Source: Eledone cirrhosa
Lineage: Eukaryota
Assembly (NCBI GenBank): GCA_964016885.1
Contig: OZ024750.1
Span: 17,980,001-18,044,000, forward strand
Direction: 5' to 3'
DNA length: 64,000 bases
The notes beneath the pieces were generated by a model. The model was given only the letters and a program-made list of their open reading frames with translations. It was not told where the DNA came from and made no database searches. This document shows positions 1-64,000 of this stretch, piece by piece. The position numbers were made by a program, and so were the translations under genes. How positions within the stretch are numbered: position 1 is the stretch's first letter; each line of letters starts with the position of its first letter.

Positions 1-730
1 CGCCAAATAAATTGAGGAAAAGAACTAGAACTAAATCAGTCATATGGTTCGACCCCCCCCCCCCTGCTTCGGTCGCAGTTAGAACACCAATTGCAAAATT
101 ATTCTTTAATGCTTTGGACACCTCTTTCCATACTCAACATAAATACCATTCCATTTTTAATAGACACACCATTAAATTCTCGTATTCTACAACTATGAAC
201 ATGGCCCAAACCATTGCCAAATTAAACACTAAAATCGTAAAACAAAACCAGCACAATGATCTTAATAATAGAGTTAACATAAATGATACTAAACCAAAAT
301 GTAATTGTAGAAATAAAACTGACTGCTCTCTGCAAAATAATTGTCTAGATAGTAATTTGGTTTATAAATGCACCGTAAAAACTGATCACAACACATACAA
401 CTACATAGGATCGACTTCTTCTACATTTAAAGCCAGATTTGCGAACCATAAATGCTCATTATCGAACTCCAAGAGGAAATCATCCACTTCTTTATCATAG
501 CTCATATGGTCATTAAAAGAGAGGAATTTAAAATACTCCATTCTTTGGACAAAACTTCTGAATTGTGGAATTTACCGCAACTCTAGTATATCAAATAACT
601 GCGCGCTCTGTACAATGGAGACCCTGTTGATTATTAATAACTATGAGACCCTAATTAACAAAAAAAGTGAATTATTCTCTAGTTGCCTTCATAAAGCTAC
701 GTCTACATTCTTAGCCTCCCTCAAAACCAG
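1..730 (+). mobile_element. Penelope-like retroelement 3' part (GIY-YIG endonuclease), decayed
   Basis: ORF 12-500 has CNC..C..C-LVYKC..YIGST..FKARFANH (GIY-YIG plus Cys linker). After an in-frame TAG at 498-500 the reading continues LIWSLK...CALCTMETLLI...LINKKSELFSSCLH, typical of PLE C-termini. Confidence 0.85.
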
Positions 731-1501
731 AAAAAAAAGAGAAAGAAACACTAAACCATTAAAAAGTTGGTTTTCAGACGTATATAACCAACAGGGAAAA
801 ACGTTAATGGCCTTTAATATTGCATTATCTTATAACTATCGAAAGAAGAAATAATGCTCGAATGAATGACACTTGTTCAATAACACGCTGACACGTTGAT
901 ATACATAACATAATATTATTAACTTTGATCCATACCATTATTTCTCTATCTTTATTTTCCTATCTAAGTTTTAAATTTTAGTTTAAATATCCAACCCGTA
1001 TATTTTTACGGAACTTATTTTTAACTGAATTATTCATGTGTTTACATTTTTTATTTATAATATGTATGTAATTATCTTTTGTAAGTTTTTAAATATACCG
1101 TATTTTTCTATCCATGATTCAAATATTGAGCAAATATCCAAACTATAAATTATTACGAACCTTATTTTGAACTCTGAATTATCCATGCATTTATTATTAT
1201 TTTTCTTATATATATACACACACACAGAAACACAGAAACACACAAATACACACACAGACACATGCGCACACCCACATGCACATACACACATATATATATG
1301 CAGAAGGAAAGAGAGAGTGTGAAAGAGAGTGTAGGAGGGAAAGTGACTATAATATTGTCACTCACGATAAATAATAGTTGAGAAAATCTGATAAAGTACA
1401 TTTGTATTGTACATTATTCTATGTACCATACATGGACCTTTGATGAGTTTTAGTGCACCTGAGCACTGTACACAATCATTTTCATTATTATTTGATTATT
1501 T

Positions 1502-1882
1502 AGGGCGGTGGATTGGCAGTATCGGTAGAGGGTCGGACGCCATACTTTCCAGCATAGTTACATCCCTTTACGATCTGAGTTCAAATCCCGCCGAGGTTAA
1601 CTTTGCCTTTCATCCTTACGGGGTCGATAAAATAAAGTACCAGTAATACACTGGATAATTGCTGGCCTTGTGCCTAAAGTAGAAACAATTATTATTTTAT
1701 TCTCCAGGTCGGTAGTGGGTCGGACGCCATGCATTGCAGCATAAAGTTACAGCTGTTTACGTTCTGAGTTCAAATCCCGACGAGGTTAACTCTGCCTCCC
1801 GTACTTACAGAGTCGATAAAATAAAGTACCAGTAATGCACTGGGGGTAATTGCTGGCCTTGTGCCTAAAGTAGAAACAATTA
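1502..1882 (+). mobile_element. Two copies of a tRNA-derived SINE (octopus OR-type)
   Basis: A-box-like tggcagtatcggtag, B-box gagttcaaatcc, core aactttgcctttcatccttacggggtcgataaaataaagtaccag, tail agtagaaacaattatt. Confidence 0.8.
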
Positions 1883-1960
1883 TTGTACACTCCAGGAGAG
1901 AGAAAATATAGCGAGGACTTTAACCCATCATCTCACGAATATATATGTTAATATTAAGTT

Positions 1961-4445
1961 AATACTAGAGGGTCAGACGCCATGCTTTCTAGCATAGTTA
2001 TGTCCCTTTATGATCTGAGTTCAAATCCCGCCGAGGTTAACTTTGCCTTTCATCCTTACGGGGTCGATAAAATAAAGTACCAGTAATGTACTGAGTAATT
2101 GCTGGCCTTGTGCCAAAAGTAGAAATAATTATGTTAATACTAGAGGGTCAGACGCCATGCTTTCTAGCATAGTTATGTCCCTTTATGATCTGAGTTCAAA
2201 TCCCGCCGAGGTTAACTTTGCCTTTCATCCTTACGAGGTCGATAAAATAAAGTACCAGTAATGTACTGAGTAATTGCTGGCCTTGTGCCAAAAGTAGAAA
2301 TAATTATGTTAATACTAGAGGGTCAGACGCCATGCTTTCTAGCATAGTTATGTCCCTTTATGATCTGAGTTCAAATCCCGCCGAGGTTAACTTTGCCTTT
2401 CATCCTTACGGGGTCGATAAAATAAAGTACCAGTAATGCACTGATTAATAATTGCTGGCCTTGTGCCAAAAGTAGAAATAATTATGTTAATACTAGAGGG
2501 TCAGACGCCATGCTTTCTAGCATAGTTATGTCCCTTTATGATCTGAGTTCAAATCCCGCCGAGGTTAACTTTGCCTTTCATCCTTACGGGGTCGATAAAA
2601 TAAAGTACCAGTAATGCACTGATTAATAATTGCTGGCCTTGTGCCAAAAGTAGAAATAATTATGTTAATACTAGAGGGTCAGACGCCATGCTTTCTAGCA
2701 TAGTTATGTCCCTTTATGATCTGAGTTCAAATCCCGCCGAGGTTAACTTTGCCTTTCATCCTTACGGGGTCGATAAAATAAAGTACCAGTAATGTACTGA
2801 GTAATTGCTGGCCTTGTGCCAAAAGTAGAAATAATTATGTTAATACTAGAGGGTCAGACGCCATGCTTTCTAGCATAGTTATGTCCCTTTATGATCTGAG
2901 TTCAAATCCCGCCGAGGTTAACTTTGCCTTTCATCCTTACGGGGTCGATAAAATAAAGTACCAGTAATGCACTGATTAATAATTGCTGGCCTTGTGCCAA
3001 AAGTAGAAATAATTATGTTAATACTAGAGGGTCAGACGCCATGCTTTCTAGCATAGTTATGTCCCTTTATGATCTGAGTTCAAATCCCGCCGAGGTTAAC
3101 TTTGCCTTTCATCCTTACGGGGTCGATAAAATAAAGTACCAGTAATGCACTGATTAATAATTGCTGGCCTTGTGCCAAAAGTAAAAATAATTATGTTAAT
3201 ACTAGAGGGTCAGACGCCATGCTTTCTAGCATAGTTATGTCCCTTTATGATCTGAGTTCAAATCCCGCCGAGGTTAACTTTGCCTTTCATCCTTACGGGG
3301 TCGATAAAATAAAGTACCAGTAATGCACTGGGATAATTGCTGGCCTTGTGCCAAAAGTAGAAACAATTATTATTAATGGTGTTATGTCCCTTTACGATCT
3401 GAGTTCAAATCCCGCCGAGGTTAACTTTGCCTTTCATCCTTACGGGGTCGATAAAATAAAGTACCAGTAATGCACTGAGTAATTGCTGGCCTTGTGCCAA
3501 AAAGTAGAAACAAATATGTTAATACTAGAGGGTCAGACGCCATGCTTTCTAGCATAGTTATGTCCCTTTATGATCTGAGTTCAAATCCCGCCGAGGTTAA
3601 CTTTGCCTTTCATCCTTACGGGGTCGATAAAATAAAGTACCAGTAATGCACTGATTAATAATTGCTGGCCTTGTGCCAAAAGTAAAAATAATTATGTTAA
3701 TACTAGAGGGTCAGACGCCATGCTTTCTAGCATAGTTATGTCCCTTTATGATCTGAGTTCAAATCCCGCCGAGGTTAACTTTGCCTTTCATCCTTACGGG
3801 GTCGATAAAATAAAGTACCAGTAATGTACTGAGTAATTGCTGGCCTTGTGCCAAAAAGTAGAAACAAATATGTTAATACTAGAGGGTCAGACGCCATGCT
3901 TTCTAGCATAGTTATGTCCCTTTATGATCTGAGTTCAAATCCCGCCGAGGTTAACTTTGCCTTTCATCCTTACGGGGTCGATAAAATAAAGTACCAGTAA
4001 TGCACTGGGATAATTGCTGGCCTTGTGCCAAAAGTAGAAACAATTATTATTAATGGTGTTATGTCCCTTTACGATCTGAGTTCAAATCCCGCCGAGGTTA
4101 ACTTTGCCTTTCATCCTTACGGGGTCGATAAAATAAAGTACCAGTAATGCACTGAGTAATTGCTGGCCTTGTGCCAAAAAGTAGAAACAATTATATATAT
4201 ATATAGTTCAAATCTCGTCGAGGTTAACTTTGCCTTTCATCCTTACGGGGTCGATAAAATAAAGTACCAGTAATGCACTGAGTAATTGCTGGCCTTGTGC
4301 CAAAAAGTAGAAACAATTATATATATATATAGTTCAAATCTCGTCGAGGTTAACTTTGCCTTTCATCCTTACGGGGTCGATAAAATAAAGTACCAGTAAT
4401 GTACTGAGTAATTGCTGGCCTTGTGCCAAAAAGTAGAAACAAATA
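1961..4445 (+). repeat. Tandem array of about 15 near-identical 5'-truncated SINE units (about 130-178 bp)
   Basis: Unit tagagggtcagacgcc...gccttgtgccaaaagtagaaataattatgttaatac repeats head-to-tail, with shorter variants at about 3375, 4055, 4205 and 4331. Confidence 0.95.
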
Positions 4446-4481
4446 TGTTAATACTATAGATGTTTATTAATTATTTGACAG

Positions 4482-4538
4482 CAAAGTGGTTTGAAAATTC
4501 AAAAGGTATTGAGTGAAGCCTCCTTCAATAGTGGCAGG
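4482..4538 (+). CDS. Micro-exon 1 (57 nt, phase 0): QSGLKIQKVLSEASFNSGR
   Basis: ttatttgacAG ... GTagtt; preceded by taatactataga and followed by the cassette downstream motif. Confidence 0.7.
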
Positions 4539-5006
4539 GTAGTTAATAACATCTTTTTCTATTGATTTATTCTTTTACGTTTACTTTTAAACAACAATGT
4601 TTCTGTGTTGATAACCATACACATATACATACATACATACATACACACATACATACACACACACATACATACATGATGGCTGCCCCCCCCCCCTCGTTAT
4701 CGAGTATGGCCATTGCATGATATAGCATTATTAATAATTATTAATTAATTCTATCGTGCAATGTCTGTGTGTAAAGATATTTTTTAAAGTGAGGAAAGAC
4801 TGTGCACTGAGCCAATCCCACTCTCTGAGCGACAGTAGCTATAACCCGAAAAGAAGAAAAGATTAACATTATCGGTAACTACTGAGCCGCAGGTTTTATG
4901 TCGGAGTTATCCCATACATACATACATACATGATGGCTGTCCCCTCGTTATCGAGTATGGCCATTGCACGAAAAAAACATAACAATAACAATAACGACAA
5001 TAATAA

Positions 5007-5053
<47 letters not shown>

Positions 5054-5175
5054 TTTTCTTTATTAACCACAAGGGTTTACATAAAGTAGACATTAAGGAC
5101 AGTACAGGACAATACAGGACGGTACAAATGGGCATTTCTGCGTGTAAAAAAAACAGAGGATGAAATAAAATAACA

Positions 5176-5228
<53 letters not shown>

Positions 5229-5259
5229 TAATAATAATAATGATTTCTTTATTGGCCAC

Positions 5260-5395
5260 AATCCGAAGAATGATGAGACAACCAATCCCCCAAATTACAA
5301 ACCGATAACTTGCTTGACCACAATGTATAACATTTTAACATCAGTCCTAACTGAATATACATATGATCACCTGATAACAGATGATCTATTTCCCT
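5260..5395 (+). mobile_element. Non-LTR retrotransposon RT fragment (R4/Dong-like)
   Basis: Translates PKNDETTNPPNYKPITCLTTMYNILTSVLTEYTYDHL (YRPITCL-type motif). Confidence 0.65.
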
Positions 5396-5439
5396 GTAAG
5401 TATCAGTTTTAGGTTAACAAAATGATACTGGGAGATTGT

Positions 5440-5985
5440 GCCGGCACTGTCCAACGAATTTACCGTATCCCGAATGAAGGCCGACCAAGCACGACGGTCC
5501 GACGCTATCGAATATAGAAGAGCCAGCCATTCGCGGTTCCATCACCGAACCCCACACAGGTGTGGGCCTAAGATCAGCTCAGCGTCTTCCCTCACCCTCC
5601 TAAGCCACGTTTTCAGTTGACCTCCACGACGTTTCCTCCGTCCCAACGGAGGAGATGGATCAATGGCTTCGCGGATGAAGTCGCCCGGTTGTCGACGGAG
5701 AGGATGACCAAGCCAGAGAAGACGCCTCGTGAGAAGGTACTGCTGGAGGGAGGAGATTTTGCAGCATGCGCGGATTGTAGAATTAGAGATGAATTGCTGC
5801 CAGCGAACCCGAAGGATGCGGCGTAAACAATGAGGGTCGAACACTTTGAGTTTGCGCATGTCCTCTGCTCTCAGTGGCCAGGTTTCGCAGCTGTATAGTA
5901 GGATTGTTCGGACAAGGGCGTGGTAGATCCGAATTTTGGTGGTCAGTTTAATTTCATGTCTGCTCCACAGCGGAGCGCGGAGACG
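5440..5985 (-). mobile_element. RTE-clade LINE 3' fragment
   Basis: IYHALVRTILLYSCETWPL..MRKLKVFDPHCLRRILRVRWQ..RRLLWLGH..RRGGQLKTW. Confidence 0.85.
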
Positions 5986-6588
5986 ACAGTGTCTTCACTG
6001 TGAAAACTCGACTAGTGATCGATGGCTGACGACCGAAATTATGTGCTTGATTTGTTAGATTTGTTTATTTGTTCCATCCTTAATCCTTTAGCATTTAAAC
6101 CGGCCGTATCCGACAAGAATTATCTCATCACTTTCTGTTCAAACCGGCCGTAATCGGCTGCTGATAGTGATGTTAAGGTATTGTTCTCAAAATAAATAAT
6201 ATCAAAATCTCGTAGATTCAATATTATGTGAAATATAGACTTTACTATGAAAATACAATATTATATATAGAGTAATGTGAATGTTAAAGGGTTAATCAGT
6301 TGATATAATGTATGTGTGTGTGTGTGTTTGTTTGTTTGTGTCTGTGTGTATGTGTATGTGTATGTGTGTGTGTATGTGTGTGTGTGTGTTTGTTTGTGAG
6401 TGTGTGTGTTTGTGTGTTTTTATGTGTGTGTGTGTGTATGTGTGTGTGCGCGCGTGTGTGTGTGTATGTATGTGTGTGTGTATGTATATATAATCTTAAT
6501 AATATAGATGTATTCAAAAATTGTTATACTTGGGGAGAGTCATATTGTTATAATATTGCCAGAAATAATAACATAAATTATTTTACAG

Positions 6589-6645
6589 AAAAAAAGTGTC
6601 CAATTTCATAAATCTTCCGAGGAATCGTTTTTTGTCCCCGAAGTG
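6589..6645 (+). CDS. Micro-exon 2 (57 nt): KKSVQFHKSSEESFFVPEV
   Basis: ttattttacAG ... GTaattat; conserved downstream intron motif (tttttgtattgcc..tagtttagaacaataa). Confidence 0.8.
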
Positions 6646-7122
6646 GTAATTATAAATATCTTTTTGTATTGCCTTATGGGCCTTTAATGTCTAGTTTAGA
6701 ACAATAATGTTCTTATGTCAATATCATTTCAAGATCGCTTTGGTCTCATCATCATCATCATCATCATCATCATCGTTTAACGTCCATCTTCCATGCTAGC
6801 ATGGGTTAGACGGTTTTGTTCCATTTGATGCGGGAATGGTTGGAAGACCATGTCTCGCTCGCACGGAAGTGTCTCTGGCAGGTTTTTTACAGCTGGATGC
6901 CCTTACTAACACCAACCACATTTACAGTGTGGACTGGGAGCCTCAGATCAGAGCAAACATCATGGACGCTCTATCTCAAAATTATTTTTGAAAAGCATTA
7001 GAAATGCGCAACCGGTAAAAACCAAAACTCAATACTAACCAATACTATTACTAATTCTCACTTATTCCTAATTAAACTATTTTTCACTGTGAACAATTTG
7101 TCAGCATTTTCTATTCCGTTTA

Positions 7123-7238
<116 letters not shown>

Positions 7239-7304
7239 GAAAGAGAGGGAGAATGAATACTTATATATACTCACATATATATGTGTATATGTGTATATTA
7301 TATT

Positions 7305-7410
7305 AATACTATAGATTTTTTTTGTTTATATATTATTTCACAGACAAGTGTATTACTTTAATAGTCTTTTATGTTTAGTTTGGAACAATAACATTCATGT
7401 CAATTACGAT
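7305..7410 (+). pseudogene. Collapsed exon cassette (exon body and donor deleted)
   Basis: Acceptor motif taatactatagatttttttgtttatatattatttcacAG runs after a few nt directly into the downstream motif tagtcttttatgtttagtttggaacaataacatt. Confidence 0.6.
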
Positions 7411-7839
7411 ACATGCAATGACTCCACTCGCAACATTCCTTCATCATCTCTTTTCCCAGGTTCAGCATTTGGAGATCAGCTCTAGCCACCTCTGGTCAAA
7501 TCTTTCTCTATCTTCCTCTACTGCAGCTTCGCTTCCACTGTAATTTATTCTATCGACCTAAAATACTGTGTTTATCTACAACTAGTGAAATGCCTTCTTA
7601 AACTACCATATTATCATAACCTATCCAGAAGAGCTTGTCTCTAAGCTGTTTGTTTGTGAGGAGTCTGGCTAATACACCACTTCATTTCTGCTCTTGCACA
7701 CAGCACACATCTCTTCATATCCTCTCAGGCATCTCCACAATTCTGCTAAATCTAACTTTCAGTGTGGTAAGATTAAGGGGTAAGATTTGTGCCAAATTCA
7801 GTTATGATCATGCTCAGGGCATAGTATATGAACATTTCT

Positions 7840-8180
7840 AGGTGTTCCCATTCGTGAACAACCTACATATAACTGTCCATGTGTAAAAAGTGATTCTCCT
7901 GTATTCAATTCTACAACTTTGAAACTCTGAGCCTTAGCTTTATGTATGGTCATAGCAAAACTGGCACTAACAGGAAACTGAAGTCTTGAGAATTTGAAAG
8001 GCAGCTTATAGGAAGAAGGGACAAGAGGAATCTTAGGAATAAATGCATTTTCTCCTTAATGATTGCCTCCAAGGATGGTGACCTCTAGGAGATGGTTCAT
8101 CAACTGCCTGACTGTAAAGTGTGTGCCATTGCATAGGTGTAGCAGGTCCAACTTTCTCAAAAGGATGGTGGAAGTTCCAA
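7840..8180 (-). mobile_element. Helitron PIF1-like helicase fragment
   Basis: Minus strand reads LLRKLDLLHLCNGT...FIPKIPLVPS..LPFKFSRLQFPVSASFAMTIHKAKAQS...FTHGQLYVGCSR, with an internal stop. Confidence 0.85.
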
Positions 8181-8519
8181 ACTTTTACATTATATGTAAA
8201 AATAGATAATCATATATAGATATAGATAATTATATATAAATGTGTGTCGCGAAACACGATCACCACTAACAACGTACGCGCAGAGAGAAACCCTTATGGT
8301 TGATTCCCAACCTGCTAGAAATAGCAGTCAGGTTAGTTAGCATACCCGGATGTTTTTCTTCTTCTTTGATGTTATAAAGTTAGTATCAATAAACCTTCTT
8401 GGGTAGACCCTTATTCCATTGCTGTACTCACCTTTCGATGGTCCCGTTTTGTTTTTGTGTGAATCGTGAAGGAACCAACCAAAAATATCTCTCTTTTATA
8501 TTATGTATATGCTTCACAG

Positions 8520-8576
8520 CCAAGTACGGACCAGGTTGCCAAAGATTCCAGTGATTATCCATCCACGTCCAAAACT
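8520..8576 (+). CDS. Micro-exon 3 (57 nt): PSTDQVAKDSSDYPSTSKT
   Basis: gcttcacAG ... GTaattatt plus cassette flanks. Confidence 0.8.
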
Positions 8577-9153
8577 GTAATTATTAATGTCTTTTTGTAT
8601 TGCCATATTTTACGTTTAGTTTGGAAAAATAGCGTACCTATGACAATTATAATACATACATACATACATATTTATGCCTGTGATTATTGGGACACTGGGA
8701 TATGTTAGTAACTGCCTCAGTACAGTAATCTTGAGAAGCTAGGTTTCACAGAAACGACTAGTTAGAAAATTACAAGTACAATCCATTAATGGAACAGTAA
8801 AAATATGTAAAACATTCCCAAAATTCTGCATCTAATAACTGCATGTACACATGTACAGATGCAAAGCATATGCACACATAACTCAAACATACACATCCAC
8901 ATATACAATAACATCCATACCTGCACACACATGCATGCATATTTACTTAGTTGATATTGTCTAAATTCCAATGAGAGATTCTTGTGTCTATGTTACAAAC
9001 TGACTCCCTCTATTGGTAAAAATTTATAAAATTACAAAACCAGAAGAACATACATACATACATACATACATACATACATACATACATACATACATACATG
9101 ATGGCTGCCCCCTCGTTATCGAGTATGGCCATTGCACGAGAAAAAAAAGAAAA

Positions 9154-9222
<69 letters not shown>

Positions 9223-9234
9223 AAAAAAAAAAGG

Positions 9235-9265
<31 letters not shown>

Positions 9266-9283
9266 CACATACACACACACACG

Positions 9284-9317
<34 letters not shown>

Positions 9318-9706
9318 TACATTAATAACAATAATAATAATAATAATAACAACAATAATAATAACGACAACAACAATAATAATATACATATACATATATA
9401 TATACACACACACATAAACGTATCTACACACACACACACACACACACACGATAGCAACTAACAGCGCTGCGATCGAATGTGGCTTTTTAGCCCAGCCAAT
9501 GATCTAAAATGTCTTGCACAGAGTCGGCAACCAAAACATTCACTGGGAATAGTCGGCTGTGGTTGGAGTTCGTGTACTTTTGCATGTCGCTTGGACCCTC
9601 CTGCTGATTTACAGTTTTTTGGGGGGTTTTTTCCCTTCTTTTTCTTTTTTTTTTATCTTTTGATGCCGCTGTTGTTGTTGTTGTTGTAAATGTTCATTTC
9701 AGTTTG

Positions 9707-10108
9707 TAGCAGTAGCCTCCCTTGTTGTGACTTACATCCCCAATAGATTAACAACATCACGTCGGGGTCACCAATATAGCGGAGATACTCGTGTGTATGA
9801 ATGTAACAAGGAGACATTGTTTGTGTGTATAATATTTAATCAACAATTTAACAGTATAGTTGACATGTCAATGAATAAACGAAAGAATGAAGCAAAGTTA
9901 GTAGTTACCATTTTGATTGCCAGGCAAACGCAGGCTGGCAGAAGACGCCTGGCGAAGGCCAGGCGCCGGAAGGGCAAATAAGAGGGAGAGAGCCGAAAGC
10001 TATTCGTTTTATAGAGCTCTGCCGGAAGTTACAGAAAGGGTTCTACTTCCCGTCTAGATGTTGTTAATCTATTGGGGATGTGAGTCACAACAAGGGAGGC
10101 TACTGTTA
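9707..10108. mobile_element. MITE/foldback-like element with about 50-bp terminal inverted repeats
   Basis: tagcagtagcctcccttgttgtgacttacatccccaatagattaacaacatc (about 9707-9759) is the near reverse complement of about 10058-10108. Confidence 0.65.
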
Positions 10109-11063
10109 CAAGTTCATTCTGAAGCTGTTGTTGCTGTAAACATTAGTGCCGGTGTTGTTGTTGTAGATGTTGGGGTTGAAATCTGGTCGTTTGACTGAGT
10201 GATGTATATACACACATATACATACATATATACACATTCAACAGAGAGTAGAGAGTTTGACAACAGGTCGATGACTTTAGTCTAGATAGGATAATGACAT
10301 GTGATGGTGGGGAGAGAGTGTAGAAGTTATTGTGGTGGCGGGGGGACAGTGCGATGTATCTAGTTCATTTGACCGTTTTCTTCTCTTTGCAAAATTTGAA
10401 TTTTAGCCATGTTATATTGAGATGTAAGTAAATGTAAAATGTAAGATATAAATAAGGATTGCTCTGCTAAAATATACTAAAATATTTGTGTAACTTCTAC
10501 AAACTTCTGTCGTGACATTCCCGAGTCCAGTGACCAACAAATTGTTGTATTTTGATGTTTCAGAATACAAAAGTTAATTAAAAACTTACCCCACGAAAAG
10601 ACAGCGTGTGGTGTCCTATCTATAAGCTCCCTCATACATACATACATACATACATGGTGGCTGCCAACTCGTTTTCGAGTACGGCCACTACTTTATATCC
10701 ATGTAAGAGAACTCCTACCGATGCGCTGAACGAGTGACTTTTTAGTCCAGCCAGTGACTTGAAAACTCTAGTACAAACACTACACTTGTGACAATTATTG
10801 ACACATAGTGCTGACATACATACATGATGGCTGCCCCCTCGTTATCGAGTATGGCCATTGCACGAGAATAAAAAAAATAAAAAAAAAAAAAATAATAATA
10901 AAAAAAAAAATAAATAAAATAAAATAAAATAAAATAATAATAATAATAATAAAAAAATAAATAAATAAATAAAAATATATATATATATACATACATACAT
11001 ATATACATACACACATACATACACATACACACACACATATACACACACACACACATTAATAAC

Positions 11064-11097
<34 letters not shown>

Positions 11098-11211
11098 GCA
11101 ATAATAATAATAACGACAACAATAATAATATACATATTCATATATATATGCACACACACGTACGCACATAAGCATATCTACACACACACACACACACACA
11201 CACGATAACAA

Positions 11212-11700
11212 CTAACAGTGCTGCGATCGAATGTGGCTTTTTAGCCCAGCCAATGATCTACAATGTCTTGCACAGAGTCGGCAACCAAAACATTCACTGG
11301 GAATAGTCGGCTGTGGTTGGAGTTCGTGTACTTTTGCATGTCGCTTGAGCCCTCCTGCTGATTTACATTCTCTACCACATGTTTGGCAAGCATGATGAGT
11401 TGCATCTCCAACAGCAGCCTGGTAGTCAACCACTGGTCTTACTTTATGACTGCGAAGATGACTTTCGAGTCCAGCTTTGCTTAGGCAGAGTCTCGCACAG
11501 ACGCTGCATGTCAGCACCATAGGAGGACCCTCGCCGTCTGGAAGTGCAACAGCAATGCCCTTCCTCACATCCCGCTTTACTTTCTCGTGTGCGATTCGAG
11601 ATGCCTCAAAGGCAACTTTTCCCTCATATACAGTCTTTCTCCATTTATTACGATCAGCAGCAATATTTTCCCATGTATCAGCAGAGATGTTAGCGTCTTT
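11212..11700 (-). mobile_element. RTE-type LINE C-terminus with three C2H2 zinc fingers
   Basis: TWENIAADRNKWRK (RTE C-terminal motif), then CSVC..GLESHLRSH, CQTC..GLKRHAKVH, CRLC..GLKSHIRSQH. Partial copy at 9457-9620; related pieces at 10650-10810, 14110-14285, 14640-14910, 20105-20470 and 57795-58095. Confidence 0.8.
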
Positions 11701-11908
11701 CATACATACATACATACATACATACATACATACATACATACATACATACATACATACATACATACATACATACATACATACATTTATATGATATATAATA
11801 GTTGAAAATATTTGTTAAAATAACACCGAAGACAGAGTTGCCAGTGAGTAATCAAACCTACAATATCTTGAATACTGTTGATTTTTCTGTTTATATATTA
11901 TTTAACAG

Positions 11909-11965
11909 CCAATTGATGATCAGACTGAGAAAGATACCAGTGTTTCTCCAAGCACCAGCAGAAGG
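11909..11965 (+). CDS. Micro-exon 4 (57 nt): PIDDQTEKDTSVSPSTSRR
   Basis: ttttctgtttatatattatttaacAG ... GTaattatt. Confidence 0.85.
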
Positions 11966-12054
11966 GTAATTATTAACAAGTTTTTGAATTGCCATATTTT
12001 ATGTCTAGTTTGGACAAAATAACGTTCCTTTGACAATTATCATACATACACAAA

Positions 12055-14090
12055 TGAGGATCGCAACGTCTTCACAGACGATTGCCGTCTCGTATTGATT
12101 CTTTGTTATGATTCCATCTACATACATGGCTTCGTAGATGACTTTGTAGGCCAGTTGTAGATCTGCATGATTTACGACACAGGTGACAGAAGAGAGTTGT
12201 GCTTTCCACAGGACCGGTGGTGTCATCTTGTGGGACGCAATCTTTATGTACCACCATGTGTCTTTTTAGTCTTGAACTAGTTCTACACACTTTGTTGCAT
12301 ATCATGCACGTTATTTCGTCAGGTCTTTGTTGAGTGGTGTTGCAGATGGTTATCCCTTCAGGTAATTAACATAACCAGCCTTTGAGAGGAGTACACGCTG
12401 ACAGAAATTGCCTGTCCAACTACTGACGACTTCATCAAGACTTGTGAGCACAATCCATCCATAGCTGACACTTTAGTTGTTTATGTTCTAGACAACATTC
12501 CTCAAAAGTTTTGCAACTGCTCTTTATGCACTTCCTCCACTCAGCCCTATTTCGAGCCATCTCATCCCAGTTGTCTATATCAATTGCCTACTCTTTGAGG
12601 TTGTTCTTGATGTTGTCCCTGAGCCTCATTTTCGGTTTGTGTTGAGGTCTTTTTCCAAGATGGAGCTCACCATAAACAGTTACTTTGGGATCCTTCTTTT
12701 TTTCATGCATACGATATGTCCTGTCCAGCACATTTGAGAAGATGTTACTTGGGACTCAATGCTTTGACATTCTGCTTTGATAAGAACATGGATGTCAGGA
12801 GTTCTGTCTTGCCACATGATGTTGAATATGCGCCTTAAACATTTCTACTGAAAAACGCTCAAGCAATTTGGCGTGTTTGCGGAATAGCGTCCAGGTTTTG
12901 GCAGAGTATAAAAGAGCAGACAGAACACATGATCTATACACACACACCTTGGTATTGTTGGTAATGTTCCAATTTGCCAAAACTCTCTTTTCCAATTTTC
13001 CGAAGGCAACAGAGGCCTTCTGGATGCGCAGATGTATTCAGCATCCAAGGAGCCATCATTTGAGAGTGTGCTACCCAAGTAGGCAAATTTCTACTACTCC
13101 CAGTCTGGTTCCATTAACCATGATATTGGGTTCAGTATATGGTTCTCCAGGAGCAGGGGTAAACATTACTTTGGTCTTTTTAAGGCTGATTGCAAAACCA
13201 AATGCTGCACACGAGGATGAGAAATGGTCCATAATGTGTTGCATGTCAGCTTCTGTGTGTGCTAGGAAATCAGCGTCGTCAGCGTAAAGAAGGTCTCTGA
13301 TCAGAGCTTGAAAAGTTTTTGTCTTGGCATTAAACCTTCTTAAGTTGAAAACTTTTCGAGTGGTCCTGAACCGTAAAAGAATGCCTCTGTCACAATCATG
13401 GAAAGTATGTGTGAGCAAGGTAGCAAAGAAGATGGAGAAAAGCGTAGGAGCAGGAATATCACTTTACGTTACCCCATTGTCAATTGGGATTTCCCCAGAT
13501 AGTTTGCCATTGAGCTTTCATATTTCTGTGCAGCTGCTTTAGCATACGCACAAACTTGGGTGGACATCCCACTTTTCCAAGTATTATCCAGAGTGCATCT
13601 CTGTTAACTGTGTCAAAGGCCTTCGTTAGGTCGATAAGACTTGATATAGAAGGACACAATGCTCAATGCATTTTTCTTGTATTTGTCTTAAAGAGAAAAC
13701 ATGTCAACTGTTCCTCTTCCTCTTCTAAAACCACTCAGTGATTCTGGGATAGCTGTAGGACAGATATCCTCCTCCAGTCTGTTGAGCAAAAGTCTTGGAG
13801 AACCTTACCACAACTGCCAACAAAGTGATGTCACAGTAGTTTCCACATATCGATTTTTCACCTTTGCCTTTGTATAAGGATAACAGAATACTGTTGATCT
13901 AGTCTTGCGGAACTGAGGACCCATTCCAGCAATCAATGATGAAGTTGTTTATTGCTTCTGTTACATTCAACCGGCTTTCAACAGTTTGACTGGGATACCA
14001 TCTGGACCTGGTGCCTTGCCAGAGTTAACCTACTTGATTGCCAGCTTTATTCCGTCAGCAGAGGGAAGTCGATCCATACGGTGGACTGTT
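12055..14090 (-). mobile_element. Decayed RTE-clade LINE (RT domain to zinc-finger C-terminus)
   Basis: Frameshifted pieces LTKAFDTVNR, LLYADDADFLAHTEADMQHIMDHFSSSCAAFGFAISLKKTKVM, LLYSAKTWT and two C2H2 fingers at 12072-12305. Confidence 0.9.
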
Positions 14091-14492
14091 TCACTTACAT
14101 ACATGCATACATGGTGGCTGCCAACTCGTTTTCGAGTACGGCCACTACTTTATATCCATGTAGGAGAACCCCTACTGATGTGCTAAACGAGTGTGACTTT
14201 TTAGTCCAGCCAGCGACTTGAAAACTCTGGTACAAACACTACACTTGTGACAATTATTGACACATAGTGCTAGGCCCTTGGTACCATACATACATACATA
14301 CATACATACATACATACATACATACATACATACATACATACATACATACATACATACATACATACATACATTTATATGATAAATAATAGTTGAGAATATT
14401 TGTTAAAATAACACTGAAGAGTTGCCATCGAGTAATCAAACCTACAATATCTTGAATACTGTTGATTTTTCTGTTTATATATTATTTCACAG

Positions 14493-14549
14493 CTAAGTGC
14501 TGAGCAGCTTGTCAAAGGTACCAGTTTTTCTCCCGTCACCGCCAGAAGG
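14493..14549 (+). CDS. Micro-exon 5 (57 nt): LSAEQLVKGTSFSPVTARR
   Basis: ttttctgtttatatattatttcacAG ... GTaattatt; flanks duplicate those of exon 4. Confidence 0.85.
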
Positions 14550-15330
14550 GTAATTATTAACAAGTTTTTGAATTGCCATATTTTACGTTTAGTTTGGAAA
14601 AATAATGTACCTATGAGTATTATAATACCTACATGATGGCTGCAAACTCATGTTTGAGTATTGCCATCGCCTGATAAAATGTTCAGAAATGTGAGTCACA
14701 AATATGGTTCTTTAAATCAGCCAAAGACTTGCACACTCTGGCACATACATGGCAACTGTAGACTCCTCCAGGACTTTCCATTGCTTTGTTCTGGTTGTGT
14801 GTTCTCATATGTCTTTTGAGGCCTCCCATGCTAGCACATTCCTTACACCTTTTCAGATCATAATCTACATGATGTCTACTGATATGACTTTGTTTGTGTC
14901 TAGTCAAACCAGCTTTGTCAGGTGTGTATGGATGTTATTGTATGTGTGGATGTGTATGTTTTTGAGTTGTATGTGTGCATGTGCATATGCTTTTTATCTG
15001 TACAAGTGTGTATGCAGTTTTTTAGATGTATATATGTATGTATGTTCTGGTTTTATAATTTCACAAATTTTTGAAAATATATGTTTGTTTCTCTTTCTCT
15101 TAATTTCGAGTACATTTTTGACTGGCCACCTTCCTGGTGGCAAGGTTGTAAAAGAAAAGAAATTGTCATCCCTTGAATCGCAAGAATGTTTTGCAAATTT
15201 TTACATTTGACAACTGTTGTAGAATCCACGTCATGAGCTTCCAGGTCTTTTCGAATTTTCAAAACAAATTGCCATGCAACTTTAAGGCAAATATTTTCAT
15301 TTGTTGAGTTAGCTTGGTGTTTATCATTAT

Positions 15331-15510
15331 ATTGGCAGTATTGGTAGAGGGTCGGACGCCATGCTTTCCAGCGTAGTTACGTCCCTTTACGATCTGAGTT
15401 CAAATCCCGCCGAGGTTAACTTTGCCTTTCATCCTTACGGGGTCGATAAAATAAAGTACCAGTAATACACTGGGTAATTGCTGGCCTTGTGCCAAAAGTA
15501 GAAACAATTA
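15331..15510 (+). mobile_element. OR-type SINE copy
   Basis: Same consensus as 1502-1692. Further + copies at about 22175, 24350, 27155, 38654, 38864, 42955, 45955, 46183, 47665, 49000, 49110, 49500, 52107, 55510 and 56865. Confidence 0.85.
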
Positions 15511-15819
15511 TCTATATGAAAAGAAATGATAATCAAAACAAGGTAGAGCTATTAAATGACATTGTACCAGTAATACACTGGGTAATTGCTGGCCTTGTGC
15601 CAAAAGTAGAAACAATTATCTACATGAAAAGAAATGATAATCAAAACAAGGTAGAAAAAAGTTAGAGCTATTACATGACATTGCTTCAAAGAACTGAGCA
15701 ACTCTGTATATGCATACCACCACCACTACCACTGTCACCACCACCACTGCCAGTCACCACCACCACTGCCACTGTCACCACCACCACTGTCACTGTCACC
15801 ACCACCACTGTCACTGTCA

Positions 15820-16070
15820 CACTCCATAACAACACATCACCTGCTATTTCTTCCTTGCTGCGCCAACAGTGGCCAGCAAATCTGAGTCTCTGTCCACGTA
15901 TTGACTTGCTGATAGGTGGTATATTGCCATAGAGATCCTTATTTGTTGGGTGTTCCCTCCAAGACACATTTAAAGCAGCGCGGAGCATACGTGTGTATGC
16001 CCCGTCTAGCTTTTTCTCCAGTTTTGACGTTAGCGTCCAAGTGACAGAGCCATAAACAAGCACAGATTCT
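15820..16070 (-). mobile_element. RTE-clade LINE fragment
   Basis: LVYGSVTWTLTSKLEKKLDGAYTRMLRAALNVSWREHPTNKDLYG..RLRFAGHCWR. Confidence 0.85.
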
Positions 16071-16202
16071 TCTACTGTTCGTTTGCTTTCGCTTTCTAAT
16101 TTCTTTTATTGTTTATTTTTAGTTTGCTATCACTATTTTTTCGTCTTCTCCTTCAAATCGTGCAAATACTTCAGATTAATTTATATATAAATTATTTCAC
16201 AG

Positions 16203-16253
16203 AGAAGAAGTGTCCAATTTGACGAAACTAAACAGGACAGCCTATCTGAACTG
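16203..16253 (+). CDS. Micro-exon 6 (51 nt): RRSVQFDETKQDSLSEL
   Basis: attatttcacAG ... GTaattatt; paralogous to exon 2 (K/R-K/R-SVQF). Confidence 0.8.
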
Positions 16254-16290
16254 GTAATTATTAATGCTATGTTTTTTCGTATTACCTTAG

Positions 16291-16344
<54 letters not shown>

Positions 16345-16366
16345 CCATATTTATTTTTTGATACCC

Positions 16367-16417
16367 AGATTCCTGATGATTTCTAAAGAATGAAACAGTT
16401 CTAGTCCTGTAGAATCT
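16367..16417 (+). ncRNA. Type I hammerhead ribozyme (Penelope pLTR type)
   Basis: Stem I agattc/gaatct; core CTGATGA; short stem II ttc/gaa; GAAA; stem III cag/ctg with a ctag palindrome in the loop; cleavage triplet GTA. Confidence 0.75.
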
Positions 16418-16429
16418 CATCTATATTAA

Positions 16430-16568
<139 letters not shown>

Positions 16569-16614
16569 GTGTGTGTATGCACATGTATGTGTGTATGTGC
16601 GTGTGTATGTATGT

Positions 16615-16663
<49 letters not shown>

Positions 16664-16684
16664 TGAAGGAATGTGGCTGAGTGG

Positions 16685-16727
<43 letters not shown>

Positions 16728-17123
16728 CATAATCGGAGAAACCTAATAGCGATACTCCGGCCAATATATATATATATATAAATATATAGTGACGGTGTGT
16801 GGCTCAGTGGTTATAGAGAATTGGATTTGCAATCATGAGGTTGTATATGCATACTGTATGGCATATATACATGATATACTTGCTTGCTCCATCCCTTTAT
16901 ATATGACTAACGCATATACTATCTCTTTAATTTAATTATTAAACTGTTCTCTTGTATTATCTGTATTATCTGCCACCATATGCTTTTAATCTTGTTTTTG
17001 AATTTAAATTTAATTTTGATTTTAATTTTAATCTTAATTTGAATTATTGTACAAATATATTTATTATAATATATGTCGCATCAATCCCACACTGTAAACA
17101 TGAAACTGTTGTACACAACATCA

Positions 17124-17155
<32 letters not shown>

Positions 17156-17218
17156 ATATGTATCTGTATGTTTCTTCGGTTGAGTAGGAGGCCAATTATA
17201 TGTACAAACATTAAAAAT

Positions 17219-17263
17219 GCTCTGAAGATTCCAAGCCTAGGTTTGGAAGAAACAATTGTCAGC
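17219..17263 (+). ncRNA. Type I hammerhead ribozyme
   Basis: gct-CTGAAGA-ttccaagc(ctag)gtttggaa-GAAA-caattg-TC-agc: palindromic stem III and GTC cleavage site. Confidence 0.75.
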
Positions 17264-17312
17264 GAATAAATGTTTTAACATAACTTTGATTATTGTGTAT
17301 TCAATATATACA

Positions 17313-17343
<31 letters not shown>

Positions 17344-17406
17344 CATCATTATCATCATCATCATCATCATCATCATATATATATATATATAAAGAGATGA
17401 TTACTA

Positions 17407-17504
<98 letters not shown>

Positions 17505-17548
17505 TTATCTTAATACTATAGAATTGTCTTTTATGTATTATTTCACAG

Positions 17549-17605
17549 TACGATAGTGATACACCTATCAACCAATTCCTCATTAATATCACCGAAGCTG
17601 ACCGG
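17549..17605 (+). CDS. Micro-exon 7 (57 nt): YDSDTPINQFLINITEADR
   Basis: tatgtattatttcacAG ... GTaagt plus cassette flanks. Confidence 0.85.
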
Positions 17606-18635
17606 GTAAGTGCCTTCTGTTTGTATTTTCTTATTAGTCCTCTACATTTGGAACAATAACATTTCTATGTCGATTATCATTTCAAGGTTTTCTTGGTCTT
17701 ATCTTCTTAATGAGATGGTGATAGTGGTGTGTTGTTTCTCAGTTTTCTATATATAAATTTCTGCGATTCTGTCACGACACGTAAAGAGGGAGGAGCAGTT
17801 TTGACTACCTCATACTACTCCTCTCTCTATACAGCTGCCTGCCTGCGTGAATGTATATGTGTGTAAAAGGAAGGAAGGGAATGGTGAAAAATATACGGTG
17901 TGTGTGAGTGAATGTGTATGTGTATGTTTTTGTAAATGTATGTGTGTGTTTGTGTAAATGTATGTGTGTGTTTGTGTGAATGTATATGTGTGTATGAATG
18001 TATGTCTGTGGGTGTGTATTTTTGTAAGTGTGTCTGCTGTGTTTGCGCATTTATATTTATATACTCATACATATAAATGTATGCATAAGCACATACACAC
18101 ACGAACACACATATACACATACACGTCAGTGTACGGAAAAACATTCTAGTATTATAAATATCAAGTCATTGTGAGAATGATGTCATAAATTATAAAGTCT
18201 TTATCACCTGACATAAAATATTTCTTCATGCAGGACTTATGATTACTTTCATTGTTTAATTCATAAGACACGAATATTCTATTGATTTCGCAGTTGTATT
18301 TTTTTCTTGACTTACAAAACAAAATTTAAAACAACTAATGCAGCACAATAAAAATGTCTATCATCATCATTGTTTCACGTCCATCTTCCAAGCTAGTCTG
18401 TTAGTTGGGAATAATAAAAACCCTCTGAATGGAAAAAAAAAAAAGGATGAATATTGATGTACATGGCACACAAACTCATATCTTTGGTTTGCCCGACCAA
18501 TGTGTTACCGTTACACCAATACGCCACCCATGCTTCCTCCCATTCAATTAGAAGCTTTATAACCATAGCAGGTATATAAGCGTATATAAATAGGGAGACA
18601 CAAAACAGATTTTGTTTACAAACGGCTAGCGAATT

Positions 18636-18780
18636 TGAAAATTAGGTAGCAACATGTGCTTACGCCGTATTTGACTACATAGAATTAGTTTGTAAGTTAG
18701 GATTTAAAAAACCCCTCTAAACAGACTAATTCTATGTAGTCAAATACGGCGTAAGTACATGTAACTACATAATTTTCAAA
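18636..18780. repeat. About 60-bp inverted repeat (hairpin)
   Basis: cttacgccgtatttgactacatagaattagt versus actaattctatgtagtcaaatacggcgtaag. Confidence 0.8.
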
Positions 18781-19022
18781 TATATGTATATATAGAAAAA
18801 GATCTAACATTTCTGACATTAGTTCTTCGTCAGAAAATAGAATGAGAAATTAAAGAAGAAATAAGAAATAGAAAGATAGGGGAGACTGGGCAGTGACAGA
18901 AACGAAAAGAAGAATTTCTAGTAAAAAAAACAGATCTATTCATGTCGCCATGTATACTTACCATATATGTGTGTGTGTTCTCTTAATAATTTAGAATTTT
19001 CTGTTTATGTAATATTTCACAG

Positions 19023-19079
19023 GAAGAAAGTCTCCAAGTTAGTGAACGTGCCATTCAGGGTCCCGCCGACACCGACATG
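19023..19079 (+). CDS. Micro-exon 8 (57 nt): EESLQVSERAIQGPADTDM
   Basis: ttttctgtttatgtaatatttcacAG ... GTaagt. Confidence 0.9.
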
Positions 19080-20866
19080 GTAAGTATTATCTTCTGTTTG
19101 TATAGTACCAGTAATGCACTGGAATAATTGCTGGCCTTGTGCCAAAAGTAGAAACAATTATTAGTCATTTCCGCATAGTTTGGAGCAATACCATACATTC
19201 CTATGTCTAATTCAAGGTTTTCTTCGTCTTATCATCTTAATAAGATGATGATAGTGGCATACTGTTCCTCGGTTTTGTCATAGATACCAAGAGATCACGG
19301 GAATAATGTTGTAAATTATAAAATCAACCTCAGCGGATTTAAAATTGCTATTGGTTACTTTCATTGTTTAATTCATACGACACAAAGACTCATTCTCTCT
19401 TATATACACATATATACACCATGTCCAAACACGAAAGAACCAAACTCCTACTGTCACTGCTTCCATCTCTCGCGCTCTCCACATCTCTCGTGCAATGCCT
19501 GTGCGTCAAGATTTTTTCTAAAGGGAAGAAAGACTGTGCACTGAGCCAATCCCACTCTCTGAGCGACAGTAGCTATAACCAGAGAAGAAGAAAAGATCAA
19601 CATCATCGGTAACTACTGAGCCGCAGGTTTTATATCGGAGTTATCCCAGTTTCCTGAGTTGCCTTCTCCTAGAAGAATGCCCTGACAAAGGCTAGGGGTC
19701 CTTCACTCCCAGTGGTTTAACCGCGCGATCGGGTATCCAGCCTGACTATTTCTATGTCCCCGTGCATATACATACACATACATATGTACCCATGTGTATA
19801 CACATATACATACACATACATATGTACATGTATATACACATATACATACACATACATATGTACATGCGTATTTACATAATTACACATTTTTGGATAGCTG
19901 TTGGCTCTTATGAGTTCTTCCACCCTTTGTCAGGTTTTGTTTTTTGTCTTGCAGGGTGTCGGGTGTCCAAAATCACCCTCCTCACCAAGGAAACTTGGTG
20001 GGGTTGCCGATTAAGTTGCTGACGACCCAACCATGTGACAGGTTGTACTGGGTTACATGTTACCAGTAGCACTCAAAAGTGACCCGACATATACATACAT
20101 ACATACACCTTGGCTGCCAACTCGTTTTCGAGTACGGCGACTACTTTATATCCATGTAGGAGAACCCCTACCGATGCGCTGAACGACTGTGACTTTTTAG
20201 TCCAGCCAGCGACTTGAAAACTCTGCTACAAACACTACACTTGTGACAATTATTGACACAGTGCTGGGTCCATGGTACCATGTGACGACAAGTGCAGAGA
20301 GATCTCCAGATATAAAGCAATGCCTGTGCCGTGAAGCTTTTATAGTGAGCAAAGGCACTGCACAAAGCCAGTCCCACTCTCTTAACCAAGATGATATTTA
20401 CCAAAAAGAAGAACAAGTCAACATCATTGGATACCATCAGGGTTGCAGGTGTTATATCAGAGTTTTCCTTCTAGAATTCTGCCTTGACAAAGGCTAAGGG
20501 GTCATCTCTCCCGGTGATTTTGGATGGCCATTGACTCTAAAGAGCTCCTTTGCCCTATGACAGGTTTTGTTTTTAGTCCTGCAGGATGTCCAAAGTCACC
20601 CTCCTCACCAAGAAACCTTGGTGGGGTTGCCAGTTTAGTCGCCAACGACCCGACCATGAGACAGGTTGCACTGGGATACATGTTACCAGTAGCACCAACT
20701 GGTGACCTGACATACACACATACATACACACATACATACACACATACATACACACATACATACATACATACATACATACATACATACATACACACATACA
20801 TACACACATACATACATACATACATACATACATACATACATACATACATACATACATACAAATACA

Positions 20867-20897
<31 letters not shown>

Positions 20898-20944
20898 TGT
20901 TACTTTAATAATAATGTATTGTCTATTTATGTATTATTTCATAG

Positions 20945-22084
20945 GAAGAAAGTGCTCCCGGCATTCCTGGCGCAGCCGGCGCTGATGGTGTCCCCGGTGC
21001 ACCTGGTGCTCCCAGCGCTGATGGTGTTTCCGGTGCACCTGGTGCTCCCAGCGCTGATGGTGTCCCCGGTGCACCTGGTGCTCCCAGCGCTGATGGTCTT
21101 CCCGGTGCACCTGGTGCTCCCAGCGCTGATGGTGTCCCCGGTGCACCTGGTGCTCTCAGCGCTGATGGTGTCCCCGGTGCACCTGGTGCTCCCAGCGCTG
21201 ATGGTGTCCCCGGTGCACCTGGTGCTCCCAGCGCTGATGGTTTTCCCGGTGCACCTGGTGCTCCCAGCGCTGATGGTGTCCCCGGTGCACCCGGTGCTCC
21301 CAGCGCTGATGGTGTCCCCGGTGCACCTGGTGCTCCCAGCGCTGATGGTGTCCCCGGTGCACCCGGTGCTCCCAGCGCTGATGGCGTTCCCGGTGCACCC
21401 GGTGCTCCCAGCGCTGATGGTGTTCCCGGTGCACCCGGTGCTCCCAGCGCTGATGGTGTTCCCGGTGCACCTGGTGCTCCCAGCGCTGATGGTGTTCCCG
21501 GTGCACCCGGTGCTCCCAGCGCAGATGGTGTTCCCGGTGCACCTGTTGCTCCTGGTGCACTTGGTGCTCCCGGCTTTCGCGGTTCTTCCGGCGATCTCGG
21601 CGTTAGCAGAGTTCATGGTGCACTCGGGGCTCCTGGTGCACCTGGCGCTCCCGGCGCTCCCGGAGGTCCCAGCGTTCCTGGCGCTCTCGGCGCTCCCGGC
21701 GTTCCTGGCGCTCCCGGCGTTCCTGGCGCTCCCGGCGTTCCTGGCGCTCCCGGCGTTCCTGGCGCTCCCGGCGGTCCCAGTGTTCCTGGCGCTCCCGGCT
21801 ATCCCGACGCTGCTGGCGCTCTCGGCGCTCCCGGCGTTCTTGGTGCTCCTGGCGGTCCCAGCGTTCCTGGCGCTCCCGACGCTGCTGGCGCTCTCGGCGC
21901 TCCCGGCGTTCCTGGCGGTCCCAGCTATCCCGGCGCTCCCGGCTATCCCGGCGCTCCCGGCGCTCCCAGCATTCCCGGCGCTCCCAGCGTTCCTGGCGCT
22001 CCCGGCGCTCCTGGCGTTCCTGGCGCTCCCAGCCTTCCTGGCGCTCCCGGCGCTCCCAGCGACCAGCCCACTGACGTCGGAAAG
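20945..22084 (+). CDS. Exon 9 (1140 nt, 380 aa, phase 0): collagen-like Gly-X-Pro repeat, EESAPGIPGAAGAD(GVPGAPGAPSAD)n...GAPGAPSDQPTDVGK
   Basis: tatgtattatttcatAG at 20944 and GTaattatc at 22085. The length is a multiple of 3 with no stop seen. About 15 copies of a 36-nt unit are followed by 9-nt units. This frame is absent from the ORF track because it lacks a start codon. Confidence 0.9.
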
Positions 22085-22380
22085 GTAATTATCATCATCT
22101 ATTCCTGTTACCATTTTACTCTTTCACATTTAGCTTGCAACCCTAACCTTCCTATATTAATTACTATTTCAACGTTACGACCCTTTATGGTCTGAGTTCA
22201 AATCCCGCCGAGGCTAACTTTGCCTCTCATGCTTACGGGGGTCGATAAAATAAAGTACCAGTAATATACTGGGATAATTGCTGGCCTTGTGCCAAAAGTA
22301 GAAACAATTATTTACTATTTCAAGATTCTTTTGTCACATCCTCTTAATGAAATGACGACAGTGGAGTGTTATTGCACCCT

Positions 22381-23020
22381 TCATAAGTAGTGATGGGTCA
22401 TGAGAATGGTGTGGTCACTTTCATAAGTAGTGATGGGTCATGAGAATGGTGTTGTCACTTTCATAAGTAGTAATGGGTCATGAGAATGGTGTGGTCACTT
22501 TCATAAGTAGTGATGGGTCATGAGAATGGTGTGGTCACTTTCATAAGTAGTAATGGGTCATAAGAATGGTGTGGTCACTTTCATAAGTAGTAATGGGTCA
22601 TGAGAATGGTGTGGTCACTTTCATAAGTAGTGATGGGTCATGAGAATGGAGTGGTCACTTTCATAAGTAGTAATGGGTCATGAGAATGGTGTGGTCACTT
22701 TCATAAGTAGTGATGGGTCATGAGAATGGAGTGGTCACTTTCATAAGTAGTAATGGGTCATGAGAATGGTGTGGTCACTTTCATAAGTAGTAATGGGTCA
22801 TGAGAATGGTGTGGTCACTTTCATAAGTAGTGATGGGTCATGAGAATGGAGTGGTCACTTTCATAAGTAGTGATGGGTCATGAGAATGGTGTGGTCACTT
22901 TCATAAGTAGTGATGGGTCATGAGAATGGTGTGATCACTTTCATAAGTAGTAATGGGTCATGAGAATGGTGTGGTCACTTTCATAAGTAGTAATGGGTCA
23001 TGAGAATGGTGTGGTCACTT
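22381..23020. repeat. 40-bp minisatellite, 16 copies
   Basis: tcataagtagt(g/a)atgggtcatgagaatggtgtggtcactt repeated without spacers. Confidence 0.97.
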
Positions 23021-23538
23021 ATGAAATCTTCATCATATGAAGACGCTAAACTTCTGGTAAATTTCATTGTTTAATTTATAAGGCCCGAATGTTGTGCTGA
23101 TTTTTGCGTTTATTTTGTTATAAATAAACTAACAGAAAAGCCGCCCTTATTATCTTTATTAGTCTTTTACCTATAGTCTGTAACAATAATGCTTGTATGT
23201 TAATTATGATTTCAATGGTTTCTTGGTCTCATTTTCTTAATGAAATGACGAAAGTGCCGTGTTGTTCCTGCGTTTTGGTTATATGTAGCAAGGGATCGTG
23301 AGATTGATGTTGTAAATTTCTTCGTGCTGGGCGTGAAACTAACCTCAGGTGTACTTGGACCTCGTACAGTCGAACACCTCCACAAGATCGGAACATCGGC
23401 GACCCATCGGAGGAAGAAGCCCTGCGAGGTGGGGTGGCTGTTTTGCGGGCTTGTCCTCCAGGTGCAGCCCTTTCACCGCTGCACCTTAGGCCCAGAGCAC
23501 AATATATATAAGTTGATGATGATAATGCACACACACAT

Positions 23539-23581
<43 letters not shown>

Positions 23582-23644
23582 AACATACATATATGTATAT
23601 AAACTTATTACTATAGAATTTTCTGTTAATGTATTATTTCACAG

Positions 23645-23677
23645 GGAAAAATGTTCCAAATTCCTGACGCCGGCATG
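23645..23677 (+). CDS. Micro-exon 10 (33 nt): GKMFQIPDAGM
   Basis: ctatagaattttctgttaatgtattatttcacAG ... GTattatc. Confidence 0.8.
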
Positions 23678-23766
23678 GTATTATCATCTTTTTGTATTGT
23701 TGACTTATTATATGTTTACGTATATATGTATATATATGTGTATATATATATATATGTATATATTAC

Positions 23767-23818
<52 letters not shown>

Positions 23819-23944
23819 TTTGATCATGCTTTATTTTTATTTTTATCTTTATTTTTTATTTTTTCATTTGCACCGTTTCCTTTCGCTATATGTCTCTCCA
23901 CCACTCCCCTACACACCCTTTGAACTCTGTTCCCACACACTTCT

Positions 23945-23980
23945 CACCTGAGGAAGGGCTTATGCCCGAAACGTCGTCCC
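23945..23980 (+). ncRNA. Hammerhead-like core in Penelope-type pLTR fragment
   Basis: CTGAGGA-a-gggc(ttat)gccc-GAAA-cgtc-GTC followed by aataaa; stem I is weak. Confidence 0.55.
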
Positions 23981-24067
23981 CCACCAACACCCCACTCTCC
24001 AGAGCGTGAAATTAATAAACATTCGTTGTACTGCCTCTCTGTTTTGTCCCTGTTCAAATTTTTCCAT

Positions 24068-24100
<33 letters not shown>

Positions 24101-24837
24101 ATGTGTGTGTGTGTGTGTGTGTTAGGTAATTCCGAAGGTAAAGCAAACGGAAAGAGAGTGCTCTACGTATAGAACAGAGCTATATAATTAGGAAGTGAAT
24201 AACACAAAATATAACTAAATGTCTGACGACCGATCCAGGCGTATATTAATATTGTCAGTGTGGGTGTGTACACGCGTGTGCTTGTACGTGTATGTATGTG
24301 GCTGCGCATGTATGTGTGTGTGTATGTTTCATTAATTATGTGGGAATTGAATTGGCAGTATTGGTAGAGGGTCGGACGCCATGCTTTGACGCATAGAGTT
24401 ACGGCCCTTGCCATTCTGAGTTCAAATCCCGCCGAAGTTAACTTTACCTTTTATCCTTACGGGGGTCGATAAAATAAAGTACCAGTAATGCACTGGGATA
24501 ATTGCTGGCCTTGTGCCAATAGTAGAAACAATTAATTATGTGGGAATGGATGGGAAAGACTGTGATTTTGTAGCAGCGGGGGAAAATTTGGCTTAGTTGA
24601 AGAATTAACAAGGGAAAATGGAATGTATATTTTGCTGTGTCATCTCGATTTATTGGGGAAAGGGGGTATGTGTTGTGTGTGTATGCGTGGTGTTCACCAT
24701 CTCTGCATTTGAAGAGCTCAGAGAACAGACCCACATACAAGCATAGAAAATGTCACATACATACATAGGCACCCGCAGCATTTCAACACACACAACCACA
24801 ATCTATACACACACACACACAAACATATACATATATA

Positions 24838-25005
24838 CCGTATTTCCCGGCGCCGAAGACGCTTCGTCCTCGAGAATGCACCCTAATTTTGACAACCAAA
24901 AATTTGAAAAAAAATAATAAACAACCTTTGGCCTCCAGGATGTATGCTAGATTTTTGAGACTTACTTTAGGTAAAAAGTAGTGTCTTCGACGCTGGGAAA
25001 TTTGG
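24838..25005. mobile_element. Tc1/mariner-pogo type MITE
   Basis: TA-flanked imperfect TIRs ccgtatttcccggcgccgaagac / gtcttcgacgctgggaaatttgg. Confidence 0.7.
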
Positions 25006-25044
25006 TATATATAATAGAGAAGTTTCTGTTTCCATATTTCACAG

Positions 25045-25098
25045 CAAGCAAGAGGTTCCAGGGATCAACTCACCGATCAACCCAGTGATGCCGACATG
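25045..25098 (+). CDS. Micro-exon 11 (54 nt): QARGSRDQLTDQPSDADM
   Basis: atatttcacAG ... GTaattattatc. Confidence 0.85.
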
Positions 25099-25535
25099 GT
25101 AATTATTATCTTTTGTTCTTATTATCTTTATTAGTCTTTTATGTATAGTCTGTAACAATAATCTTTGTATGTTAATTATGATTTCAATGGTTTCTTGGTC
25201 TCATTTTCTTAATGAAATGACGAAAGGGCCGTGTTGTGTTCCTGCGTTTTGTTATATGTAGCAAGGGATCGTGAGATTGATGTTGTAACTCCTAATAAAC
25301 TTTACCCACCGTATTTAAAATTTCTTTGTGTTGGGCGTGAAACTAACCAACCGGTGTTTAAGCATTGGTTAATTGGCTTGGGTGTTTGCAGTCAGCCAAT
25401 TATTGCTGTGCAATTGTACATTGTTTTACTACAATATAGTCTAATAATGGGGCATGTATAAAATCCACTGACGGAAAAAGATGGTGAAACTTCTAATTCT
25501 GTTTCAATTCTAAACTTCGCTCACCGCATTATTCC

Positions 25536-25662
<127 letters not shown>

Positions 25663-25807
25663 TATATGTATATGTTCTATATATATATATATGTACAATT
25701 CTATACGAGCGAGACACGGTCACCCGATCATTCTTGCCCCAAGTGGGACAATTCCCGCCTAACCCAAGCTAACATGGAAGATAGACGTTAAACGATGATG
25801 ATGATGA

Positions 25808-25885
<78 letters not shown>

Positions 25886-27025
25886 TATCATCATCATCAA
25901 CATTTTACGTCTGCTTTTCTCTGCTTGCAAGGGTGGGACGGGTCCTATTCAGCACAGCATTCTCTCCACTTGTCATGGTCCTTCGTCATCTCCACCGTGA
26001 GCTTCAGTGATCTGAGGTCTAGTCTTACCATCTCCGCCCATGTTTTTCATGGTCTTCCTTTACTACGTCTTCCTTCAACTGGCATTTCTTGGCACTTCTT
26101 CACCCATTAGTCATCCTCCATGCGCATCACATGTCCATACCATCGCAGTCTCCTCTCCCGTACACTACATTCTATCCCTCTCAGACACAGTTTCTCTCTC
26201 AACACATCCATGCTCGGCCGTTCACGCACATTGACATTGCACATCCAACGGAGCATGCTTGCCTCATTTCTCTCCAAACGTTGCATATCCTCTGCACTTG
26301 CTGCCCATGTTTCACCACCATGCAGCATCGCGCACCTCACACAGGCATTATATAACCGGCCTTTCGTACGCAGGGAGAAACCCTTCTTTATCAGAATAGA
26401 AAGCAGCTCCCTAAACTTCTTCCAACCCGTCCTTATTCTAAATACTATGGCCTCGGAACACCCCCCTCCCATGCTAATCTGATCACCTAGGTACCGGAAG
26501 CTATCAACCACTTCTATAGCACCCTCCTACATTTGAAAAATGTGTCTATCAGTGCGACTTCTACTGTCAAATTTCCGTGTACATCTCCTGCATACATATT
26601 TCTCCCTACCTGTTAGTTTGCTTGCTATCCCACTACTTCTCTTGTGTACCCAAGATCTGTATTGTGTACATTTTATAGAATTTATGCCAGTTCCTTATGC
26701 AAATCGAACATGGCCATTTCCCTGTCGGAATCAGAGTTTTGTCCTCTTTTCTACTCACCAACACTTTTGTCTTAGCTAGGTTCACTCTCACTCCTCTTGA
26801 TTCCAACTGCTGTTTTCGTAGCCAGAATTTCTTCTCTAGCTCCTCTACTGATTCTGCTATAAGAACCAGATCGTCAGTATAGAGAAGTTCCCATGGAGAG
26901 CCAGTCTTAAACTCCTCTGTTATGGCTTGGAGGACTATACTGAACAAGAGAGGGCTGAGGACCGAACCCTGATGTACTCTTACTCGTATCTGGAATTCCT
27001 CACTAAACTCCATTCTTACCCTCAC
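25886..27025 (-). mobile_element. RTE-clade LINE 3' 1.1 kb with (GAT)n tail
   Basis: VHQGSVLSPLLF..LLYTDDLVLIAES..VNLAKTKV..FRYLGD..RRLRWYGHVMRM; ends in a tgatgatga tail. Confidence 0.92.
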
Positions 27026-27078
27026 TTTACTGTATATATGTATATAATAGAATTTTATGTTTATGTAATATTTTACAG

Positions 27079-27120
27079 CAAGGAAAAGGCAGAACTAGAC
27101 GTTCTGGTTATGTCGACAAG
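27079..27120 (+). CDS. Micro-exon 12 (42 nt): QGKGRTRRSGYVDK
   Basis: tttatgtaatattttacAG ... GTaattatt. Confidence 0.88.
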
Positions 27121-27501
27121 GTAATTATTAACTTCTATTTGTATTGCAACCACTATCAGTAGAGGGTTGGACGCCATGCTTTCTAGCACAGTTACGTCCC
27201 TTTACGGTCTGAGTTCAAATCCCGTCGACGTTAATTTTGCCTTCCATCCTTGCAGGGTCGATAAAATAAAGTACTAGTAATGTACTGGGTAATTGGTGGC
27301 CTTGTGCCAAAAGTAGAAACAATTATTAATCTTTCGCACTAGTTTCATAGCGTGGCAGACCATTTGGTCCAGGTGGGTATGGGAAATAAATGTTTAACTA
27401 TGATGATGATGTACTTCCAAATCACTTTCAAAAGAGCACCCAGTCCTCCCTGTAGTCAAAATGCTGCCACAACAAGAAACACCCAGCTCATTCTGCACAG
27501 T

Positions 27502-27592
<91 letters not shown>

Positions 27593-27664
27593 GGGTTATA
27601 TGAGGTGAGATTTAATGAATACCACAAACCTAAACCAAGCGAGACCCACCAAATATATTTATTT

Positions 27665-28053
27665 AACGGCTGGAGAGAAATGAAGCAAGCATGCTCTGTT
27701 GGATGTGTAATGTCAATATACGTGAATGACCGACCATGGATGAGTTGAGAGAGAAACTGTGTTTAAGAGAGATAAGTTGTAGTGTGCGGGAGAGAAGACT
27801 GCGATGGTATGGACATGTGATGCACATGGAGGATGACCGCTAGGTAAAGAAGTACCAAGAAATGCCAGTAGAAGGAAGATGCAGTAGAGGATGACCACAA
27901 CAAATATGGGCGGAGGTGGTGAGAGCAGACCTCAGATTGCTGAAGCTCACGGAAGAGATGACGAAGGACCGGGACAAGTGGAGAGATGCTGTGCTGAATA
28001 GGACCCGTCCCACCCTTGCAAGCAGGGAAAAGCGGATGTAAAATGATGATGAT
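27665..28053 (+). mobile_element. 3' end of the same RTE LINE family in the opposite orientation
   Basis: Near reverse complement of 25886-26280; ends cccacccttgcaagcagggaaaagcggatgtaaaatgatgatgat. Confidence 0.88.
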
Positions 28054-28243
28054 AACCACAAAATACAACTTTTAATATTATCCAATGTTCACCAATTGTC
28101 CCCTGTGCACTAGAATGGGTAGTATCAACTTCAATGGACCGAAACTATAAAGATCTCCTGTGGTTGACTGAAGAAAAAAAACTGGCTGTTTTCTTCATTG
28201 ATTTTGTCAAAACCATGGTCATTTTGTGACCAAAGGGGGCTTG

Positions 28244-28311
<68 letters not shown>

Positions 28312-28425
28312 ACTAGAGATTGATTAACATATAAATAAACATGAATAATCACAGAAAGCCACCCGAAGGGTGGTTTTTCTGCTAGTATATATAATAGAAT
28401 TTTTTATTTATGTAATATTTTACAG

Positions 28426-28470
28426 CAAGGAAAATACAGAACTAGGAAAGGTTCTACCGATCTCGACATG
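28426..28470 (+). CDS. Micro-exon 13 (45 nt): QGKYRTRKGSTDLDM
   Basis: Consensus acceptor and donor. Confidence 0.88.
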
Positions 28471-28930
28471 GTAATTATTAACTTCTATTTGTATTCCATT
28501 ACTAGTCTTTCGCACTAGTTTCATAGCGTGGCAGACCATTTGGTCCAGGTGGGTGTGGGAAATAAATGTGTAACTATGATGATGATGTACTTCCAACTCA
28601 CTTTCAAAAGAGCACTCAGACCTCATTGTAATCGAAATGCTGCAACAACAGGAAACACCTAGCCCATTCTACACAGTAGCACAATAATAGTAAATGAATA
28701 CCAAAAACCTAAACCAATCGAGACCCACCAAATATATTTACTTAACCACAAAACACAACTTTTAACATAATCCAATGTTCACCAATTATCCCGTGTGCAC
28801 TAGAATGGGTAGTATCAACTTTAATGGACCAAAACTATAAAGATTTTCTGTGGTCAACTGAGAAAAGGAACTGGCTGTTTTCTTCGTTGTTTTTCTTCAT
28901 TGATTTTGTCAAAACCATCGTCATTTCGTG

Positions 28931-29746
28931 ATATATTTCGGTGACAACCATCATTGGCTGTGACCTCTTCAGGCAGTCCGAATTAGTGTGGGAAGGATAG
29001 GTACACATGTTGTTGAAGTGTGTTTTACTCCGTCAATCCAACGATATGTTCAGCTCCTGGTAGTGTTGTTATTTCTCTTAAGAACTGGAATCATATGATT
29101 TAGAGCAAACGAATTGTAACACACACGCATTTTTATTTTTTATTTGTTTGGCACCCCCCATGTGAAATAGATGCCAACCTACACACAAATTCTTCTGAAC
29201 ATATCAGCAGCACACTGAAACTGACCTGCCAGCTGACCCCTTTACACCACTTCCACTACCAACACAATGGAGGAGGTCAGCTGTACATAAAAAAATTACT
29301 ACAACAGATTGCCTTACCGCAGAAAAATTTCCATAGACTTTTTACTGAGGAAAATTCTCACAATTGACCAATGGGATGCGAGCGTGTATTCTGACGCCGA
29401 AATTCGTTTGCTCTAACTCATCTGATATCAGTTCCTAAGAGAAATAACAACACTACCAGGAGCTGGACATATCTATGGATTGACGGAGTAAAACACACTT
29501 CAACAATATGTGTACCTGTCCTTTCCACACCAATTCGGACTGCCTGAAGAGGACACAGCCAATGATGGCTGTCACCGAAATATATATAGCAGTATATCTA
29601 TAATTTGTAATAAACGAAGCCAAATTTTACATATTTGACTTAATTACTTTACATTACTCCGGAGGAGTAAACAAACCAACCTGCGTACTCCGTCGAGTGC
29701 TCCAATCTGCATACTTAGGTGTCGGTAAACAACCAACATATACTCA

Positions 29747-29750
<4 letters not shown>
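28931..29750 (+). mobile_element. Penelope-type insertion with inverted about 155-bp terminal duplication and hammerhead at 29539-29593
   Basis: 28931-29087 is the near reverse complement of about 29429-29585. HHR: actgc-CTGAAGA-ggacacagcc..ggctgtcacc-GAAA-tatata-TA-gcagt. Confidence 0.75.
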
Positions 29751-29783
<33 letters not shown>

Positions 29784-29813
29784 AAAGAATAGAGGTGTAA
29801 CACACAAGTTATT

Positions 29814-30171
29814 ATATATTGGTAAACGGAATAGAAAATGCTGACAAATTGTTCACAGTTGAAAAATGGTTTAATTAGGAATAAAAGAGTATTAGTGATT
29901 GTATGGGTTAGTAGTTAGTATTCAGTTGTGGTTTTAAGTTTTTAAGTTTTTACCGGTTGCGCATTTCTAAATGCTTTTCAAAAATAATTTTGAGATAGAG
30001 TGTCCGTGCTGTTTGCTCTGATCTGTAAAAACTTAATCTCTCAACCGGTAAAAACTTAAAAACTTAAAACCACAACTGAATACTAACCCATACAATCACT
30101 AATACTCTTTTATTCCTAATTAAACCATTTTTCAACTGTGAACAATTTGTCAGCATTTTCTATTCCGTTTA

Positions 30172-30180
<9 letters not shown>
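29814..30180. mobile_element. Inverted-duplicated element in (TA)n; further copies at 6945-7130 and 32220-32450
   Basis: About 140-bp arms (attggtaaacggaatag... / ...ctattccgtttaccaat); contains a degenerate hammerhead-like ttgaaaa-gcatt..aatgc-gcaa-ccgg-ta. Confidence 0.7.
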
Positions 30181-30221
<41 letters not shown>

Positions 30222-30519
30222 CCCTTTATTATTTCCTTACCTTATAAAATTATGTTTTTTCACAAAAAAGTATTCTGTCTCTTATATATTCCATGTGCCA
30301 TTACCAACCTCAATTTTATCTATAACCTTCGTTTTGTGTAGAAAATTACACTTTTCATATATATATACATATATATATATATAGAAATAGAAACTCCACC
30401 ATAATATGTTTTGCTACAATATAGTCTAATAATGGGGCATGTTTAAAATCCACTGAACGGAAAAATATGGTGAAGCTTCTAATTCTATTTCAATTCTAAA
30501 CTTCGCTTACTGCATTATT

Positions 30520-30571
<52 letters not shown>

Positions 30572-30613
30572 TATATATATAATAGAGTTTTCTGTTTATG
30601 TAATATTTTACAG

Positions 30614-30658
30614 CAAGACGAAGACGAAACAAGTAGACGCTCTAGCTATATCGACATG
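30614..30658 (+). CDS. Micro-exon 14 (45 nt): [15 protein letters not shown]
   Basis: Consensus acceptor; GTaaatatt donor. Confidence 0.9.
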
Positions 30659-30866
30659 GTAAATATTATCTTGTATTTGTATTCCATTACTAGTCTTTCG
30701 CACTAGTTTCAGAGCGTGGCAGACCATTTGGTTCAGGTGGGTATGGCAAATAAATGTTTAACCATGATGATGATGTATTTCCAACTCACTTTCAAAAGAG
30801 TACTCAGTCCTCCCTGTAATCGAAATGCTGCCACAACAAGAAACACCCTGCCCATTCTGCACAGTC

Positions 30867-30945
<79 letters not shown>

Positions 30946-31722
30946 TTTGAAGGTTCACCACTGGATAGAGCTGGTCATTCCGTATGGTCAATCTTGATAT
31001 AATAATATGGAGAGTACTCAACGTAAAGCAGCTCAACCGTCTTCGTTTGTGTAGTTGGTGGTGCGAGTACGGAGTTAAATATTATAATAAAATAACAGGA
31101 GGCTGGATTTGTGTAAATCCTTGAAAGGTTTATTATACTATGATCATTTCAATGACCGGGTTCCGTATGAATCCGGTGATATCATCAGGTATTCGAAAAA
31201 TAATAAATGAATGTAACAGATAAAATCATCCATGGGGCTGAAAATCATAGACCCGAGGACGACCGACCATCTAGCATCTTCCACTTTAGCCGGTCGCCCT
31301 AAAATTATTATTATTATAATATATATATATATATATATTTATTTATTTATTTATATATATACGGAAGATATATGTGCTGAGTATTTTGTATGTGTATAGG
31401 TTTACATAGAAATATATGAATATAAAATGTTCTCGCACAACTCCACCCGACAACACAATAATAGCAAATGAATACCAAAAACCTAAACCAATCGAGACCC
31501 ACCAAATATATTTACTTAACCACAAAACACAACTTTTCACATAATCCAATGTTCACCAATTATCCCGTGTGCACTAGAATGTGTAGTATCAACTTTAATG
31601 GACCGAAACTATAAAGATTTCCTGTTGTCGACTGAAGAAAAAGAACTGGCTGTTTTCTTCGTTGTTTTTCTTCATGGATTTTGTCAAAACCATGGTCATT
31701 TCGTGACTGAAGGTGACCTACA

Positions 31723-31766
<44 letters not shown>

Positions 31767-31890
31767 CAATGATTTGATCAGACACACACTGTATTTAAGG
31801 TTGAATGACACAATTCCGAGTGATTAACTATCCATAGTACAGAGTACTCACAACCTCTAACTGGATTACCTAAAGCGATAACTTGCTATC

Positions 31891-31984
<94 letters not shown>

Positions 31985-32109
31985 TTCACCATAATATGTT
32001 TTACTACAATATAGTCTAATAATGGGGCATGTATAAAATCTACTGAACGGAAAAAGATGGTGAAGCTTCTAATTCTATTTCAATTCTAGACTTCGCTCAC
32101 TGCATTATT

Positions 32110-32223
<114 letters not shown>

Positions 32224-32441
32224 TTTTGAGATAGAGTGTCCGTGCTGTTTGCTCTCAAACAGCACGGACACTCTATCTCAAAATTATTTTTGAAAAGCAT
32301 TTAGAAATGCGCAACCGGTAAAAACTTAAAAACTTAAAACCACAACTGAATACTAACCCATACAATCACTAATACTCTTTTATTCCTAATTAAACCATTT
32401 TTCAACTGTGAACAATTTGTCAGCATTTTCTATTCCGTTTA

Positions 32442-32487
<46 letters not shown>

Positions 32488-32619
32488 TAACAGATTAAAG
32501 TTTAATAAATATTTGCTCTACGGTTCTTATATATTTGATATATATTTATCCTTATCGAGCCCTCTTTGGATTTTAGTCTTCAAACTTATTATTATTACTA
32601 TATATATATATATATATAT

Positions 32620-32760
32620 ATTTATTTCATTTACCAGTGATTTCTTAAAAGCAACCAAAATTGCTTTCATTCATCAGAAAGAAAAAATCCAGGATTTTCG
32701 ATTCTGATGAATAAAAGCAATTTTCGTTGCTTTCAAGAAACCACTGGTAAATGAAATAAT
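32620..32760. mobile_element. Inverted-duplicated Penelope-type fragment with minimal hammerhead (minus arm 32641-32680)
   Basis: Minus strand ttt-CTGATGA-at-GAAA-gcaa..ttgc-tt; arms are inverted around 32690. Confidence 0.6.
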
Positions 32761-32848
32761 TATCTTATGTTGTTTATTACATATCTAATAGGCTCTGTAA
32801 CCTACATAGAGCACTCTTTTTTCCTGGAACTTTCCGACGGAATTACTT

Positions 32849-32936
<88 letters not shown>

Positions 32937-32968
32937 ATAGAGTTTTCTGTTTATGTAATATTTTACAG

Positions 32969-33013
32969 CAAGATGAAGTCGAAACAAGTAGACGCTCTAG
33001 CTATATCGACATG
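32969..33013 (+). CDS. Micro-exon 15 (45 nt): [15 protein letters not shown]
   Basis: Consensus splice sites; differs from exon 14 at 2 nt. Confidence 0.9.
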
Positions 33014-33295
33014 GTAAATATTATCTTGTATTTGTATTCCATTCCTAGTCTTTTGCGCTAGTTTCATAGCGTAGCAGACCATTTGGTCCAGGTGGGTGTG
33101 GGAAATAAATGTTTAACTATGATGATGATGTACTTCCAACTCACTTTCAAAAGAGACTCAGTCCTCCTTCTAATCGTAATGCTGCCACAACAAGAAACAC
33201 CCAGCCCATTCTGCACTGTGGTATATATATATATAGAAGATTTGCATAAGGTGAAACATTTGTTCTTGGTATGAACTAACTGTTGTGTTACTACA

Positions 33296-33328
<33 letters not shown>

Positions 33329-33694
33329 GGGGGGGGGGTATATGTGGTGAGTGTTTTGTGTATGTGTATAGTTATACATACAAATATATGAATAAAACAT
33401 CTTCTCGCACAACTCCACCCATCAACACAATAATAGCAAATGAATACCAAAAACCTAAACCAATCGAGACCCACCAAATATATTTACTTAATCACAAAAA
33501 ACAAATTTTTACATAATCCAATGTTCATCAATTGTCCTGTGTGCACTAGAATGTGTAGTATCAACTTTAATGGACCGAAACTATAAAGATTTCCTGTGGT
33601 TGACTGAAGAAAAAGAACTGGCTGTTTTCTTCGTTATTTTTCTTCATTGATTTTGTCAAAACCATGGTCATTTCGTGACCGAAGGGGAGCTACA

Positions 33695-33837
<143 letters not shown>

Positions 33838-34450
33838 TATATTCCAATGATTTGATCAGAGTCACACACTGTATTTAAGGTCGAATGACACAATTCCGCT
33901 TGATTAGCGGCCTTTAGACTCACCTGATCAATGAAACAGTTGTTAATACTGTAAATAAAACTCTTTTTCTACAGCTGACCATGCTATTCTACAATCTGTC
34001 CCTACTATTGTCCCAAGAATGACCTGCATGGGAATTCTTGCAAACTCGCTACCTAACTAAGGAAACCCCTTGTTGAGTCAAACAACTGCGTATGTTAAAA
34101 CTATCTATAGTACAGAGTACTCAGGACCTCTAACTGGATTACCTAAAACGATAAATTGCTATCCCATATATATATATATACATATATATAGAGAGAAATA
34201 GAAACTTCACCATAATATGTTTTACTACAATATAGTCTAATAATGGGGCATGTATAAAATCTACTGAACGGAGAAAGATGGTGAAGCTTCTAATTCTATT
34301 TCAATTCTAAACTTCACTCACTGCATTATTCCATATATATATATATATATAAATTGAAACAAAATGAAAACGAAATTTCATTTCTCACTCTTAGTATGGC
34401 ACTTACTTAAATGTAAGTATGCATGTATACGTACATACATATATGTATAC

Positions 34451-34486
<36 letters not shown>

Positions 34487-34539
34487 GTGCATGCTACTGT
34501 GCGTCTGTATACATATATGTATGTACGTATACATGCATA

Positions 34540-34592
<53 letters not shown>

Positions 34593-34600
34593 TATTATTA

Positions 34601-34830
34601 TGTAATAAACAACATAAGGCAATTATTCCATTTACCAGTGGTTTCTTAAAAGCAAAAGGTTTTGCTTTCAATCCTCAGAATGAAAAATCCTGGTTTGTTT
34701 ATTGAATATTGATTAGAATCCATATTCAATAAACAAACCAGGATTTTTCATTCTGAGGATTGAAAGCAAAACCTTTTGCTTTTAAGAAACCACTGGTAAA
34801 TGGAATAATTGCCTTATGTTGTTTATTACA
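34601..34830. mobile_element. About 108-bp perfect inverted repeat with a minimal hammerhead core on both arms
   Basis: Arms 34601-34708 and 34723-34830; CTGAGGA-tt-GAAA-gcaaaa-cc-ttttgc-tt at 34753. Confidence 0.7.
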
Positions 34831-34907
34831 TAATAATAATAATTAAGCTCTGTTGCTTACATAGAGCACTCTTTTTTCCTGGACTTTTCCGATGGAATTA
34901 CTTCATT

Positions 34908-35031
<124 letters not shown>

Positions 35032-35187
35032 CATTATTGCGGGTTGAATCGGAGGTAACCACAGTAAGTAAGGTACTCAATACATAGTAGAGTATACAAG
35101 TTTTAATATAGATGAGATTCTACAGGACTAGAACTGTTTCATTTAGAAATATATAATAGAGTTTTCTGTTTATGTAATATTTTACAG

Positions 35188-35232
35188 GAAGAAAAGGTAC
35201 AAACAAGTAGACGTACCAGCGATATCGACATG
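35188..35232 (+). CDS. Micro-exon 16 (45 nt): EEKVQTSRRTSDIDM
   Basis: Consensus splice sites. Confidence 0.9.
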
Positions 35233-35439
35233 GTAAATATTATCTTCTATTTGTATTCCATTCCTAGTCTTTCGCACTAGTTTCAGAGCATGGCAGACCA
35301 TTTCGTTCAGGTGGGTGTGGGAAATAAATGTTTAACTATGATGATGATGTACTTCCAACTCACTTTCAAAAGAACATTCAGTCCTCCCTGTAATCGAAAT
35401 GCTGCCACAACAAGAAACACCCAGCCCATTCTGCACAGT

Positions 35440-35535
<96 letters not shown>

Positions 35536-35556
35536 GGGTATATGTGGTGAGTTACA

Positions 35557-35618
<62 letters not shown>

Positions 35619-35622
<4 letters not shown>

Positions 35623-35811
35623 TTAATATAGAAGAGATTCTACAGGACTAGAACTGTTTCATTCATTAGAAATCATCAGGATTCCTGATGATTTCTAATG
35701 AATGAAACAGTTCTAGTCCTGTAGAATCTCTTCTATATTAAAACTGTTATACTCTGCTATGTATTGAGTACCTTACTTACTGTGGTTACCTCCGATTCAA
35801 CCCGGAATAAC

Positions 35812-35812
<1 letters not shown>
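35619..35812 (+). mobile_element. Penelope-type element with palindromic 5' end and hammerhead (35680-35728); minus copy at 35034-35150; another copy at 57424-57560
   Basis: About 62-bp arms mirror around 35681-35682; gattc-CTGATGA..GAAA-cagttctagtcctg-TA-gaatc; flanked by (TA)n. Confidence 0.78.
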
Positions 35813-35906
<94 letters not shown>

Positions 35907-36373
35907 CATATATATATATATTCCAATGATTTGATCAGAGACACACACTGTATTTAAGGTCGAGTGACGCAATTCCGAGTGAATAGCGGCCTTTAGACTC
36001 ACCTAATCAATGAAACAGTTGTTAATACTGTAAATAAAACCCTTTTTCTACAGCCGACCATGCTATTCTACAATCTGTCCCTACTATTGCCTTAAGAATG
36101 ACCTGCATGGGAATTCTTGCAAACTCGCTACCTAACTAAGGAAACCCCTTGTTAAGTCAAACAACTGCGTATGTTAAAACTATCTATAGTACAGAGCACT
36201 CAGGACCTCTAACTGGATTACCTAAAACGATAACTTGCTATCCCATATATATACTTACTCTTAACACTATGACTTACTAAAGTAAACAAACCACTATCCT
36301 GATGGCCTCCAAAAGCAACGGTCACTTTTTAAAAGGGTACGTCAATGTCTATTTATAAAACTTTTATATATTG

Positions 36374-36438
36374 TACTTTGTCTGATGAAGGCATACCATA
36401 ATTTAACTTGGTATCCTTGAAATATATATAATGAAATA
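36374..36438 (+). ncRNA. Hammerhead-like motif
   Basis: CTGATGA-agg.atacca..tggtat.cctt-GAAA-tatata-ta; same family as 48286. Confidence 0.6.
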
Positions 36439-36478
36439 AATATGGTTTTATAAATATAGTTTCCATTTATTAATATCG

Positions 36479-36503
<25 letters not shown>

Positions 36504-36511
<8 letters not shown>

Positions 36512-37062
36512 ATACTTTGGGAGGGTCATGTTGCCAATAAGAAACACACGCACCAGTTGCTTTCACTTCAATTTAATTTAATATATATTTATAAATTTAC
36601 AAATTTATAAATTTCTGGTTGGTTGGTTGGTTGGTTCCACAACCAGATAGTTGTTTATATATATATAGTCATAGTTCTTTCGTCACACACTCTGTGACCT
36701 CTTCAGTGACTGGGGATTTCTTTCTTCGTTTCTGTGCCTTTCCTTTCTTCTATCCTACGCCATTTTGTTTGTGTGTGGGTTGCGTGCTCAGTTTGCGCAT
36801 GCGCCACATCCGGGTGTCTGTGTGTGTTTGTGTTCATTTTTCTATTTTTCTATTTATATTTGTTTGTTTATTTATTTATTTATTGTTGGTTGGTTGGTTG
36901 ACTATATATATATAAACAACTATCTGGTTGTGGAACCAACCAACCAACCAGAAATTTATAAATTTGTAAATTTATAAATATATATTAAATTAAATTGAAG
37001 TGAAAGCAACTGGTGCGTGTGTTTCTTATTGGCAACATGACCCTCCCAAAGTATAACAATAT
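36504..37062. mobile_element. Element with about 165-bp inverted arms in (TA)n; related pieces at 55790-55950, 56010-56130/56745-56860, 57035-57130 and 6505-6570
   Basis: 36504-36671 is the near reverse complement of 36899-37062. Confidence 0.75.
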
Positions 37063-37116
37063 CGGTTTCAACACACGATTTCAGATAAAGAATCTTGCTA
37101 AACAAATTCAGAAACG

Positions 37117-37180
<64 letters not shown>

Positions 37181-37516
37181 TAAAATATATGATAAACACG
37201 AAACGTGTTTACATTGCAACAGACAAAGTTAGCTATTAATGAAATAAACTAATTAAAGTGAATACAATTTGTCTGTCTCGATATAAGTCAATAAAGACAA
37301 GCTTATATTGGCAACGGCCATGATTCCTGGACAGATTTAAATTTCAAAATCCAAACCTGTTCTGTAGACGAATTTGAACCTCGAAACCCAAATCCGTTTC
37401 GCAACGGTGGTATGTGAATTGAAAAATAAAGAGAATCGAAATGGAATAGAAAAGCCCCTTTTCTTGGAGCTTAATTATTGTAAACGACTGAGAGTTTATT
37501 CTCAAAATATAATATA

Positions 37517-37568
<52 letters not shown>

Positions 37569-37713
37569 GTATATATAGAAATAGAAACTTCACCATAATA
37601 TGTTTTACTACAATATAGTCTAATAATGGGGCATGTATAAAATCCACTGAACGGAAAAAGATGGTGAAGCTTCTAATTGTATTTTAATTCTAAACTTCAC
37701 TCACTGCATTATT

Positions 37714-37871
<158 letters not shown>

Positions 37872-37885
37872 ATATACTATATATA

Positions 37886-37924
<39 letters not shown>

Positions 37925-37933
37925 CTATATATA

Positions 37934-38008
<75 letters not shown>

Positions 38009-38037
38009 GAGTTTTCTGTTTATGTAATATTTTACAG

Positions 38038-38082
38038 GAAGAAGAAGATGGAAGAAGTAGACGCTCTAGCTATATCGACATG
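38038..38082 (+). CDS. Micro-exon 17 (45 nt): [15 protein letters not shown]
   Basis: Consensus splice sites. Confidence 0.9.
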
Positions 38083-38481
38083 GTAAATATTATCTTGTAT
38101 TTGAATTACATTATTAGTCTTTCACTAGTTTCAGAGCGTGGCAGACCATTTGGTCCAGGTGGGTATGGCAAATAAATGTTTAACTATGATGATGAAGTAC
38201 TTCCAACTCACTTTCAAAAGAGCACTCAGTCCTCCTTCTAATCGAAATACTGCCACAACAAGAAACACGCTGCCCATTCTACATACATGCACACAGACGT
38301 ACGATAGTATGTATATACATGCATATATGCACACATATATATATGTACGTATGGGTTTACCGAACATTTATTATAATGTTCGCTTTGTTTGTAAACAAAC
38401 AGCCCAAATTTAGCCGTACAGTGCATGTATGTATGTATATACATACTACTGTACGTCTGTATACATATATGTATGCACGTA

Positions 38482-38522
<41 letters not shown>

Positions 38523-38556
38523 TAATAGAGTTTTCTGTTTATGTAATATTTTACAG

Positions 38557-38601
38557 GGAGAAAAAGACCAAACAAGTAGACGTACTAGCGATGTCGACAG
38601 G
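38557..38601 (+). CDS. Micro-exon 18 (45 nt): [15 protein letters not shown]
   Basis: Consensus splice sites. Confidence 0.9.
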
Positions 38602-40241
38602 GTAAATATTATCATCTATTTGGATTACATTATTAATACCGAGGTACGTGAGTAGGGCGGTGGATTGACAGTATCGGTAGAGGGCCGGACGCCATGCTTT
38701 CCAGCATAGTTACGTCCCTTTACGATCTGAGTTCAAATCCCGCCGAGGTTGACTTTGCCTTTCATCCTTACGGGTTCGATAAAATAAAGTACCAGTAATG
38801 CACTGGATAATTGCTGGCCTTGTGCCTAAAGTAGAAACAATTATTAGTACCGAGGTACGTGAGTAGGGCGGTGGATTGGCAGTATCGGTAGAGGGCCGGA
38901 CGCCATGCTTTCCAGCATAGTTACGTCCCTTTACGATCTGAGTTCAAATCCCGCCGAGGTTGACTTTGCCTTTCATCCTTACGGGGTCGATAAAATAAAG
39001 TACCAGTAATACACTGAGATAATTGCTGGCCTTGTGCCAAAAGTAGAAACAATTATTAGTCTTTTGCGCAAGTTTCAGAGCGTGGCAGACCATTTGGTTC
39101 AGGTGGGTGTGGGGAAATAAATGTTTAACTATGATGATGATGTACTTCCAAATCACTTCAAAAGAGCACCCAGTCCTCCCTGTAGTCGTAATGTTGCCAC
39201 AACAAGAAACACCCAGCCTATTCTACACAGTGGTATATATATATATATAGAAGATCCGCATAAGGTGAAACAATTGTTCTTGGTATGTTGAACTAACTGT
39301 TGTGTTACTACATCTATATATATATATATATATATATATGGGGGGGGGGGGGTATGTGGTGAATTTTTTGTGTATGTGTATAGGTATACATACAAATATC
39401 TGAATATAAAATGTTCTCGCACAACTCCACCCATCAACACAATAATAGTAAATGAATACCAAAAACCTATATATATATAGAGAGAGAGAGAAGAAGTTTA
39501 TGAAATGGAAATGCGGGTATAAAGAATTTATTAGGTAACAATTGTTTCTATAGTGTATGGGTTACCTATACCTCGCTATTTGAATAATATAAAAATATTA
39601 TCATAAACCGAAGGTACACTGTAAGCAAACACACATGTCGTCAGACCTTTGTATTGGAATGATATGAAAATATTTTATACACTAGATAAAAGAGAAAGAA
39701 GGAGGTAGAAAGAGAAGGGGAAGAGGGAAGTGAGTAAGGTGGAGGGAGTCCTGGGATTTAAGACTGTCAGACTAGTAGAGATTGTAAGGAGAGAATGTTT
39801 TGGCAGCAGTTAGCTTAATGAGGCGTGTTAGGGTTGGTGGGGGAAGTAAATTCTTCTAGTGGTGTTGTTCGGACAAGGACAAAATTTAGTTAAAGGGGTC
39901 AAAGTGGTACAGAGTTACAGACAAGTTATTGGGGCTATTATAGTAGCAGGTTATTTCTAAAGGGGTCCAGAAAACAGTGTTTAGTACTATTATTATAGAA
40001 AGCCATATCTTGTGTATAAACATATAAAACAGAAATTTGCAAACGGTGGTGTAAAAAGGTAACATTACATGCATTTAAAAAAAAGAAAAAGTCCTTTTCA
40101 AACGATGGTTACAGTATAGTGAACGTTCAATTTTGCAATCACCGGATTTTAAAACACACTTTATTATACGTTGAGCAATCTCCGACGTCGGTTGACTCCA
40201 TCCAATGCAAATACTTAGTAACATTGGAATACAAATTTACT

Positions 40242-40337
<96 letters not shown>

Positions 40338-40450
40338 CGAAGGAAATGTGGTAAGGAACCAAGTGGACCATAACGCACCAAAGTACTCAATACTTAGGGT
40401 AGTAGAGTGGGTAATAGGAATGAGTAGGACCCCACGGGGGTCCTACTCGT

Positions 40451-40518
<68 letters not shown>

Positions 40519-40547
40519 GACTTTTCTGTTTATGTTATATTTTACAG

Positions 40548-40592
40548 GAAGAAAAGGGCCGAACAAGTAGGCGTACCAGCGATGTCGAGTTG
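40548..40592 (+). CDS. Micro-exon 19 (45 nt): [15 protein letters not shown]
   Basis: Consensus splice sites. Confidence 0.9.
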
Positions 40593-41068
40593 GTAAACAT
40601 TATCTTCTATTTGTATTCCATTCCTAGTCTTTCGCACTAGTTTCAGAGCATGGCAGACCATTTGGTCCAGGTGGGTGTGGGAAATAAATGTTTAACAATG
40701 ATGATGATGTATGGTATATATGGTGAGTTTTTTGTGTATGTGTATAGGTATACATACAAATATATGAATATAAAATGTTCTCTCACAACTCCACCCATCA
40801 ACACAATAATAGTAAATGAATACCACAAACCTAAACCAATCGAGACCCACCAAATATATTTACTTAACCACAAAACACAACTTTTAACATAATCCAATGT
40901 TCATCAATTGTACCATGCACTAGAATGGGTAGTATCAACTTTAATGAACCGAAACTATAAAGATTTCCTGTGGTTGACTGAAGAAAAAGAACTGGCTGTT
41001 TTCTTCGTTGTTTTTCTTCATTGATTTTGTCAAAACCATCGTCATTTCGTGATTGAAGCGGACCTACA

Positions 41069-41170
<102 letters not shown>

Positions 41171-41172
41171 GC

Positions 41173-41254
41173 GTCGTCGTGGTCGAGCGGTTAAGGCGAT
41201 GGACTAGAAATCCATTGGGGTCTCTCCGCATAGGTTCGAATCCTATCGGCGACG
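41173..41254 (+). tRNA. tRNA-Ser(AGA), 82 nt
   Basis: Acceptor stem GTCGTCG/CGGCGAC, anticodon arm ATGGA-CT-AGA-AA-TCCAT, long variable arm, T arm ATAGG-TTCGAAT-CCTAT, discriminator G. Confidence 0.92.
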
Positions 41255-41365
41255 TTTAATCATCTTTTAATCCCACCCTTGCAAGCAGGGAAAAAGCGGA
41301 CGTAAAAATGATGATGATGAAATGATATATATAATAGAGTTTTCTGTTTATGTTATGTTTTACAG

Positions 41366-41410
41366 GAAGAAAAAGACCTAACAAGTAGACATACGAGCGA
41401 TGTCGACATG
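41366..41410 (+). CDS. Micro-exon 20 (45 nt): EEKDLTSRHTSDVDM
   Basis: Consensus splice sites. Confidence 0.9.
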
Positions 41411-42083
41411 GTAAATATTATCTTCTATTTGTATTCTATTCCTAGTCTTTCGCACTAGTTTCAGAGCATGGCAGACCATTTGGTCCAGGTGGGTGTGGGA
41501 AATAAATGTGTAACTATGATGATGATGTACTTCCAACTCACTTTCAAAAGAGACTCAGTCATCCTTCTAATCAAAATGCTGCAACAACAAGAAACACCCA
41601 GCCCATTCTACACTGTGGTATATATATATATAGAAGATCTGCATAAGGTGAAACATTTGTTCTTGGTATGGTGAACTAACTGTTGTGTTACTACTTCTAT
41701 ATATATATATATATATATATGGGGGGTATATTTGGTGAGTATTTTGTGTATGTGTATAGGTTTACATAGAAATATATGAATATAAAATTTTCTCGCACAA
41801 CTCCACCCATCAACACAATAATAGCAAATGAATACCACAAACATAAACCAATCGAGACCCACTAAATATATTTACTTAACGACAAAACACAATCCAATGT
41901 TAACATAATCCAATGTTCATCAATTGTCCTGTGTGCACTAGAATGTGTAGTATCAACTTTAATGAACCGAAACTATAAACATTTCCTGTGGTTGAATGAA
42001 GAAAAGAACTGAGTGTTTTTTCGTTGTTTTCTTCAAATATTTCGTCAAAACCATGGTCATTTCGTGACCAAAGGGGACCTACA

Positions 42084-42164
<81 letters not shown>

Positions 42165-42649
42165 AATGATTTGATCAGAGACACACACTGTATTTAAGGT
42201 CGAGTGACGCAATTCCGAGTGAATAGCGGCCTTTAGACTCACCTAATCAATGAAACAGTTGTTAATACTGTAAATAAAACCCTTTTTCTACAGCCGACCA
42301 TGCTATTCTACAATCTGTCCCTACTATTGCCTTAAGAATGACCTGCATGGGAATTCTCGCAAACTCGCTACCTAACTAAGGAAACCCCTTGTTGAGTCAA
42401 ACAACTGCGTATGTTAAAACTATCTATAGTACAGAGTACTCAGGACCTCTAACTGGATTACCTAAAACGATAACTTGTTTATCCCATATATATATATATA
42501 CATATATATAGAGAAATAGAAAACTTCACCATAATATGTTTTACTACAATATAGTCTAATAATGGGGCATGTATAAAATCCACCGAACGGAAAAAGATGG
42601 TGAAGCTTCTATTTCTATTTCAATTCTAAACTTCGCTCGCCGTATTATT

Positions 42650-42683
<34 letters not shown>

Positions 42684-42723
42684 TCTTTTACCTGTTTCAG
42701 CCATCCGGCTGAGGCCATGCTGG

Positions 42724-42858
<135 letters not shown>

Positions 42859-42887
42859 GAGTTTTCTGTGTATGTTATATTTTACAG

Positions 42888-42931
42888 CGAGAAAAAGGCA
42901 GAACTAGAAGACGTACTACCGATTTCGGAAG
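42888..42931 (+). CDS. Cassette 21: 44-nt exon REKGRTRRRTTDFG(+AG), one base short of frame
   Basis: Intact AG/GT but ends GGAAG|gt, whereas exon 9 ends GGAAAG|gt; real frameshift or sequencing indel. Confidence 0.55.
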
Positions 42932-43572
42932 GTAAACATTAACTTCTATTTGTAGTGGATTGGCAGTATCGGTAGAGGGTCGGACGCCATGCTTTGACGC
43001 ATAGAATTACGGCCCTTGCCATTCTGAGTTCAAATCCCGCCGAGGTCAACTTTGCCTTTCATCCTTACGGGGTCGATAAAATAAAGTACCAGTAATGCAC
43101 TGGGATAATTGCTGGCCTTGTGCCAAAAGTAGAAACAATTATTAGTCTTCCGCACTAGTTTCATAGCATGGCAGACCGTTTGGTGGGTGTGGGAAATAAA
43201 TGTTTAACTATGATGATGATGTATTTCCAACTCACTTTCAAAAGAGCACCTAGTCCTTCCTGTAATCGAAATGCTGCCACAACAAGAAACACCCAGCCCA
43301 TTCTGCACAGTCATATATATATAAGGGGAAAAGATGCAACTGGAGTCCTTTTAAGAATATTTATTGTTTTCCTTTACCGTCTTCACAGTTCTTATGCCTT
43401 TCAAAAGTAGAACTGAGATAGAGGGTTTGTGGTTTTTCTCGCATCAGATGTAAACAAATTATATATTCTTAAAAACGCTCCAGTTGCATTTTCAATTTCA
43501 TCATTTTTCCTTATACTTTCATTCGTGTAGGACATCTCGTTTTTTTCATTAAAAAAAACACCTCATTTTCTC

Positions 43573-43605
<33 letters not shown>

Positions 43606-44370
43606 GGGGGTATATGTGGTGAGTGTTTTGTGTGGGTGTGTAGGTATATATACAAATATATGAATATAAACTTTTCTCTCACAACCCCTCACAACAACAC
43701 AATAATAGTAAATGAATACCACAAACCTAAACCAATTGAGACTCATCAAATATATTTACTTAACAGAAAACACAACTTTTGACATAATCCAATGTTCATC
43801 AATTGTCCCATGTGCACTACAATGTGATTGTATCAACTTTAATGAACCGAAACTATAAAGATTTCTTGTGGTTGACTGAAGAAAAAGAACTGGCTGATTT
43901 CTTCGTTGTTTTTCTTCATTGATTTTGTCAAAACCATCGTCATTTCGTTACCAAAGGGGGCTTGCAATATTACTGCACCAAATGACCAGCCTGTCCACTG
44001 TCCAGTTGGTCAAGTAGAGATTAAAATTGGCACTCCCAAAATTCTTATTTAGATTTACTCATGGTATTCTCATTAGAAACCCATTATATACTTGTTTAGC
44101 AGTAAATTTAATTTACCATCTGTCATGTACTATCCCCTCTGTTTCTTCCTCTATTACTAATATAAATACTTCAATTTTTCTGATTTTATCCAATTTATCC
44201 AAAATCTCTGAAGAAGTGACAACTGATTATACATTTGCTATCGAATACTTGCTAACATTATATGATTACGCAAGCAGCGATACATAGGTATTCAGTCTGT
44301 TACAGAAACATATGTCAATACCTAATAAATTCCTTTTTTAAAAAAAAGCACTTCCATTTTATATTCATCC

Positions 44371-44401
<31 letters not shown>

Positions 44402-44403
<2 letters not shown>

Positions 44404-45215
44404 CCGGGGCACCCAAATAAAAAACGCCCCCCCCCCCCATAAAAAAACGGGGCACCCAAATAAAAAACGGACCCCCCCCCCAAAAAAAACGGGGCACCCA
44501 AATAAAAAACGGGGCACGCGAATAAAAAACGGAGCACCCCTAATAAAAAACGCCCCCCCCCATAAAAAAACGGGGGCACCCAAATAAAAAACGGACCCCT
44601 CCCCCAAAAAAACGGGGCACCCAAATAAAAAACGGGGCACGCGAATAAAAAACGGAGCACCCTAATAAAAAACGCCCCCCCCCCATAAAAAAAACGGGGC
44701 ACCCAAATAAAAAACGGACCCCCCCCCAAAAAAAAACGGGGCACCCAAATAAAAAACGGGGCACGCGAATAAAAAACGGAGCACCCTAATAAAAAACGCC
44801 CCCCCCCATAAAAAAACGGGGCGCCCAAATAAAAAACGGACCCCCCCCCCCATAAAAAACGGGGCACCAAAATAAAAAAACGGGGCACCAAAATAAAAAA
44901 CGGACCCCACTCATAAAAAACCGGGGCACCCAAATAAAAAACGGACCCCCCCCATAAAAAAAACGGGGCACCCAAATAAAAAAACGGGGCACCCAAATAA
45001 AAAACCGGGGCGCCCAAATAAAAAACGGACCCCACCCCCATAAAAAAACGGGGCACCCAAATAAAAAACGGACCCCCCCCCCATAAAAAAACGGGGCACC
45101 CAAATAAAAAAACAGACCCCCCCCCATAAAAAAACAGGGCACCCAAATAAAAAACGGGACACCCAAATAAAAAACGGACCCCCCCCCCCATAAAAAAACG
45201 GGCACCAAATAAACA
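44402..45215. repeat. Homopolymer-rich about 20-bp minisatellite (aaaaaacggggcacccaaat / aaaaaacggacccccccccat)
   Basis: Alternating unit variants repeated about 40 times. Confidence 0.9.
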
Positions 45216-45430
45216 ATTTATTACAATTTCGTATCTTACGTCCATATTAAATTTTCATTCTGAAAAACGATTTTAGATGTCTCTGTTGAGCTCGCCTGTC
45301 TTCGTGAAACCTATTGGTAAATGGAATAATTGTTTTGTGTTGTTTATTGCATAATTAAATAGCTCTGTAGCATACATCGAGCACCCTCCCTTCTTTTACC
45401 CTTTCTACGGAAATACTTCATATATATCTC

Positions 45431-45836
45431 TCATCTAGGGCGGGTAAAATTCCCGAGATCCATGGACGAGTTCTCTCCAGCGGTCCTGTCCCTCATTATC
45501 GCTGCCATGTCCTGCGTCTCCAACAGACCAGTGTCTGTCCTTAGGGCATCAACATACGTTAACCTTGGTCTTCCTCTTCCACTGTGCCCATGTAGGGGCT
45601 CCCACAGGAGCACTGAGTGCAATGTCAACTCTGGATGTCGGTGAGCATGTCCATCTAACCTCAGTCTCCTATGTGTCACATTTGAGCTGACTTTTGGGAG
45701 GCTCCCATACAGCTCTGAGTTTTCATCCTCAGTTTATACTGATTAATGTTCAGAGCCATCCTCAGCATTCTCGTGTAGCACCCATCCACCATCTGAGTGA
45801 GTTTCTTGGTCAGTGTCCAAGTCTCAGACCCGTACA
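45431..45836 (-). mobile_element. RTE-clade LINE 3' fragment abutting cassette 22
   Basis: LYGSETWTLTKKLTQMVDGCYTRMLRMALNI..RRLRLDGHAHRH..LLWEP..RGRPRLTYVD. Confidence 0.88.
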
Positions 45837-45865
45837 GAATTTTCTGTTTATGTAATATTTTACTG

Positions 45866-45907
45866 CAAGAAGAAGACCAAACTAGATGTTCTACTGTTGT
45901 TGACATG
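45866..45907 (+). pseudogene. Cassette 22 pseudo-exon (42 nt) QEEDQTRCSTVVDM
   Basis: Acceptor is ttttacTG instead of ttttacAG; the next AGs (+4, +7, +10) are out of frame; donor intact. Confidence 0.75.
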
Positions 45908-46925
45908 GTAATTATTGTCTTCTATTTGTATTGCATTACTAGTCTTTCGTGTTGTGGATTAACAGTACTGGTAGAGCATCGAATGACATGCTTTGCAGCA
46001 TAGAGTTATGGCCCATTACATTCTGTGCTCAAATCCCCGCCGAGGTTAACTTTGCCTTTCATCCTTAAGGGGTCGATAAAATAAAGTAACACTAATGCAC
46101 TGGGATCAATTTAATCGACTCTCCCCTTCCACAAAATTGTTTGTCTTGTGTAAAATAAGAAATCATTATTAGTCTTTTACGGGGGTGGTGGATTGGCTGT
46201 ATCGGTAGAGAGTCGGACACCATGCTTTGCAGCATAGAGTTATGGCCCTTTATGATCTGATTTCAAGTCCCGCCGAGTTTTCCTTTGCCTTTCATCCTTA
46301 CGGAGTTGATAACATAAAATACCAATCACGCACTGGGGTCGATTTAGTCGACTTTCCCCTCCTCCAAATTGCTGGCCTTGTGCCTATATAAGAAACCATT
46401 GTTAGTCTTTTACACTTATTTGGAATAATAACATTTCCCTGTCAATTATTATTTCCATGTTTTCTTGGTCTTATCCTCTTAATGAAATATTCATAAAACT
46501 ATAAGGAGTTCCTGTGGTTGACTGAAGAAAAAGAGCTGGCTGATTCTTCGTTGTCTTTGTCTTGTACTCCCTTAGTTGAGCTCACAATCATAAGTTTGTA
46601 AGTTCAAATCCTGGACTGGGTGGTGCGCTGTATTCTTGTGATAAACACTTTATTTCACGTTGCTCCAGTTCACTCAGCTGTAGAATTGAATTGTGGTGTG
46701 ACTGGAGCCAAGCTGTATTGGCCATTGCCTTTCCTTTAGGCAACATCGGTGGCATGGAGAGGGGAGAATGGCATGCATGGGTGACTGTTTGTCTTCCACA
46801 AAAACACCATACCCAGACTTGTGCTATGGAGGAGAACTTTCTAGGTGCAAAACACCATAGTCATTTTGTGACCAAAGGGTCCCTACAATATATATATATA
46901 TATATGGAGGAGGTTATATACAAAC

Positions 46926-47006
<81 letters not shown>

Positions 47007-47055
47007 TATAGAGAGAGAGAAATAGAAACTTCAGTGTAATATATACATATATATC

Positions 47056-47430
47056 ATCATCATCATTACTCGTCGACTACTGTCGAGATGATGGATCTCA
47101 CTCTCATGCCCCAGAATTCCCTGTTCCCCATCGCTGCCCCCAGGTCCTGTCTACTGATTCCCGTATCCCTAGAGATAACGTCAGGGAATGACAGCTTCCT
47201 ACTCCTAGTCAGGCTGGAGTCAGGGTTCCAGAGCAAGAGAGCGGATATGATTTCATTGCTGGCACGGTGACAGTGGCCAGCAGATTGAGCTCTCCGGGAT
47301 TTTAGAAGGGCAGAGGCTCGAGGGAGTTTGCCATAGAGTTTAGACAAGGTGGGATGTCGTTTCCAGGATAGGTTTTGCACTCTCATTAAGAGGCGGGTAT
47401 ATGTGCCATCCAATCTCCTCTCAAGTTGTG
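47056..47430 (-). mobile_element. RTE-clade LINE 3' fragment with (GAT)n tail
   Basis: LERRLDGTYTRLLMRVQNLSWKRHPT..AGHCHRASNEIISALLLW. Confidence 0.85.
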
Positions 47431-47467
47431 ATGTTTTTTTTTCAAAAGCCTTCGACATATATATATA

Positions 47468-47560
<93 letters not shown>

Positions 47561-47589
47561 GAATTTTCTGTTTATGTAATATTTTACAG

Positions 47590-47634
47590 CAAGGAAGAGA
47601 CCGAACTAGGGGACGTGTTATTGATATCGACATG
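47590..47634 (+). CDS. Micro-exon 23 (45 nt): QGRDRTRGRVIDIDM
   Basis: Consensus splice sites. Confidence 0.88.
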
Positions 47635-48148
47635 GTAAATGTTATCTTCTATTTGTATTGCGGCGGGGGATTGGCAGTATCAGTAGAAGGTCGGACGCCA
47701 TGCTTTGCAGCATAGAGTTACGCCCCTTTATGGTGTGAGTTCAAATCCCGCCGAGGTTCACTTTGCTTTCATCCTTACGGGGTCGATAAAATAAAGTACC
47801 AGTAATGTACTGGGTAATTGTTGGCCTTGTGCCAATAGTAGAAACAATTATTACTCCTTTGCATTGTGGATTAGCAGTATTGGTAGAGCATCGAACGACA
47901 TGCTTTGTGGCTTAGAGTTATGGCGCTTTAAATTCTGTACTCAAATTCCACACCTTAGCTAGACTTGTGCCACGGAAGGGAATTTTTTCTGGGTGCAAAA
48001 CCATGGTCATTTCGTGACCAAAGGGGGCCTGCAATGTATATATATATATATATATGATGTAGGAGTTGTATTTAATTTGTTGGAATTCCGACAAACATAA
48101 ATGTTTATAACTGATATAGAGCACTCAACAAGTTACTGGAGTAAATAT

Positions 48149-48393
48149 TCCAAGATAATAATAAATGGAAACTATATTTATAAAACCATATTTATTTTAT
48201 TATATATATTTCAAGGGCGACCAAGCAAATTTTGGTGCGCTTTCATCAGATAAAATACAAAATTTGTTTTATAAAACAAATTTTGTATTTTATCTGATGA
48301 AAGAGCACCAAGATTTGCTTGGTCGCCCTTGAAATATATATAATAAAATAAATATGGTTTTATAAATATAGTTTCCATTTATTATTATCTTGG
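48149..48393. mobile_element. About 245-bp palindrome carrying a type I hammerhead on each strand (plus copy 48286-48350)
   Basis: Mirror centre at about 48271; tattttat-CTGATGA-aag...ctt-GAAA-tatata-TA-ataaaata with a perfect 8-bp stem I. Confidence 0.8.
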
Positions 48394-48554
48394 TATATAT
48401 ATATATATATATGAATAGAAACTTCACCATAATATGTTTTACTACAATATAGTCTAATAATGCGGCATGTATAAAATCCACTGAACGGAAAAAGATGGTG
48501 AAGCTTCTATTTCTATTTCAATTCTAAACTTCACTCACCGCATTATTCCATATT

Positions 48555-48636
<82 letters not shown>

Positions 48637-48920
48637 GAATAATCGAGAATCGGAATATCAGCCCACGAAATCACGATAAACAATATCCGATATATGTGGC
48701 AGAGGGCTCAATAATTTGGAAAAATCAGAGCTATAACTATCGTTAAAATACCAACACATAGAGATCATGCCTAAAATCATCCGTGCAGCCGAAAAAGAAC
48801 GACCAGGAAGATTCGGGTCACTCAAATAAAATATCAATAAATTAATAAATTAAATTAATGTAAATATATATATATATATATATATATAATATAATTTTCT
48901 GTTTATGTAATATTTTACAG

Positions 48921-48965
48921 CAACGAAGAGAACGAATTAGTAGACATTCGATCGATGTTGACATG
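48921..48965 (+). CDS. Micro-exon 24 (45 nt): QRRERISRHSIDVDM
   Basis: Consensus splice sites. Confidence 0.88.
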
Positions 48966-49419
48966 GTAAATATTCTATTCTATTTGTATTGCATTATTAC
49001 CGAGGTTGACTTTGCCTTTCATCCTTACGGGGTCGATAAAATAAAGTACCAGTAATGCACTGGGTAATTGCTGGCCTTGTGCCTAAAGTAGAAACAATTA
49101 TTAGTGTTTCGGGCGGTGGGTTGGCAGTATCGGTAGAGCATCAAACGACGTGCTTTGCGACATAGAGTTATGGCCCTTTACATGTTTGCTCAAATCCCGC
49201 CGAGGTTAACTTTGCCTTTCATCCTTACAGGGTCGATAAAATAAAGCACCAGTAATGCACTGGGGTAATTTCTGGCCTTGTGCCAAAAGTAGAAACAATT
49301 ATTATTCTTTCGGGTGGTGGGTTATCAGTATCGGTAGAGCGTCGAACGACATGCTTTGCGGCATGGAGTTATATAAATATATATATAATAGAATTTTCTG
49401 TTTATGTAATATTTTACAC

Positions 49420-49464
49420 CAAGTAAGAGACCAAACTAGTTGAGCTTCGATCAATGTCGACATA
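49420..49464 (+). pseudogene. Cassette 25 pseudo-exon QVRDQTS*ASINVDI
   Basis: Acceptor mutated to ttttacAC and in-frame TGA at 49441. Confidence 0.85.
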
Positions 49465-49906
49465 GTAATTATTTTCTTCTATTTGTATTGCATTATTAGG
49501 TGGATTGGCAGTATCGGTAGAGGGTCGGACGCCATGCTTTGGCGCATAGAGTTACGGCCCTTGCCATTCTGAGTTCAAATCCCGGCGAGGTTAACTTTGC
49601 CTTTCATCCTTACGGGGTCGATAAAATAAAGCACCAGTACAATACACTGGAGTAATTGCTGGCCTTGTGCCAACACAACCTTTAGCATAATCCAACGTAC
49701 ACCAACTGTCCCGTGTGCACTAGAATGGATAGTATCAACTTTAATTCACCGAAACTATAAGGATTTCCTGTGGTTGACTGAAGTAAAAGAACTGACCGTT
49801 TTCTTCATTGTTTTTCTTTATTGTATTCGTCTTGTGCTCCCTTAGTTGAGCTCACAATCACAAGGTTGTAAGTTTGAATCCCGGACTAGGTGGTGCGTTG
49901 TGTTCT

Positions 49907-49959
<53 letters not shown>

Positions 49960-50074
49960 AATAAACGTGCTACGTGGTGGCAAATGTGTTACATATGAAT
50001 AAAGTTAGTCCTTCAACAGTGATCTTCCAATGAAATACCAATGATGGTTGGAAGATCACTGATGAAGGACTAAC

Positions 50075-50105
<31 letters not shown>

Positions 50106-50329
50106 TGGAAAATGTGTGAGATCCTTGGTACAGTTAGGTATATTTGAAAGAAAGGAAAAGAATGACTTCACTTGTAGTGTTAAAAATGTTGATTATATAA
50201 TGGCATAGCTGAATCACTCATCAAATGTCAGCTAATGAAATAAAACCAGCTGGAGAGGATGTTTACAACCACCCTCTCAAACACCCTTATCTTGCAACCA
50301 CACTATTTTCTGAGTGTATATATGTATGT

Positions 50330-50400
<71 letters not shown>

Positions 50401-50924
50401 TGTGTGTGTATGTATGCTTTAATTCCTCCAAATCTTCATCATCATCAACACTCATTAACACCACACCCCACACCCCAGACACATCCAAATCTCTTTTATA
50501 TATAGTCACACATCTCAACACAACCTGATCTTAGTTTGACATTCACCACAGGCGAATGCGAGAAAGTTCTCCAACCAAAGTTAACCAAAGTTAACCAAAG
50601 TTAACAAAGAACTAACTAGATCTACCAACTCATAATATTATAATATAAAATTAAATCAACATTTTTTAACACTACAAGTGAAGTCATCCTTTTCCTTTTT
50701 TTTCCAATATATATGTATATATATTCTCATTTCATTTGTTGTGCTCATAGTTTTTGGCAGTAGTATATATACTGGTTGGATGCCCTTCCTAACACCAGCA
50801 CCACTTCACGGCATGGACTGGGTGCTTTTTTTCGTACCACCAGCACTATATATATATATATATATATATAAATAGAAGCTTCTATTACTATTTCTATTGT
50901 AAACTTTGCTCGCTGCATTATTCC

Positions 50925-50966
<42 letters not shown>

Positions 50967-51007
50967 ATGTATGAAATTGAATTTTCTGTTCATGTAATAT
51001 TTTACAG

Positions 51008-51049
51008 CTAGCCTACGAATCGAATATACATTCAATGGATGCCGGCATG
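51008..51049 (+). CDS. Micro-exon 26 (42 nt): LAYESNIHSMDAGM
   Basis: Consensus splice sites. Confidence 0.85.
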
Positions 51050-51604
51050 GTAATTATTGTCTTATAAGTCTTTTGGGCGGTGGATTAGCAGAATCAGTAA
51101 AGCGTCGAACGACATGCTTTGCGGCATAGAGTTATGTCCCTTTACAGAACAGTCTAAAATAAGTCTGCTTAATCGTTAATCTTGCCATTACGGCAGTTTC
51201 GTCTGTTACAAAAATATTGGCTATTCCATTATATGCAAAAGACAACATCCAAGACCTTCAGACTCACCAGATGGCTTCTTTGAAAGTATAACCGAATATG
51301 GAAGAACCATCCATTGACGTTCACGCATGGTGTAGATTTTCACGCGTGCATAGATCAGGCAAGCTAGTGAATATTTGTACACAGGACAAAGACGAATATA
51401 AATGCCGCTAGATATAGCAGATATACTCTTTTACTCTTTTACCTGTTCCAGCCACCCAGTTGTGGCCATGCTGGGGTCAATGAAGTCAGCAATAAAGGAG
51501 TATCAAATATCAAACAGAAGATTATTTGTCACTGGTAGACTGATAATCTCAATAAATACCACTAGAGTAATTTTTACAAAGTTAGCTTGATTGCCTGATC
51601 TCTT

Positions 51605-51684
<80 letters not shown>

Positions 51685-51752
51685 TTGCCTGTCACTGATC
51701 TATCAAGATCGTTGATGCTGGTATAGCATGAAAAAATTATACATCTCATATG

Positions 51753-51830
51753 TATTTTATCTGATGAGAGCATGCTCGGATTTATGTTAAACATAAATAT
51801 TTGCATCCCCGAAATATATATAATAAAATA
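51753..51830 (+). ncRNA. Type I hammerhead ribozyme
   Basis: tattttat-CTGATGA-g...(atttatgt taa acataaat hairpin)...c-GAAA-tatata-TA-ataaaata. Confidence 0.7.
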
Positions 51831-51843
51831 AATAGTTTATTAC

Positions 51844-51877
<34 letters not shown>

Positions 51878-51879
51878 GT

Positions 51880-52095
51880 TCTTTGAGTCTCAGTCATTGA
51901 TGTTGGTTAACTGGAAAGTTTGTTGAAATGAATATCAAGCCACTACCTGCAGCCTCAGATATTCAGGACGTATCGGAGGGTTCTTGCTGTTCCCAGCAAG
52001 CATGCCTTTTGAAGTGTTCCAAAAAGTGGGGCGGGCCAATTTTCTTTAACCATCCCTGGAAACTCTTTGAGATAGTACCTTGTGCGCCTAATTAT
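51880..52095 (-). mobile_element. 3' end of an R4/Dong-like non-LTR element with (TAA)n tail
   Basis: Minus strand GTISKSFQGWLKKIG..LQKACLLGTARTLRYVLNI. Confidence 0.7.
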
Positions 52096-52309
52096 TATTA
52101 TTATTAGCGGTGGATTGGCAGTATCTGTAGAGGGTCGGACGCCATGCTTTCCAGCATAGTTACGTCCCTATACGATCTGAGTTCAAATCCCGCCGAGGTT
52201 GACTTTGCCTTTCATCCTTACGGGGTCGATAAAATAAAGTACCAGTAATGCACTGGGTAATTGTTGGCCTTGTGCCTAAAGTAGAAACAATTATTATTAT
52301 TATTACTAT

Positions 52310-52342
<33 letters not shown>

Positions 52343-52388
52343 ATCATCTTAATACTATAGAGTTTTCTGTTTATGTATTATTCCATAG

Positions 52389-52442
52389 CAAGATTTCCTT
52401 ATGCACAGAGAATCCATGGATTCGACCGACGGCGTTGACATG
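52389..52442 (+). CDS. Micro-exon 27 (54 nt): QDFLMHRESMDSTDGVDM
   Basis: taatactatagagttttctgtttatgtattattccatAG ... GTaattag. Confidence 0.88.
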
Positions 52443-54624
52443 GTAATTAGTAATTATCATTATTATTATTTTTTTTTTTTTTTTTTGCATTGCCTTTTAC
52501 GTTTAGTTTGGAAAAATAACATCCCCATGACTATTATTAATTCGAGAGTTTCTTGATCTCATCTTAATGAGATGGTGATAGTAGCATGTTTGTTCCTCCT
52601 TTTGTTATAGATAGCAAGTGGTGGTGTAAATTATGTTGTAACTTTATAAAATATTTGTTCTGATTATTTTCATTGTTTAATTTGTATGGCAGGAATGCTG
52701 TGTTGTTCTTCGAGTTGTATTTTTGTTATAAAGAATTTACAACACAAAATTCAACTAACAAATACATCACAAGGGAAACTTCAATGGTGAAGAAAAAACT
52801 GAATCAATATGTATAGTCATGACCTTACCTAATTACACCTCTCAAAGGCGATGACACACGACCGTGGCCTCTGGCGTCACGCAGTAATACAGAGTACCCG
52901 ACCTCCCATGGGTACAAGCCGAAGCTGAAGCATATAGACAATATGCCCCCACACCCTCCCACTGCAAAGTGGTCGTGGAGGTGCCACGCAAAAAAATCAC
53001 CCAGCCCACACTGTAAAGTGGACGTGTAGGCGCCACGGAAAAAAGCACCCAGCACTCAATGTAAATGAGGTTGGTGTTAGGAAGGGCATCCAGCTGTAGA
53101 AATCAAGCCAAAATCAGTTCCTGTATGAGCAAGGCATGGTCAGCCGACCGGACACTGCCCACAACAGGACAACCTGTCTAACCCATGCTAGCATGGAAGA
53201 ACGGACGTAAAACGGTGATGATGAGGATGATGATGATGGATATGCGGTAAATAGGCAGAGCTGTTAGAACATCAAATAGAATGCTTTGCGGTATTCATTT
53301 TGGCGCTCTGCTCTATGAGTTCAAAATCCCGCTGAGATCGACTTTGCCTTTCATCCATTCGCGATCGATAAAAAGTATCAGTTAAATACTGGGATTGATT
53401 CTTCCTCTATATCTCTTTCTCGCTTCCTTTCTCTCACTCTCTCCTTCCTCTTCTGGAAGAAATTTGCTATATTGAAACTTGGAGAGGATTGGGCTCCGGC
53501 AGATTTTACAAAGCTCTGGTAACATCGTATGTCAATGCGGTGCCCCCACAACTCGTTCAGGTGTTACTAGTCCATCCATATTCTGGTATAAAAGAGATGA
53601 AATACATTTAACATACAGCTATATGGGACAATGATTTAACGACGATGGTGATATATTTCCCTCCCCCTTCTCACATTCCTGATACACCTTTCGTATCCAA
53701 CTCATTCATGCGTGGAAAGCCAGACACACCCCGTGTATGCTCCGTCATATTGCTCTTGCCACAACAAAAGAAAGCATTTAGTGTAATTCGAAAGGTAGTC
53801 ACGGTAGTACCCCGACAAAAGAGCACCCAGTCCACCCTGTAAAGTTATTGCACGTGTACCACAACAAAAACCACCCAGTCCACTATATAAAGCGGTAGTG
53901 GTGGTGCCACGTAAAAAGCTCCCAGTCTACACTGTAATGTGGTTGGCTTTAGGAAGGGCACCCGGCTGTAGAAAACCAAACCAGGAACAGATCCCTTTTG
54001 AGGCAGATATAGTCACCCAAGATCACCAGTTGATGTGACAACTCGTCTAACCCATGAAAGGATGGAAAATACTTAGACATTAAACGGTGATGGTGAGGAT
54101 TACTTATATACACACACACACACACACACACAAACACACAGACACACAGACACACAGACACACACACAAACACACATACACATACAGACACGCACACACA
54201 TACATACACACATGCAAATACACACATACAAGCATGCACGCATATACACAGACAAATACACACACAAACACACACACAAACACACACATACACACACATA
54301 GACACATACACACACACACATAGACACACACACACATACACCCATGCAAATACACACACAAGCACACACACACACACATACATACACACACGCAAATACA
54401 CGGACAAGCACACACACACACATACACAAACACACACAACACATACATACACATTCGGAATTACACACACAAACACACAAGTAGACACACATACACACAC
54501 ATAGACACACACACACATATATACATACATGCACACAAATACACACACAAGCACACACAAGCACACACACGCATATATATTACATTCATGATACAGATTC
54601 TTCGGTTTATATATTATTTCACAG

Positions 54625-54681
54625 GAAGGAATTGGCCATTTACCCAAAGGCCCCAGCGGCCAGACCATTGATGCTGATTTG
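54625..54681 (+). CDS. Micro-exon 28 (57 nt): EGIGHLPKGPSGQTIDADL
   Basis: tatattatttcacAG ... GTaattatt. Confidence 0.88.
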
Positions 54682-54739
54682 GTAATTATTATCCTTTATT
54701 TGTATTACATTGTTAGTTTTTTTTTTTTGGGGGGGGGAG

Positions 54740-55480
54740 ATTAACCCAGGTTCTACTGCACTTCGGGCTGAAGAGGATTGGCATGCGCAGCCAAGTTAGA
54801 AGTGGTATGTCGCTGCAGATCCACCGTGGACTCCACCCGCTTTCCTGTCATTGCAGTGCAGGCCGTCTTCCACGCCATGCTGCCCTCAACAAGGTCATAA
54901 AGCTTAGCTTGGATGCTACAGGCTTCCCCTCCCAGCTCGAGCCAGTGGGGCTGGCCCGAAGGGACGGCAAAAGGCCAGACGGTAAGACCATCTTCCCGAT
55001 CCGCGGTGGCAAACCCCTACTCTGGGATGCCACTTGCAGCGACACTTTCCCCCAGCTGCAACCTGGAGCAATCTGCGACTAACCCCGGTTCTGCTGTACT
55101 TCGGACTGAAGAGGACAAACTCTCCAAGTACCGGTCACTCTCTGACAGGTTTGCGGTCGTCCCCTTGGCAATGGAGACTTCTGGTGTCCTTGGCCCTTGG
55201 GCTACCTCCCTACTCACCACCATAGGTGCTGAGCTGGCCAGCTGCAGGTGTGAGCCTTGCGAGATGGAATGGCTCTTCCAGCACATCTCCCTTACCATCC
55301 TCCGGGGAAATGCTTTCTCCATTCTGTCCGCCGGGGCTGTGGGGCAGCCAGCATGTGGGACCCCATTTGCTCATCATACGGAGAGATGGGGGAGGGCAAG
55401 AGAGATGGAGGCGATGACGGTGGGAGTTTAGCTCTTCTGTGTTCAGACACATTGCACCTGTCATGAGGATCATGTGATAA
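54740..55480 (+). mobile_element. CRE/SLACS-clade non-LTR element 3' end (REL endonuclease), frameshifted
   Basis: [69 protein letters not shown]; it interrupts the cassette downstream motif. Confidence 0.85.
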
Positions 55481-57180
55481 TTTCATTTGGAACAATAACG
55501 TTCCTCTGCTGGATTGGCAGTGTCGGTAGCGCATCGGATACCATGCTTTGCAGCATAGAGTTACGGCCCTTTACATTCTCAGTTGAAATCCTGCCGAGGT
55601 TAACTTTGCCTTTCATCCTTACGGGGTCGATAATATAAAGTACCAGTAATGCACTGGGGCCGATTTAATCGACTTTCCCCTTTCTTTCAAATTACTGGCC
55701 TGTGCAAACTAAGCACACAATAAACAACACAAAAACAAGATGGTGTAGGACAGAACAAAGGAGCGACACAAAATAAAAACCTAGTCACTGAGGTGGTCAC
55801 TGAATGTGTGACGAAAGAGTTTTGACAATATATAAACAACGATCCGGTTATCGAACCAACCACTTCAATTTATATAATAAATTGAAGTGAAAACCAACAG
55901 GTGCATGTGTTTTTATTGACAGCATGACCCTCCCAAAGTATAACAATATATATATATATATATATATATCATCATCATCATCATCATCATCATATATATA
56001 TATATATATATTGTTATAATATTGCCAGAAATAATAACAGAACACACTCACTATTTGGTTTGGGTTGGTTTTCGCTTCTGTATCTTTTATATCTCCATAG
56101 TTAATTCATCTGGCAATCAATGTTGTTGCAGATGTGTATTTTAAAGAGCTCAGGATTTCTTCTCCTTGGAGCACATTATTTACAGAGAATAGCGAGGGCC
56201 TATGCCTCCGTTAATTTATCGTGATATTTCGCTCCTAATAACAGTCTTTCCTATCTCTGTTTGGTTGAGCACACTTCTCTGAGTGGCTTTGGGCTGCCCT
56301 TTCTAGCAGTTCGTCCCTCAGAGGCCACTGGTTCACTGCCCTTAAACACGCTGTGACTTCTCTCTCCCACGTTTAGCTGGACAGCCACTTTTAAAATTCT
56401 CTTAGTGTTGTCTGAAATGTATAGCCTTACACACGCTGATGAACCGAGGCTAACTCATTTCTTTCAACAAATTACTGGTGAAACATATCTTTGGATTAGT
56501 ATCTTTGGATTTGTACGTGTGTTATATAGTTATAGAGTTATTTATTTACGCTTTAATTTATATTTTTAATTATCGTGTCTATAGTCTGCCTTTCATAGGT
56601 TATAGATTCCATACACTGGTGGTTTTTTTCCCTGTTTTATTGATAACGCACTGTATATCTCTCTCTAGTGTGTTACCTTTTCAACATATTGTATGATATA
56701 AATATATATATATATATAGTCTATCAAAGTTCTTTCGTCGCACATCTGCAACAACATTGATTGCCAGATGAATTAACTATGGAGATATAAAAGATACAGA
56801 AGCAAAAATCAACCCAAACCAAACAGTGAGTGTGTTTTATTATTATTTCTGGCGATATTACGTTGGTGGATTGGCAGTATCGGTAGAGAGTCAGACACCA
56901 TGCTTTGACACTTGCCATTCTGAGTTCAAATCCCGCCGAGGTTAACTTTGCCTTTCATCCTTACGGGGTCGATAAAATAAAGTACCAGTAATACGCTGGA
57001 ATAATTGCTGGCCTTGTGCCAAAAGTAGAAACAATTATTTCTGGCAGTATTATAACAATATGACCCTCCCCAAGTATAACAATATTTGTTTCGACACATG
57101 ATTTCATTTCAAATACCTTGCTAAACAAATATATATATATAATGATATATATATGATGATATATATATATGATATATATA

Positions 57181-57238
<58 letters not shown>

Positions 57239-57302
57239 CTGTGTATGTGTGTGTGTGTGTGTGTGTGATGATATATAAATATATATATATACATATATAT
57301 AT

Positions 57303-57368
<66 letters not shown>

Positions 57369-57625
57369 ATATATATATATATGTGTGTGTGTGTGTGATG
57401 ATATATATATATATATATATATATCCTGATGATTTCTCCTGAATGAAACAGTTCTAGTCCTGTAGAAGCAATTTCTATATTAAAAATGTATACTCTGCCA
57501 TGTATTGAGTACCTTAGTACTTTATTTACTGTGGTTACCCCCGATTGAACCCGGGAGAAACCTATATATATATGTGTGTGTGTTATCTTAATGCTGTAGA
57601 ATGTATATTTATGTATTATTCACAG

Positions 57626-57670
57626 GAAGGAATTGATCAAATTTCCATGCAGTCCATCGATGTTGACAAG
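57626..57670 (+). CDS. Micro-exon 29 (45 nt): EGIDQISMQSIDVDK
   Basis: tttatgtattattcacAG ... GTaattat. Confidence 0.88.
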
Positions 57671-58158
57671 GTAATTATATCTTCATTACGATGTTAATTA
57701 TCAATTCAAGATTTTCTTGGCCACCTCCTCTTAATGAAATGACAATAGTGTTGTTTTCCGTATTCTTGTATACTTACATACATACATACATACATACATG
57801 GTGGCTGCCAACTCGTTTTCGAGTACGGCCACTACTTTATATCCATGTAGGAGAACCCCTACCGATGCGCTGAACGAGTGTGACTTTTTAGTCCAGCCAG
57901 CGACTTGAAAACTCTGCTACAAACACTACACTTGTGACAATTATTGACAAATAATGCTGGGCCCATGGTACCATGTGACGACAAGTGCAGAGAGATCTCC
58001 AGATATAAAGCAATGCCTGTGCCGTGAAGCTTTTATAGTGAGCAAAGGCACTGCACAAAGCCAGTCCCACTCTCTTAACCAAGATGATATTTACCATTTA
58101 TTAGTCCAGAATTAGCCGTCGAAACGGCTTGAGTTCAGTCGTCGGGGTCCTACTCGTT

Positions 58159-58232
<74 letters not shown>

Positions 58233-58239
<7 letters not shown>

Positions 58240-58385
58240 TAAAATAACAGATTAAAGTTTAAGCAAAGAATTGCTGCTTTCACCCTTAACGGGATCTTCT
58301 GAAACTCTTCAGTTTCAGAAGATCCCGTTAAGGGTGAAAGCAGCAATTCTTTGCTTAAACTTTAATCTGTTATTTTAATAAATAT
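58233..58385. mobile_element. About 73-bp inverted duplication with a variant hammerhead core
   Basis: Arms mirror around 58308; gttt-CAGAAGA-tccc(gttaa)gggt-GAAA-gca..tgc-tta-aac. Confidence 0.6.
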
Positions 58386-58467
58386 TTGCTCTTCGGTTCT
58401 TATATATCTGATATATATTTTCCTTATCGAGCCCTCTTTGGATTTTAGTCTTCAATTTTATTATTAT

Positions 58468-58519
<52 letters not shown>

Positions 58520-58571
58520 AGGTGTATTATTAGTGTATTATAGTAAGGTGTATTATATATATAGTAAGGTG

Positions 58572-58610
<39 letters not shown>

Positions 58611-58715
58611 AACGAGTAGGGGTCCTACTTGTTCCTATTACCCACTCTACTACCCTAAGTATTGAGTACTTTGGTGCGTTATGGTCCATCTTGTTCCTTA
58701 CCACATTTCCTTCAT

Positions 58716-58757
<42 letters not shown>

Positions 58758-59751
58758 GCTAGTGCTAGGAGTATTGGATTTATAATCATTATGTTGTGGG
58801 TTCGATTCCTGGGTTGTGTGTTGTGTTCTTGAGCAAAACACTTCATTTCACGTTGCTCCAGTATACTCAGCTGAAAATGAGTACCAACAATATCTGGGGG
58901 TTTAACCATGGCGGAGGGGGGGGGGGTCATGTACTCTCAGTCGCTTCATGCCATGAAACCGTGATAAGCACCGGCCAAATGAGCCTTCTGGCTTAAGACT
59001 GACTTTAGACTTAGATATATATATATATATATATATAATATATATATATAATATAATATATATATATATAGATATATATATATATATAAACGGAAAAAAT
59101 GAAACGAAATTTCATTTCCCACTCTTAGTACGGCTGTTACTTAAATATAAGTATGTACACGTACATACATATATGTATACAGACTTACAGTAGTATGTAT
59201 ATATATATACATACATGCACACATATATATATATGTACGTATGGATTCACCGAACATTTATTATAATGCTCGGTGTGTTTGTAAACAAACATCCCGTATT
59301 AAGCCGTAGTGTCTAGCAACCATCGTTGCTCGTTTGTTCAACACTGACAAAGGAACGCTGTACTAGTTTCAAGCTTATTAGCTATCGTCAGCAATGTATA
59401 CCTTCCTGCCAGATTGTTGAACGTATATACTTACCTTATGCATATTAACGGCTGAGTGGCCCAATTTGCATATCGAGTGGGTTAATCGGCCGGGTGCGCC
59501 GAAAACGATAAACGGAAAAAATGAAACGAAATTTCATTTCCCACTCTTAGTACGGTTGTTACTTAAATATATGTATACAGACGTTGCTAGACACTACGGC
59601 TTAATACGGGATGTTTGTTTACAAACACACCGAGCATTATAATAAATGTTCGGTGAATCCATACGTACATATATATGTGTGTGCATGTATGTATATATAT
59701 ATATACATACTACTGTACGTCTGTATACGTATATGTATGTACGTGTACATA

Positions 59752-59802
<51 letters not shown>

Positions 59803-59960
59803 TGAAAGGGAGTGAGAGTGTGAAAGAGATGATGTTGATGATGTTGATGATGTTTATGGTGATTAGTTATATACACACACATATATACACTTATATACAC
59901 ATATATACACACATATATATATATTATCTTGATACTATAAAAATTTCTTTTATTTCACAG

Positions 59961-60017
59961 CAAAAGACTGGTCATTTTGTTAGACATGTAACCGAATCAC
60001 TCACCGAACTTGACCTG
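59961..60017 (+). CDS. Micro-exon 30 (57 nt): QKTGHFVRHVTESLTELDL
   Basis: tatttcacAG ... GTaattatc. Confidence 0.85.
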
Positions 60018-60092
60018 GTAATTATCATCATCCGATCCAATTGCTTTATTAGTTTGGAACAATAACATTTCAAGGATTTCTTAGTCTTATAT

Positions 60093-60885
60093 AATAATTG
60101 TTTCTACTTTTGGCACAAAGCCAGCAAATTCTCCAGTGCATTACTGGTACTTTATTTTAGCGACCCCGTAAGGATGAAAGGCAAAGTTAACCTCGGCGGG
60201 ATTTGAACTCAGAATAGCAAGGGCCGTAACTCTATGCTGGAAAGCATGGCGTCCGACCCTCTACCGATACTGCCAATTCACCGCCCTTATTAGTCTTATA
60301 TAATAATTGTTTCTACTTTAGGCACAAGGCCAGCAATTACCCAGTGCATTACTGGCACTTTATTTTATCGACCCCGTAAGGATGAAAGGCAAAGTCAACC
60401 TCGGCGGGATTTGAACTCAGATCGTAAAGGGACGTAACTATGCTGGAAAGCATGGCGTCCGACCCTCTACCGATACTGCCAATTCACCGCCCTTATTAGT
60501 CTTATATAATAATGGTTTCTGATTGAAGTACAAGACCAACAACTTTGGTGGAAGGGGAAAGTCGTTTAAATCAACCCCAGTGTATTACTGGTGCTTGATT
60601 CTATCGACTTCGTAAGGATGAAAGGCAAAGCTAACGTCGGCAGAATTTAAACTCAGATCATAAAGGGCCTTAACTCTATGCTATAAAGCATGGTATCCAA
60701 CACTTTACTCATATTGCCAATCAACATATAATTAATTGTTTCTTCTTTTGGCACAAGGCCAGTAATTATCCCAGTACATTACTGGTACTTTATTTTATCG
60801 ACCCCGTAAGGATGAAAGGCAAAGTTAACCTCGGCGGGATTTGAACTCAGACCGTAAATGGCCGTAACTCTATGCTGCATAGGCA
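60093..60885 (-). mobile_element. Four tandem OR-type SINE copies on the minus strand
   Basis: Reverse complement of the SINE consensus four times. Confidence 0.85.
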
Positions 60886-61544
60886 TAATATCAACATGCC
60901 AGCGTGACGTTAGTGATGTTGTTTGCTTACTACGTTTTTCCACGTTTTCCACATAATGTTCAATACTATCTCTGGAATTGGGAGCTCCTCAGATATCTGT
61001 TCGCATGTAGACTCACGTTCAAGTCTACATGTTGACTTATATCTAAGTATCTTCCGATTCAAGAGTCAGGATTGAACATTAATCCACCGTCCCTCGAGCT
61101 GATCGGCAGTCATCATCATCATCAAGCTAATGAGATTAGAAGTAAGAACCTTTGTATTCTCTCAGATTAAAGATTAGCCTTGAAATGTTAGAGTCCTCTT
61201 TTCCACACAACATACAAACTTATTAACTTTATTGCATCGTTTTTGCTTAAACAGACCATCGCTAGTTTCCATGGAAACTATCGCATGTAGACTCACGTTC
61301 AAGTCTACATGTTGACTTATATCTGAGTATCTTCCGATTCAAGAGTCAGGATTGAACATTAATCTACCGTCCCTCGAGCTGATCGGCAGTGAAACATATG
61401 TAATATGTAATTAAATATGTATATGATGCAACACTGATTCTTTGTTCCCTTATATATTATTATGTATACTCTGCTCCCCACGAGCATCGAGTGCTCATCT
61501 TGGCATACCGCCTACAGATGCAATTAATTTGCACCTCTAATACC

Positions 61545-61580
<36 letters not shown>

Positions 61581-61639
61581 GATGTATACATATATAATCT
61601 AAATAATATAAAATGTCCTGTTCAAATTTTTTTTTGCAG

Positions 61640-61690
61640 AGTAGACCTGGCATAAGCCCGAAAATATCCACCGAATACTTCCCTAATATG
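61640..61690 (+). CDS. Micro-exon 31 (51 nt): SRPGISPKISTEYFPNM
   Basis: tttttttgcAG ... ATG|GTaaata followed by tttagtttggaa. Confidence 0.75.
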
Positions 61691-62419
61691 GTAAATAAGA
61701 TCCTCAATTTTAAATTTAGTTTGGAATTATGGTGTTCCTATGTCAGCTATCATGCATACATACATAATACATAATACATACATACATGCATGCATACATA
61801 CATACTCACACATACATACATAGATACATACATACATAAATACATACTCACACATACATACATACATACATACATACATACATACATACATACATACATA
61901 CATGCATACATACATACTCACACATACATACATAGATACATACATACATAAATACATACTCACACATACATACATACATACATACATACATACATACATA
62001 CATAAATACATACTCACATATACATACATACATACATACATACATACATACATACATACATACATACATACATACATACATACATACATACATACATACA
62101 TACCGGTTTCGATGTATTATAAAATTCATCTTATCAAATGTTGAGCATTACAATTAATAAGAATTAAAAACAGAAAATTAAAGATCTAAAATTAAGAGGT
62201 AAGTTTTTTTCCCATCTTCCTTGCTTAGAAGGGGACTAGAGAATGAACCCTTGCATATAGAGAGAGGTGGAGTCATGAAGTAGCAGCAACAGTAATGGCA
62301 GGTGTGTTTCTTCACAGAACAATATATATATACAGATAGGAAGAGAGGATGATTTACTAAAATATACACACAAAATCTACAGATTTTTTGTTTCTGATTT
62401 TCTTTTTTTTATGCCACAG

Positions 62420-62479
62420 CAAATAATTTTCGAAAGTCCCGAACATTCCAGTGATTCCACAAGCGATTATCCCAAAATG
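62420..62479 (+). CDS. Micro-exon 32 (60 nt): QIIFESPEHSSDSTSDYPKM
   Basis: atgccacAG ... GTaattattatcttctg plus the full downstream motif. Confidence 0.85.
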
Positions 62480-62670
62480 GTAATTATTATCTTCTGTTCC
62501 TATTGCCTTGTTAGTCTTTTACGTTTAGCTTGGAACAATGACGTTCCTACGTTATCATTTCAAGGCTCTCTTGATGATGTGACGAAAGTGGTGCATTTTT
62601 ATCGCGTTTTGTATTAAGTCACAAGTGATCATGAGAATGACGCTGTAACTTATAAGATTTTCATGGTGGC

Positions 62671-62724
<54 letters not shown>

Positions 62725-62958
62725 GGTGGTGGTGGTGGTGGTAGTTGTGTTTTTTCACACAGAACAAAACTATTTTTAGGGAGAGGGAGCTTTTCTGTAA
62801 ATATGTGTGTGTGTCTCAATACTCTTTTACTCTATTACCCGTTCCAGCCATCATATTTATATATATGATGACTAAAATTTCTTTAGTCAAAAATACGGTG
62901 AAAGCTATTCTATTTTCTAATTTCAAACCTGCTCACTGTTTCAAAACATACTTACTTG

Positions 62959-62995
<37 letters not shown>

Positions 62996-63331
62996 AGCTG
63001 ACGGGCGTATGTAGTAACAAACTTTTCGCCAAACGGCTGGACCAAACAGCACCAAATTTGCACAATAGATTAAAGTAAGATTAAAGATATTTTATTGTTT
63101 ATTTAAATATTCACTTCTTTAAAATGTTCAAATGTCAACACTTCTGGTTAGCGATCTCTCTCTTTCTTAGTCTGTCTTTTTAGATAGATACATAGCTATA
63201 ACGTTGCGCCCTTATAATATCTGGCTGTATGTCTGGCTGTCTGCATTACGAAAACCATTGTGTACATTGACTTCGCTATCTGTGTGTGTGTGTGTGTATA
63301 TATGTATATATAGTGTGTGTATATATATATA

Positions 63332-63367
<36 letters not shown>

Positions 63368-63723
63368 TTAGTATCATTAGAGACAGTTTACTTTGTACAT
63401 TTTATTACAGCATTCCTTTATACGTATATATACGTATATATACGTATATATACGTATATATACGTATATATACGTATATATACATACATAAACATGTTAT
63501 TTACAGTTGTATAAAAAAGAAGTATAATTGTTTCTACTTTTGGCACAAGGCCACCAACTATCCCAGTACATTACTGGTACGTTATTATATATAATATATA
63601 TAATATGACATTCCTCTCTCTTTCTTAGTCTGTCCTTTTAGATAGATACATACCTATAATGTCGCGCCCTTATCATATCTGTCTGTATGTCTGCCTGTCT
63701 GCATTGACTTTGCTTCTAACCAA

Positions 63724-64000
63724 CATATTTTCAACAGTAATACTATACTATATATTTTCAACAGTAATACTATACTATATATTTTCAACAGTAATACTAT
63801 ACTATATATTTTCAACAGTAATACTATACTATATATTTTCAACAGTAATACTATACTATATGTTTTCAACAGTAATATTATACTATATATTTTCAACAGT
63901 AATACTATATATTTTCAACAGTGATACTATACTATATGTTTTCATCAGTAATATTAAACTATATATTTTCAACAGTAATACTATACTATATATTTTCAAC
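63724..64000. repeat. 27-bp minisatellite (tatattttcaacagtaatactatacta)n running off the window end
   Basis: About 10 tandem units. Confidence 0.92.

Follow-up and report, generated by a model that had tools for sequence, protein, structure and literature searches.

A Gly-X-Pro coding minisatellite, probably grown in place, in the micro-exon array of an octopod C10orf67 gene

Introduction

Coding sequence for tripeptide repeats has arisen by tandem duplication of 9-nt units in the antifreeze glycoprotein genes of notothenioids and gadids, in the notothenioid case within an unrelated host gene, and the products are described as secreted proteins with a shown, selected function (PMC6410882). 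Human collagen-like proteins are defined in PMC13138384 by at least nine continuous Gly-X-Y triplets, with 9-10 repeats as the minimum, and all of them but WDR33 are described there as secreted or type II membrane proteins. The nuclear WDR33 carries 23 unbroken triplets in a lineage-restricted Gly-X-Y region whose function is reported as unexplained (PMC11331416; PMC13138384). The sawfly silk collagens SfC A-C, for which an independent origin has been suggested, lack hydroxyproline; their account gives 60-62 unbroken triplets, with Pro in 38-53% of X and 4-8% of Y positions, and a triple helix that has been shown (PMC3790195). Hydroxylation of collagen prolines is described as preceding secretion (PMC8968730), and hydroxyproline-free collagens as depending on Pro in X plus polar or charged residues (PMC8968730; PMC3790195). 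Many short exons with long introns between them are described for the schistosome micro-exon genes (MEGs; 10.1101/2023.06.21.545858), which encode secreted, schistosome-specific proteins.

The present analysis concerns a 1,140-nt exon coding for Gly-X-Pro repeats, referred to below as the expanded exon, that lies among micro-exons in a 64,000-nt stretch of the Eledone cirrhosa genome (the window; contig OZ024750.1 of assembly GCA_964016885.1, positions 17,980,001 to 18,044,000 of the forward strand). Positions are those of the window unless a contig position is stated. As in the antifreeze glycoprotein genes, a 9-nt repeat codes for tripeptides, but in this gene the repeat remains part of the host protein, with a putative role. 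WDR33, likened to the exon by features and not by homology, likewise has a Gly-X-Y region in a non-secreted protein, whereas unbroken triplets in the exon number at most 11. Compared with SfC A-C the placement of Pro is opposite and breaks are frequent. The array has an MEG-type layout, in that coding lies largely in short symmetric exons; the likeness is one of analogy only, as the array sits inside a conserved coiled-coil gene whose model has no hydrophobic leader.

The best reading of the sequence appears to be that of a lineage-specific coding minisatellite in a fast-evolving linker. Although the mechanism, in which amplification of a 9-nt repeat yields tripeptide repeats, is already known from the antifreeze glycoproteins, this locus is an unusually legible case of de novo collagen-like sequence: the cassette ends and introns survive round the repeat, and dozens of unexpanded sisters lie alongside. 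It is also a warning that where a cephalopod gene model matches Pfam Collagen, the sequence behind the match may be a coding minisatellite of recent origin.

Results and discussion

Structure of the expanded exon

The expanded exon (20945-22084, forward strand; phase 0/0, 380 codons) is free of stops in frame 0; it is likewise open in forward frame 1 and in one frame of the minus strand. The acceptor reads ..tttcatag/GAA and the donor AAG/gtaatt. Scored on intron letters alone, the acceptor reaches 25.2 (array median 29.1) and the donor 14.7 (array median 13.9); the best donor inside the exon scores -4.9, and no internal site scores above 0. As had been proposed before this analysis, the splice flanks are like those of the neighbouring exons, the acceptor flank (20915-20944) having 24 of 30 nt in common with five sister cassettes. 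The exon is predicted to be included in the mRNA, in the frame that the phase of its fellow exons implies; inclusion may be optional, because skipping an exon of phase 0/0 would leave the frame unchanged.

The approximately 1.1 kb of 36-nt and 9-nt repeats in the original prediction is seen as an ordered pair of blocks. A 36-nt minisatellite (20987-21526; 15 x 36 nt, GVPGAPGAPSAD), in which Gly-X-Y runs are of 3 triplets only, is followed by an older-looking, 9-nt-based repeat (21527-22057) that codes for GAP, GVP, GAL and GGP-SVP, with Gly-first runs of 1-11 triplets. GYP, named earlier as a main triplet of the later half, is rare, with two occurrences. Tandem Repeats Finder (TRF) reports a period of 36 nt at 20979-21552 (15.9 copies, 95% matches) and periods of 18, 27, 45 and 63 nt at 21607-22061. 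The 15 whole 36-nt units have a mean identity of 96.7% to their consensus and differ by four amino-acid changes, each in one unit. The longest Gly-X-Y run (21680-21778; 11 triplets, (GXY)10-G without GG) is the only one of at least nine continuous triplets, all others being of six or fewer. The exon closes with what looks like a retained micro-exon 3' end, SDQPTDVGK (22058-22084).

A single 9-nt pattern runs throughout, with G at position 2 in 121 of 126 repeats and a register that is continuous across all 126 triplets. The first residue is Gly in 96 and Ser in 24 of these; 48 of the 62 second-half triplets are Gly-first, and Ser stands at every fourth triplet of the first half. The earlier statement that Ser replaces Gly at these places thus holds for the spacing but has no support for the direction of change. 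The preceding codon ends in C for all 23 internal Ser-first triplets, which is compatible with a CpG transition (CCC-GGC to CCC-AGC) and also with descent from the Pro-Ser core of the family, neither direction being favoured. The Gly-X-Pro pattern itself is what any in-frame GGN-GCN-CCN repeat yields.

The exon and its flanks were compared with contigs from three sequencing runs, which represent one sample and may be the assembly's own source; the runs are called DNA-like because reads continue through the intron without joints. These contigs cover 19-24 of 30 bins of the exon, with no differing letters among those listed, and read depth roughly tracks the copy number in the assembly (5.3x vs 5.6 copies; worst, 4.3x vs 2.3). 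A fourth run gave no match to the exon or its flanks. Since the contigs agree where they cover the exon and depth roughly follows copy number, the repeat array is unlikely to be an assembly artefact. A second minisatellite (22380-23020; 40-nt period, 16 copies, 96% matches) lies in the same cassette, 300 nt 3' of the expanded exon.

Host gene

The host gene, which the original prediction had missed, is C10orf67/DUF4709: by sequence comparison, the micro-exon array is the middle of the octopod orthologue, present as a single copy (one match in the genome). For the host-gene search, 100 kb were added on each side of the window. Micro-exons begin about 39 kb upstream of the window and continue for about 24 kb beyond its end, and at both ends the array gives way to ordinary coiled-coil-like exons. 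The whole gene model (contig 17925295 to 18078734, forward strand) reaches beyond the window on both sides and comprises 85 exons (10 + 69 + 6) that code for 2,032 aa without internal stops; the expanded exon would supply residues 901-1280 if every intact cassette is included.

A search of 1.84 billion representatives with one 3' exon gave three relatives; the two that are named come from Argonauta hians and Octopus bimaculoides. The profile built on the 3' exons returned 113 proteins, about 110 of them mostly annotated as C10orf67/DUF4709, in a set of heavily redundant isoforms from bivalves, echinoderms and others. The same profile found O. sinensis LOC118762221 (E 4e-59), which carries PF15821 and gives 12 collinear exon matches flanking the array, 11 of them with E < 0.1. 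A 25-aa exon matches positions 91-110 of DUF4709 as its only family, below the 27-bit cut-off (E 0.021, 15.6 bits), and LOC118762221 matches this exon at 88%. The C-terminal coiled-coil motif is 72-74% identical to the Argonauta and O. bimaculoides proteins and 55-59% identical (E about 2e-5) to C10orf67-like proteins of Mytilus and sea urchin. O. sinensis LOC118762221 and O. bimaculoides XP_052834497.1 are like the Eledone gene in the C-terminal coiled-coil motif and the collinear exons, and probably in the N-terminal DUF4709 region. Both records bear misleading automatic names.

Other searches were less informative. Whole-genome family searches with PF15821 and PF15852 gave no match, but the controls likewise gave none. 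A Pfam scan of six single flanking exons returned 0/6, a 40-aa read-through of the 3' exon gave no match in a word-based search, and an ESM Atlas search with residues 205-365 of XP_052834497.1 found coiled-coil look-alikes only. DUF4724 (PF15852) is associated with C10orf67 proteins at the C-terminus; it has no match in P0122 or XP_052834497.1 and is not listed for any of the 113 profile matches.

Judged by hydropathy only, the 2,032-aa model has no signal peptide or membrane segment, the highest 19-residue mean being 1.09, and the N-termini of 2 of 112 homologues reach 2.0. As an AG lies just before the ATG of the first modelled exon, a signal peptide might be encoded by an upstream exon that the model misses; in a homologue-profile search for an upstream N-terminal exon, the known exon alone scored. 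A stand-alone secreted micro-exon gene was also considered and is ruled out by the flanking coiled-coil exons of a conserved gene.

The function of the C10orf67 family is unsettled. Knock-down in NIH-3T3 cells is reported to have a hypoxia/apoptosis effect (10.1101/743955), an interaction with NOD2 is reported from two-hybrid and BRET assays and not from co-IP (PMC5094585), and the gene figures in a testis co-expression row (PMC10298883). Among the literature matches listed, no title or abstract start dealt with cephalopod C10orf67 or with the expanded exon.

Origin of the expanded exon

The sequence comparisons point to birth in place, from a micro-exon cassette by tandem repeat expansion, as the most likely origin. 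The last 27 nt of the exon match the micro-exon ending in DQPSDADM (25045-25098; 54 nt, among the closest sister cassettes) at 18 of 27 positions, a likeness that had been noted earlier, and match the exon at contig position 17978871, just upstream of the window, at 19 of 27; none of 5,000 shuffles reaches 19. The downstream intron (22085-22375), split by an inserted interspersed repeat at about 22173-22309, is homologous to those of sister cassettes: for 13 and 14 of 72 cassettes, respectively, its two pieces align with a higher score than any of 100 shuffles, and the best of 79 control stretches outside the gene scores 36 vs 65 for the intron pieces. The proposed likeness of the exon start to an upstream micro-exon fared less well. 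The first 9 nt equal those of the upstream neighbour (19023-19079; 57 nt, EESLQVSERAIQGPADTDM), but even the best match of 72 is weak (P = 0.06 over the first 15 nt and P = 0.024 over the first 21 nt). Identity between the expanded cassette and its nearest sisters is about 70%, and the cassette tree gives it no supported sister, placing it in an unresolved group.

Exact-pattern matches of the two repeat halves in the genome fall in the expanded exon without exception (14/14 and 5/5). The 115 records of C10orf67/DUF4709 homologues, O. sinensis included, differ from the gene described here in having no Gly-X-Y segment, as no Gly-X-Y run in them is longer than 2; the entries for O. sinensis and O. 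bimaculoides, being gene models, could have missed an exon of this kind. With the 3' end and introns homologous to sisters and the repeats unique in the genome, the predicted expansion within a micro-exon-type cassette is upheld. The further proposal that the interior of a 57-nt-type micro-exon seeded the repeat unit is not: the match of the unit to micro-exon interiors is no better than to shuffles (P = 0.155).

The contrast between about 70% identity to sisters and 96.7% among units suggests an old cassette in which the 36-nt block was recently homogenised or expanded, and the closer likeness of the 36-nt units suggests that the 9-nt units came first and the 36-nt block later. The proposed course would start from an ordinary micro-exon cassette in octopod C10orf67, inside which 9-nt tandem amplification and then 36-nt amplification would have taken place. 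Inside the cell, the product would likely serve as a spacer, extended, disordered or in polyproline-II form, that separates the N-terminal from the C-terminal coiled-coil region.

Collagen-like properties and alternative explanations

The expanded exon scores 132 bits against Pfam Collagen, for which the cut-off is 27.2. Pro occupies Y in 82 of the 96 Gly-first triplets and X in 0 of 96, with no GPP, and 84 of the 96 have Ala or Val in X. The 380-aa segment holds 3 Lys or Arg, of which 1 is Lys, and 0 Cys. A single-sequence AlphaFold2 model of the exon has a mean pLDDT of 37, too low to be informative. Prolyl 4-hydroxylation of collagen occurs in the secretory path. Because the exon has one qualifying run, never Pro in X and few charges, and the model lacks a hydrophobic leader, a stable triple helix is unlikely, and the doubt that the original prediction had raised about a true collagen is borne out. 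Elastin-like proteins have VPGVG-type repeats and Lys cross-link domains. The exon codes for 23 VPG but 0 VPGVG and 0 PGVG; with a single Lys, no Cys and neither signal peptide nor membrane segment in the model, the elastin-like extracellular role suggested earlier is unsupported. An intracellular location, a spacer role between the coiled-coil regions and the splicing of the exon are all proposed from sequence.

Taken together, the exon is probably an in-frame C10orf67 exon, most likely grown from a micro-exon cassette by 9-nt and then 36-nt amplification, and its product is likely an extended, disordered or polyproline-II intracellular spacer and not a triple helix. It is possible, if distinctly less probable, that the cassette is a neutral passenger, grown by slippage like the nearby non-coding minisatellites, with the long exon mostly skipped or tolerated and without a role. 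Among 47 repeat-variant steps, 13 are synonymous and 34 non-synonymous, with no synonymous excess (P = 0.84), and the variant types among the 36-nt units are four of each; no selection on the codons of the repeat was detected in these steps. In three groups of paralogous micro-exons the pooled dN/dS is 0.71, 1.16 and 2.08, and a fourth shows non-synonymous differences only; the array contains eight dead or doubtful cassettes, four with a broken AG or GT, one of 44 nt and three with an acceptor only. Passive growth is also consistent with the 40-nt x 16 minisatellite in the intron and with a GC-rich 9-nt unit that is open by itself, as shown by the two other open frames. Against it stand the 9-nt register, intact over 126 triplets, and splice sites near the array median without a cryptic internal site, despite about 30% divergence from the nearest sisters.

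Capture, meaning that a micro-exon took in part of a collagen gene or a mobile minisatellite, is very improbable. It could account for the repeat unit resembling micro-exon interiors no better than shuffles do, and a protein search with the exon did return 196 matches, mostly to collagen-domain proteins; these are only 28-46% identical, which is composition level, and none of the best 120 of the 196 bears the name of a cephalopod protein. A DNA search with the exon matched only the exon itself plus one unrelated simple GCT/GGC run. Both unit patterns are confined to the expanded exon, and one 9-nt pattern spans its whole length. A newborn functional collagen domain is unlikely, though somewhat less so: three chains, registered by the host coiled coils, would wind the second half into an interrupted triple helix. 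The Pfam score, the mostly Gly-first second half, the one (GXY)10-G run that reaches the minimum given in PMC13138384 and the independent earlier rise of a hydroxyproline-free animal collagen reported in PMC3790195 are in its favour, as is a sparing of Gly positions (6 changes, against 13 and 14 at X or Y; P = 0.043, uncorrected) that gives a weak hint that Gly positions may be kept. It is opposed by the confinement of Pro to Y, the scarce charges and the interruption of Gly-X-Y at every fourth triplet in the most amplified unit. The lack of a signal peptide or membrane segment in the model, and the rarity of hydrophobic N-termini among homologues, also oppose it, given that human collagen-like proteins, all but one, are described as secreted or type II membrane proteins (PMC13138384). 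A fuller form of the idea, a collagen domain at its birth inside the cell, with the exon spliced in, the second half forming a hydroxyproline-free interrupted helix of three chains registered by the host coiled coils and the 12-residue repeat serving as a polyproline-II spring, is a shade less probable again. If true, it would offer a datable, exon-skippable experiment in the rise of Gly-X-Y within a non-collagen gene. The intracellular spacer remains the preferred reading.

The micro-exon array and the linker

The array within the window (4482-61690, forward strand) has 27 intact micro-exons of 33-57 nt plus the expanded exon, whose downstream neighbour is a 33-nt exon (23645-23677, forward strand; GKMFQIPDAGM). 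Counted over its whole length, the array comprises the expanded exon and 68 intact phase-0 micro-exons of 30-75 nt. A count of 69/70 from the frame-filtered exon list is biased, and a frame-blind scan on intron letters alone was relied on instead. It gave 52 cassettes above the best control score, 47 of them with a length divisible by 3, and for 3 of the remaining 5 an in-frame donor lies nearer; the three frames contain stops in 0, 14 and 50 of the 52, duplicated cassettes in these counts not being independent. Overall, the array has the look of coding sequence under loose constraint.

The exon-end motif of the micro-exons recurs mid-protein in both Octopus orthologues (P = 0.03; 0/300 shuffles) and is absent from three non-cephalopod control proteins. 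Measured from anchor to anchor, the linker is up to 1,855 aa in Eledone vs 749 in O. sinensis, and its median is 305 aa in non-cephalopod records (100 of 111 with both anchors found). In this octopod the conserved gene has extended its linker, through the birth and death of exons, to about 70 micro-exons spread over 127 kb; a linker up to six times the usual length makes its role testable by species comparison. The Octopus orthologues carry linker repeats of their own, which differ from those of Eledone; in O. bimaculoides these are of a 20-aa, SPTPTPKPSKDEPTEFETQR type, and isoform models of that species differ by one 20-aa unit.

Several parts of the array have been amplified as larger cassettes. 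Upstream of the window (contig 17949773-17963183), eleven near-identical 57-nt exons of the RKLAPGTKGSDEDSSVSKQ type occur in tandem cassettes of ~1.33 kb whose neighbours are 94-99.5% identical. The introns of these cassettes hold a fragment matching the first ~70 residues of an older O. bimaculoides model (E 1e-8 to 1e-12), and a further match to the same residues lies at 270-494 of the window; the shared fragment is likely a mobile-element piece wrongly included in that model. At window-relative positions 69913-81984, nine 57-nt exons of the KRIGRGARYPGEDLTDAEM type are found, most of them in ~1.4-kb cassettes that are 87-98% identical, with a pooled dN/dS of about 2; positive selection on these exons is possible, judging from the substitutions. 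A block of 42-45-nt exons at 27079-51049 forms a supported clade in the cassette tree and includes dead copies at 42888 (44 nt), 45866 (acceptor TG) and 49420 (acceptor AC and a stop). Three cassettes, at window 7344, contig 17964191 and window-relative 79575, have a good acceptor but no matching donor, and the one at contig 17964191 enters a long (CTT)n tract after about 60 nt.

Other repeats in the window comprise tandem arrays of a common interspersed repeat at 1953-4446 (periods 126-178 nt) and a C/A-rich 20/43-nt repeat at 44396-45213. By eye only, an intronic stretch on the minus strand at 12500-14100 has the look of a LINE reverse-transcriptase remnant.
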